From assembly GCA_964188305.1 (NCBI GenBank), contig OZ076895.1: 64,000 bases of DNA; one strand, 5' to 3'. The notes below the pieces were generated by a model. The model was not told the DNA's origin. It saw only the letters and a program-made list of their open reading frames with translations, and searched no databases. Positions 1-64,000 of the stretch are shown here, piece after piece. This DNA is from Podarcis bocagei (Eukaryota). The stretch's first letter is position 1. The number at the start of each line of letters is the position of its first letter. Both the position numbers and the translations under genes were made by a program.

Positions 1-26
1 TTGCTAGCATGAAAATATCCTGGAGC

Positions 27-242
27 AAAGCGGTATGAGACTTTGAAATAATCCATATCCTAATATACACATAAATAATCCCGGATGCAGGAGATGACAC
101 CCATGGACAGGTGGTTCAGTGTGCTGATTACCTGTGAAGTCCTTGTCCATGGACACTTGGTGGTCTTTGACATCATCTCCATGCTCTGGGATTGCTCATG
201 TGTCTATTAGGATATGGATTATTTCACAATATCATACTGTTT
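27..242. mobile_element. Palindromic fold-back / MITE-like element with about 70-bp inverted arms
   Basis: Left arm gcggtatgagactttgaaataatccatatcctaatatacacat pairs with right arm atgtgtctattaggatatggattatttcacaatatcatactgt. Confidence 0.6.
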
Positions 243-529
243 AGGGCACTTACCAATGGCTGCTCTAAATCCATCATGGCTTTGGGGATCATACCAAATG
301 TGATATCACAGAAATAACACCAATGCCAGTGTTTATTGGTGCAAGTCAAAAGACATTACAATAAAAAATAAATAAAATAATTCAGTGCCAAAAACAGCAG
401 ATATTTCAACAAAGAGCCATCAATATTAATAGAATTCCCTTTGGGCTTCTTTTCTCTATTTAAAAAAATATGGGGAAATAGAAGAAAAGAATATTGAAAC
501 TCCAGCAAGAAAACAATGAACATGTAGAG

Positions 530-617
530 CAGGCATAGGCAAACTCCGCCCCTCCAGATGTTTGCGACTACAATTCCCATCATCCCTGACCACTGGTCCT
601 GTTAGCTAGGGATGATG
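530..617. mobile_element. Partial copy of an abundant short palindromic squamate repeat (ccagatgtt..ggactacaactcccatc family)
   Basis: Same motif recurs at about 5322-5420, 7850-7972, 15203-15320, 19340-19469, 44835-44945, 45290-45413 and 52185-52320. Confidence 0.6.
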
Positions 618-720
618 TGGGGCCACCAGATGTGGGGCCCTATTTTTCTGGTTTTCTTTTCCAACTGACACTCATTATTCTGTGACTATTGAGCATGCTC
701 AGTCCTCATTGACCTGAGGG

Positions 721-741
721 TTTGTTTGTTTGTTTGTTTGT

Positions 742-772
<31 letters not shown>
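721..772. repeat. Compound (TTTG)n(CTTG)n microsatellite
   Basis: Seen directly. Confidence 0.9.
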
Positions 773-1909
773 TTTGCCCCATTTAGGCTTTTTTAAAAAG
801 TTTTTTTTTCTTTCTTCTGCTGCAGACTTTAGAGTTCCCTTGAGCATGCTGCTACTGCCGTCTTAAGTCTCAGGGTCTCCCATCTCACTCCATACCTGTT
901 GGCTCTCACTATCTGAGTTTGCTAATAGAAGGCACTACAACAGAACCCCTTTGGTCACATCCACACTATATATTTGAAGCGTGTTTATACCACGCCCCAA
1001 AGAATCCTGGGAACTCTAGTTTGCCCCTCAACAAAATGCAGTTCCCAGGACTGGGTGGAGTGGGGGGGGTGAAGCCATCTGAATGTTCATCACTGCCAGT
1101 CTTAAATACCAGGATTTTGTTTCAGGAAAGACTTGGCAGAGATTAATTGATCTAGACATCCCTCGGAAGAGGTTGGAATTAGAATATTGTCTGCAAATGT
1201 GAGACTGGGGTTCATGTAAGTCTCTAGATGGGTTTCTGTTCAGAGAAGGTCCCTCCAGGAGTGGGGTTAGAATTAACGCACACAGAGTGACGCTCTTGAG
1301 GTGCTTGCTGTTACACAGATAAAAGCCAGATGACAACAAGCTCAAGCAACAAGGGATCACCTTGTTTAATAACTGATTGGCCTTCACAGCAGTCCTGAGC
1401 ATTTGCTACAGAGAAAGAGGAAGCTGAGCGCTTTCAAAAACCCTTTACGCTCTGTGAATGTCCTGCATCCCTGGAGCCTGAGCACACCGTTTGCTGCTTT
1501 GCACCTTCCCTCCTTTTGGTTAGATACAGGAAAGACACCATGGTGTCAAGGACAGGGGTCTGCCAGTTGAACCTTTTCCTTCCCCAGGACAATGAGGATA
1601 TTATCTCTCCCCTCCTATACGAGAGTCCTTGGAATGTCAGGTGAGTTTCATGGAAGTTGCTTCTCTGTCATTACACACACCATTAACAGTGGCAGAAGCA
1701 GAAGCAGCTGGGCCTTGCCCTGGAGAAAAGAGGCAGGTATTGTGCAAACGTACATGATTTTGGCAGGGTGTGCTGTAGCTGGTCCAGAAGCATGAAACAG
1801 TTCAAAGAGGCAGAACCACAGGCTTGAAATTAAATGGGATTTGTGGAACTGTGCATCATCTCTAACTGAAGAAGCCAAGTAGTGTTGTTACATTTTTTTT
1901 CATGTCGCC

Positions 1910-2180
1910 TTTCCTTTCCTCCAAGGGGATCGGGGCTGCTTAAGTGGTTTTCCTCTCCTCCCCATTTTATTCTCATCCCAACCCTGTGAGGCAAGTTAAG
2001 CTGAGAGACAGGAACTTGCCCAAAGTCACCCTGTGATCTTCATGGCCATGAAACTCAGTGGGTAACCTTGGGACAGTCACTTTCTCCCAGCCTAACCTAC
2101 CTCACAGGGCTCTTTTGAGATGAAAAAGTTGAGGGGAGGTAGAGAAGGGAACCATGCGCCTCATCATCACCTGCTTGGAG
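1910..2180. mobile_element. Two degenerate, oppositely oriented Squam3/MIR-like SINE fragments
   Basis: caaccctgtgaggcaagttaagctgagaga..cccaaagtcacc followed by cagcctaacctacctcacaggg; similar pieces at about 5405-5630 and 38700-38830. Confidence 0.45.
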
Positions 2181-2234
2181 GAAACATGGAAAAAATAAAT
2201 GTAATAAATGCTAAGTTATGAGAAATTATACTCA

Positions 2235-2411
<177 letters not shown>

Positions 2412-5400
2412 TTAATCAACAGAAAACACAAACTATTCCATATTTTTCCTACAGAATCAAACGTTGTTTGTACCAGCCAGACATTCCTTAAGAAAATAAA
2501 ATGGACGAATTGATGCAGATCATTTAGCTGAGGGGGAAACACCAAGGTTACAATGTGCCAATATCACTAATCACCTTCCTGTTTTATCTACAGCAGCAGA
2601 TTAAAGGGGGAAGGGATTCAGGGCCACTTTATACATTATACAGGTTTGAACAAAGCATTTTATCTTTAGTATCCTCATAAAATTGTCAACATTAAGGGGG
2701 AACAAATACATGCTGCCAGCTGTGTGTATCATACAGGTAGTATATACAAAAATTATCTGAACGGCAAGCAATTTCGTGCTGGGTGGATACTTGGTGCAAA
2801 CACTGATTTCCCTCTATGTGCAATAGCCTCAGATCTTTCATGAAATCTGATGGCACATTATTCATTTGGAAATCATCGGCAAACATTTCTGTAACAGCAA
2901 AGAACCCTGTGGCATCTTAAAGGCTGACGTTATGTTATTATGGCATAAGCTTTTATGGACCAAAGGCACAAAGTGTTATCCTGAGTGATGATGTGGGGTT
3001 GATTGTAAACACTGAGGTCGAAAAGAAAGGAAATGCCGAAAAGGTCAGATGGGGGAAGTTACCTTGTTATCTGTCTATCATTTCATTCCATTTATGAAGT
3101 GCTTCCTATAAAATTCTCTCAAAACAATTTAACCATTAAAACAAATTTCATACAACTCACAACCCCAGATCCAATACAGAGGTTGGAATTAAAAAATCTC
3201 CACTCAAAAGGCTTGTTGAAAAAAAGGAATGTCTTCAGCTGACACCACTCCAAAACTTATGTTCACTTAGGAACAGGCTGGTTCTTTCTCAAGCTCCTTC
3301 TCATCTCATTAGTTACTGTTTAGAATTAAATGAGCTAAGCTTAGTCCTATTCAGAGGGGGGGGGGAATTGTGACTGTTGTCTTTGGCTGAGATCACACAT
3401 TTGAACCTTGGAGTGCTTTTCTATCTTCAAGCAAATAAAAAAAAAGGAACTGTGTTTCAGTGCCCTTCCTCAGGGATCCAGAGAACAATGGAGGATGCAC
3501 CTTTGAAAGATGCAACCCAGCTCAAAGAGCAGTCAGCCAATTAATGTTAAGTGCTAGTAGCCATAAAGTCAGAATAAAGGAAGGAATGGGAGCTGGGGCA
3601 GGTTAGCTTTTCAAGCCATACACAATATTTTATTTTTGATCGGAAAAATCTTCCTCAGGTTCTTAGGACTATATTTTGCTGTGACTTTTCTGCGGTCATA
3701 GTGGGAACTTGTTTTGGTGGGGGGGTCTTTCCCCTGCCCCCAATTTAAACATTTAGTATTTGTAAGAAATATTGGCACTCCAAAACACCGGAAAAGGCAG
3801 CCTTAATAATACAGTAACTCCCTGAAACTCAAAAGAGATCTTCCAGGGCCTGGAACAATGAGCGGACGCAAGCGACCAGGTCAAATTGAACCCAGAGAAA
3901 AGGGGCAAATAAGTCTGACATCTGCCTCATCTTCTTTGACAAAAACTGTGTCAGCATCAGAGACTTCCCACAGCAATTCCTGCAGACTGCAGCACATGCG
4001 ACCTCAGTGATGTTTGCCCTGGCTAAAACTAATGTGCCCACATTGCATCTCCAGAAGGATAAGGAAAGATTATGGCCTTGGTGGGATCATTCGACACAGG
4101 CTGTGTCTACACACACACCATTTACTCTACACCTGGTATGCTCCCACCAGTAGTCTGGGAAGCAGTGTACATGTGATATTAGCCAAAAGCCATGTCTGTC
4201 CTTTGGTTTCCTATTAAATACTGTGTGTGGTGATGTGTGATTACCCAAGCCAGTTTCAATCCAAACGGAGAGAAAGAACAGCTGCAAATAAATCCCCCTT
4301 TAACTCTTTTTAAAATGGCTTTTTACGTAGGGTTCTGGGTGCAGTCTTCCTGAGGGGAAAAAATGGGTCCGTTTAATTAGTTCATCCTGCCACCTGTGTG
4401 CCTCATGCAGGATTGCATCAAGGTCACAATGGCTGTGCAGAAATCCACCGAGAAATCCCGCATGTACACTGTCCTTGGGGTGAGGAAATATACCCCAAGG
4501 CCCTGATTGGATGAAGGAAAATCTACACTTCTGTATCCAAGCCTTTTAGTACAAAAACTGGTCTCTGACCTGCATCGAAGGCCTTCGTTCAGATGAAGGA
4601 TCATGCACTGCAATAAGCTTGTGTCTGGATGAAGCTTGCTGGTGGGTTCCATAATTTAGGCAAGCTAGCTTTGTTGTTTTGGTCTGTACTCACATTCCCA
4701 AAGGTTTGCTTTACACTATTAGCCTTTCTTAGCCGTCTTTTATTGGTAAAGGGTTTGTAGTCTGTGCTTGGCCATATGCTACTGAGTAAAGACTCATTCA
4801 CACTTCCCTTTTTGCTTCATTTCTGAGCACAGGTCTGGGCTTTCCAGGTTGTGTCTGAGTGTCATCTTGGTGTGTTTTCCCCCCAGTACTTTCCCTGGGG
4901 AAACCCACATTTTACTGCTGAATCAGCACAAACAGCAATCAGGTTTTCCGAATCTTTCCAGGAAGAAAAGCACCAGAACAAAACAAAACAAAAAAAAGAC
5001 ACACACCTGAAAAACCCACACCTATGCCTAGAAGAGACCTAAGTTGTGTGCTTGGAGCTCAAAAGACAGTGAGTGGACTGTTTGGACTCTTTGTGAATCC
5101 CAAGAACATCCAGAAACAACCTGAGCTTCCCTTAGTTCAGGATTGGGAGACTACAGAGGTTCGGGCAGTGCTACAGGGCAGGTTGGTTTTCCCTGGGCTA
5201 TCTTACATAGTTTGCAGTACGTAATGAGAAAAGCAGCCCAGCATAAGCAAAATGCTTTACAATGACCTGGCAGTGTTTCAAGCCAGATAATGTATACACA
5301 ACCACAATCAATTTGTTATGCAGTGGGCTGGATGAGGGGGCAACCAAAACGGTGCCCTCCGGATGTTGTTGGACCACAACTCCCAACTACAACCAGAGGG

Positions 5401-5850
5401 CGCCATATTGGCTACCTCCTGCTGAGAGTGTCAGACTAGAACTGCAGAAACCTTGGTTCAAATTCCCACTTATCCATGAAGTTCACCAGGTGACTTCGGA
5501 TCAATTCTTCTCAGCCCAATTTTCCTCACAGGGTTGTGGTTTTTGTGTGTGGTTTTTTTGTAGAATACAAGGAAGCAAGAGACTAGTTTGTCACTCTGGG
5601 CAACTTGGAGAGAGAATAGGGTTAAAGTGAAGTAAACAAATAAATGAGACTCCAAAACAGAGGTCTCCAAAAGAGGGGGATGAGGAGGAGAGGAGAGGCC
5701 TTCTGTTATTACTCTGTAGTGCTACGGGACAAATGTCATCTCCATACTAGAGGAGTTGATGAGGATACACAGAATGCAGCTATAATCAGACTGTCTCTCA
5801 GCCTGCTCCAGTCTTGATCTGAACTGAAAGGAAGGGAAGTCTGGCAGAGT

Positions 5851-5992
5851 CAGTGCTTTTTCTTCTTCTCCTGGTGGTACTCATGGGTACGCAGTACCGG
5901 CACCTTCCCCCCAAATGTTAAAAGTGTGGCACATACTGTAACAACTTCCTGGTGAGTACCAGCACCTCTTTTTCTTTTTTAAAAAAGCACTG
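5851..5992. mobile_element. Short MITE with CAGTGCTTTTT terminal inverted repeats
   Basis: cagtgctttttc ... aaaaaagcactg; no clean TSD. Confidence 0.55.
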
Positions 5993-6692
5993 CAAAGAAG
6001 CAATGCCTTTGGGAGGATTAGAAAGGGAGGATTACAGAAGATGAGTCATGAGTAACGCAACTGGCAGATGATCAACATTACCATCTGAGGAGGAGGCTTG
6101 GAGCACACCAACTGGTGCACCTTCCAGCAAAGTTCAGTGTTGTCGCTGGAAGAGTGCAAACTTCCAGATCAGTTATGACTTCAGGAAAGGCAGCTGGGAA
6201 CATCTGGTGACAGGCCCATTTTGGAGGAGAAGCATGACCCCACCACTTCCAGCTGCTTTACAAACATTCAACCATACAAACCTTACTACCCAGGACATAT
6301 GGAGTCCCCATCTTGAAAATACAAAATGTAGTGAATAAGGAGGCATTGTTCATACTCCATATAAGATTGTCAGTGCACTGGTTTGTTCCAAACACAGAGC
6401 TGACTGCTTTGCTTTGTATTCAGATGGGTTTAGGCATGTATAGTCAAAAAGACACATGTCATAATAGAGACGTTCTCATGGGATTGGGGGTCAGCCAGGA
6501 CTTTTGTGCAAAACTCCCTCAACACAGCGAGAATTTTCTCAGCTGTAACAATTCCCCAAAGGAGAGACGGTAGAGATTCCTGATGGGGGTTTTTCCCCTC
6601 CCTGCATACGGATTTGTTCCATAACTGCTTATTCAACGTACAGAATTGCTGTGCGAAGAATAAAGGTATAAACAGCTCTCATTACTTGGCTA

Positions 6693-7013
<321 letters not shown>

Positions 7014-8343
7014 TCAGTTATATGCTCCCACCAACCCATCATAAGCCCCTTCCAAACCCCCCTAACACAGACAGGCACTGGTACATCAAAAGAAGGAATA
7101 ACTATTTTTCAGATAGCCCATTCGCAAGTTGCATCCAATGCCTGCTATCATCTCCAGCAAATGTCTGATGTGGCTGTTGTCTCATCCCCCAGGTGTGTCC
7201 TGGTGTTAGTCCCCAAACGGATCTTAAAGTCATGCTCTCTTCAGCTAGAGCAGTGGGTCAGATGCAGAACAAGAGTAAGGAACCAAAGGGGCAGAATGCA
7301 GCCCTCCAGATCTCTTTTTCTTGCTCTCTCCACAGGCCACACAACTCACTGCCCTGTGTCACAGCCTTCTCAGATGCTTTTACCGGAGTGGAATGTGTCT
7401 TCCTTGAATTATGCTAATAATAAGTTTTGCTTTCTTGCTTGGATGAATGGAGGAATGCAGCCTGCTGTACGAAAGTCAAGTGTTATATCCATTGCGCCAC
7501 CTACTTCTGCATCTTCCCTCACCTGCCCCTAGTATGTGGCCCCCGTAACACTGTTCAGGAGGCAATGTGGCCCTTGTGCTGAAAAGGTTCGCCAGGCCTG
7601 TTTAAGAAGAATCTTTTCCCTTCCACTCCTAGTTCTTCACATAGTCTTTGTGTAACAGGTTCACACTTCAAACGCACTTCTTAGAAACAGCTGGGTTTTC
7701 TGTACAAGCCAGACATCACACGGAGAGAAGGTGGAGATAAGGGCCTGCCCATGACATTTTGCTGCCCAAATCATCTATGCCCTCAGGATCTGAGATCAAC
7801 TGTGCACAATCCAAAGGGGTTTTTAAAAAGTTACAATATAGAACATTTCCCCCCAAGCTGGTCTCTCTAGTTAATTTGAACTGCCGTCAGTCCTAGCTGG
7901 CATGGGCAATGGTCAAGGATGATGGGGTTGTAGTCCAAAGCATATAGAGGGCAAGAGGTTGGGGAAGGCTGAAACAGTGGTTTCCCTACATATTTGGAGT
8001 ATGCCATACACGTTAATTTCAGTAATCTCAATGATATGTACAGTTTGTAAGGTAGATCAGTATTATTACAGAGAGAGAAAGACCCAAATAGATGCAGGAA
8101 ATAGTTTCAAAATAATATAATACATCTGGAGCAATGCATTTTAATAGAATGTCTTCTTAGGGGGCAATAGATTAACATTCTTCTTTTGCTTGCTCTGAAA
8201 GGCTATTCTAATGCTATCCTTGTGCGTGTAAATGGTCATTCTCTGTATTAAACACAAGGGCAGGATCGGAGGAGAAAAAAGAATTCTAAAACACTGACTT
8301 CTTGATACTTCCAGCTGGAGATGACCGTGCTGTGGATGGATGC

Positions 8344-8434
8344 CATGGCTGTCAACGTTTCCCTTTTTTTTAAGGGAAATTCCCTTATTCTGAATAGGAT
8401 TCCTCGCAAGAAAAGGGAAAAGTTGATAGCTATG
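8344..8434. mobile_element. About 90-bp hAT-type MITE, copy 1
   Basis: TIR catggctgtcaac / gttgatagctatg; 8-bp TSD atggatgc / attgatgc. Confidence 0.75.
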
Positions 8435-8580
8435 ATTGATGCTTCCATACAACCCAGATGGAGTAATATAGGAGAACCCTGTAGAAAACTAAAAGGGCAA
8501 TGAATATTACAAGGACATGAATACTACCAGGTAGCTGGCAAGATTCAGGGAGGGAGGGAGGGAGGGAGAAGTGTTATGAT

Positions 8581-8670
8581 CATAGCTGTCAACATTTCCC
8601 TTTTCTTGCAAGGAATCCTATTCAGAATAAGGGAATTTCCCTTAAAAAAAGAGAAACGTTGACAGATATG
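8581..8670. mobile_element. About 90-bp hAT-type MITE, copy 2 (inverted relative to copy 1)
   Basis: TIR catagctgtcaac / gttgacagatatg; perfect 8-bp TSD gttatgat. Confidence 0.8.
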
Positions 8671-10586
8671 GTTATGATTTGGTTTAGTTGGCTACCTATA
8701 TTTTGCTATGCATCTAAACAAACCAATAAAAACTATATTGTTTCCTCAAAGAATCCTGGGAACTGTTCAGGGTGCTGGGAACTGTAGCTCTTGGGGGGGT
8801 ACACTATACAGTTCTCCAGATTCTTTGGGGAAGCTGTAACTTAAAGTGGTATAAGCATGGTTTTAGATGCATCGTGTGGTTGTGACCTTAGTCTCCTACC
8901 TAGAAAATGACATTTCTCAGAAGGCTATTGTGAATGTGATAACAATCATAAAGCACTTTGAATACTGAAAGGCCCATTGCTGCCTAGACGAACCCTCTAC
9001 TATCTCCTCCTTTCAAGACTTCTCTCAACTCCAGTAAAGCAGGATTTATTCAGTATGTTTCTTAGATGCAGGAACAGATACCAATCCTCACTATAGAAGC
9101 TGCTCCAATAATAAGTATCCTCTGTGGAGAAAGAATCATCTGGAATTAATGTGCTTCGAGGCCGCCTATTCAGCCTGGAAATTCTCATTAAGCACAATCG
9201 TCTTCCTTTCTTTTCTTCCCACCTTCACTTCTTTCTTTCACTAACAAACAATTACAACAAGGGTTTTGCTTAGCTGGGTAGGGGGGCGGATGTTGTTAGC
9301 AAGCCGTGGTGGAACTGAATGGATAGTACACAGAAGGCTGAAATGAATCAGAGTTGGGGGTCACAGAGCCTAAACTTCTCACTCAGTGCTCTTGTAATCA
9401 CAGCATCTGTGGAAGATGGCTGCTCAGCAGCTGCTGCAATGCCTCCAGCAAAGGGGAACCCACCAATTGTCTGTTCCATGGCTGAGCAATCCTTACCATT
9501 AGGAAAGCTCTCCTCATGTTAACTAGAATCTGCTCCCTGGTAATCTCCCACCCATAGATTATAGTATCCTCTGGAAGAGCAACAGAGACCAAGCCTTCTT
9601 CAGCATGGCGGTCCTTCCGAGGTTTGAAGGCATCTCTCATGTCTCTTCCCCCCACCTTTATCTTCTCTTCTCCAGGATAAACATACCTGAGCCTTTCCAT
9701 CGTACCTCCTAGGAGTTGACTACTTCCATGCTGCCACTATTTCTGGGTGGGATTCAATTACATACCGTAAAATTCAGGTCACTCAATTAAAGCTGATTGC
9801 GAAGCTATAAGCAACAAGCCCATTTTCCCCAAACACTGGGCTTTTTGCAATAAAGAAACTGAGAGGGAAAATGCACTGGAAAGTGTGAGAGAACGTGGTG
9901 ATGCAAACATTGCCCAGCCTTCCCACCAACAAATCAGTGTATGCCACATGAAGCCACATGAAGTTACCACCTTGCTGAACCTAACCAGGTCTTTTTATGG
10001 CCAGTCCCTGGATGAAAGCCCTCATACATGCTACCTTGGGTCTCATGTTGAAAGAAAGATGGGGTACAAATCAAAGATTCAATGCACAGGTTCTTGCTAT
10101 CAGTATAAACTCATCCAAGAAACCATTAAGGACAGTCACAGAAGGCATACTGTGCTCTAGAAATGACCAGTCACTGATGCTGATTGCATCTTAGGGAGCA
10201 AGCAGAATTTCATGGCTAAAGCAACCTCAGAAATACAGTCTGGGTAAATAACAATAGCTGCCAACAATAGGCGTCCCCTACTCAGAAGCAGGGGGAGTCA
10301 TGGCTCATTTGCATGCATTAATTAAGCTGAATTGCGTACACATTTAAACATTTCCCCGTTTTCTTACACCAGCACAGCAGGGTAGAAGTGGGGGGGGGAG
10401 GGCTGGTTTGAAACTAGTCAAGTACAGCTGAAGCTGAGCAGAGATATGCAAAAGGTACTTGCAAAAAGGAACATTTAGGAGATCCATATCCATATAAAAT
10501 GCTAATAGAACAGCAGTGATCTATCCAGAGAGAAAAACTGCTGCCTCTGCTCACAAGACACAAATGCCCTCCCTCTCCTTACTCTG

Positions 10587-10588
<2 letters not shown>

Positions 10589-10636
<48 letters not shown>
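10589..10636. repeat. (GT)n microsatellite
   Basis: Seen directly. Confidence 0.95.
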
Positions 10637-10638
<2 letters not shown>

Positions 10639-11490
10639 ATGGGCTTTTAAGCATGCTCTTTTCCTGCCAAGTTTTACTGTTTGCTGAGGGGGAAATAAAT
10701 GTTTTCATCTCTCCCCCCCCCCTCCTTGTGCGCTTAGAGAACTCAAAGAAGTAGGCAGAAACCACAAACAGGGGAGGGAGGGGGAAATGAGAACTTTAAA
10801 AAAAGAAAGCATGAAACAGAAAAGTACATCAAATTAGCATGTGCCTTCTCGGGAATGTGAAGAGTTTGGCCCATTATGAGTAAAATGAGAATGTGATTGG
10901 AATTAGCTTGACTTGGAAGCTCGCGTGACAAGAAAATTGCAAAAAGCAGCAGGTATTTGTAAGTAGCGCTGAAAATTTACTAACTCCTGGGGATCGTAAT
11001 GAATTCAAAATGTAGGCTTGATCTGCAAAGACTTTTTTAAAAAAAGAAAGATGCAGGTGTAGTGTTTGGAGGTGGTATTATTCGTTACAGGGTAAGCCAC
11101 TCGTGTAAAAGTGCAATCCTGTGGTAAATGTGCTCTAGCTCAAGCTCTTTAGGATTTTGGTTAGGTTCTAGAGCAGATAGGATCTTAAATGGAAGCCAAG
11201 ATATAATCCAAAAGGTGAAACCAATGCTCTTCTTCTACAAAAAGAAATGCTGGAACTCACCATGAACACCTCCCTTGTTCTTTTATAATGGCAATGGCAC
11301 CCACCTGAGAGGTGCTGGAACTCAGTTCTGGTGAGTTCCGGCTGGAAAAAATCCTTGTGTGGAATCCCCCCCCCCCACACACACACAATTCTGTGAACTG
11401 AGTTAGCCTGACTGGGGGAGAAGGAGAGAGGAACAGGCTTGCTCTTGGGAAGGGAAGTGCATGACCTTTCATGTGGTGGTGGAAGCCATC

Positions 11491-11742
11491 CAGGGGTCAG
11501 CAAACTTTTTCAGCAGGGGGCCGGTCCACTGTTCCTCAGACCTTGTTGGGGGGCCAGACTGTATTTTGAAGGGGAGGGATGAATGAATTCCTATGCCCCA
11601 CAAATAACCCAGAGATGCATTTTAAATAAAAGGACACATTCTACTCATGCAAAAACATGCTGATTCCTGGGCTGTCCGTGGGCCTGATTTAGAAGGCGAT
11701 TGGGTCGGATCCGGCCCCCAGGCCTTAGTTTGCCTACCCATG
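11491..11742 (+). mobile_element. Non-autonomous hAT-like element
   Basis: Termini caggggtcagcaaac ... gtttgcctacccatg; inverted second copy at 22095-22424. Confidence 0.7.
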
Positions 11743-13189
11743 CCATAAACCATTTGATGTGATTGGTGTGTTGAGCTAGCAGCTGAGGTGACAAGGCATG
11801 ATAGCAGCTCTTCAGAGAGCCCCACAGTGAGGGTGGGGCAAATGGTTCCCTCCCAGCTGTGTTTTGCCCTCCTAGCCCTCTGAATTTATTTCTTTTGATT
11901 GTCCTTTTAATTTGTGACATGGCAGACAATGAGAGTGACCATTTAAAGAATGACATCTTGTTTGAGAACAGGAGCAATTTAGGAATAGAAGCCTCTGAAA
12001 AATTCAGCGAATAAGGCCTGCTCACTCAGTACTTTCCCACATTCAGGGTGGGTTTTTCATGACAGCTACCCTTATGTTTGATGCATTTTTTTTACGTTAG
12101 TTTAATCCTGGGGGGCGAAGGCTGTCCTGTTTTAAAGTATGATTTCCAGGTGCTATACATTTGCTCTCTCTCTCTCTGAAAAGTTGCCCTGCGAACCCAC
12201 CGTTCAGAAAGCTTTCTTGTGTATTTATCAAGCAATTTCGTACATTTGCAAAAGAAAGTCAACTATGCAGTAAATATGTTATCCACTTAAGGACTTAATC
12301 TCATTGGCTCCAACAAGAAGCTTATGCATATTGTTCTCAGCATCGCTCTCTCCAAATCACTCTCTCCAAATGCTTGTCTACAGTTGCATTGCAAGGTGCT
12401 CTTGCACTGTTTCTAAACCTGCATTTTTGAATTGGTGCTGTCAGGTTACAAGATTTAAATTGATTTTTTGAGAAAGCAAGCTGCATACTAGTTTTTAACT
12501 TCTTAGTCATACCATAAAGTATTTTGCTTGTTTTACAACTTTTGGTATCCCCTTGTTCACACTAGGATCCGTAACATCTTTTTTCCTTATGAAACAAAGA
12601 AACAAAAATGCCAGTCATTTAATTCCTGGTGTTAACTTTCTGTTAATTTGACCTCTACATAGCCCATTATGTGAGTTGACATACACGCTGCATGAAGGGG
12701 GGTGAGCAGGAATGTCACTGTTCTTCCCCTTCCCCTGGCCCTCACACACCTCTCTCAACCAGGTAAGCTAGAAGCATTATGAGAGTTCAAGGACACATGC
12801 CACCTAGGCGAAAATTCTCAACGAAGGTTCAAAGCAGGAGTGTGGCTTAGGAGGAGTATAGCAAGTAGAGAGAGTCAGACAGAAAGGTTCTCCATTTCTG
12901 ATATGAACAAATCAATAAATAAAGTGATGACCAGAAGTGTCAAGAAGTTCAGTGGTAGGGCGCAGCCTTTGCATTCAAGTGGACAATGGCTTGATTTGGT
13001 AAAAGTCAACTTCCTACGTTCCACAGCTCAACTCCAAATAAGCCCAGTTTAGATGCTCACCCTACCAATTTAGTTGTGTAAATGGGCCACTCCTCATGGC
13101 TGCTGCTTGATTATCACCCAAGCAGATGGTGTCCTTTTTTTTCTGAATCAATAGCAATTTCACAACAACAAACAAAGTTCTGTACTCAC

Positions 13190-13257
13190 TATTTATAATT
13201 CATGGCAACGTCGACAAAATATTTCCTTCTCTGCCGATACACATTGTCCTTAAATCC
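13190..13257 (-). CDS. TPH2: Tryptophan hydroxylase 2, exon 5
   Basis: ctttag|..|gtgagt; GFKDNVYRQRRKYFVDVAMNYK(Y). Confidence 0.97.
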
Positions 13258-13944
13258 CTAAAGCAGATAAAAGAAAATGAATGCGTACCAAAGAGAATTA
13301 ACAACAGAAGGAAAAAATCAATAATCAAAGTGGATTCTAAAATAATGCTTATTAATATTGTAATTCATGCCATTTGTGGAACAGTTAGCAAACATAATGA
13401 CATTGTTACATGCCACTCCAATCTCTAAGTGGCAAGAGATTCCAGGGGTTCACGTTTCCTTTGGAAATGAGGCACAGCAGAGACTGTGGTGTCTTTATGA
13501 TATATGGTTTATGTACACATATATAAAACTTGCTTTGTTAATCACCTTTCTTTTGCTCTCCATGATGGCTCTTCATCAGGTGATTTCCTGAGCATGGAAA
13601 AAACTGGTTTGGCCTGTATTTTGACACTACTAAATTCAGTGTCTGGCAGCCCATCTTGATACTCCAAGCACTGATTAACTTCTAACAGTAAATGCAGGAA
13701 TTATTGGTGTCTTGCATCCACAAACTCATAACAAGATGTACAAGAATAGCCCTTTACTGCAACAAAACTTGACTAAGACTATGCACACATCACCAGTTTA
13801 AAATGCAGCTATATTGTTCTTTTTCTTATTTCAGATCAAAGCTGGTTCGGAGCGGGGAACACATCAAAATGCAGCACTATACTGTATTTCCTACTCAACA
13901 ACAGGATAGGTATGGATTATGTGTCTGCCTTTATTAGTACTTTG

Positions 13945-13945
<1 letters not shown>

Positions 13946-14003
<58 letters not shown>
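13946..14003. repeat. Compound (GT)n(GA)n microsatellite
   Basis: Seen directly. Confidence 0.9.
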
Positions 14004-14007
<4 letters not shown>

Positions 14008-14807
14008 AGTGCGATACAGAGAGCCTTATGAGTGTATTGTACATAGTCAGTGCACAAGCAGCACACATACAATGTAACATTCCATATACCCATGTAGTAC
14101 AGTATTTAATTGCTTTTTAAAAAAGCAAGTTTTAGAGGTGGCTACATGAAAACCTGTGGCTCTTTGGTAATCCCCTCTTAAGGGGCTAACGTGTGTCCAA
14201 ATTTCATGCACCTTTGCAAAAATACAAGAGAAGAAGGAGAAGGAGAAGCTATAGCTTCCCAATGCAAGTCAGTGGGATTTCTGCAGATTTGCTTTTACCG
14301 GATCACAATCCAGATCCAGGGCTCGGGGCAGTTCAAGATTGTCTCGAATCTAAATTGGTGTATCAGGGCCCAAACTGGCTTGGTGGAACAGCCGGGATTT
14401 CCTGCTCAGGGCCAGCCCAAGGCAAGTTGAAGCTTGAGGTGAAGGACAATGTAGTCCCCACCCTCCACAGACAAAATAGGATGGTCACATGCAAAAGGTG
14501 AAAGGGGGCCCTTAGCTATAATCTGTTAAGATACCTCTTGCACCAAAGGTGGAGGACCCCATTTCCAGGCCCGTGCAAAGCTTGTCTGAGGTGGGAAGTC
14601 TTGTTAGAATAAAGTTATAAAGTAGAAGACAATGACAAAGGAGGAGGAGGAGGAGGAGGAGGAAGCGGTCAGTACATGGTGGGGGAGGCCTCTGGCTGGC
14701 TTAGCCCTCCGAGGCCCAAGCAAGTGTACCCGGCTGACTTTCCTCTCTGCACGGGCCTCCCCAATCCTCATTTACACCTGAACCCTCTACGACAGAAACT
14801 GACTGTA

Positions 14808-15035
14808 CAGTTGTACTTTGGTTCTCGAACAGAATGCATTTCGGGAGGCTGTTCGACTCCCGGAATCATTTGAAAACCAAAGTGTGGCTTCCAATTGGCT
14901 GCAGGAAGCTCCAATCAAAAGCCACGGAAGTCGTGCCGGACGGTCAGCTTCCGAAAATTGTTTGAAAAGCAGAACACTCACTTCCGGGTTTTGATTGTTT
15001 GGGAGCCAAGGCATTCAGCTACCAATGTACAACTG
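14808..15035. mobile_element. Tc1/mariner (Tigger/pogo-like) MITE
   Basis: TA|cagttgtac ... gtacaactg|TA; related to the copy at 37035-37285. Confidence 0.7.
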
Positions 15036-15404
15036 TACTAGTAGTTAAATATTACTTCAACATTATTATCGGCACAGCACCCCCCCCCCCACTGTACTTC
15101 AAGGCAGGAAGCTAGCTTTGAAGGGCAGGGCAGGCCATACGGTCCACCTAACTCCAACCTTCCAGCATCTCGCCACCACACAAGAGTAACTGATCTGCTA
15201 GTGCAGGGATGGCGAGCCCCTCAGATGTTGTTGGACTTTAACTCCCACCATTCCTAACTATTGGCAGTGCTGGTTGTGGCTGATGGGAGTCATAGTGCAA
15301 CAGCATCTGGAGGGCTACAAAAAATCAAAGTGGAAGGAGTTTGCACTAGGCTTGTAAAAAGCAAGTCCATTTCTGAGTGCCCCAAGCTTCCATTAGGCCT
15401 GATC

Positions 15405-15562
15405 GACAGTGGAATTTGCTGCCAAGGAGTGTGGTGGAGTCTCCTTCTTTAAGCAGAGGCTTGACAACCATATGTCAGGAGTGCTCTGATGGTGTTTCCT
15501 GTTTGGCAGGGGGTTGGACTCGATGGCCCTTGTGGTCTCTTCCAACTCTATGATTCTATGAT
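15405..15562 (+). mobile_element. CR1 LINE 3' end fragment
   Basis: gggggttggactcgatggccc..ttccaactctatgattctatgat, the CR1 (ATTCTATG)n tail. Confidence 0.75.
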
Positions 15563-16139
15563 GCTGATTTTGATAATGATGCTCTAAATCATGAAGAGTT
15601 GGGATACCTTTGCCAGTCACAGAACAAAATCTATGGCATTTTCTTTCTTTCTTTTAATTCAATAAACACTGAATTGCCAGAACGGCTTCAGTTTTCCCAA
15701 GTTGTGTGTCAGGACCCCGTAACCACCCCCTCAAAGATGAATAAAACACCAGGACACAGAATATTTGGTTAATGTTATTGGGCAAATATTGGCCACAACT
15801 TTATTGGTTACAGAATGTGAGCAGTATTGGCTTAGGCATTGAATAGACCTGACTATATCTGACTCCTGCCCGTTGCTCAGGGAGTCCGGTAAGGGTAAAC
15901 CACTGGAAGGGGGAGCCCCGTTGATACAAACCAACTCAAACTCCCCCAGGGTTCCCACAGGGGTGGTGGCATGGCCCTAGCCCCGCCCCGGGCTTCGGAC
16001 AAGATCCACACCCCGGATTCCTTTAACAGAATATCCTTAAGCTTGGAGGGGCAGGTGATGACCACACCTCACCTCCCCATCATAAGGTCATCCAATGCCT
16101 AACCACCACAAGAGCCCAAAGACTCACCGCCAAATACCC

Positions 16140-16713
16140 TCACACCTGTAAGCAATCCTTCACGCCCTCTGCAATATCGGCCAACCAGATATCATTTCCC
16201 CAATCGGAAAGGTGTTCGCCATCATCTCAAAATAGGGCCATCTTGCTGTAAACAATGGTGGGGTGCGCAATCACCCGGCCACCCAGCATGTGCACTTTCT
16301 GTGTCAATGAACAATTCAAGCATTTTTGGATATGATCTGTTGCAGCTGGGCAATCACTGCCATGCCAGATGCGTCTTTCCAGAAGCTGCGACCAAATAAG
16401 AGTCATTTTGGGGAAGTTCAGAGCCATATAGTCCAAGTCCTTTTTGATATTTGAGAGCAAGTCCATGCCTTTCCGACTCAGCAAATCGTTTTCTCCCAAC
16501 TGCAAAACCAAAGCATTGGGAGAGCTCTGCGCATCAGCCTTGGTCCTCACAATTGGCAGCATCTCCTTCCATTGCATCCCACACCTTGATATCCAAGAAA
16601 TACGGATGTGCTCAGGAAAACCCAGGTGGCATCCCAGGCCACTGGCAACCGCCTATGCACAGGCCCAATGGATGATACTGTGTCCCGCGATCCAGATCTC
16701 AACACACTTTGCC
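16140..16713 (-). pseudogene. SGNH/GDSL hydrolase ORF of the Ngaro-like element (two in-frame stops)
   Basis: One frame: IWIAGHSIIHWA (block I), RCGMQW (II), LQLGENDL (III), DDGEHLSDWG (V); stops at 16653-16655 and 16227-16229. Confidence 0.82.
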
Positions 16714-16756
16714 CTTGAAACGTAAAGTAACAGAGCAGTGTAAGCCATAGGCCTGC

Positions 16757-17647
16757 TTAAAATAAGGAGCTGCCACTGCCACAGGTATAACCTTTGTACG
16801 CATTGGATCGCCACCGCCCCATGTCTTTTATCCTGTCCGCTGGAAACCCCAGTGGGCAGCCATTGTAGCGGCCCCAATCCTAAATGAGTGAGTGGCGTAT
16901 TCCCTAGCCAGAAGACCACACGCTTCGATAGCTCTCTGTATTACACAAGTAAACTGCTGTCTAGCTAGACAGGTCCCATCCTCATGCACGAGGAAAGGAC
17001 CTGGACCAGGGGGCCTAAGATAGAGAAACCTTTTAGTATCCTTCACTGGGCAAGGACCCCTTTGCATGGTCACTGGCAGACGGACCAGTGCACCCTTTCC
17101 TTTCTGGCTCTGTTTTCGAGCGACGAATACAAACTACCAACTCAGTGTCAGAAAGCTGAATATCGTTGAGCTGCAAGCCTCACGGTGAAGGACCTGGCTC
17201 ACCTTCTTGGACCACTTCCCCCACTCTTAGGGCGCCAAAAAAATGCAATGGAATAAGCAGCTGAAAACAATCGGGACTCATATTTGGACCAGCAAATTGA
17301 ATTGAATTTATTGCATATTCTACTAAGGGGATCAAATGTAATGAGCCTACGCCCATCCCCGCTTCGTGGTTGCAATCTACGCCAACCTTCAAGCGCCCTG
17401 CGCACCACAAACTCAACACATGGGTCCGTGAAGTAAAAAGGAGATGGCAGCCGCCTGGATTCTTAAGGTTTTTGCTGCACAACCAAGGTTGCGCAGATGA
17501 ACCAAGTATTGCAGCACATGGTCAATTGTTGGGGGGCGTGTGATGCCTAATACCCGATGACTGTGCACGATAGGCTAAGAAATTGGACCAAGCTCTTGTA
17601 TAGGGCCTAAGTGTAGAAGATACAACTGAAGCCAATACTCCCTGCAT
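16757..17647 (-). pseudogene. Tyrosine recombinase ORF of the Ngaro-like element (frameshifted)
   Basis: MQGVLASVVSSTLRPYTRAWSNF.., VRRALEGWRR, FFGALRVGEVV, CPVK, HSFRIGAATMAA, GRWRSNAYKGY. Confidence 0.85.
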
Positions 17648-18215
17648 CACGTCTCGTTTCCAAGGCTCCAGAGATGCTCCAGGAATGGTTCTGGAACTGC
17701 TGTGCCTCTGGGGCTAACAACCGGAAGCGGTCCATCTGAAATCGAGATAGCGCATCCGCAACATCATTATTAATTCCAGGAATGAATTTTGCTGAAAATA
17801 TAATGTTAAATTGGAGGCACCGCCAGACAAATGATCGAAGCAGAGCGGACACCCTTTCTGAGCGTGATGATTGCCCAGGCTGGTTGTCGGTCCAAAAGCA
17901 GACGCGGTGATCCCGGAATTCCTCAGTCCAAAGGTGAACAGCTACTAATATTGGGGGAAATCCAAGAAGGTCAAATCACGGATAATGGCCTTACCACACC
18001 AGCTAGCAGGCCATTGCTGTGCACAGCAGCGCCCCCTGAAGAATACACCAAAGCCCAAGGATCCTGCAGCATCTGATTGCACCTGAAAATCTGTGGAACA
18101 GAAGCCAAACCTGGAGATCTCCTTTTACTGATTTTGGGAGGCGCACCCTATGATGTGGTGATTGAAGTCTGGCAGATAGCCTTGCCAGCTGAGAGCAGAA
18201 AGGGCACCCCGGCTC
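17648..18215 (-). pseudogene. RT-connection / RNase H remnant of the Ngaro-like element
   Basis: PHHRVRLPKSVKGDLQVWL, SDAAGSLGFGVFF, CFWTDN, LLRSFVWRCLQFNIIFSAKFIPGINNDVADALSRFQMDRFRLLAPEA. Confidence 0.85.
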
Positions 18216-20261
18216 GCGCCTCCGCTTAAATGGTCCCAGCCACACACCCCCAGCCAGCCAGTGAATTGGCTGGCTGGTTGATGACAAGGCCAGGATCCTC
18301 CAGGCAACGCGGGACTTCGTCCCCTGCCCCCGGAGGAGAGTAGGTGGCCATGTGGCCCACTGCAACTCCTCCCCACAGTTAAGTGGAGCAGACTTCCCTT
18401 CCTGAAGAGAGAGAGAGAAAAGGCAAGGCAAGAGGTTAATTTCCCCTGGCTTTGGAGTCGTGGCTTTTGGCAGTACGTGGGCCTTGCAGTGTGTGTGTGA
18501 AATATGAGCTGAAACAGTGCTGCCGTATTAAAAACAGGGATGAAACACAAGGAACCTGCATGGAGGCTGCATTCCTGCTGAGCCTAAAGGATGCTATGAT
18601 TTCTACCTCATAATTATCTCCCAGAGTGTGAGCAGCTTTTCAATTGCCTTCTTTTTTCCCCTCCCACACCACTAGGAATGCTCATTTAATATCTATATTC
18701 TTTAAGTGAAATAGCAGTGGGCATGACTTTAAGTACTCGGGTGATTTTGGAGAGCAACACTTATATGCACCATTTAAAAAGGGGGGAAAGTAATCTAAAA
18801 GGTAAAAATGGGGAAGAAAGCAATGGGATAGTTTGTCATTTTTATTTATTTATTTTGTGATACCTTGTGTAGCTCTGTCATACTGAAAATACAGCATAAT
18901 AGCTGGCAGGGGTGGGGAGCAGGCAGAAAAAATCTATCCCAAGTCTTCTAAGCATCTCTTTTAAGCAGAAGTTGTAGACCATGAAAACGGCCTGAGTGGA
19001 TTTGCACCTTAATCTGAAATGCATTAGCTGAATATTTTTGGGATCAGTCTGTCATATCGAAGCTTGTCAGGAGGCAGGACAAATCAGAGTGGTGAATCAG
19101 TCCTCAGAAAGCAGAAAAGGGAAATGGCTTGTTTCCTGCTAGATCTGAGGAACTTGAGGTAGAGGATGGTAGATTGCAGCTGAACATTAGAAGCAACTTT
19201 GTAGGAATATGAACAGGGAAAGAATGGTAGAGCAGATGCCCAGAGTCAATTTCTGGCATCTCCAGGTAGGTTTGGGAATGACTCTGGTCTAAATCCCTCT
19301 CTAGAGAGCCACTGTCAGTCGGCATAGACCATAGATGAGGAACATGTAGTTCTCCAGATGTTGCTGGAATGCAGCTCCCATTATCCCTGGCTATTGGCCA
19401 TGCTGATGGGAGGCTGATTGGAGTTTCAGTCCAACAGCATCTGGAAGGTGATAGATTCTCCATCCCTGCAGTAAAAGATCATTCCCTGTGTTCCTTCTAA
19501 AAGCAGTTCAACAGCAGTACCATTTTTCTAGGATGCTGGTGGACTTCTTATTGCTGGAGAACTCCAAGCAGAAGCTTGACAGCGCTGGATTTCCAGTATC
19601 AAGCAGGGAATTGAATTAGATAGCCTACAACAAATTCTACGATATTGGCCCATGCAACAAACTGTCATTGCAAAGGGGCAGGTTCAAGGAAACTCCTGAA
19701 ATATCTTCCGTATCATATGTTGTCACAAAAGATCCCTGGATTTCTAAAGAAACCCACCTCCCTCTTGCATTCAGTGAAGGTTATTGCAATTAGCATCATG
19801 GTTATGAAATGAGCTGAAGGGATCAAGCATACTTAATAAAAAAAATGCATCCAGTTCTAGGAAAATACCACTGCCTATTATATTGTACATCTCATGGCTT
19901 GGCTTTGCCAACAAGACATTGTATCTCATCCTAAGCAATTTATCATTTCTACAACAGGAGTAAGTAAAAAACAACATGGGCTGCATAATGCACTGTATAA
20001 CAACTCTCTAATGTTTTGTTCCATTGTTATTTTGTATTTTCTTCCAATTATAGCTATGGAACAGCCTTGGGTGCCATTTGGTGCAAAGAAAGGATATAAA
20101 TTAAGCTACTTAAGTTATTTTGAATAATAATATTTAATAATAATTTGTTAATTATAGCTATAGTTCTAATTACTTGAAGAAGAAGAAAGTTCAGTTCTTT
20201 ATCATCAAATTGTCACAAATGTTTACTTGACCAACCTTGGCTGCATTTACTGAACACTTAC

Positions 20262-20362
20262 AGGGTGATCTGCATCCAGTTCAGAGCCGTACATTAGAAC
20301 TCTTTGGGAACATTTGTCTAATTCAGCAATCTTCCTGGGGAACCAAGGAACACAGTCAAGCT
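20262..20362 (-). CDS. TPH2: Tryptophan hydroxylase 2, exon 4
   Basis: ctccag|..|gtaagt; [34 protein letters not shown]. Confidence 0.97.
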
Positions 20363-20466
20363 CTGGAGGAAATACAGAGTGATTGGAGGCATCAGATTCT
20401 CACTGCTTCTTCACAAAGCTTTGCTAATTTCAAGACAAATTTTGAAAGAGAAAACAATAGCCTTGC

Positions 20467-20650
20467 CTTCCTCATCGGTCCAGATGTTTTCCGGTGGATT
20501 CAGAGTTACAATGTTCGTTTCATACTTTAACAACTGAATGAGCTCATTGAATTCTTTCTTGCTACAGTCACAGTCCACAAAAATTTCTACCTCTGAACTC
20601 CTTCTCTTGGATTTTCTTGATTCAATATGAACCATACTCACATGCTTCTC
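20467..20650 (-). CDS. TPH2: Tryptophan hydroxylase 2, exon 3 (GC donor)
   Basis: ctacag|..GAAG|gcaagg; [61 protein letters not shown]; 184 nt, phase 1 matches exon 4. Confidence 0.95.
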
Positions 20651-21244
20651 CTGTAGACAGAACGAAAGATTGGTTCATTGACTCACTGAATTCATTTAGA
20701 AGAGAAGTGGTTTAATGGGTGTTCTGAACAGGATGTAGTTTAATGTGCATATAAAGGCATTTGAGTTAAGAAAATCCTTCATCTGTATTAAATTACTTAT
20801 TTGTTATTTTTAGTTCAATAAGTGTGCTGTAAAATTACGCCTGTATTAATTGCTCCATTTTATTAGATATCTGAAAACTGTAACTATTGTAGGATGATTA
20901 AAGGTGATTTACCATGGCCATTTCTTATAAAACAGGTGTTCACTGTAAAAAAAAATTATACTATTCAATGCCCAATTTATAGACAAGTTAAATTAATGGG
21001 CAAGAAATGAAATAGTGTGAAGATACAAGAAAAGTATTTATTTCAATCTACTTTAGCCTAACTGAACACTGTTACCCCACTTTGCTATCAGCAATAATCA
21101 AGATAACATGCCAAATAGCATTCATAAACATATTACAAAGAAACAGCCACATCAAGAGCATGGAAACAATATTCTGTTCTGCAACAAAGTAGTTGCTTTT
21201 TCACATATTCACTTCAAGTGCCATGTGAAAAAGTAACTAATGAT

Positions 21245-21901
21245 TGTCATGAACTGGCAGGGCAACGGGGAGGAGGAAGAGGATCCTGGCATGGGATGTA
21301 GCCAGGACTGGGACACACCACGGCAAGCAGGGGGTGGCAAAGGAAGTACTCACAGGCCGATGGAGGATGGTGAAGGAATGCAGTTCAATGCACAGGAACC
21401 AGAGCAGCAGGACCCATCACCAGAGACAGAGGACTCCCTACCCCACAAACAAGGTGGGTTCTGAGGCATAGGGAGTAGCAAGAGGGGTGCTATTGAAGGC
21501 TGAGCCAGGCAAGAGCCCACAGCCCAGCTCCCTAGTTGGCCAGGTGGAGCTTGCTAGCTCTGGAAGTAGGTGCCTGGTTCCTCAGCTGGAGTAGGCTTGG
21601 AACAGGTGAGGGTCACATGTCTCATCAAGCACAGGTGCTGCAATCTGCATGCAAAGTATGAAAGGGCAGCAGAGCTAAGGTGCTGTGTCTGCTCTACTGC
21701 CCATGTTGATGGACTTTGGCTTGGGACTGTGTCTGGGTTTGACGCTGGACTGTATCCTGACTGCTGGACTTCATATTTGGCCTACTTGGATTGACCCTGG
21801 ACTGTGTTCCCTGACCTTTGGACTTTGCTCGTGTGGCTTGACCCCCAGACTTTGGACTTGACATACTGACCTGCTGCCAGATAGGCTGGAGGTTCAGGGC
21901 A
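21245..21901 (+). mobile_element. Solo LTR (Gypsy-like), 657 bp
   Basis: TGTCATGA...CAGGGCA termini flanked by 5-bp TSD ATGAT (21240-21244 and 21902-21906); strand tentative. Confidence 0.7.
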
Positions 21902-22094
21902 ATGATGGAGCTAGGTGTATTGACACCAGGAGGATATTGACACCTGAGATAATCTACAGAGTCTGCCCACCCTTGTACCTGCTGACCAAATATCCGAGGG
22001 AAAGAGCCAGGCCTCAAATGTCAACCTCACAATCCAATAGATTCCTGCGGAAGGGGGAAGTTCTTCAAGTATTCTGTTCTCAGGCTGTTTAGAG

Positions 22095-22293
22095 TATTGG
22101 TAGGCAAACTAAAGCCCAGGGGCCGGATCTGGCCCAATCACCTTCTAAATCCTTTTGTTTAAAATGCATCTCTGGGTTATTTGTGGGGCTTGCCTGGTGT
22201 TTTTTCATGAGTAGAATGTGTGTTTTTATGTAAAATGCATCTCTGGGTTATTTGTGGGGCATAGGAATTCATTAATCCCCCCAATAGATAGAT

Positions 22294-22354
<61 letters not shown>

Positions 22355-22424
22355 TCTGCCCCCCCCCCACAAGGTCTGAGGGACAGTGAACCGGTCCCCT
22401 GCTGAAATACTTTGCTGACCCCTG
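22095..22424 (-). mobile_element. hAT-like non-autonomous element containing a (GATA)n array and an internal duplication
   Basis: Reverse-complement match to 11491-11742; (GATA)n at 22286-22353; taaaatgcatctctgggttatttgtgggg occurs twice. Confidence 0.7.
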
Positions 22425-22817
22425 GCTTTAGAGCTTTCAGACCAGCAACAAATTGGTAGCCAGTGAAGGGAGGGGTGTGATCCAATCAATAGGCCCTACA
22501 TAAAATTCCAGCAGCTGCATTTTATACCAATTGGAGACAGTCTGGAAACTCCAGAGGTATCTTCGCATATAGTAGTCTAATTGGGATATAACTAAGGCAT
22601 GAAAGGGCTGAAACCAGGTCTGTGTTTCTCTAAGGCTGCAGCCAGTGCACTAGGTGAAGTCAGCAAACGGCATATTTAGCTACTGGCCCCAGGATAGCAC
22701 TGGGTCCAGGAGTACCCTCAAGCTGAGACCATGATCTTTCAGTTTCTTCTTCTTGTCTGGCTCAAGCTTCAAATTAACAGCTATCAATACACAAAGTGTC
22801 TTGGGATTTAAGTAAAC

Positions 22818-23151
22818 CAGGGCCAGTCCGATATATTTTGGCATGTTAGGCAAGCCACAAAATAGCAGGGGGCACAAGGGAAGAAGTGGGGAGTGAAGCT
22901 CTATAGCGGGAACTAGGGGGCGGGGAGGACACCAACAGCGCATCCTATTCACCAATAGGTGAATAGAGGTGGCATGAGGGGGCTTGCCATGAAGGCTGCA
23001 CACTCGGCCTCCAAGGAGTGTGCCACGGCCATTGATGCCACCACAGAGGCAGCACAAACAATGCATTCCTTGGAGGCTGGGTTTGCTACCACTGTGGATC
23101 CTGCCACCCGAGGCGGTCGCCTCACCTTGCCTCATGGGAAGGCCGGGCCTG
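22818..23151. mobile_element. hAT-like non-autonomous element
   Basis: cagggccag ... ccgggcctg termini; 8-bp TSD aagtaaac / aaataaac. Confidence 0.65.
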
Positions 23152-23224
23152 AAATAAACACATAATAGATCCACACAATAGATTTTTCCAATCACCTGTT
23201 TTAAAAAGGTGGGGGGGGGGTTAC

Positions 23225-23377
23225 CTGGAAAAGTCTGAGAGCTTTCACCAAACCACCAACTTCATTTTTCAAAGAAAACACCACTGCGGTCTTTCCTCCT
23301 TCTGATGTTGATTCATTCTTGCTTGCACCTTTATTGTCCTTTTTATCATCATTTTTACCAGAACTGGTTCTGTTTAG
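23225..23377 (-). CDS. TPH2: Tryptophan hydroxylase 2, exon 2
   Basis: tttcag|..|gtaacc; [51 protein letters not shown]. Confidence 0.97.
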
Positions 23378-24433
23378 CTGAAAGAAAATACATTGCAAAA
23401 TAGAAGGGTTTCTGTGCGCACCTCAGAAAACGTTAAGCTTTCCTTTCAAGCAGACTGTTCTTGCTTGATTTTAGTATTGAGATATCTCCTACAAGAGAGG
23501 TTCTTTTCCCTTTTGAAAGGCGTGCTCAGGAGAAGAATTGCAGGTTACAAGCAGACATGAATGATTACTCTTTCAGAAAAGATCAATGAAATAGCATCAT
23601 GGAGCATGTTATCCTACTGCTACAACTTTGGTTATTATAATTCTTTAATAAAACTCCGGCTTGGATCTTCTGCCAATGAGAAATCAAACTTCACAAGCTT
23701 TGCAGAACAACTATGGTTCTTGAGCTCCGCATTATAAACTCAAATGTGAGTCACACATAGAACATTACAAAATTTCATGATTGCACCTTTGCTTGATTAC
23801 CTATTATTGGATGGAAATGAAAATTGCACTTTTATATCTTGTTCTCCCATTGAAGCATTTCCACATCTGTGGGGGGTTTGGGGGGGTGGGGGCTTTGGGT
23901 GAAGGTTAGAGGTCACTTTACAGCCCTTTTTGTCAAAAAGGAAAGTGGCACCATTTTGGATAAGCCAAATGAAAGACTAGCTATGATTTTTTGTAATAGA
24001 AAAAATAGTTGTGCTTTAGTAATGGCTTTGGAGTTTGGAAAGATCTTCCTCTTTAGAGCATGGAAAATCAGTAAATGGTCTAACGAGATTTGTGAGGCAA
24101 GGTGGCCTTTTGCAGTGGATGGTGAACCCTGAGAGACGCCTGCTATCTGCATTTTGCCTTCATCTCAGAAGTCTCCCTCTGGAACAATCCTGCCTTGTAT
24201 ATTTATGATAGTTTTGTTTTTTAATACTAATGATCCTAAGTGAAGAGGAGATGGCAGGTGAAAATGGTTAAACAATACAAAATTATTCCATAGATACTCA
24301 ATTTATCTTTTGCCGTCCTTGTAGAGATTCAATAGAAATGTAGCCTTATGGAGACTAAGGCTATAAATGCTAGTAGCCACAATGTCCTACCTCCACTGTG
24401 TGTCTCTGAATACAAGTTGCTGGAATCAAGTAC

Positions 24434-25150
24434 AAACATAAGAAGAGCTTGCTGGATCAGACCAGTGGCCCATTTAGTCCAGCATTCTGTTTTCATGATG
24501 GCCAACCAGAAGCCTTTGGGAAGCCCCGCAAGCAGGACTGGACCTGAGCTGAACAACATTCTCCCCTCCCAGCAACCACCAATCAGAAGCATACTGCCTC
24601 GGTGTCAGGAGTCCAGGTTCCCAGCTTGATAACACAGTTACCGTAGATAATTAAAAAGGAGGATTTATTGCAAAAACAAACAGATAGCTCCGGACGGCTC
24701 TAACAAAGTCTCCAGCACCATTACTCAAGATGACCCTTCTGAAGATTCCTTCCTGTGTCTACAGAATATATTGAACCAACGCCCTTTGTGTCTTTTTGTT
24801 TTGCTTCCTGTCTAGAAGCCCTCCTATTCGCCGACTCCTTAGAGAGATTGGATTAGTGCCAACCTCTTCCTTTTCCGACAAACTGTCTCCTTGTCTATTT
24901 GAGCTTCTGGCGAGCTTTGGCTGTGTTCTAGCCTGCTCTCAGCTACTGTCTTATCAGCTCGCCCGTCAAGGTCAGGAAGAGCCAAATTCTGCAGCTGCCG
25001 GCTCTCCCTTATCTGACTAACATCAAAGCCTCCCTGTTCCTGGCTGCTTTCTGCATTTGGCTGAAAACCTTTGCTTGGAGCTGGCTCATTCCTGACACCC
25101 AGATAGTGGAGACAGAACATAGTTAGTAGCCATTGACAACCTTATCCTCA
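24434..25150 (-). mobile_element. CR1-type LINE 3' end, interrupted by a solo LTR
   Basis: aacataagaagagcttgctggatcagaccagtggcccatttagtccagc; continues after the LTR as atagtggagacagaacatag. Confidence 0.55.
24603..25097 (-). mobile_element. Solo LTR, 495 bp
   Basis: Perfect inverted termini TGTCAGGA...TCCTGACA; minus-strand AATAAA near 24664 and TATA-like box near 24767; decayed TSD ctcgg / cccag. Confidence 0.75.
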
Positions 25151-25306
25151 CAAGTGGGGAGAGTGCTATTGGGCTCAGGTCCTGTTTTCGGGTTTCTCAG
25201 ACATTTGGTTGGCCACTGCAAGGACAAGATACTGGACTAGGTGGGCCATTTGCCTAATCTTGCAGACTCTTTCTTAATGTTCTTGTGCTTGCTTCTCTTT
25301 GCCAAC

Positions 25307-25636
25307 TGTTATGTACTGAGTTGAATAGGATCCAAACTGAAGCAGTCTGATTGGTCCTAGAACAATAGGATTCAGAATGCAGCAGTCTGATTGGTCCTAG
25401 AACAATGCAGCAGTATGATTGGTTGGCAGGAACCACCCAATCATGCTCCAGATATAAGTGAATCCACAACCTGATTGGCTTACAGTAGAATTCCAGAATT
25501 AGCCAATCATGTGCAGCCCATTGTGTAAATAATGTATATAAAGCAGATACTTTGAGGGGACTTTCATTCATTCCTCCTCACCACTATGAGCTGAATAAAG
25601 AGCATGAAATCACTCTGCGACTCTGAGTATATTTCA
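25307..25636 (+). mobile_element. Solo LTR, 330 bp, with intact promoter and polyA motifs
   Basis: TG...CA; perfect 5-bp TSD CCAAC; six CCAAT/ATTGG boxes; TATATAAA 25535-25542; AATAAA 25594-25599. Confidence 0.85.
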
Positions 25637-26356
25637 CCAACCATTTAATAATCTTTGTGTGGATTTTGAAGCATCCCTTTTTCTGTGCAGGACCTAACCC
25701 AGCAAAGGAACCGGAACCAATTCACAGGTTTCCCTTGTTTGATTGGGACATGTTTCCATAAAAGTAACACTTGGAAGATATATGAAGAACAGTTTTGCTT
25801 GAAAATGAGATTCCACATAGAAACATATAGCTGTTTGGGGGGGGGGGATCATTTCCTCACTGATGTCAAAAGAATTTCAAAATTGTTGACAGTCAAGTCC
25901 TCAGCACCGAGTACTCTTCCTGAGGGACCTGCTTTGATTAAAACACAATTAACGCTAAACGTTTAATGAAGTGATTGTTTAATCATATGGATGACTTGCT
26001 AAATGTGTTTTCAGAGTTAGCAGCCTATAGCTGGAAGCTGGAAGGCACTCTTCAGGTTAAATATGGAAGCAATGGCGGGGCAGGTCAGGGCCTTGCTTAA
26101 TTAGTCAGAGAGACACAATAAAGACTGAAATGGTGAAATTCGTGGTGATACAATTATTCAAAGCCTGCCTAACAGAGCTTCATGGCATGCCTACATGGCT
26201 GAAATATTCTGCTCAGTCAAAGATTTGTTGGAAGGAAATTTTAGAAATGAGGGGAACACTCATCAAGAGAATTCAGCTTCACCTTTGATGGAATTGCCAC
26301 TCACAACAAGAGCTTGCTGCTCTTTTTAATGCATAACATAGCTACTAGTCACTATA

Positions 26357-26582
26357 TAGTGGTACCTCGGGTTACAGATGCTTCAGGTTACAGACTCCGC
26401 TAACCCAGAAACAGTACCTCGGGTTAAGAACTTTGCTTCAGAATGAGAACAGAAATCGTGTAGCAGTGGCGTGGCAGCAGCGGGAGGCCCCATTAGCTAA
26501 AGTGGTACCTCAGGTTAAGAACAGTTTCAGGTTAATAACGGACATCCAGATTGAATTAAGTTCTTAACCTGAGGTACCACTG
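26357..26582. mobile_element. Tc1/mariner (Tigger-like) MITE, CAGTGGTACCTC family
   Basis: TIR (c/t)agtggtacctcgggtta ... taacctgaggtaccactg, TA flanks; copies at 39241-39455 and 53396-53637. Confidence 0.8.
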
Positions 26583-26591
26583 TACTATAAA

Positions 26592-26978
26592 CTAAAGGCA
26601 AAAGGGGGAGGACCCCTGGATGGTTGAGTCCAGTCAAAGGCGACTCTGGGGTTGCGGCGCTCATATCACTTTCAGGCCGAGGGAGCCGGTGTTTGTCCAC
26701 AGACAGCTTTCTGGGTCATGTGGCCAGCATGACTAAACCACTTCTGGCACAACAGGACACAGTGACAAAAACCAGAGCACACAGAAACGCCATTTACCTT
26801 CCCACCACAGCAGCACCTATTTATCTATTGGCACAGGCGTGCTTTCAAACTGCTAGGTTGGCAGGAGAGGGGACAGATCAACTGGAGCTCACTCTGTCAC
26901 AGGGATTCAAACCGCCAACCTTCTGATCGGCAAGCCCAAGAGGCTCAGTGGTTGAGACCACAGCACCACCCGCGTTCC
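26592..26978 (-). mobile_element. Sauria SINE (Squam1), near full length
   Basis: tRNA-like head ggaacgcgggtggtgctgtggtc, diagnostic body gtcatgtggccagcatgact, ACCTTT-like tail. Confidence 0.85.
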
Positions 26979-27595
26979 TACAAATTAAAAGCACAGCCAC
27001 TGCCCACCAGATTGCAAGATTATGATGCTAGATTCATTCAAGGAGTGAAGAGGCACATATGGGAGATGTTCCCTCACATATAGCCCAGGTCTAAACTATG
27101 TGAGATTTTTTTAAAGCTCTTAAATACTAGGCTTTAATCTAGGTGCTCTTACAACAATAGTGTAACATGCTCTACTACTCTGGTTACTGCATTCTGGACA
27201 AACTGTAGTTTCCGGTCTGCTTTTAAGGACAATCCTACCTATTGCATTACACTACTAGTTAAGAGGTTATGAGGGCCTGTATAACTGTGTTTTTTGCTGG
27301 AGGCATCACTTCTGACATATCAGGTAAATAGATACAAAGCACTGATCATGGCTTCCAAAGAGCGGATGCAGATACAGGCTGCAAACCTGTTATTTTGTGG
27401 GCAGTGTGACTTCACCTAGAACAGTCACACACACCATGATCAACTCCATGTTTTTGATAAATCCCCTTCTGATCTCCTCCTGCCCTGTCCTATGGCAAAT
27501 TTCATCCAATTCTGTCCAATATGGAAAAGTTAAAGGGCTTTTAAAAAATATATATCAAATTTTAAAGATGACCAACACAAATACCCCTGGACCTA

Positions 27596-27869
27596 CTGTA
27601 TTTTTCGCCCTATAGGATACACTTTTCCCCCTCCAAAAATGAAGGGGAAATGTGTGTGCGTCCTATGGGGCGAATACAGGCTTCAGGAAGCTCCGCGTAA
27701 CCCTCCAGAGCCCGGCGCGGCTCCGGCACCACTCTGGGACCTGTTCTGGGGGCTGGGGGCGGGGGAAGCCCCACGCCTGTGGGGGGGGGACTAATTTTTT
27801 CCCCTTTATTTCCCCCCCAATCTAGGTGCGTCCTATGGGCCGGAGCATCCAATAGGGCGAAAAATACGG
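27596..27869. mobile_element. Tc1/mariner (pogo/Tc2-like) MITE, CCGTATTT family
   Basis: TA|ctgtatttttcgccctat ... atagggcgaaaaatacgg|TA; relatives at 41082-41232 and 45540-45792. Confidence 0.8.
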
Positions 27870-28530
27870 TATTTTTCTATCTCAGCAGGCTTTAGTCCCT
27901 CTGAAAGGGCCTGCAAATTTCAGCTAATTCTGCCAAAATGGAAAAAGTTACAACTTTTAAAATATCTTTTCCCGTAATAATAAGTTGGATGGGAATAAAG
28001 CTTCATTTTCCTGAAACAGATACAGCTTTTGACCCTGAGACAAATCAGGTAGTCTCCAAAGTGCTTTGGACAGGGGCATTTTCCAAAGCACCAAATCTGT
28101 GCTCCAGCTGAATATTGTGCTTAGTACACACCCCTACTTTGAGCCTATTTATTTTCCACTGTGTATTTATTCTCACATTGTGAAGAGAGGATATGTTGAA
28201 TTAGCACTCTTTAGCGCAAGATGATAGGGATACTCAGCATCATTTAACTTGAGGGCACTCAGTAGGTTGTTTCTATTAAAGTCAATGAATGCACATTAAT
28301 GTATGAGACAACTAATATGTGAAGTAGATAAAAAGCCTTAATACACTAAAAGCCACTCTTTACAATTGCTAATTGTTAGAAAATTGCAAGTATAATCAAA
28401 GAACGAAAGCAAACAAGATAAAACACTTAATCAAAGGGTTCTTAGGGCCACATCAACCATGACAAATTTCCTAAACAGGTTGAGATTTATTGTAAGATAC
28501 TGTGTGGGGAAATGCTTTTACATATGACAG

Positions 28531-29360
28531 TGTAACAATGCTAGAGTTCCCAAACCCTCAGACTGAAACAAGTCCCTAGAATCTGAGAACATGGATCTAA
28601 GCAGAAACGGCCATATCAGAGAGACTCTGGGGGTGGAAATTTTCTGTCTATATATAGTTAGATATTCTACATGCTGTGAAGTTGGTCAATGCCCACTCTC
28701 TTGGAACCCCACCACAAGAAACACCTTGGGAGTTAGAGAACTTGCCGCAACTTAGATGATTTAGCTACTACACAGACAATGACTATGTGTGGTGTGACAT
28801 ATAGAAAATGCAAGAGGTGTGATGAAGGTCATGTCTGGGGCAACCAGGATGCCTAAACCTACCAGGACACCTTGCTCAAAGCCACATGTGAAAGCTGCTG
28901 CTAGGAGAAATTGCTGTTGACATTTGTATATATTGGACTGTAAATGATGTTTAGCCTAAAAGAACCAGCCAGGACTGAAATCAGGTGAGAGAATCAGGGA
29001 GGCATAAAAGCAGAGAGAGAAACCTTCATTAAAGGGGGGAGTATGAGCACCAGGCATTTATTTCCCTGCTCTCCACCATTGCAAACCAAACAGCAGAAAC
29101 AATGTTGGGTGTCTTTGAAGACCAGATCTAGCTTCATTTTCTGGTGCTGTGGGAGAAAGACTTGTCCCCTGTCTAATCCAGAGGGATGGCGCACGATCTA
29201 CATATAGATCATTTGCTCTCTAGGTGATTTTATTATCTGTTTTCTGCTCCCTGTGTTATGCTAATGTGCTAAAATAGAACGATCTGTTCATAAACTCTTG
29301 ACCGGGCATTGCGTAATTTCATCTCCATTCAAGTGGGATCTAAAAGAACCTGTGGCTACT
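28531..29360 (+). mobile_element. Possible degenerate solo LTR
   Basis: Starts TGTAAC, ends gtggctac; TATA-like and polyA-like motifs near 29200 and 29275; no TSD found. Confidence 0.3.
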
Positions 29361-31069
29361 GTAATTGGCTTAAGGACAACGATACAGTTTCACTAGTAAG
29401 GGATTTTCCTATTTTGCTACATGTGCACATAATGTAGGCATGTTGAGATGCTGTGTCAAATTGTGGCTCCTCAGGGGAACCAGCAGCATATGCAGCTAAA
29501 CCAGAATGATTTTCATTATTACATGCACACAAGTGTTCTGTGTGGAAGATAGAAATTAAGCACATTTGAAGAATCCCTGACAGAATGAAATGATGGAATT
29601 TGACCTACTGTACGTCTCTCTCTTTAAGTGTACCCAGTGATATTGCCACCAAACAAAACTGACAAAGGAATAAATTATTCCTGCTTTGGCAGGAAACACA
29701 TCTAAGCATTTACTTAGGATGTTTCCAGACACTGGTTACCACTGCTGCAGAAGCTACAAATGTAAGGTCAAACTAGATTATATGTTTGCAGGACCATTTA
29801 CAAAAGATATACATCTACTAACAAATCACTGACACAATCAAAAAGTTATGCCTTTCCAAGACCTGAATCACAAAATGTGAGTATCTCCAAAAACAAACAA
29901 ACAAAAAACACTTGATACCAGAAAGGACTGACTTTCTTATATTCAATTGCTTTCTAATAACAGGTATGTATGTGCAGAATTCACTTAGTTTAAGACATTT
30001 AACAGCTTGTTCTTCATTTTGTGTATTTTAGCTACATTTATTGGCATGTTCATTGTTGCAGGAGACTGCTTTGCTGTCGCCATTAAATATTCACCAGTCT
30101 TTAAAAAAAAAGAAATCCCAAAGAAAGGTTCATTGCAGGAAAAGATTGATTACCCTTCGAATGCACAGCTATGGCAGAGACACTGGGTTGTTCCTAATGG
30201 TCTTGCTTGGCTAGAGGAACCCCAACCCTGTCAAGCAGATTAAGGCTGTGCAGAGACTGCCATGAAGAGGGGAGATAGCGGAAAATAGTTTCTCTTCTCA
30301 TTCCTTTGTCAGAAGCCTTACTGTCAGCTAAGGGACATTTATTATTTTCATCAGATCCTTTTATTAAATAAAAGAATTAAAGCTATGTCCACATAGCCCT
30401 AAATCATTCAGAAATTTACTTTGGTTTTAAATGACATCACCAGTGATGGCCAACAGTTATCATGCATGACATATCAATGCATTTGAACCAGGACAGCTCT
30501 CTCACACCCTTTGAATTTCTGTAGGTATTACTGGTTTCAGAAATAAATCTAACACCTTAGTTCCATCAGCTCTACTTGGAGAAAACTCATTAATTCAAAT
30601 GTGATTTCTTCCAAGCACATGTGCTTAGGATCATAGCCTTAGGCTGTCATAAGAGAAAAAATTAGACTTCACAAGTAAAAATTATTTTTTAAAAAATCAC
30701 CAAGCAGATATTGCAAATCCCAAGGTGAGGCAAGTGAGCTTTCAGTACAAAAGCGGATTAAATTCTGTATCTAAGCACAGAACTGAAGTCACTCAAAGGA
30801 TGTATGTGAGAGACATCTCCTCCCTGCAAAGGCTTGTTTCCCATAAAATCCTTTCTTGATTACTTGTGCGTAAATAGGTTGAGCTAGCTATGGGATTGGC
30901 GGACAGGGGGAAGAAAACTGACAACCAATCCAACAGAGATGTAGCCTGAGCAAGCAAATCTGTTTAAAGAAGAATCCTGCATGTCTTCCAAGAAGTTACT
31001 GGGAAATCCCGAAGCTGTCTTCAACATCGGATTTATTCATCCTAGATGGACGCAGCCCATGATACTTAC

Positions 31070-31174
31070 AGTTACGTTGCCATGTAGTGGGTGTTCCAAG
31101 GGCACAGCGGAATCCAGAGACAGGCCCCTTCTTGCCCAGTATTTACTGGAGAACATCATCATTGCTGGCTGCAT
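31070..31174 (-). CDS. TPH2: Tryptophan hydroxylase 2, exon 1 (coding part)
   Basis: [35 protein letters not shown]|gtaagt; PKA site RRGLS19 is conserved. Confidence 0.98.
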
Positions 31175-31235
31175 AGTGGCCTGTGCAATTTTCTCTCTCC
31201 ACAGCAGGGGGAAACTGGCTTCAGGTTTGCCTGCA

Positions 31236-31264
31236 GAGAGCTGTCCCCAGTTCCTGGTGCTGAA
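31236..31264 (-). promoter_or_regulatory. Bipartite (non-canonical) RE1/NRSE REST-binding site in the TPH2 5' UTR
   Basis: TTCAGCACC-aggaactgg-GGACAGCTC; canonical half-sites with a 9-nt spacer; a split NRSE is known at this place in mammalian TPH2. Confidence 0.85.
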
Positions 31265-31300
31265 CAAGGAGCAATCTCAGATTTCCCCCCTGGTGAAGGT

Positions 31301-31307
31301 TTTTATA
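31301..31307 (-). promoter_or_regulatory. TATA box of TPH2
   Basis: gcgTATAAAAacc about 130 nt upstream of the ATG and just 5' of the NRSE. Confidence 0.8.
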
Positions 31308-31737
31308 CGCCTAGGCAAGAACTGATGGAAGGCTGATTAGGAGAGCCTCGCTAGAGCTGGCACCTTTAAAGCCCCACAGCGGCAGGGAAATATTCTTTTC
31401 CACACACTGACCGTGCTCTCTTCCAAATGCAGGATATTAACTAGCAATCCCAGGCTGCTGGCTGCTTCTTCCAGATGCTCCTTTTGTCAGAAGTTGATAA
31501 GCTTTGAACGTTAGCTGCAATGTTTTTAATAACTCATTGCAGAGTTGGCAATGGGTTTCTTTGCCGAAGGACAGTGCAACAAACTTGGATAAAACGTTGG
31601 TACTGGAGTTTGCTATTTAAAGCAAGCTGGGGCGCTTATATCTGATGCTGCCATGAACAAGCAACGTATCACCCAGATCACTCCATCCCAGAGTAAAGAT
31701 TGCTGATATTTTACAAAAGGAATGAAAGGGGAAATCA

Positions 31738-31745
31738 ATTTGCAT
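31738..31745. promoter_or_regulatory. Octamer (POU-binding) motif in the TPH2 upstream region
   Basis: ATTTGCAT about 465 bp upstream of the inferred TSS. Confidence 0.4.
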
Positions 31746-34700
31746 TATGTTTGTCTGCCGCTTTTCACAGTGGCACTCTCGATAGCTATAGTCCGCTCCT
31801 CCAAATGATCTGAGGAACCAACTGATCTGGTCAATTCAATTAATCTGTGAAGATTAATGATGAAGTTGTACAAACAAGGCTGCTTCTCCACCACCTCTCC
31901 AGCTTGATTTGCCATGATCTGGCTACAAATGATAGCTTCAGTATGTCAATGAGAAAATTGACATTTTTAAAAAAGGGAGGGGGGTATAGAGGTTTGCCAT
32001 CAGTCATTATTAGACCAATGGCAGACTTTTACTACTTTAGGATTAGGCTACCTGAAATGTAAATTGTTATGTTATAATGCAAGCATGCCCATGCAAAATT
32101 ACCTTCCGTTATTGACATAAATGTAACACAGTCTGGAAGGGATTGGGGGTGAGGAAAGGTTATTTTTACTCATTCCCCACCCCTCTGGCAGCTCTCTAAA
32201 AGGCTGCTCTGGAGGCCTTGGGGATCCCAGAAAAACGTGAGAGGTGTGGAAGGTTACAGGAGGGAGAAATTGTCAAAACTGCCTCTCACATTACTGGCAA
32301 CAAATGTCTTACCTTTTATGACTGTTAAGTTTAACTTGTTGAATATGATCTTTTTTAATGAGGAAAACCATCCTGCACACTGTTTTAATAGGATAGACTG
32401 TAAATTTCAATAAATAATAATATAAAATAAAAATAAACTCTACTGTGCGCATAAAAATGCTTGCTGATGCCTTTAGAAGCTCCCAAACCTGCTGTCACAC
32501 TTAGTGTCTAGCACATTTCTGTGAAAGTAACTTACACCAGTTCTACTGAAACTTAAAAAAAAAACTTTTTTAAAAAAATCACAACTAAGATCTAAAGATG
32601 TATACATACATGCATACACATGGAAGCCACACCATGTAATGCTCTCCCCATTTCCAGCAGCAACACATGTAGATATTTATTAAACTGTGTGAGGTTCTCA
32701 GTATCATAAAATGGTATTTTATTCTATGCTCTGTGTACAACATAATGCAAATGCCAAAGCTCTATGAGGGAACAAGGGCAAGTGGTTCAAAAATTATTTC
32801 CTGTAAGCAGGAAATGAAAGCCTACAGCTGCTGGGCCTTGAATTGTTGGCATTTGCAGAATGGGCTCTTTAGTTATTAACTGATAAAAGATAAGCACTCC
32901 GGTGATATTAAAGCCAAGGACTGAAGAGATTTCACCTTCTGATTTATGTGCTCATAACTGAAAGTTGCGCCAGTTCTTTCATGTTCATGCAGCAACAACT
33001 CACCTCTCTCTTCTAAAGTGACCAAGTCCATATATACAACATTTGCTTTTAACTCATTTTGGATTTTGGTTTTCACCCCAGAAAGAGACATCTGAGAAAA
33101 ACAATCCATCACAAACACTAGGAAGGAAATTCTGGCAATTCCCCACAGAAACAGGAACACCCCTAAATCTGTTCCAGGGCCCCCACACCCTCTGAACCTA
33201 ATTTTGAAGAGTTGTGGGGTGCTGTAGATGAGAGGAAAGAATTGCCAAAAAATAATAATAAAAAAAATCACATCCCTCCCCCACATGCTGATGAATTCAC
33301 CTCTTGGGGAGAATTGTCACCCCTTAACTTAATAATTTCCTTCCACCCCTCCTGCAGCAACCCTGATTAGCCCAATTTACAGGCCAAACGAAGCCAAAAC
33401 ATGACTTGGCAAACACAGAGGAATTCCTAGAGTCCAGTCATGGTTTGGCTTGTATGTTGTCTGCACCAGGGCTGTGATCTCTCCAGGAACGCTCAAGTTA
33501 ATACTCAGATTAGGCGGCTGCCTTATAAAGATGACTTTCAGCAGGAACCCACATTGCCAAACACAATGCAATTCTATTGAAATCACTGAAACGGAAGTGC
33601 TTGGTTGCGTACACAGTTCCAATGATTTCAAAGGGACAAGACGATTCAACTCTCTCCTCATTTTTGCTACCTGTCAACTGCAAAGTGTTCTGCCAGAGGA
33701 AAGTTAGATAGCTCTTCACTGTATACTTTAAATCTGTGTGCAAATCACTGAAATCTAGGAAGGCTTTTCTCCACACAAGATTCTCTTAATTGTTTTAAAT
33801 GAAAAACATTAAGTAATTTTTGCATTTTATTTCATAATATGTACAATGGTTCTCAGGAAGAAATACAACTGAATCTATGTCAGATCCCACATTACTATAA
33901 AAATGGAAAGAATGGTATCATATAAGCGTAGAGTTTTCTCATATGTAAGTCATTTATTAAGGACAATGGGCACAATCCGCCATAAGAATCTTCCGTTCTA
34001 TCTGTGCCCTCCATGGGAGCTTATGCAGAACTACATGAGGGAAACACACCCAACATAATTAGTATTTTGCATTTATTTTTAACTGCTTTTATTTAATCAA
34101 GTAGTCTAGCATAAAGGCAGTAGAAGCCGATTTTTTTTAATCAGTTACTATACTATTCAGCAAAGAAACGTTATTCGTTAAGTAAGCGAGAAAGCCATTG
34201 TAAAAGTAATTCAGAATCTGAATATAGCCTTAAGAAAAAAAGATTTTCCAAAAATAGGCAGGTTTATAGTTATGTATTAAAATTTGGTCAAAATTGCCTG
34301 AATGAAAAGCCAAGTTTACTTAGTCAAAAATAGATTTATCCTTTAATACTCACAAGTTTGAATATGTAACTAATTTATACATACATATGTATAAGTGTAG
34401 AGGTGTTAAAATGTAAAAATGTACTGTTCAGCCAACCCCCTGGATTACAAAATTCAAGATCAGGGAACTGCACAAATGGAAATCTTACTTGCAAATCTAC
34501 ATTCAACAACCACAAATACTTAACAAGTGTTTTTGTAAACATTTGAGAAAGGACACAATCCTTTCATTTACAAAGCACTGTTTATGAAGTTAGCATCTTT
34601 TCACATAGGAAATAGTATAGAAGACTTTTGAATCTTACGATATCCAAGAACCATCCATGCTCAAGACTTCTCAAAGTCAAAGTGATACAGAAGCATTTAT

Positions 34701-35010
34701 TTCCATGCCATTCACATTCATCTGATTTCCATTTTACCAAAAAGGAAAAAAATGCACTTGGCTACAAAAGTATTAAGGAATGTTATCTGGGGGAGGGGGG
34801 GAAGGCTACTTTGGTAGAAGAAACTACAAAAATAATTAGGTCATGTTGTAAAGCTTTGATGTAAGAGTATTACAGTACATGATCTGCTTTCCAAATCTTT
34901 AAAGCTTAATCAAAACAAAAACTTAAATATCCACCTCAAGTGCTTGAAAGAAACAAAACAGGTATAATAAAGTGTCTCTTCAAAAATGCAGACAAATAAT
35001 TGTGCAAGAT

Positions 35011-35214
35011 TCAATCTGTCAGCACGGTGGGGGTCACTTGCTCAATACTTTCACTTGTTCCATTGGCAGCAGCAACAGGCTTGGAGATATTTGGATAGGC
35101 TGGTGCAGAGTGACTTATTCCACCAGCAGTTTCATCTTCCCCAGTGTCTGAATCTGGTGTTGTTGCAGCACTGTTCTCTAATCCCAAGATCTCACAGACT
35201 GCTTGAGGCAATTC
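35011..35214 (-). CDS. TBC1D15: TBC1D15 exon 17 (last coding exon)
   Basis: catag|ELPQAVCEILGLENSAATTPDSD...PTVLTD*. Confidence 0.93.
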   Translation of the reverse strand, partial: ELPQAVCEILGLENSAATTPDSDTGEDETAGGISHSAPAYPNISKPVAAANGTSESIEQVTPTVLTD

Positions 35215-35632
35215 CTATGAAGAAGAAAAAATGTGGCACAGGTTGCTCTTTTAAGTTGTTGCTGCTGTTCTTTAAAGTTAACATGCTAAGTACACAGGAA
35301 GCATATCCTTAAATGCATGTAGGTTTGAGCTAAAATATGCCTTTTCTTAATTCCAGAAGGAAAATATGTTCAATAAGCAGTTCTAGGATGACTAGAAAAT
35401 CCGTATCTTTTAAAATTGGTATAGGTAGATTTCACTTTATCTCTGGGCACAGTACCATTCTGAGTATTGCAGCAGTTTATGACATCATTATTTACTTCTT
35501 AAATTTGCATACCACCCTTCATTCGAAGGCATCATAGGCGACACACACCGTAAAGGGTTTGTTTCAATAATTATCAACCTGGTTAAATCTCATTTGTTTA
35601 TGCAAAGCTCATGAAATATGCTTGACTTTTAC

Positions 35633-35719
35633 CTTGCAATTTATCATCTGCATAGAAACGGCTTCTGCTTTGCAAAGTACATCTTCAACATCCATTTTCA
35701 TAGACAGTTCATTGATATG
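35633..35719 (-). CDS. TBC1D15: TBC1D15 exon 16
   Basis: HINELSMKMDVEDVLCKAEAVSMQMINCK; ag/gt flanks. Confidence 0.95.
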
Positions 35720-35874
35720 CTAAAAAGGAACAAAAAGAATGACGAAGTGCAACCAAAGATGGGGGAGAGTGTCACGCTAAATGCATAGCTTTCTGAGCCA
35801 CGGAACTTTGGCTCCTAGTGTTAGCATAACCTTAAGTAAAGAAATGCTAACTTGATTAATACACGTGCATAATT

Positions 35875-35930
35875 AGCATCTGGTTAAGATTGCAATATGT
35901 AAAGCATCTGGTCAAGATTGCAATATGTAA
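35875..35930. repeat. 28-bp tandem duplication
   Basis: agcatctggt(t/c)aagattgcaatatgtaa twice. Confidence 0.85.
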
Positions 35931-36536
35931 ATTATGTCTGCTACTTGGATTTGTAGTTCCTCAGCACTGCACCTCCCCAGGCTCAGGGGCAACCACCCAA
36001 CAAAACCACCATCTCTATGCAGCGATGCTGAGAAGAGTAGAAAAAGTCTGGAAGGGACTGCTATCTTCCTGCACAATCCTCAGTAGTCTAGGATAGTTTT
36101 GTCTTGAATTGTGGGTTGTTTTGTGTTTCTGTGTGGCCTCTCCTCACACCAGAACCTGAAGCCAAATCCCTTGGTCCAACTGGAGCTTCCTGTTTCTACT
36201 GGAATCCTCTGGCCTAGGGTAGCTCACTGATTAAGCACTTAAAACAGCCTCAGTATAAACAGTAAGTCCTCTTAGCTCTGAAAATCAAACAACCAGTCTA
36301 TATGCTGTATGAAAACTCTGCTTCATATTACTTTCTCTCAACTTGATGAGTTAATAAATTACTAAGAACTACTAACTAAGCTACACTGAGCATCTTTCAT
36401 CACAGTAGAAATGTGGCCGAGAATTAACATTTGTTCCATCTCACATAGGATTGCATAATGAAATGCTAATAGTATTCAAATACAGGAAACAAAGGATAAA
36501 ACATAATTTGGATCTAGAGTAACATGCAACAGATAC

Positions 36537-36653
36537 CTTCAGTATTTCATTGAAGCCATAATGCTTCTCCATAATTTGCTTCTTTTCGGATTCAAGGATA
36601 GCGCAACAGATGAGAAGGTGGAAGTTCTGACAAGGCAAGTCTGTCCACATTAC
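36537..36653 (-). CDS. TBC1D15: TBC1D15 exon 15
   Basis: VMWTDLPCQNFHLLICCAILESEKKQIMEKHYGFNEILK. Confidence 0.95.
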
Positions 36654-37034
36654 CTAGCAGAATATTGAAGTTGCTGATGAATCAAGAACTTGAACATGAT
36701 GCCACAAGGGTAAGGTACTAAAAGGTTTTAACAGTCTCCCCAAACACTTATTTTTCTGGCAACTTTTTCTGGGGGGGGGGGAATAGTTTTCTAACTTCTT
36801 ATATATTTCAGTAAAATTGCCAGCTAATTAAACTATTATCTAGACAGAAGAACATAATAGCTTGCTTAATAACTATCTATAATTAATTTCATGCTACAGT
36901 CTGAAGATCTTGACAAGGGCAAACGGTAGAGCTATGTCCTGATAGCATCTGTCACCCTCAATGAATTTCAGATATTTTGGGTGGATCCTTCAGATCTTCA
37001 TGCCTCACTGAAAATCAGGATCAGAAAACCAGTA

Positions 37035-37285
37035 CAGTCATACCTTGGAAGTCAAACAGAATCAGTTCCAGAAGTTCATTCGACTTCCAAAACATTCAGA
37101 AACTAAATCACAGCTTCTGATCGGCTGCAGGAAGCTCTTGCAGCCAATCAGAAGCCGCAGAAGCCCCATCGGACGTTTGGGTTCCAAAAGAACGTTCGCA
37201 AACCAGAACAATGACTTCCAGGTTTGCAACGCTTGGGAGCCAAAACATCCAGGTTCCAGGACTTTTGGGATCCAAGGTACGACTG
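37035..37285. mobile_element. Tc1/mariner (Tigger-like) MITE
   Basis: TA|cagtcataccttgga ... tccaaggtacgactg|TA. Confidence 0.8.
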
Positions 37286-38414
37286 TAGTATTCAAAGTGC
37301 AGTGGAATAAATGGGTTGATTGACTTAACAGAATTATTCAGGAATAAGTAAGTTTTCAGGACTCTTAAAACTGGAATATGGAAATACACTCTATACTTCA
37401 GAAAAAAGGAAATACAAACTCTGCCTACAGTGACTAGGTTGTATTTGCCAGGAAACTGGGTCTGATGCTACCAGTTGATATTCTGGGCAAGTCACCTTCT
37501 TAGTGGTAGCAAAAGTGATAGGCCCATGCAGTAGCAGATCAGGGAGTATTGGAGCAATTAAGTGGGTCCTAAGATTGTTATTCAGAGCTATAAGCCAGGT
37601 GTGGTTGTCTTCTTTGGGCTAAGGGCTGCACTGATCCATAACCAACCCACAAGAGTGGCAGCAATAAATATCTTTTAGAAATTTAATGGACAAATTTGCG
37701 GAACAGCCAAAAACCTTTTGGCATAACAGTATCATAGCAGGGACCTATAATTTAAAACATTACTCGTAATTTAAATTTTTTTAAAATGGAAACATTCGAG
37801 GGGGCTGTGAGGGACCTACAGAAAGCCTTTTGGCATCATTATGTAGGACCCATTGGAGTGGTCAATTAAAACACCATAACACATTATTATATTTTAAAGG
37901 TAACAAGTGGTGGAAGGAATTCTTGAGATGCCATGGGGAGCGCACATATGGCCCGTGGATTAGCCACCCTGTTGTAAGCAGAGACATTTCCTTTCACCCT
38001 GATATGCTTTGTGCATTTTCACAAGTTTACATGGTGTTGATAGTAATGAGAACTTGGGAACTATTATTCAATAGCACCTTATAAGATAGTGTGCATGCAG
38101 GAGAAAATCCTGAATAGGAATAAAAACATAACAGTTGTGAGGAATAAGGTGCTGCTAACTTCAAACTGCTCTCCCTTCTCTGGAGGTCCTCAAGCAGAGA
38201 TACGGCAACCATCTGTCAGATGGCATTTTAATTTTTAAATTAAACTTTAATTTAAATTAAACTTTGGAGTTTCTCCACCAAGCAGGGGATTAGACTAGTT
38301 CATCTACAAATGCTCCTCCAGTACTTAAGAGCAAACCAGAGAGGATAAGTCTCCCCTCTTAGTCAGCTATGAACTTTTAGGTGGGAAGTGCTAAAAGAAA
38401 AAGCTATTTCTTAC

Positions 38415-38512
38415 CTCCCATAAGCGAAGAATATCTTGAAAACTGAATTCTCTTTTAAATCTTATTAGAAGCCACCGGAAACAAAAATAAAGGTATCCTG
38501 AATCTTGAGATT
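38415..38512 (-). CDS. TBC1D15: TBC1D15 exon 14
   Basis: ESQDSGYLYFCFRWLLIRFKREFSFQDILRLWE. Confidence 0.96.
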
Positions 38513-39240
38513 CTAAAAGAGTTTTTAAAAAAGAAAATGAACAAATAAATCTTTGACAGAAATGCTGGTTATGAATCGCTTAAAGTATGTTTAATATATT
38601 AATACATCTAACAGCTTTGCTGGCTACAATTGCTTACAAAAAGATAGTTTGTTCTAGAGTTTATTGGGGTGGAAAACTGAGGAAAATATGGACCGTAATT
38701 TTATTTGTTTGCTTCATTTATATCCCACCTTCTTCTCCAAAGAGCTCAAAGTGGCACACATGGTTCCCTCCCTCCTCACTGAATCCCTACAACAACACTG
38801 TGAGGTAGGTTAGGCTGAGAGATTGAGGCCCTGGTCAAGTCTCTCTTTGAACATCAATTGTTAGTGGGAGTCTAATCATTACTACCTAAAGGACTCTGAA
38901 AGTAAGGGTTAAAAAACTGAGGACAGGCAAGACTGAAACAGTATCTAAATAGCACAGAACTCTCTTTACACCAATTGAGAAAGTAGGTGTAGGAGAAGTA
39001 TTTTAAGCAACAGGCTGTGTTTGAATGTCCCAAGTCAGACTTTCTGGCTTACTGTGTTTAACAGGAACAGGAAACTCTGGTTTACTGGAAATGCACACTG
39101 CCTGTTTGCTCCCATTCCCCTTTTGGCTTAAGTGTGATGAACAAACCAGGAAGCCAATACATCTGAACCATGATCATGAGCCAATCTGAAGAAATTGTTT
39201 GTTGTTGGCTTGCTGATCATGGATCCCTGGTTCGGATATA

Positions 39241-39455
39241 CAGTGGTAACTCGGGCTAAGAACTTAATTTGTTCGGGAGGTCCGTTCTTAACCTGAAACT
39301 GTTCTTAACCTGAGGTACCACTTTAGCAAATGGGGCCTCCCGCTGCCACCACACGATTTCTGTTCTCATCCTGAAGGAAAGTTCTTAACTCGAGGTACTA
39401 TTTCTGGTTTAGCGGAGTCTGTAACCTGAAGCGTCTGTAACCCGAGGTGCCACTG
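39241..39455. mobile_element. Tigger-like MITE nested in an older fold-back element
   Basis: TA|cagtggtaactcggg ... cccgaggtgccactg|TA. Confidence 0.8.
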
Positions 39456-40151
39456 TAATGTGAAACCAATGCTTCCTGATTTGTTTATTATGGTCATGCC
39501 AGAGGCATGAAGTGGGAGCAACTGGGCAGCATGCACATGCTGCTCATTCTTAGTAAACCACAACAAGCCAGAAAGTCTGCCTTAACAGGACATGCCAACA
39601 CGGCCACTGTCTAGATTCTAGATAAGAACAGTGGTAAGTTTTCTCCTGGTGAGAGGTTGTTGGGGGGGGGGGAGACCCTCTGGCGCTGCAGGAGCTCTTC
39701 AGGAACTCCAGTTCAGCTCTGGAGTTTTTGAGGAGACGTGGAGCCCACACTTCCGCGACAGCCTGATTTCCCTTGGAAGGAGAGCAACAATCTGCAGCTT
39801 TCCCTTTGTGTGGCAAAACCAGAAGCCAGTGTGACAACTAAAATAAGAAATCAATATGATAAACAGACGAGAAGTGAGTGGGGGTACTTGGGGGAATATT
39901 TACTGAAATACGACTTAAAATATAAATTCCAGGTAACTTTGTGACCAACAGCTGACAAGATTAAAGACACGAGAGCGTGGAAAATAAGGTGGAAAAAAAT
40001 AGTGTATATGCAGCCAAACAAGATATAAAAAGAACTGTCATGGAATGCTGAGTGGGAAGTCAAAAAGAACTACTGTATAAGAATGGGGAAAGGTGTAAAT
40101 GAAAAATATAATAATAATCAGTGGTAAGTTGTTCTGAGCTGTCATACATAC

Positions 40152-40251
40152 CCAAGTAACTGCAAAATCCACTATCTAGCAAGCGAAGTAAAGTACTCAG
40201 ATGAATTAGCTGTGTCTTCATACCCTGCATTTGCTCTTCAAAATTCTGGTG
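40152..40251 (-). CDS. TBC1D15: TBC1D15 exon 13
   Basis: HQNFEEQMQGMKTQLIHLSTLLRLLDSGFCSYL. Confidence 0.96.
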
Positions 40252-40878
40252 CTTAATGGGAAACAAATTGAAACAGCATCTAGAATATTTTTATTCTACA
40301 TGAGGGCCAAGATGAGTATTAAATCAAAACAAATATATAATAACAAAACTAAACATTAATGTGATGTTGGTCCTGTTGGGATGCTAACAGCGTCCCATGC
40401 AGCTCACTTTCAAGATCAGATATGGGTTTGATAATTTTAATTGATTGAAATAAGCCAATTAGAATAATCTGGAGTCCAATGAGACTGGACACCTTCATCT
40501 GCCCCACCTGCAATAAAATAGGTCTCTCTCATATTGGTCTCTACAGTCACAGCAGGCACTGTAATTCTTCAGCAATTTGACTTTACCCCCGAAGGCACAC
40601 TCTTCCATTGTCTCTCGAGACAGATATATGCCAAGAATTATTATTATTTACCTACCCTTCACCCTAAGGTCCCAGCACAGGTTACAACATTGAAACACAG
40701 CACTATCTTTATAATTACGGAACATACATTTCTTGCTTATATATCTGTTGCTACGCTGCAAGATAAACGCTACATAAATTGCTAACAAAAGTTTAATGAT
40801 AAACAGAAGTTACAGAAATAAGTTACACTTGAAACAGTAACTGAAGTTAACAACAGGAATGAAGATGAAAAGACTTAC

Positions 40879-40979
40879 CATTTGATCCATGTACAATGCA
40901 AAGCACCAAAAGGCATCAACTTCATTCTCCATCACATATAAAATCGGAGAAAGCAAGTCACTCATTCCCTGAACATAGC
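40879..40979 (-). CDS. TBC1D15: TBC1D15 exon 12 (Gln finger)
   Basis: GYVQGMSDLLSPILYVMENEVDAFWCFALYMDQM. Confidence 0.96.
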
Positions 40980-41081
40980 CTTGTATTAGAGAGAGAGAGA
41001 GAAAACTGGTGATATGTGGCAAACTGTACCGAAAAGATTGAAAAGTAACTACTTAGTTTCTCCCATCCTCTTCCTAAACTA

Positions 41082-41232
41082 CCGTATTTTTCCGTGTATA
41101 AGACTAAGGTTTTTTTTAACCAAAAATAGGTTTAAACTTGGGGCTCGTCATATACACGGGTAGTGCTGAGGGGTGTTTTCTTAATTTGGAGTCCCCCCAA
41201 ATAGGGGGTGTCTTATACATGGAAAAATACGG
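41082..41232. mobile_element. Tc1/mariner MITE
   Basis: TA|ccgtatttttccgtgtataagac ... gtcttatacatggaaaaatacgg|TA. Confidence 0.8.
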
Positions 41233-41484
41233 TATTTGTTCAAATAAGCATATGAGCAATGGAAACTTTTTGATACATTTATTTGATCTCCAAAATCAGG
41301 AGTACGCAAGTACCAAAACTAAACAAGTTTTTTGCAGGCCCCACTTGTTGCAACCAATGGTAAAACACATAATTAATTTGGGCGTCTAAGACAGAATGTA
41401 CATCAAGTTTTCTCTGAAGGGTAATTATAATAAGTTCCACTAGATCAGATAGTTGTACACATACATAAGTAGAATCCTACTTAC

Positions 41485-41601
41485 CCAAATCAAAGTCATA
41501 CATACAATAGGTCATCAAAATGTCATGAAGCAATATCAACCCAGGATTATCTTGACCTTCATAAAACTTGTTTGTTCGGTCTGTTCTGTTTACATCTTTT
41601 T
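41485..41601 (-). CDS. TBC1D15: TBC1D15 exon 11 (Arg finger)
   Basis: EKDVNRTDRTNKFYEGQDNPGLILLHDILMTYCMYDFDL. Confidence 0.96.
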
Positions 41602-42121
41602 CTGAAAAACAGCACACAGATTTAATACATTTTCAAAACAGCTTCTGCTAAGCCTATATCTAAAAAATGCAGGATGCTCTTCAAATTTCCAATTTCTCAA
41701 ACACTGTGCTGAGCTTTGAAGTGCCTAGTAAAGACAACTAAATTCAAAGGGTGTCATTTAAAATGCATTAAAGCAGCTTTTAAGAGTATTTAAGACAAAT
41801 TCTTCCTGTCTCAAATAAGATGATTTCTTATAAGCAGATTTCCAAACACTTAGAAAACGGTATACTTTTTATAGAAACCTCCTGATTAAAATGTAAAACA
41901 TTTTCATTGAATTAACACACGGCAGAGTCTATTTGAGATATGTTAAATGTAAAACGTCACTCAAATGTACTAGATATGTGGTGTTACATTAAATTTAATG
42001 GTGAGGAGTTGATATGTAATCAAGCCTTTAAGGTTTAATCGCTTGGTTTAGCATGAGAATGTTTTATTAGGACACTCCATTTCCCCATGTTTCTTTAATT
42101 GTTACTGAAGTTAGTTTATCT

Positions 42122-42487
42122 CAGGGGTCGGCAAAGTTTTTGTGGCTTGGGCCGCTTCACGGTCCTGCAGACACCACGGTGGGCCAGTGCGCGCGCGCAC
42201 ACACATATGTGCGAACACTATTTCCAGCACTCCTTCTGGCACGGAGGAGGCATGTGCAGCTTCCCACTGGCTGCAGGAGCTTCCTGTAGCCAATGGGAAG
42301 CTGGCCAGAGTCACGGAAGGCGGGCCCCACTATGCTCTGCACCGGTTTAGCGCATGTTTAGCGCATTGCACGGGAGCCGAGCGAGTGGGCGGTGGGGGTC
42401 CCCAAGCGGGTGACGGGGGTCGTTGGGCTAGTTAAACGACCCCCATGGGCCGCTTGTGGCCCATGGGCCTTGGGTTGCCAACCCCAG
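42122..42487. mobile_element. Young, CpG-rich hAT non-autonomous element
   Basis: caggggtcggcaa ... ttgccaaccccag; perfect 8-bp TSD gtttatct. Confidence 0.82.
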
Positions 42488-43884
42488 GTTTATCTGCTTA
42501 GTCTCTGAGCATATACTGTATAGTTTTACGCTACTGTAACATTCCACAAACTATTAGAATCTGATTAAAATCCACTGACTAAGCTTCTTGTGCGAATCAA
42601 ATCTAGCTATGCTTTACCAAACTGCAGAAGCATGTGAGGACACAGAGAGGATCTTGAAGCTGTTTTGCTCCTCTCTTGCCTTTTGTACTGCTGCATTGTG
42701 CTGAGCTAAACCAGGACTTTAAAGTTTGTGGTAAGTGAATGTGCTCAACCATGAGTCCTGCCTTAGACTACATGCTAAGCCTAACCCTGGTTTAGCTCAG
42801 CACCAGAGCAAAAAGGACTGGACAGGAGCAAATTACCCTACTGTGCAAACTAGAAGATCATTATAGTAAAGCTATGGGAGAATAAAGCTTCTTGTCTACA
42901 TTCAACTCTGACACTTCTAATACGTTTTGTGTTGTATTAAAAGGCAAAAAATAAAAAAGCCTTCAAATGCCAAAAGCAAGAACATTAACTATTTCTCCCC
43001 TCAAAAGTATATCTCCAAGTTCAATTTCAGTATTCTGAATGTGTGTCTGCTTTCAGTAGCAAAATACATGCTTGTCAGTAGGAGAAAAGTGGCTAAAGGA
43101 AAGAAATTTGGAAAAGCAGCAAGAAGGAAAAAGGTTAGATGCTCCTCCCTTTTTGCTGCTTTTAAACTAAAAATATTACTCTGCTTCTTACACTGGTGTG
43201 ACTGCATGCCTGCTGTGATGCACATTAAACATACAACTTAGCTTTCTGGTCTCAAACTTTCCCTCTTGCCTTTAAGAGTTATTGCTAATGTTATAAAGCA
43301 TTTTAAATGTTTGTCATTGCTTGTAAGAGCAGATAATAATAAAGTTTGATGTTAGTTTTAGTTTATAACAGGCTACTAAAGCATATGGTCAGCAACCTGT
43401 AGAAATTTATTTAAAGTGAAATCAAGTTCAGCACACACTCAGCTTTCCTTTATTTCAGTCAGCAGCAAAATAAAATTGCATCAACTACAAGGATCAGAAA
43501 AGAAATGGCTGCACAGCACACATGCTGACTTCAAGAGGAAATTAAAAACATTCCTGTTTATCCAGGCATTTGGTGACTAAAATACACTGTTTCATGGCAG
43601 CCCTGAGATCACTCGTTGAAAGAATGGTGAGTTTGTTTGTCTGGCTCATTTCTATTCATTATTAATCCTTTTATTATGATATTTGTCTTCTGTTCACAGT
43701 GTTAGGACATGAAAGAGAAAGAAGCCATGAATCCTAACACACTGAACCTAACAGGTCATAATTTTGTTACAGAAACAATGTCTAACAAACATCGTGGATA
43801 ATTGAGGTCACCTCAATTTTTTAAAAAAGGAGTAAAAGTTTATCACTAACATATCTCTTTGCCTTCTATGTTTCTTAATATTAC

Positions 43885-43979
43885 CTATAAGACTTCTGTA
43901 GTCCCTCAATCTATAGTTTCTTTTTTCTTGTTCTTCACTGACAGATTTCCACTGAAGCTTCATCCTGAAATACTCATCT
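43885..43979 (-). CDS. TBC1D15: TBC1D15 exon 10
   Basis: DEYFRMKLQWKSVSEEQEKRNYRLRDYRSLI. Confidence 0.96.
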
Positions 43980-44083
43980 CTGAAGAAAAAATGATAGTAG
44001 TAATAATATTCGTAAGCAGTTGTCTTGCAAGTATGCAAAGTTTACTCCACATTATGACATTGTTTTAAGGGAGCCGTACTTAC

Positions 44084-44187
44084 ATTTTCCTTTTCTGTAT
44101 ATTTGTTCTTTCTTCCCTACTACTGTGCCAAGGGTAATAACCCAAAAGAAACTTCCAGACCTCCTTTCTCAAAGCATGACAAAGGCC
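44084..44187 (-). CDS. TBC1D15: TBC1D15 exon 9
   Basis: GLCHALRKEVWKFLLGYYPWHSSREERTNIQKRK. Confidence 0.96.
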
Positions 44188-45539
44188 CTAAGTGGAACAT
44201 AATAAAATAGCAATGGCAACATCAGGCGCTTTATAAGAACAACTTTATTCAAATCCTGTAGTTGTGCAGGAGCTAACATTACCTAATTTTATTGCCACTG
44301 TTTCCTACGTTTGATTTCCTCTGGTCATTTTTTGGGGGGGAGGGTGGGGTTCTTTCCCCTGCTGTTAGATCACCTAGTTTCTTCAACTTCTTTTTTTATG
44401 TTTGTTTCCCTACCTTAATATTTTTCTGCATTATGTTTATAAACGTATCATTGAAAAAAATGAAGTTATCAACCTGGAGGTTAATTAAATTACATGTTTT
44501 TCCGCAATACCCCCCTTTCTAAGCTCCCTGCCTCCTTCCCTCTCATGTCACATCTTATCAACATGCAGATTCATAGGTCTTTCGGCAGAAACTTACAATT
44601 TCTAAATTTATCTGCAAGCTTTAAGTGTAAATACTGAAACCATTTGTCTTTTAAAGCTATTACTCCAAAATATCTATAACACACTGTTCAGGTTAAACTG
44701 AAGTCACTGTGGGAAGGCAAATCTTAGAACATTACAAATAATTTCCAACAAGATCTAAAGGTAGTTCTATTTGGCTTTACCTAGAGCCATCTAGAAAAGA
44801 TTTAGGCAAGTGGCACTGTGCACAAGGATGCAATGTCTAGGTGTTGCTGGACTCCAACTCCCATCAGCCCCAGGCAGCATGGTCAAGAAAGAGGAGAGCT
44901 GTACTCCTACAGCATCGGGAGGCTCATGAGTTGCCCATCTCAGCCTTAGGGCAAACTCCTTCAAGACGCCCATGTTCTATCAACGGCTATGGAGTAAAAA
45001 GCTAAGGCCATAGTGGACTTCATTTAAACCTTAAACTAAGGCTAGCACATCCTCATTTCTGTCCTAAAGGATTTGCATACTTTATTTGCAAAATTCTTAT
45101 TTATGCATTGTTCACGCCAACATATTTTCACATAACTCTGCCTTATTCAGTATTAGACACTAAGGGACCAGTCCTGCAATTAGCAGTATCAACACACATG
45201 AAAAGTAGTGAGCTTCTCCAAACATGGCATTAGAAATCCACGGCGCGAAATCACTGCTTTCAAAACAGAACTTAAAGGGTTTATATAACAAGCATGGCTA
45301 GATGTGTGGTTGGACTAAAACTCCTATCATCCATGGTTATGGTCCATGCTGGATGGGGTGGGTGAGGGTTGGGATCCAACAACTTCCAGAGGAACACAGG
45401 TTAGCTACCCCTGATTTGATGGTCAGCCGCTTCGGAGTATTGCTATTTGAATGATTCATAATTTCAGTTAACCTTTTCTGGAGGAATAACCAAATACATG
45501 TACCTGCTAGCTACTGTCCTAGCAATAAGGAATCAAATA

Positions 45540-45792
45540 CCGTATTGGCCAGAATATAAGCCACACTCCTCCCCCCCAAATTCCGACTGTGAAAAGTTAA
45601 AGTGCGGTTGAAATTCGTGACCTTACAAAAATTGGCTTTTAGGATATCGCTGCTGAAACAGACATATGGTAAAACAGAACAGGTGTGAGTGCCTGTGGAA
45701 TTTTAAGAGAGCGGCTTATTTTTGGGTATTGTCTTTTTTTTCCTTTTCCCTCTTGAATTTTAAAGGTGCGGCTTATATTTGGGCGAATACGG
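45540..45792. mobile_element. Tc1/mariner MITE
   Basis: TA|ccgtattggccagaatataagcc ... ggcttatatttgggcgaatacgg|TA. Confidence 0.75.
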
Positions 45793-45825
45793 TACAATTT
45801 TTAAAGAGATATTCTAAGATATTAC

Positions 45826-45954
45826 CCCTCTGAATATCATTTGTTTCATGGAGTCAGCATTTAAGATTCTCCCTTCAGAATCCATATTCTTAGTCCATTC
45901 TTCAACCGACACTGGTTGTCTTCTGTTCACTTCGGGTCGCTTTCCTAAATCAAT
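45826..45954 (-). CDS. TBC1D15: TBC1D15 exon 8
   Basis: IDLGKRPEVNRRQPVSVEEWTKNMDSEGRILNADSMKQMIFRG. Confidence 0.96.
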
Positions 45955-46041
45955 CTAAAATATGCACCAGAAAAGCTGTTAAATTATTACCAATGCACTA
46001 ATTTGTATCTTAAAACCACCCTCACTATCAAAAATGCTTAC

Positions 46042-46239
46042 TCGTGTAATGACTTCAAATCCTGGTTCTTCCTGTTGATTTATTTTCAAGCCTGGTATAG
46101 CATCGCTAAAGAAGTCTGCCATTTCTGAGGGAGGCCGCTGCTGAGTTGCGGGGTCACTTCCTCGTAAACTATCAAATATATAGTTGGTCACTTTCGAAAA
46201 TCTTCCCATTGTTGCTGTGTAAGGATCAGTCTTCAGTTT
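46042..46239 (-). CDS. TBC1D15: TBC1D15 exon 7
   Basis: KLKTDPYTATMGRFSKVTNYIFDSLRG...QQEEPGFEVITR. Confidence 0.96.
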
Positions 46240-46631
46240 CTGAGAACAGCACAGGGGTAAACAAATTCTGAAATGGCTCACACAAATGGGGGGGGGGGAA
46301 TTCTGATAGTACGACATTCATTCTCAAAAGCAAGCTGCCCAAAGAGTAATAACTGATACAAGTTGTGTCCAGAAGGCTACAGGAAGCTGAAAAAAATGCA
46401 TCTCCAAAATAACGCATTACAGCCTCTTTCACCAGTTCAGTGTTCCCACTGGGAAGAAGGGCAGGATACTGATAAGGACATTTTAAAAAGATGTCCTTTT
46501 GTACAGAAAACATAGCAAAGAAAAATAAGGATCTGCCAGCATGAAAATTCCCAGGGTTGAAATTTGATTTCCCTTCAAGAATTGGGCATTTTAAAATCTT
46601 GAATACTAAACAATTAGGAAATCACACAAAC

Positions 46632-46725
46632 CTCTAATAAACCATATGCTGGTTCATCAAGGAGATTTTCAAAGGACTGTGAAATACTCTGGCAGTTCAC
46701 AAGAATTCTCTTGTCCTGTGGAGAT
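46632..46725 (-). CDS. TBC1D15: TBC1D15 exon 6
   Basis: SPQDKRILVNCQSISQSFENLLDEPAYGLLE. Confidence 0.95.
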
Positions 46726-48699
46726 CTGTGAACAAAAACAAACCATTTCCCCTTCTAGAATCAAAGTCTTTCTTTTGGGAAATTCAACAATATAGCCATC
46801 ACATTTGAGAAAAGTGAATTCATCGTGCAATATTTTAAGAGGATTATATGTGTGCATGTGCACACAGAAATATACAGAAAGAAGACATCACTATTAAAAA
46901 AGTTGAAAGTATTTGATTGCCACCTCAGGCTTATTCAGGAAATTAGCTGGTTGGATTCACTATTACTAGCTTCTGAAACAAAACACCATTACATTTATTC
47001 ATTGTTACCTGGAACACCTACCACCTATTCTGTTATTAAAGATAAGACTTTTAATAAATGCTATCGCTTCCCAGTGCTGGCATGGAAGGTTGCAGCATTT
47101 GTGCCAGAGGATATGAAATTCAACAACAGATTGCATCTTAAAGTCAGAAGAGGCGATATCATCAGTCTTGATGACACGGCTGTTAATAAGCCAGAACTGA
47201 GGTTTGCTAATACAGCCCAGAAAGCAGAGGTTGTGATGCGTCATACTTAGCTAACCCATCAGAATAAAAAACCTCTTAAAGATACTTCCATTTTAATTAA
47301 ACTCATCCTGAGTAATATTCACAATAAATTAGCATCACTTTATTTGCTCTGAGCAGTTATTTATGATATTGGACCAAGGAAATATGGATTTTTCAAGTAA
47401 TATTAAACTGAATTTAGAGTCTTTCAAGAGAAACTCTGAAATCCTACTTACTCTCTTGTATACTTCAATTCTCTAATTAGGCATTATTTGCTTGAAATTA
47501 AAAAAGCTTCTGTCAAATTTGAGTGCCAACTAGAAAATGCCTACTCATTTAGAGTATATTTTTAAGAGAAGTTAGAAGATGTCCAGTCATGGTCTGGGAC
47601 TAAATACAAGATGTGGGCAACAATCTCAGTCAGTCAGATATTTATTGTTAGTAACCAATGGCCTAGGTTTGTATTTGTTCAGGGCATCACAGAAATTCCC
47701 TCTTCCTCTCAGACCTCTGACTAGTTGGTACTGTGATCTTAGTTTATATACTACTGGAAAGCTTATCGTAGGTGAATTGTTTGTTGCCAGTCTCCAAAAG
47801 AAATTATTTATTTCCTATTACCTGGATCACTTATTTTGATCCAGCAGAGCCAACAGAGAAAAATCATTGAAGAGATTAGTCCTGAAAGCAGGAAGGGTCA
47901 GATCTAGGAGATGCAAGTGGTAAGAGAGGGAAGACTTTAGGGGCCTGGTCAATTGCAAATTCAAGCCTAGCGCAGCTGCAGGGCTGCAGTGACTTCTCTA
48001 TCGGATATTTTTACAATAAGTATGTTTTGTTTACAGAAACCTGGCCGCCAGCATCTGAAGAAGTGTCTCTGAACTAAGCTGCCATTCTTGGAAAACTAAG
48101 AAGTGCTGGATTTGGATTTTCTTGCAGCTTTTCTGCTAGCTACAGCCACTGGGCAGAGGGAGAAAGAATGCAGGAGTGTTGTATTTTGCATCTCACCTTC
48201 CCCCTACTGTAGACAGACAGCAGGGGAAGGAGAATTCAGTATTTCAGGAGATTCTGTACCTGCCACTCCTTTCTCCCATATGTAGTGTTACCTGCTTGCT
48301 ATAGCTTGGGCTGTCATCTTAAAATAATCTATGTATGAGTTTCTGTGCAAAATGTCAACTAAAAATGCACCTTTTTACCCTAGCTTTTGACACTTGAGGT
48401 GTATATTTTTAATATTGTAACCTGCCCAGGGACCTTAGGGCGATGGGCAGTTAATAAATAAATAAATGCACCCTGTAGTAACATTACAGGTTCTTCGCAG
48501 AGTTGTGCTTGATAATTACAATTTAGTATTTCTTTTTAAAATCACAACTTGAGCCTATTGATGTTGTTTAGAAACTATGACTAGAAGCATTATTTATTCC
48601 CTGGCTGGCTTTTAAAAAAAAGTTGATCAATTCAGATGGTTATGCAAACAGTAAAGCTAGAATAACTGACCAAATAGACTCCTCACAATGAATACTTAC

Positions 48700-48910
48700 T
48701 CACAGAGCACCACATATTTTCTAAGGGAATGAATCAATAAGGCGCTGTCTCCATGATGGAAGTGAAGAGCTGGGAGGACAACATCATCCTTTAAGCAGAA
48801 TACCAAATAGGACCATCCCATTCCTTCTTTGTTTTGCTTAATGGACTTTAGATCTGCTAAACTGAACAGGAAGGACCACTTGTTCTCTCCATTTGTGTGA
48901 ACAGCAGCAT
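48700..48910 (-). CDS. TBC1D15: TBC1D15 exon 5
   Basis: DAAVHTNGENKWSFLFSLADLKSIKQNKEGMGWSYLVFCLKDDVVLPALHFHHGDSALLIHSLRKYVVLCE. Confidence 0.96.
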
Positions 48911-49943
48911 CTAATGGGGAAAAGAGTATGTTATTTTCTTGATCTAAAGCCAATATGCAATGCATAGCACTGGAATATATTAAAACTACTTCCAAGAATA
49001 AGTGCACTTAACATCTTGGTAGCACACATTTCATTCAATCCTTCTGTGTGGCTAGCTCCACCACTATCAGTGGTGGTATGCTTTCAGAAAGCACCAGGCT
49101 TATTCTCTGGTTAAAAGAATTTGAAGTGGGAAGGCTGAGAAAATCCCCTGCCCAAGATTTTGGGGGATCATGCCCATTACTCTCTATCTCAATGGACAGG
49201 GATGGAGCAATGGTCTGACAGTAAAATGCAGTTGATATATTCCTATGCAACTTGACTAGGATCTGCAAATTCTGAAGTATTTATTCATTAAACTCTTCTC
49301 GCCGAACCAATAGCATATACCCTATCAAAGACATATGGTAAGAACTGTCATTAGAAAAGCACCGCTACTAATTTAGTTTGTATTATAACATTAACACCCA
49401 AAAGACCCAAAAAAAGAAGTATGCTACATGCACAGCTGGCTCTCGAGCCGACTAAGCATTCCCTCTATTGTGTGGCAGGGCGGTCCTCCCCCTACCTGGC
49501 AACGCCTCCTCAGCCGGGATAGGATAACTGGCAGAGGTAGGCAGAGACCTCCAGGTGTCCGGCTGGGGTGTGTGTGTGAAGCCAGGCTGTACTGCCAGGG
49601 GCCGCATAGGTCCAGGGGAGCTGCCTGAGACCACACAAAAGGTGCCCCCCATTTGATGTGGGAAGTGGTCATTACCTGCTACAGATGGAATATTTGCAGA
49701 GTGCATTATTTTACACAAATTCACCCTGCTTCAGAGCGTTGAAGCCCACCTTTCCACCACAGACAGGTGATCAGCACTATCAGATGAGAGGAGCTCCACA
49801 AGCACAGCAAGAGGTTTGCAGCTTTCAGCTGCGCAAGGAAAGGAGGCCAACCCAGTGGTTTCTTCCACATGTAGAAACCTCAGTGTCTGGGATCATCCAC
49901 TGGAATAGCTTATATGTTTTTATACACAGTATTCTTCATTTAC

Positions 49944-50082
49944 CTCCATTTGACTGTGGTTTCTTTTTAAAAGAGACTGTGTTGACCATATCCCATTCGG
50001 CCTCATAACTGTTCGGATGTTCTGTCCCTCGCAGAGTCTTCTCTTTAGGAGTCTGTGCCCACTCAACAACAGAACTGGAATC
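49944..50082 (-). CDS. TBC1D15: TBC1D15 exon 4
   Basis: DSSSVVEWAQTPKEKTLRGTEHPNSYEAEWDMVNTVSFKKKPQSNG. Confidence 0.95.
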
Positions 50083-50199
50083 CTAAATAAGATATCGAAA
50101 CAATCAAAAATAGTTTCACTTGCAGCTAGTGATTAATAAAAAAGGCACCCCCCAATATTCCTGTTGTTGTTGTTTTTATAAAAAAATTATAAAGATTGG

Positions 50200-51030
50200 T
50201 ATAGGTACCTGTGCTTTTAAATTTGTTCATAAATGTTCTAGTATTAAGGGTGAGTAGTGCATTAGCCAAGCTTGCCGATGATAGAAACTTGTTCAGGGTG
50301 GTTAAAAAGGAATTACAGTGGTGCCTTGCAAGACGAAAAGAATTCGTTCCGCGAGTCTTTTCGTCTTGCGATGTTTTTCGTCTTGCGAAGCACGGTCCGT
50401 CGCAACTGTGCCTCTTCAAGCGGCTTTTAAAAAAAAGTGCAAGACGTTTTCGTCTTGCGAAGCAAGCCCATAGGGAAATTCGTTTAGCGAAGCAACGCAA
50501 AAACGGAAAACCTTTTCGTCTAGCGAGTTTTTCGTCTTGCGGGGCACCACTGTATGAAGAGATCCAAAAGGATCTCTCCAAACTGGGTGAATGGTGGGGG
50601 GAAAGGCAAATGCAATTCTATGTAAGCATGTGTAAAGTAATGCACATTGGGGCAGACAATCTATGTTTCACATATATGCTCATAGGGTCTTAACTGGTAG
50701 CAACTAACCAGGCATGAGACCTTGTGGTCATGGGGATAGCTCAATGAAGATGATAAGCCACAGTCCAGCAGATGTGAGAAAGGCAAATTACATGCTAGGG
50801 ATCATTAGGTAAAACTGTCAATATTGCTATACACATCTATGGCATAACAACCACACCTGGAATACTGTGTACAGTTTTTATCTCCTCACCTCAAAAAGGA
50901 TTATAGAGTTGGGGAAAGATTCCAAAAGGGGGAACCAAAGTGATTGAGAGAACGGAGCAACTACCCTTCTGGGAAAGATTGGGATTTTTTAGTTTAGAGG
51001 TAAGATCAGCAAGAGAAAACATGATAAATG
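50200..51030 (+). mobile_element. Degenerate CR1 LINE ORF2 (RT C-terminal) fragment, split by a MITE
   Basis: LNLFINVL..AKLADDRNLFRVV / EIQKDLSKLGEW..QMQFYVSMCKVMHIG match CR1 RT motifs. Confidence 0.8.
50316..50552. mobile_element. Tigger-like MITE inserted in the CR1 fragment
   Basis: TA|cagtggtgccttgcaagacg ... cgtcttgcggggcaccactg|TA. Confidence 0.82.
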
Positions 51031-51710
51031 TCATGTATACAGATTCTTAAGTTAGAAGGGGGAAGTCATAGTATAATATAATTAAAGAACTTAAAAACGG
51101 CATACTCCTTGCCTTGACAGTTCTATTAAATTAAATTTAAAAACAAGAACCACCATCATATTTATCCTTATTAGGAGGGGAAGATTGGGACAAAATAACA
51201 GTATTTCTGGTGGAGTCAAGGAACATGAGTTTGTAATTTAAAGCAAGAGATTTGGATTGATTATCTTTCACTGATCACTATCTAGAGAACATACAACATA
51301 TTACTCAAATAGTTTTATACTAGAAAATGTATAAAAGTACTGTACAGGTCATAACCTACCTTCCATTCTTACTGATGGTCCCCATTAAGGCCATTTGAGC
51401 CAAATAAATGTATCATCTCCATTTCTTAGTTATGTATATTTTCCATTTGCAATAGATGGATCTCAACCAATACACTCAGTTTTATGTACCAATTTTAATA
51501 ATAGCATTTTTTAAAAAGCACCCATCACATAAACAGATCAAAGATCTATGGATCCTGTACCCCACAATCAGAAAGTACAATTAGGCCTTTATGTTACTTT
51601 ACCATGTAACAGCTATGGTTTCTGAGAATCAAAGGGAGATTTTGTTTTACTTTTTTAAAAATCAATTTTCCAAACCTTTCAAAAAAGATTGCTGCAAGTA
51701 ATCAACATAC

Positions 51711-51785
51711 CTTTCTAGCATATAGTATATTAGACGAATCTAATGAATCATCCAGTGATCTCCAATCTACTATCACCTCAGTATC
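51711..51785 (-). CDS. TBC1D15: TBC1D15 exon 3
   Basis: DTEVIVDWRSLDDSLDSSNILYARK. Confidence 0.95.
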
Positions 51786-51976
51786 CTACAACACAAATTA
51801 TGCAATTATTCAAGTGACTCAACGCCATTAAGGTTTTACTTTTTTCTATTTACAAAAATAGCCTCCATTTACTTTGCACACTATGTATTTCGGTCGGTAA
51901 AACAATATCTTTGCAGGATAGAAAGGCATAAGGTAAAGTCACAAGAAACATAACACACAAAATATTGATTTAATAC

Positions 51977-52075
51977 CTTTTCTATGACTCTCAGTATCCC
52001 AGATAACAAACAATCCTGATCATCACTGTTTCCACTGGAGGAGTGAATGAAAACTCCTTCCTGTTCATATACAAC
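51977..52075 (-). CDS. TBC1D15: TBC1D15 exon 2
   Basis: VVYEQEGVFIHSSSGNSDDQDCLLSGILRVIEK. Confidence 0.95.
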
Positions 52076-53395
52076 CTAAAAAAAAAAAGTTAAGCAAAGT
52101 TGTTTCTTAAAAGCATTTTCTGACAATTTGATATCCTGAACTGGTTCTGTGGGGAGGGTCCAACCCAACCTGAGGACTTCCAATAGGGCAGAGGTGGGGA
52201 ACCCGTGGTCCTCTATATGTTGTTGGACTCCTACTACAGCTACAGCCAGTACTGACGATAGTCGGGGTGATGGAAGTTTTGGTCCAACAGCATCTAAAGT
52301 GCCACAGGTTCCCCACTTCTGAATTAGGGTGACAAGACCTGTTCTTCTCAATATGTGACACAATCATGCAAGAAACTGGGTAAGATTTCTGTTACAAGAG
52401 GCTATGGTCATGCCTCCTCATATGCTGATCCAGACAGGAAATTAAACAGAATTACATGTTTGCAGTGAATACTGCATTAGAAATCAGAAACAGAGAAATA
52501 AATATCAAAATATTAATGCATCAATAACTACATCAGCTTCAATTACCTTCATTCACAAAGGGAGAAACCAATACTGGATAAATGGCAGGCAAAGTGTGGG
52601 TGAATTGGTCGCTTTTCAGACAAACTATAGATTTAGTGTTATAGATTTAGTGTTATATATAGAAGCAGCAACAAGCCTTGGACTCAAACTCCTCTTTCAA
52701 ATTCCTCTCTTCCTCTAGCTCAGTCAATCAATGACATCAGAAGCATCCACTTCTACTTCAATCATCATTTTTCATTATGTTCAAACTGCAGGGAACTCCA
52801 ATTAGGTATAAGCTATCATTTGTTCAAACAACCCAGGATCAAACCACATTTTATTGTTCTGGCTTGTTAAAACACCCGTAATGTAAACCTGGGGCTATGA
52901 GAAAATATGCAACTCTCAAACTAACTTCATGCAGACTGCAAAGATGGGGTGGCAGAGAAACTGTACAATCTTCCAAATTCCACTCACTTTTGTCTCTGGC
53001 TCTACCCAGTATTGGCTATAGTCCTCCTGGTCAACTAGTCTTCATACAAAAATGTTCCACAAGCTCTGAATAGATTAAAATAATAAGCAGGTGTTCTGAT
53101 CTCCTCATGACCACACTGGAGGAGACAGCGTAGAGAAGTGTTTGAGTCGAAGGGTCACTATTGCTTGTGCATACAACACTGGACCGTTGCTTATATCTGA
53201 ACCAGGAAACCAACAACTAAAGATGATGTGGTGGGGGGATAATGAAGGAAGGCAGGTGAGTGACTACTGAGTGTGTGAGTGACTAAGACATAAAAGAAAT
53301 AATTTTGCTGAAGCAAACTGAACAGAAGCCTGTAACAAAAATTAATGCAACTCTTCCTAAATAAACAAATGCAAAAAAATCAAGAATATAATGTA

Positions 53396-53637
53396 CAGTG
53401 GTACCTCGGGTTAAGTACTTAATTCGTTCTTGAGGTCCATTCTTAACCTGAAACTGTTCTTAGCCTGAAGCACCACTTTAGCTAATGGGGCCTCCTGCTG
53501 CCACCGCCCCGCCAGAGCACGATTTCTGTTCTCATCATGAAGCAAAGTTCTTAACCTGAGGTACTATTTCTGGGTTAGCCGAGTCTGTAACCTGAAGCGT
53601 ATGTAACACGAAGCATATGTAACCCGAGGTACCACTG
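53396..53637. mobile_element. Tigger-like MITE, CAGTGGTACCTC family
   Basis: TIR cagtggtacctcgggtta ... taacccgaggtaccactg. Confidence 0.8.
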
Positions 53638-55053
53638 TTATTTATATTATTAAATTTGTATCCCACTCTTTTTCTTCTTAAGGAGCTACCTCTATCCTAT
53701 GTAGAAAAGCATCCCAAAGAGAGCCTGTTGGGCCATTGCAAAAAGCCCCAGCTTTCTGCCTACTACAAATACACACACGCACACAAAATGTTCAGCCTAG
53801 GAAGAAATCTGCATAACTCACAAACTTGCTTATTGCCTGCATGTGACTTGGCAGTTGGTCCTATAAAGTTATTAACATACATACTGTTAACTTTGAATGT
53901 ACAGGAAGGCTCAAATGCATGCTCAACTATGAAGGTCACTTTGACCAATCACTATCTCTGAGCCCAACTCAGAGTAAAATACATTTGGGAGTGAAAGACC
54001 ACATATGCCACTCCAAGCTCCTTTCAGGAAAAGGATAAAAATGTAACAAATCAAAAAATAACAAACAGAGCAAATTAAAAACACAAATTCTACAAATTTT
54101 GAAGCAGGCAGCCTCGGCTTTCACCATTACCACAACTGTGTTATTTGTCACAACTGTTTTCAAAAGTATCTTTATTCTCCTTCAAAAGCATTACACTGAT
54201 ACTTTGTGTAACAAAACAGAACAAAATGAATCACTGCAACAATCCAGAATGGCAGTTTCAATGTAACAGTGATAGAAGGAAAGCCAGCTTCTGCTGCCTT
54301 CTCAAAATAGACAAATTATTAATTTAGTGTTCTTATTAAATTCACTTGCACCTTTGCTCAGGTAGGTACACTGTCAAAGCACTTGTAGGTGGGTGCATAT
54401 GAACAAATATATCAGCTAATTAAACTATTCATGCAATAAACAGGAATTAAGTTTCGCTTAAACTTGCAGCTATTAGGATAGTGGGACGAACAAAGAAAAT
54501 GTAGGAGACTACTTTTTAATTTCATTCTCTAGCACAAGGCACAAATCAGCTAATATACACAAGATTTCAGGCACAGATTGCAAGATAATTGAGAGTGGAA
54601 GCATGCATGCCTCAAGGAATTTAGAAGGAAAAAAGGTGTACATACAAAGAGCTAGGAAAGGTAATGTAAAATTAAAGTCCAATACAAAATTGGCCTTGGG
54701 GCAGCAAACTAAATTATACATATACCTGTACCTTCCCCATGTTTTTCAGTCTTGCTGCCCTGAGGAAAATGAACTTTTCTGTTATAATTTCTCTCATGCT
54801 AAATTAGGTATGGCAATGGTCCGATATAACATCCTGGATAAAGGTTTTTCACTAGGAAACATGTACAATCCTTTCTATTCTCTGTGTGTCTTAAAGAGTT
54901 AGGTCACTCATGGCTGGTTCCTTAAGGCAACAGGGGCACTGCCCCACCAAACTCAGTCTGTTCTTAGCCCTACCTGCCTACCTTGTTACTTGCGACTGGT
55001 CCAGCTTATTCATTGGCACTGGTTATCATCTTGCCTCAGTTTTGCCCTTAGAG

Positions 55054-55577
55054 CAGTGGTTCCCAGTTAGGGGTCCACAGCACCATCCCCTGCCAGGGAC
55101 TCACTTATCTTGTTAATTGCACAGTGAAAGCCACAATGGTGATCCATGGATCACCCAGCCTCTGCTAGCAACCAGTGCCTTGTGAAAGAGTTGCTGGATG
55201 GCAAGTGAGCTGGGATTACCTCTGACACAGTTTCTTTGGGCTCTTGCAATTAGAGGGGAGAGAGAGCGAGAGAGCGCAAATGGCTTGCTCCACAGGGCAG
55301 GTTCACATGCTTATCATTTTAAAAATGCAAGGGATGCCTTCCCCTTGCTCTCTACTTTTTAACAAAAAAGAACTTCTAACTGCAAATTTTATGGCCTTTT
55401 TTTTTTTACCTAAAATTCTTTGCTTATTAGGGGCCATCCCACATTTTCTTCAAAAAAAAAAAATGCTTTGCACAGGTAACTACCATAGAGTTATCAAAAT
55501 TTTCAAAAGTAGCGGGTCTGTGGCTTGGCTTTTGAAAAATAGGGAATCCCCAGTAATTAGCTAATTGGGAACCACTG
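55054..55577. mobile_element. hAT non-autonomous element
   Basis: cagtggttcccagttag ... ctaattgggaaccactg; 8-bp TSD ccttagag / ctttagag. Confidence 0.78.
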
Positions 55578-55749
55578 CTTTAGAGAATTCAACAGGAAGG
55601 ATAGAGCAAAACTAGAATTTGCTCTGCTGGGCATTGGCTCTGGCTCCACCTACTGTCAATCTCCCTGCTTTCCACCCCATCAATACCATGGGCACCAGCC
55701 ACCCCTGGGTTAAGTACAGAAATACACAGCTTTATCAATCTACAGCTAC

Positions 55750-56290
55750 AAAAATCCTAACTTCACATCAACAGAGAGGGTCTGAATTTTGAGTGACTGA
55801 TCAAGAAAGAGTTCCAGGGTTAGTGGTGGATAGCTCAACAAAAATGGCAACTCATTGTGCAGCAGTAGGGTTTTTTTTAAAGCTACAAATAAGAAAGGAA
55901 GTGAAAATAAGACAGCCATATCTCAATACCTTATATAGACCTACAGCACAGCCACATTTAGAATACTATATCCTTTTTTGAGACGACAATTGCACACAAT
56001 AATAATTGAAAAAGTGAAGAACATGGCAGCCAAAATATTCAAGAGCCTGAAGCAGTTTCCCATCAAAAGGCTAAAGAATTTGGGGCTTTTTAAGTTTTGG
56101 GAGAAATGTGAATAATGGGGAACATTATAAAAGTTTATAAAATAATGCAAGGTATGGAGGAAGTGGAGCTATATTTATCTCACTTTTATAATACCAGAAC
56201 TTACAAGTAATACAATGAAGTGAATTAGAGTAGATTTATGGTAAATAAAAGAAAGTACCTTTCCATATAACATGTAATTAGCATATGGAA
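55750..56290 (+). mobile_element. Old CR1 LINE fragment
   Basis: Resembles the 3' part of 50200-51030 (gatagctcaa..aaaatg, ccacatttagaatact). Confidence 0.55.
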
Positions 56291-56899
56291 GCCACTATGC
56301 TGAAATCTCAATGCTGTCTTGGAAATGCAACACCAAATGTGTCTAAGTCACTTCTCCAAATCACACTGTTAAAGCAATCATAGTGAAAATTACACCACTG
56401 TAGTGAAAGATTGCCTTCTATAAAAATGCCCCTGCTCCTTCAGTGTTTCACATCCTGACATTAAAATCACCACCAGGTCATCAACCTGCCATATTTCTCA
56501 GCTGCCCTGCCTCTTAAGAACATTTCACTTTACAAGACAGCCAAGTTAACCTCATGAATCATCTTACCAGAAAATAATAATGACACTCTGACAGTAAATG
56601 TCAACCACAGTAAATTTTAACAACGCAACAGCTGGTTCCTGATAACAGTAGTTCAAGAGCCTTTAGTGACACAAGACCGATTTAGTTTGGCTTCCTAACA
56701 GGCTTTAAAAAACAAAACAAACAAAAAACCCTCTTTGGGACACAGAGTACAAGAAGTGAGAAAGCAGCGAAAGGTTTGGACAGGTTCCCTCTCCAGGAAT
56801 GCTGGTGTGAAGCGGCTATCTTGTAAAACTGGATTAATAATTGAAAAGTGTAAAAGGAGGAATGGCAGAGAAGGCTGTGTAAATTATTCAGCCTTAAGA

Positions 56900-57660
56900 G
56901 ATGTTTTCTTCGGAGGAAACCCGCCTTGCCTGCCACCTCCAGCCTGGAGGGCTTCACGCAGCCTCAGCGCAGTAGCACAACCCCCTGGCCTTACCAATTC
57001 CACGTGTAAGAGTCTTACCTCTCTCAGCCAATCAGGTTAAGAAACAGCCCGCCTCCCGCCAAAGACCCCCCCCCTTTCCTAACGGCCCACCGCCAGCCAA
57101 GCCAAAGGCCTTTCCCCGCACCGCCAGGCAGGAGCACCGAGTCATTCCCATCCTCTCTCCGCACCGCCCCCATCAACTATGCAGTATCTGGGGGTCAGCG
57201 AAGGGAGAAGCAGCCTCTCCCACCCCCGGAGCCCTTCAGGGAACCCTCCCAGCCGCCACCGCCTCCCCACAGCGGGTCAAAAGCTCCCTTCATCCTCCCT
57301 TCCTCTTACCTTTCCGCTCCCAGGAGCCGCCATGTTGGCTACGAGTGTTTATGATGACGTTGCTCTCTTCACGTGCTCCCTAGCAGCTCCACAACAACTC
57401 CCCGCCCGGCCCCGCCTCGGAGGGACGCATGCGCACCGCGGCGGGAAGGGAAGGCGGGGGAAGCGGCGGGAAGCAAAGGAGAAAAGGGTTCTGCGCAGTA
57501 GGTACCGGCGGAAACTGACGGAAGTTGCCGAACGGGCGAAAACCATGAATCCGGGCGGTGGAGGGAGGCTTCGATTGGATGACGTCGAGTGTGGGCGTTC
57601 CCTCTTAAGGCGGGTCTAAAGTGTGGCTCCTGTTAAGGCGGCGATCTTACCATGCGCCGC
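56900..57660 (-). promoter_or_regulatory. CpG-island promoter of TBC1D15
   Basis: High GC and CpG; YY1-like CAACATGGCGGC over the ATG, NRF1-like cgcatgcgc (about 57426), ETS ggaag/cggaa repeats, CRE-like tgacgt (57355, 57580). Confidence 0.85.
57310..57333 (-). CDS. TBC1D15: TBC1D15 exon 1 (coding part)
   Basis: gccaacATGGCG Kozak context; MAAPGSGK|gtaaga; phase 0 joins exon 2. Confidence 0.92.
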
Positions 57661-60600
57661 TTTGGAAGTAATTCCTTGCTTTCTATGAGACATAGCTCTA
57701 CACACATTCTATAGTAACAGTGAGGTGATCCCTGCCTATTACTGGGATTTTATTCTGATTACTCGGGTGGCCTGTTTGTTTCCAGGCTCCACTTAAAACT
57801 AATGGTTTTCCTTTTTAAATTGATTAATGGCCTGGGTCCATGCTGCCTTCAAAGGCCACCTGCATCATCCATATGAACCTGAAGATAAGTTTCGGAGGTT
57901 TTGCTTCCTGGCCTCCACATTGCCACTGGAACCACAGTTGGCAGATGCCAGGAACAGGTGGCTATGGAGCAAAGATGGAAAGGGAGAGAGAAAAGAGGGC
58001 AAGAAAACCTACAAACTATGCATCCAGGGCGCCCAGAACAACAAGTATTTTCAGCTCACTTTCTCTCTGCCTTGCGCTAAATATTAGTAGCACAAGCTGT
58101 TAACTAGTGCTCTGCCTAAGAATTCACCTTAGGTACCTTGTCTCCTAAAGATTTGCTCAATGTGGGGACTGTACCAGGCAAGAGCCTGAGCCAGTATGAC
58201 AACGCAAACCGTGTCGCATGCTACTATCCTTTTCAGTGTGAGACCCTCGTTATCTCTTAATCTCTTCTTATAAGGCTTACTCTGCACTTTCTTCCTGCTG
58301 CACACAGCTACCACAACCACACACCCCTCAGTTTGGCCATTCAGTAGTCCTGGTGAGACCCAAAAGCACTGTACCTACCAGTAAATCAATGAACACGTAT
58401 TAACATCACTAAAGATCAGCATCTAAAGATCCAGGCCTGCATACAGAGCACCTATTGTATGTGTGCATTGTAAGTGCACACTGAAGTTGCACATCAGTGG
58501 GAAAATCCATACCACCTTCTTGGAAAATGTACATCTAAACAACCCCTTTATTAATCACAAGTGCTAGGAGTGCAGGGGTCTTGCAGAATCTTGCATGGAG
58601 TATTAGTGAATCTGACACTGCTAAACTGTTATTTTTCAACTAGAAAATAATTACAGCTCTTAGCTGATAATAACTTGAAGTAATTATCCTGTCATTTATA
58701 GCAGCCATTCGGGTTTTTTTTTTTTTTTTTTACACAACTATAGTATGAATGTCCAGAGTTCAATCAGCCAAGCACTCTGGCTGATGAGGTCAATGACTGT
58801 GGCCATGGCATTTATCTCTATTTCCTAAAGGGGAGAGATCTCTTCTAGAATATGGTTTCAACTTTCATGGGTCCATATTAGCATGTCTGATGGACTTCTA
58901 GTTCATGCACTTTCACACTGGAGTGTGCAGTGAGGAAGAGACTCAAATTCATTTCGGAACAGACAGCAATTGACAAAATCAAGTAGGAACATAACCACTT
59001 CTATTAGGACCTGCCCTAATTTACAAGGCAGTGCTTAATCATTCGTTTCATAATTATTCTGTAACAGTGTATTGAGGTGGGAAAAACAGGTGACTCATTT
59101 CACTTCAGCCCTGCCACTAGGACTCTAATATACTATCCTCTACTCAATTACCCCTCTGTATGTCTTTACTTCACACAAGCATGCATGACAGACCTCTTTA
59201 TGCCTTCTATTTTTCCTTCCAACTGTAATATGTTAAGAATCTGCACACGTGAACTATTTTTGCAGTGACAAATGCCACCACAACCCTGACTGCCATGCAC
59301 AACTACAAGAGAATGAAACAAAAAATACAAAATGAAAAGTTAACATGGAGTAAACAATTGAACTGGCAGTAACTAAATTAATCTGAACTAGTGTTGGTTC
59401 CCTTTGCACAGCCCCCATTTGGTATATACTGACATTTAAAAAAACAAATAGAAGTTCTAGGAAAAATAATTATTAATCCAAGGGACAACCAACCTAGACC
59501 CTGCATTTGTCATCTGAGGCCCTTTTCTGTGCAAAGGTTGGTGACACAAGTATTCTCAATGGTGGCTCCCCATTTATGGAATGCTTTCCCCAAAGAGGCA
59601 CACTCTTGGCACCATCATTATGTTTTTGACACCAGGCAAAAAAAGCTTTTTTAATCACCTTTGCCAACACGAGAACAGACTTTCTCAGTAGTGGTAATGA
59701 AGCGGGGGGAGGGGCAGTCAGATGGGAAGCATAACGATAAATTTTTAACATTACTATTATTATTAATGGAATAAAGTGTTACTGCGTATTCCTACATGGA
59801 AGCCCTACAAGTATGTAAAATGGAAAAAAATCTAATCAATCTAACCATTAAATGAACCCACAACTTTGTCTTACCCAATGTTCATCTGTGTTTGAGTTTG
59901 GAAGGTCTGGCACTTGTCAAAACATAAAGGGAATGGTGGTTTCTAAACTCATGCAACACTCCTGTGGACAAGCGTGATAAGCTTTGACAAATGCTTCTGA
60001 ATGAAACTCACACCACCAACCAGCTGAAGGAGAGCAAGAATGCAGTAACTAGGATCAAGGTGCAGTTATATTAGGTGGCTCAGAATTGTACCTAAAATAG
60101 ATTTCTGAAGGTGGGTTCTGCTTCTGTTAAGGATCTAACTACCTTCAGGATTATAAAGACTTCCCAAACCCCAGTCTGAATTAAGTGACTGGTGAAGCAG
60201 GAAGGGCTGCTTGAATCATCTGGAATTATTTTTCCACCATAGGATTTTCAGACTGATACACTAATTTCTTGTCCTACTTTGCAGTTTGATTTAAGATAGT
60301 TACAAGGGCCAAAGACTAATTTTTAGAGTCATTAACTTTAATGCAAATAAAGAACTGGCGGAAAGCCTTACCTTCTCAATCAACTTCAGATCCCTCTCTG
60401 TTTGAGCCTATGTCCATTTTGTTACTACCATGCTACACAGTATCCACTAGAGAAAAGTAGTTGTAAGTAAAAGGTACTAAATATGAATATTTAATGAAGA
60501 TAGAGTAGCTTACAGCAGCACATGGTTTAAGTCACAGTAACCAAACTAAACAGATGCACTTTAACAGATCATCTAACTTACAATTAAGGTCAATGGTACA

Positions 60601-61680
60601 GAGTACAATGTACATATTAGATTATAGCCACGTGTGGCAGCTAGTTTCTTCTTGTAAGCCTCACCTGATTTTCATACAACTTGTGAAAGATAATAAATCC
60701 ATGCAATGTTTTAGAAGACTAATCCTTAAAGCTTATATGCCAGGTTTTGGAGAGTGAAGTTAATAAGGTTGGTATCAAGTTTCTCAGTGCACCTTTATTT
60801 TTAGGTTTGAATGTGAATATCAATCACTGCACTACTGAAAATTCAAAGCACCACGTGACATTAGTATGAGGATCACACAAGCCAGTTTTCTAAGGCTAAA
60901 CCAAGTACTCCATTTTCCACACCAACATATACCCATTTAGCAAATAATACCTTCAGTGAAATTTTCTTCAGCATTCTACTTTAGCTTTACTCTTCTAGTT
61001 CCAATACAAGAACAGTTCCAGGTTATTTCCCAAATCTCTGTCCCTTCAGAAGATATTTTCTATATTCTTATTTGTAATCCCTCCTATTCAAAAACCAAGT
61101 GGATTTCAACAAAGCTGATACAAAACACATTGAGTTCTTTCCAATTTGAATGGCCTATTAAAAAAACCCCCAAAGAAAACTGTTGCAGCCAAGTTATTTT
61201 TCACTTATTTTCATTTCTTTAACTGGAAGAAAAGCTTGACAAGAAGAAGCAAGGATAAAAGAACAGACGTTTCGTGATCAGGTCTTGCTTAGTGATTATC
61301 AGATGGAAGCAGCCAAGTTTGTAAGATTCAATTCTTGTGTGACAAAAGCAGCTATAAAGCAGTTCAATATTTTAGGCATGTCAAACTTCTATTAGAAGAA
61401 ACAAGTGTAGAAGCAAATCACAACATTCCAACTAGATGTTTAGACCTTATGTGTTTAGAGACCTATACTTGCCAGAAAGTTTCTCCCAAAATATGTGAAC
61501 TTCAGAGCAAGCAAAAAGAATGGACATAATCTAGCAAGGATAAAAGTGAGCAGTCAATAATGAAGTTTGTTTCTTTTTCACCAACTGTTACTCACTTCAC
61601 AATCACTGACAAGACTAATGTACATATTTTTGCACCTGCACTTGTAAAAGCAGATAAAATATTTAATATGTAATTTACAA

Positions 61681-61686
61681 TTTATT
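61681..61686 (-). terminator. Candidate RAB21 polyadenylation signal (another at 60793-60798)
   Basis: Minus-strand AATAAA in the AT-rich 3' UTR about 490 nt after the stop. Confidence 0.35.
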
Positions 61687-62169
61687 TTTACCAGCATGGA
61701 GTACAGAATGAATATATCAAAGTAGTCAGACAGTTATAGGTTGACACCAACCCTGCAAAAATAGTATTCAGTATCTGCTAATTAAAAAGAAATCAATTTG
61801 CAATTTTGAAGTGATAACAGTTCAATCTACCACAAAATACAAAGGGCTGCAAAAAATGTCTCATTCCAATAGTGTATATAAGTTATTAAATAATGATCTC
61901 ATTTAAAATATAAATGAAGCCATAAGTCTTTCCCACATGCAATATTATTCATTATTGAAGAACTATGTAAAAAGGCCATTGGTTTGCTTTGTTAACCATT
62001 GTAGAAAATGCCAATTCTCTGGTCACATACTTCACTAGTTTAGCACTTAATGGTACTGAATTGTTAGAAATGATTTTGAATACTGTTAATTCCGATTCTC
62101 CACTGATAAAGAATGAGACTTTGAATACGGCAGTCTTCACTAAGGGGCAAGATACACAGTCTTATACAA

Positions 62170-62309
62170 TTATCCAGATGAGCAGCAGCCTCCGCTGGTC
62201 TGAGCTGCTGGTTCATCATCAATTATCTGTACTCCCCGCCTTGCAGTTCCTGACTGACTGGAACCATTGCCTCGTGCTCTCTCGTCGACTTGCGCTGTTT
62301 CTATCATTC
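62170..62309 (-). CDS. RAB21: RAB21 last coding exon
   Basis: ttctag|(R)MIETAQVDERARGNGSSQSGTARRGVQIIDDEPAAQTSGGCCSSG*; di-cysteine prenylation motif; synteny with TBC1D15. Confidence 0.96.
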
Positions 62310-63656
62310 CTAGAATTGAAGGATATTGCATTAGGTTAGTCACTCACTCATAAAAGCAATTTAAGTCACACTGGTTCAGTTTAGCATATTCATAATGTTT
62401 TACAAAAGAAGAAGCAGCAAGAGACTTCTGACAGATTTGCAAGCTAGCCATCCTAATATTTATAAATGGAAGGCTAATGTTAAATGCCCAGTACGTTCTT
62501 AGGCCAAGATAAAGGGTTGGCTTCAGATTAACTCCTGTTTAGAGAAGGTCCACTGAAATGAATGGGGCAACTTAATCATGACTATCTACTCCTAAAGCAT
62601 AACAAATTCTAAATCCATAAGGTTCAGCAGCTAGGTTGCTGGAGGTTGTACAAGTTCAGATGCAGTAATAGCTCACAAGTTTACCTACAAATTTATTCAA
62701 TTAAAAATGTATTTTGTTACCCTGAGATAGTAAATGGGACTGGTAGATTACTATTTTACTGGAGATCACTAGCCATAGATAATTCAACACCAGCAGTCCC
62801 ACCTGTCAGTGAGTATAGCACCAACTTTTCAGTATTGTTGGTTGTACAAAAAATCCTCAGGCTTTGACTTGGGTGTCCATTGGGCATTACTTACAACACC
62901 ATACCAGAGGAAAATTTCACCATCCAACTGGGACACAGTAACTCAAATATGGATGTTCTATGATGTAGAATGTAAAGTGTTGTAGCCCAGGGCAATTTTA
63001 CCCAAGAAGTTGCCAACCTCCACTTTTGAAAAACTTGACTATGCAGCACAATTTAAAAAAAAAATCCTGGGCCAAGAGGTGACATCACAACTTAAGTCTC
63101 AACATTTTAACATAGATGTAGTTTTCATTGAAATACAAGAATCCAGCTAAGTAGGGTCCTTTACCTTTACGGAACTTAGCTGTATAGATTAAGCAGATGT
63201 TATTTAAGAGAAAGATGGCCAATTCAATGTAGTAAGAGTTTAACATGCAATAAAATCCTACAATGTGCATAAGTATTCAAAACTGTATAGTGACATTCAT
63301 GTAGCACAAGGGTAGGGAATCTTTTCTGGCCAGATCCTTATTTCCACATTCCTGGAGGCAAAATTTGACAAGTGGACAAGGTCATCCACCTATTAAACAC
63401 CCAATGTCACAGTGGCATCAGATGCTGCTGTACTTGGAAGCCCTGACTGTCAGGACTTTAATGTGCAACATGGGATTCTTTGAAAGCCCTTTTCCAAAAA
63501 GCCCCATGGTGCTCTATAGATTTCCAAAAGTGAGAGATTTAAACAGCAATGTATGGCTGTTTGCAAAAGGGCTTTTAAATAGCCTTGCACTGCACTCTGC
63601 AGTCCCAACAGTCAGGACTTCAAAATGGAACATCTGACATCAGCAGAAGAACAGGC

Positions 63657-63735
63657 ACACAGCAAAAATGAGCAGGATTTAATCTCCACTTGTCAGTTGA
63701 TGAGCAGAGATTAAATCCTACTATTTTTGCTGTGT
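63657..63735. repeat. 79-bp near-perfect palindrome in the last RAB21 intron
   Basis: acacagcaaaaatgagcaggatttaatctccacttgtca-gt-tgatgagcagagattaaatcctactatttttgctgtgt. Confidence 0.8.
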
Positions 63736-64000
63736 ACACCAGTTCCCAGTAGGGGAGCAAACATGCACAGTCAATGCAAAATCAAACCCTGCCCTGCTCT
63801 GCCCATCAGCCTACCTCCCCTCCCCTCAGAGTAATAGCTTATTGGCAGATAGGCAGGTTTGACCCAGTGGTGGGCCAAGCTTAGCCTGTGTGCTGGAAGC
63901 TCTGCACCCCTAATGAAGAGCAAAAACATCCATCTGGACAGAAATGCTGTGCCAGCTGCATCTAAATAGATTAAATGTTTATGAAACACAAGTTATACCA

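Follow-up and report, generated by a model that had tools for sequence, protein, structure and literature searches.

A retrotransposon fragment within TPH2

The analyzed window, a 64,000-nt stretch of Podarcis bocagei DNA, contains six minus-strand exons that match tryptophan hydroxylase, and one of them scored 135.8 bits against TPH2 compared with 123 bits against TPH1. One TPH2 exon ends at position 20262 (...GATCACCCT, followed directly by GTAAGT), and the downstream exon starts at position 13257, preceded by ...CTTTAG. The minus-strand intron between them (13258–20261, approximately 7 kb) encloses, in sense orientation, a fragment of a tyrosine recombinase (YR) retrotransposon, in which the end of an RNase H, a YR, an SGNH ORF, and one B-type terminal repeat follow one another from 18212 to 15702. 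The fragment measures approximately 2.5 kb, compared with approximately 7.5 kb for intact related elements. A first-pass annotation made from the sequence had proposed both the location inside TPH2 and the minus-strand order of RNase H, YR, and SGNH, and all three remnants were found there in that order. It had also set the extent of the element at 15706–18355; the 3′ limit agrees with ours (approximately 15702), but the homology starts sharply at 18212, which is the 5′ break of the fragment, and positions 18213–18355 hold no recognizable element sequence. All features of the fragment described below lie on the minus strand.

The RNase H remnant (17656–18212) is the C-terminal part of an RT/RH ORF and corresponds to amino acid residues 412–620 of the 621-residue counterpart in an intact element from Podarcis muralis (tblastn E value 9e-48; 130/184 residues identical in frame). 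It has three frameshifts, near 18092, 17953, and 17696, and retains the motifs SDAAGS (18059–18076), FWTDNQ (17880–17897), and NDVADALSR (17742–17768). The YR remnant (16787–17686) is spread over three frames, with five frameshifts near 17554, 17436, 17237, 17107, and 16836, and matches the intact YR ORF of the Logan contig L001 (177/297 residues identical in a frameshift-aware alignment). The R, HxxR, and Y motifs that had been recognized in the first-pass annotation are present in its catalytic region as ALRVGE (17216–17236), HSFRIGAAT (16864–16890), and GRWRSNAYKGY (16787–16819), respectively. The homologous intact YR ORF scored 29.1 bits against Pfam Phage_integrase (cut-off, 27.1 bits). 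When ten stop-to-stop pieces of the window itself were compared with Pfam, the sole match was a weak one to Phage_int_SAM_4 (E value 0.068). Because Pfam is nearly silent on these broken pieces, the domain calls depend on intact relatives, and the profile searches proposed earlier identified the YR and SGNH domains by way of those relatives but not directly on the window pieces.

The SGNH/GDSL esterase ORF (16143–16742) has the full family length in a single frame and covers residues 2–203 of a 203-residue lizard protein (E value 2e-58). It is interrupted by two stops, TAG at 16653–16655 and TGA at 16227–16229, and contains no frameshift, compared with three and five in the RNase H and YR remnants, as had been annotated. 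Block I (GHS, 16674–16691), block II (G, 16569–16589), block III (GEND, 16482–16499), and block V (DGEH, 16206–16226) are all present in the order originally read. A word-based protein search with a 141-residue SGNH piece returned only three short Logan proteins, and an exhaustive search from one of these opened the family. The profile of 47 relatives, compared with 2894 six-frame pieces of the window, matched three consecutive SGNH pieces colinearly (E values 2.5e-4, 2.8e-43, and 1.2e-6) and had no further match among the 2894 pieces. Two relatives reached the curated Pfam cut-off for Lipase_GDSL (23.6 bits), with 23.7 bits for P0001 and 24.1 bits for P0096. Near the start of the ORF, a pyrimidine-rich tract (16714–16740) ends in AG (16715–16714) where the RefSeq models of intact lizard and frog relatives place their splice acceptor. 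In the window copy, this tract is a relic with neither an upstream donor nor a gag exon.

The B-type terminal repeat (15702–16108), equivalent to B1, matches the P. muralis B1 colinearly to its final base and includes a conserved AATAAA (15805–15800). Neither a second B nor any A repeat was recognizable in the window, including the sequence 3′ of the B-type repeat; because the 3′ limit was set only by the loss of similarity to a relative that is approximately 50% diverged, a degenerate A2 may extend past 15702. The window contains no match to the RT core or gag, and a weak gag-like match at 21243–21670 (E value 0.085) was not taken as part of the element. A 94-nt repeat pair (15222–15314 and 19355–19448) was considered as A1/A2 and rejected, given that the two sequences match each other in both orientations and have a very high copy number in all four runs. 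The pair also matches Rfam mir-5408 on both strands below the threshold and is therefore a palindromic dispersed repeat.

Age and decay of the fragment

At least four related species have an orthologous copy, and the fragment is contiguous with its flanks in contigs from four other organisms. Read joints that skip from 15561 to 19246 or 19325 were rejected as empty sites, with 20–25 nt on one side and high-copy repeats involved. The orthologs carry lineage-specific lesions: related species lack one nucleotide at 16370, within the SGNH ORF, and 93 nt at 17289–17381, and 18 nt at 17875 in the RNase H part have been lost from the window copy and retained in two related species. Ten substitutions were listed for the SGNH ORF, of which seven are nonsynonymous and three are synonymous. 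These lesions, including the deletion within the SGNH ORF, and the 7:3 substitutions point to neutral decay rather than domestication.

We consider it highly improbable that the host has domesticated the SGNH ORF, or uses it by way of TPH2 transcripts, and that selection keeps it while the rest of the element decays. Such a role would fit a frame that has escaped the eight frameshifts seen in RNase H plus YR, the four catalytic blocks that can still be read, and the acceptor-like AG that has been kept in a fragment oriented in the sense of TPH2. However, the ORF is split by its two in-frame stops, one of them between blocks I and II; the deletion at 16370 breaks it in related species; and the excess of nonsynonymous over synonymous substitutions is what would be expected without constraint. 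All eight frameshifts would by chance land in the remaining 1426 of the 2026 nt with a probability of approximately 0.06, and this skew was noticed post hoc. In addition, the public runs yielded no RNA data set carrying the sequence, although this counts as weak evidence. That the hydrolase frame is comparatively intact is not evidence of selection; a past period of constraint on SGNH is conceivable.

The favored reading, which we hold with high confidence, is that the minus strand from 18212 to 15702 is a dead Ngaro-type YR retrotransposon fragment of approximately 2.5 kb, which keeps the RNase H end, YR, SGNH, and the first B and is without gag, the RT core, A1, A2, and B2. It sits in a lacertid TPH2 intron in the sense orientation, pre-dates the split of several related species, and has in all likelihood decayed neutrally. 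The kind of element is already known, and the window copy is an ordinary, harmless, decaying relic, in which none of the functions of a live element is operable. The locus represents one more intronic transposon fragment, to be masked and not taken for a gene.

Intact relatives and the class of the element

The P. muralis element L003 is 7534 bp long, and a second copy is 99.8% identical to it. Its repeats are split direct repeats, with A1 (2365–2572) identical to A2 (9079–9286) and B1 (8653–9080) identical to B2 (9467–9894), and the ORFs of L003/L004 encode a gag-like protein, RT/RH (with RVT_1), YR, and SGNH. The same ORF order and A1...B1-A2...B2 repeats were found in Xenopus tropicalis (L005) and Mytilus (L006). 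RVT_1 lies within the RT/RH ORF of the intact relatives, and the RT/RH sequences of L005 and of the lizard element related to the window copy are 47% identical. No methyltransferase domain of Pfam was detected in the 621-residue RT/RH ORF of L003, and the enzyme is absent from the three intact relatives. The first-pass annotation had made its reading depend on linkage of the hydrolase to YR in other copies, and this linkage recurs in L001, L003/L004, L005, and L006. Four independent intact loci, from lizard, frog, and mussel, have the SGNH ORF downstream of YR and within the terminal repeats, and the two ORFs overlap in lizard and frog.

Ngaro-like YR retrotransposons that carry a hydrolase ORF were reportedly recognized by Goodwin and Poulter in 2004. 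The intact relatives of the window copy resemble such elements in the order of gag-like, RT/RH, YR, and SGNH ORFs, in the overlapping ORFs, in the split direct repeats, and in the absence of a methyltransferase; the window copy differs in that it consists of the RH-YR-SGNH-B1 part only and is inactivated. Judged from this architecture, which is largely that of the intact relatives, the Ngaro assignment appears to hold, because the P. muralis, X. tropicalis, and Mytilus relatives combine split direct repeats with the lack of a methyltransferase. The type named in the first-pass annotation, with its RH-YR-SGNH order, was supported, but the copy is a dead fragment and not a whole retrotransposon. 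The lineage of the window copy shares approximately 46 to 71% protein identity with the intact P. muralis family. Xenopus elements with an SGNH ORF after YR have been called Ngaro-like (the DIRS-53_XT as well as the DIRS-54_XT family; PMC9210276); the architecture had thus already been described, contrary to the earlier view of it as the most unusual coding cassette in the window. In the open literature searched, the SGNH ORF was described for amphibians only (PMC9210276) and not for lizard Ngaro elements.

It is very unlikely that the element is instead DIRS1-like or PAT-like. In favor of this reading, DIRS1-like elements share an RT/RH of broadly the same type and a YR in place of an integrase, RT/RH and YR are common to all YR retrotransposons, and the RNase H label in the earlier annotation points to a DIRS1-type model. 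By contrast, DIRS1-like elements are marked by inverted terminal repeats together with an internal complementary region and usually also encode a methyltransferase, none of which was found in the window copy or its intact relatives, where the repeats are of the A1...B1-A2...B2 form. In the window copy, RNase H (ending at 17656) runs straight into YR (beginning at 17686–17754), which leaves no room for a DIRS1-type methyltransferase, and an SGNH ORF after YR is known from Ngaro-like families (PMC9210276). That the esterase is part of an unrelated LINE (L2/CR1 ORF1p) fragment adjoining a YR element by chance can practically be dismissed: among solved structures, a LINE ORF1p esterase is indeed nearest to the SGNH family, but SGNH follows YR inside the terminal repeats of four independent intact loci, and no LINE RT or endonuclease adjoins it in the window.

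The SGNH family and its likely role

Across the 47 relatives, S29, G62, G90-x-N92-D93, and D181-x-x-H184 show no or almost no variation. The AlphaFold model (pLDDT 94.7) adopts the SGNH fold, and a structure search with this model returned 167 PDB matches at E ≤ 0.001; among the matches listed, all were SGNH enzymes. The best PDB match by sequence was 4C1B, the ZfL2-1 ORF1p esterase (E value 1.1e-12 over profile positions 15–197; next, 1.7e-6). The same entry ranked only 40th in the structure search, probably because its crystal is domain-swapped. Esterase activity has been measured for this LINE homolog, which also binds acidic phospholipids (PMC3905857). Given the intact Ser/Gly/Asn/Asp-His set and the greatest likeness to the lipid-binding esterase domain of L2/CR1 LINE ORF1p, the SGNH protein of live members would most likely serve the element ribonucleoprotein as an accessory, either as an esterase or by binding membrane lipids.

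In RefSeq models of lizard and frog, which are computed gene models, the start of the gag-like ORF is spliced onto the SGNH ORF. We compared the spliced models exon by exon, and the reading frame was checked by translating the joined coding sequences of natural intact loci. The introns are canonical and measure 3382 nt (GTACGT...CCCAG, junction 4667|8050) in P. muralis and 3359 nt (GTGAGT...CCCAG, junction 6763|10123) in X. tropicalis. The anatomy of the elements was observed here, and the replication mechanism is inferred from that established for DIRS/Ngaro elements. The RNA of a live element would be reverse-transcribed, the B1-A2 junction between the split direct repeats would template the B2-A1 joint and so yield a complete closed or concatenated DNA copy, and YR would insert this copy without target-site duplications. 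According to the gene models, the SGNH protein would be translated from a spliced mRNA in which the initial ~224–254 codons of the gag-like ORF, encoding a basic and disordered stretch, are fused to the SGNH ORF.

As a tentative reading that falls somewhat short of probable, the Ngaro esterase may be expressed from a spliced subgenomic mRNA, with an arginine-rich disordered gag start fused to SGNH and a splice conserved from frog to lizard (~3.4-kb introns, near-identical acceptor), and may be a true homolog of the L2/CR1 ORF1p esterase. If so, a membrane- or lipid-directed step would be common to two mechanistically unrelated classes of retrotransposon. A minor corollary is that the window copy, which retains the acceptor in the sense direction of the TPH2 intron, could serve as a cryptic exon. 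Lacertid genomes contain intact Ngaro elements with conserved esterase ORFs, whose products bear no annotation beyond "uncharacterized", "mucin-like", or "zinc finger protein-like". The link to the LINE ORF1p esterase and the conserved gag-N/SGNH splice models provide hypotheses that can be tested on these natural intact copies.

Among known systems, PAF acetylhydrolase Ib catalytic subunits, bacterial TesA/GDSL acylhydrolases, and sialate O-acetylesterases share the fold and catalytic blocks with the family (Foldseek probability 1.00, TM 0.6–0.7; profile E values 1e-3 to 2e-6), but they are only 12 to 20% identical and are cellular enzymes outside mobile elements. ZfL2-1 ORF1p of the zebrafish L2 LINE is closer: it has the SGNH fold with Ser/Asp/His plus Gly/Asn, is borne by a retrotransposon, and is joined to an N-terminal nonenzymatic part, as in the Ngaro gene models. 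The two differ in that ZfL2-1 is a target-primed LINE and not a YR retrotransposon, and in that its esterase domain follows a coiled coil inside ORF1p, whereas the Ngaro SGNH is a separate last ORF that the models splice to a basic, disordered gag N terminus.

Position and anatomy of the remnant

Six minus-strand tryptophan hydroxylase exons were found in the window, and the location inside TPH2 proposed in the first-pass annotation was borne out by scores above those for TPH1 (36.2 versus 34 bits for a 22-aa exon; 135.8 versus 123 bits for the exon in piece 6693-7013). The intron that holds the fragment (13258-20261) has canonical splice signals at both ends, and fragment and gene share one orientation. 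The motifs named in that annotation are present in the stop-to-stop minus-strand translation of 15.7-18.3 kb. Pfam was almost silent on the window's broken pieces, the sole match being Phage_int_SAM_4 (E 0.068), and we therefore sought intact relatives.

Frameshift-aware protein-to-DNA alignment then defined the anatomy of the copy on the minus strand. The RNase H (RH) end (18212-17656) aligned with residues 412-620 of the reverse transcriptase/RNase H (RT/RH) ORF of L003, a Podarcis muralis locus (130/184 identical in frame; three frameshifts); the tyrosine recombinase (YR; 17686-16787) with the intact YR ORF of Logan contig L001 (177/297; five frameshifts); and the SGNH part (16742-16143) with residues 2-203 of P0019, a 203-aa lizard protein (95/199; no frameshift), with stops at 16653-16655 (TAG) and 16227-16229 (TGA). 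Catalytic-region motifs are still readable in all three. A profile of 47 relatives gave colinear matches to the three SGNH pieces (E 2.5e-4, 2.8e-43, and 1.2e-6) and none further among the 2894 six-frame pieces of the window. The alignment and the family profile confirm the RH-YR-SGNH order first read from the sequence.

Similarity to the element starts abruptly at 18212, and nowhere in the 64-kb window was there an RT core or a convincing match to gag. On the 3' side of the SGNH stop, 16108-15702 is colinear with the P. muralis direct repeat B1 through its final base; past 15702 similarity is gone, and neither a second B nor an A repeat was found. Only the RH end, YR, SGNH, and B1 are retained, which makes the window copy a part, about 2.5 kb long, of a roughly 7.5-kb element. 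Its B repeat holds a conserved AATAAA at 15805-15800. The AATAAAGTTGTGGCCAA motif is common to the window copy (15800-15805) and the P. muralis element (L003:8977-8983) although B is otherwise about 50% diverged between them, and is likely the element's polyadenylation signal. Summed contig depth over the B part (15769-16102) exceeded that over the neighbouring coding part by factors of hundreds to thousands (about 11,000-40,000 versus 10-100 in run X3), so that B-like sequence is far commoner in these genomes than the family's ORFs; it may represent solo repeats or a non-autonomous family.

Other repeats share the region. A pair at 15224-15307 and 19355-19448 (77% alike) was rejected as the element's A repeats because its copies are palindromic, high-copy, and dispersed, match in inverted orientation too, and resemble Rfam mir-5408, at 45.9 and 37.3 bits on the two strands, below the gathering score of 90; it is probably a MITE-like repeat. 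Outside the element, a 160-bp SINE-like insertion at 15402-15561 is extremely high-copy (summed depth up to ~1e6). Three of four related species lack it at the orthologous site, their contigs joining 15399/15401 directly to 15559/15562, and it is thus young and lineage-specific. Mid- to high-copy repeats (18274-18440 and 19109-19442) lie directly upstream of the fragment's 5' break. A dispersed pair at 14805-15024 and 37032-37258 is 69% alike across 229 nt, its first copy being high-copy in all four runs, and microsatellites occur near 13950-14010 ((CA)n/(GA)n) and at 22286-22362 ((GATA)n).

Intact relatives and the Ngaro layout

With a 141-aa SGNH piece as the query, we found P0001, a 205-aa protein (49% identity) that scores 23.7 bits against Pfam Lipase_GDSL (curated cut-off 23.6). 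Its Logan contig carries an intact YR ORF, the end of which overlaps the SGNH ORF by 10 nt and which matches Phage_integrase (29.1 bits; cut-off 27.1) and SAM_4 (27.4; cut-off 27). An exhaustive HMMER search with P0001 returned 1544 representative clusters at E<=0.001 (802 at E<=1e-10). The nearest named relatives are "uncharacterized" lacertid proteins of Podarcis muralis, P. raffonei, Zootoca vivipara, and Lacerta agilis; further members were found in a gecko, caecilians, frogs, a newt, fish, and molluscs.

P0008, a 207-aa P. muralis protein, is encoded twice on one chromosome, at loci 99.8% identical across 7534 bp (L003:2361-9894). L003 contains a gag-like ORF (3935-5518) with a weak CCCH zinc-finger match, RT/RH (5262-7124; RVT_1, E 1.5e-13), YR (7022-8008), and SGNH (7962-8621) ORFs, and split direct repeats, A1 and A2 (2365-2572 and 9079-9286; 208 bp) and B1 and B2 (8653-9080 and 9467-9894; 428 bp), each pair being 100% identical; a methyltransferase is absent from this element. 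Both the ORF order and the A1...B1-A2...B2 arrangement recur at the Xenopus tropicalis locus L005, whose RT/RH is 47% identical to the lizard's; in Mytilus, locus L006 combines RT/RH, YR, and SGNH with terminal direct repeats. This layout is that published for Ngaro-like elements, in which the SGNH hydrolase ORF has no assigned function (PMC9210276; PMC6681497). The shared layout and the Lipase_GDSL score of P0001 support the assignment to a Ngaro-type element with SGNH, and the YR-SGNH linkage recurs on P0001's contig and in all three loci.

Age and decay of the window copy

Parts of the stretch are present in public runs of eleven organisms, and contigs of four of them span the fragment contiguously with its flanks (>=85% likeness), one 5.2-kb contig extending from 16035 past 19600; the insertion is therefore older than these species. 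In two related species the SGNH ORF has lost 1 nt at 16370, and in two YR has lost 93 nt (17289-17381). At 17875 the window copy has lost 18 nt that related species keep, exactly the six-codon gap of the RH alignment. It is true, as first noted, that the hydrolase frame is the less damaged, RH and YR carrying eight frameshifts to its none beside two stops; the probability of all eight falling outside its 600 nt is about 0.06, in a post hoc comparison. Among the ten best-supported of the SGNH-frame substitutions listed, a small sample, seven are nonsynonymous and three synonymous. We read this pattern as neutral decay. The evidence supports a truncated, neutrally decaying copy of an already described kind of element.

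Splice models and the esterase of live elements

Leads worth following lie at the family level only, namely, the conserved splice and the LINE-like esterase, and on natural intact copies only. RefSeq proteins of lizards and frogs (~414-452 aa), all computed gene models, join residues 1 to 224-254 of the gag-like ORF, a serine-, proline-, and arginine-rich part with a RKRRHRRSSRRRAKRRR stretch, to the SGNH ORF. In the L003 model, exon 1 ends at 4667 and exon 2 starts at 8050 (intron GTACGT...TTTACCCAG, 3382 nt), leaving 414 codons open; in L005, exons 6001-6763 and 10123-10718 (intron GTGAGT...TTTTTTACCCCCAG, 3359 nt) give the RefSeq protein exactly. The modelled splice has support from both of these separate intact elements. 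The window copy has a weaker pyrimidine tract and AG at 16715-16714, without a first exon. Many public gene models (P0011, P0032, P0082, P0096, P0102, and P0004) combine host genes with the SGNH ORF of Ngaro, examples being PRP39 in Bombina, CSDE1-like in fish, and lizard models that bear the names zinc finger protein 638-like or 318-like; one model has up to six SGNH stretches. Annotation error probably produced these chimeras, though some could reflect genuine exonisation.

Across the 47 relatives, H184 is invariant, and S29, G62, G90, N92, D93, and D181 are nearly so. The AlphaFold2 model of P0008 (mean pLDDT 94.7) matched SGNH enzymes throughout. In the open literature we found no paper tying the Ngaro SGNH to the LINE ORF1p esterase, the 2004 description being outside this coverage. 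Among solved structures, the sequence profile matched 4C1B best (E 1.1e-12), with a lead of six orders of magnitude; this is the esterase domain of the zebrafish ZfL2-1 LINE ORF1p. Activity and binding to acidic phospholipids and liposomes are documented for that esterase, and membrane targeting of the ribonucleoprotein was proposed as its role in a paper in which Ngaro and DIRS go unmentioned (PMC3905857).
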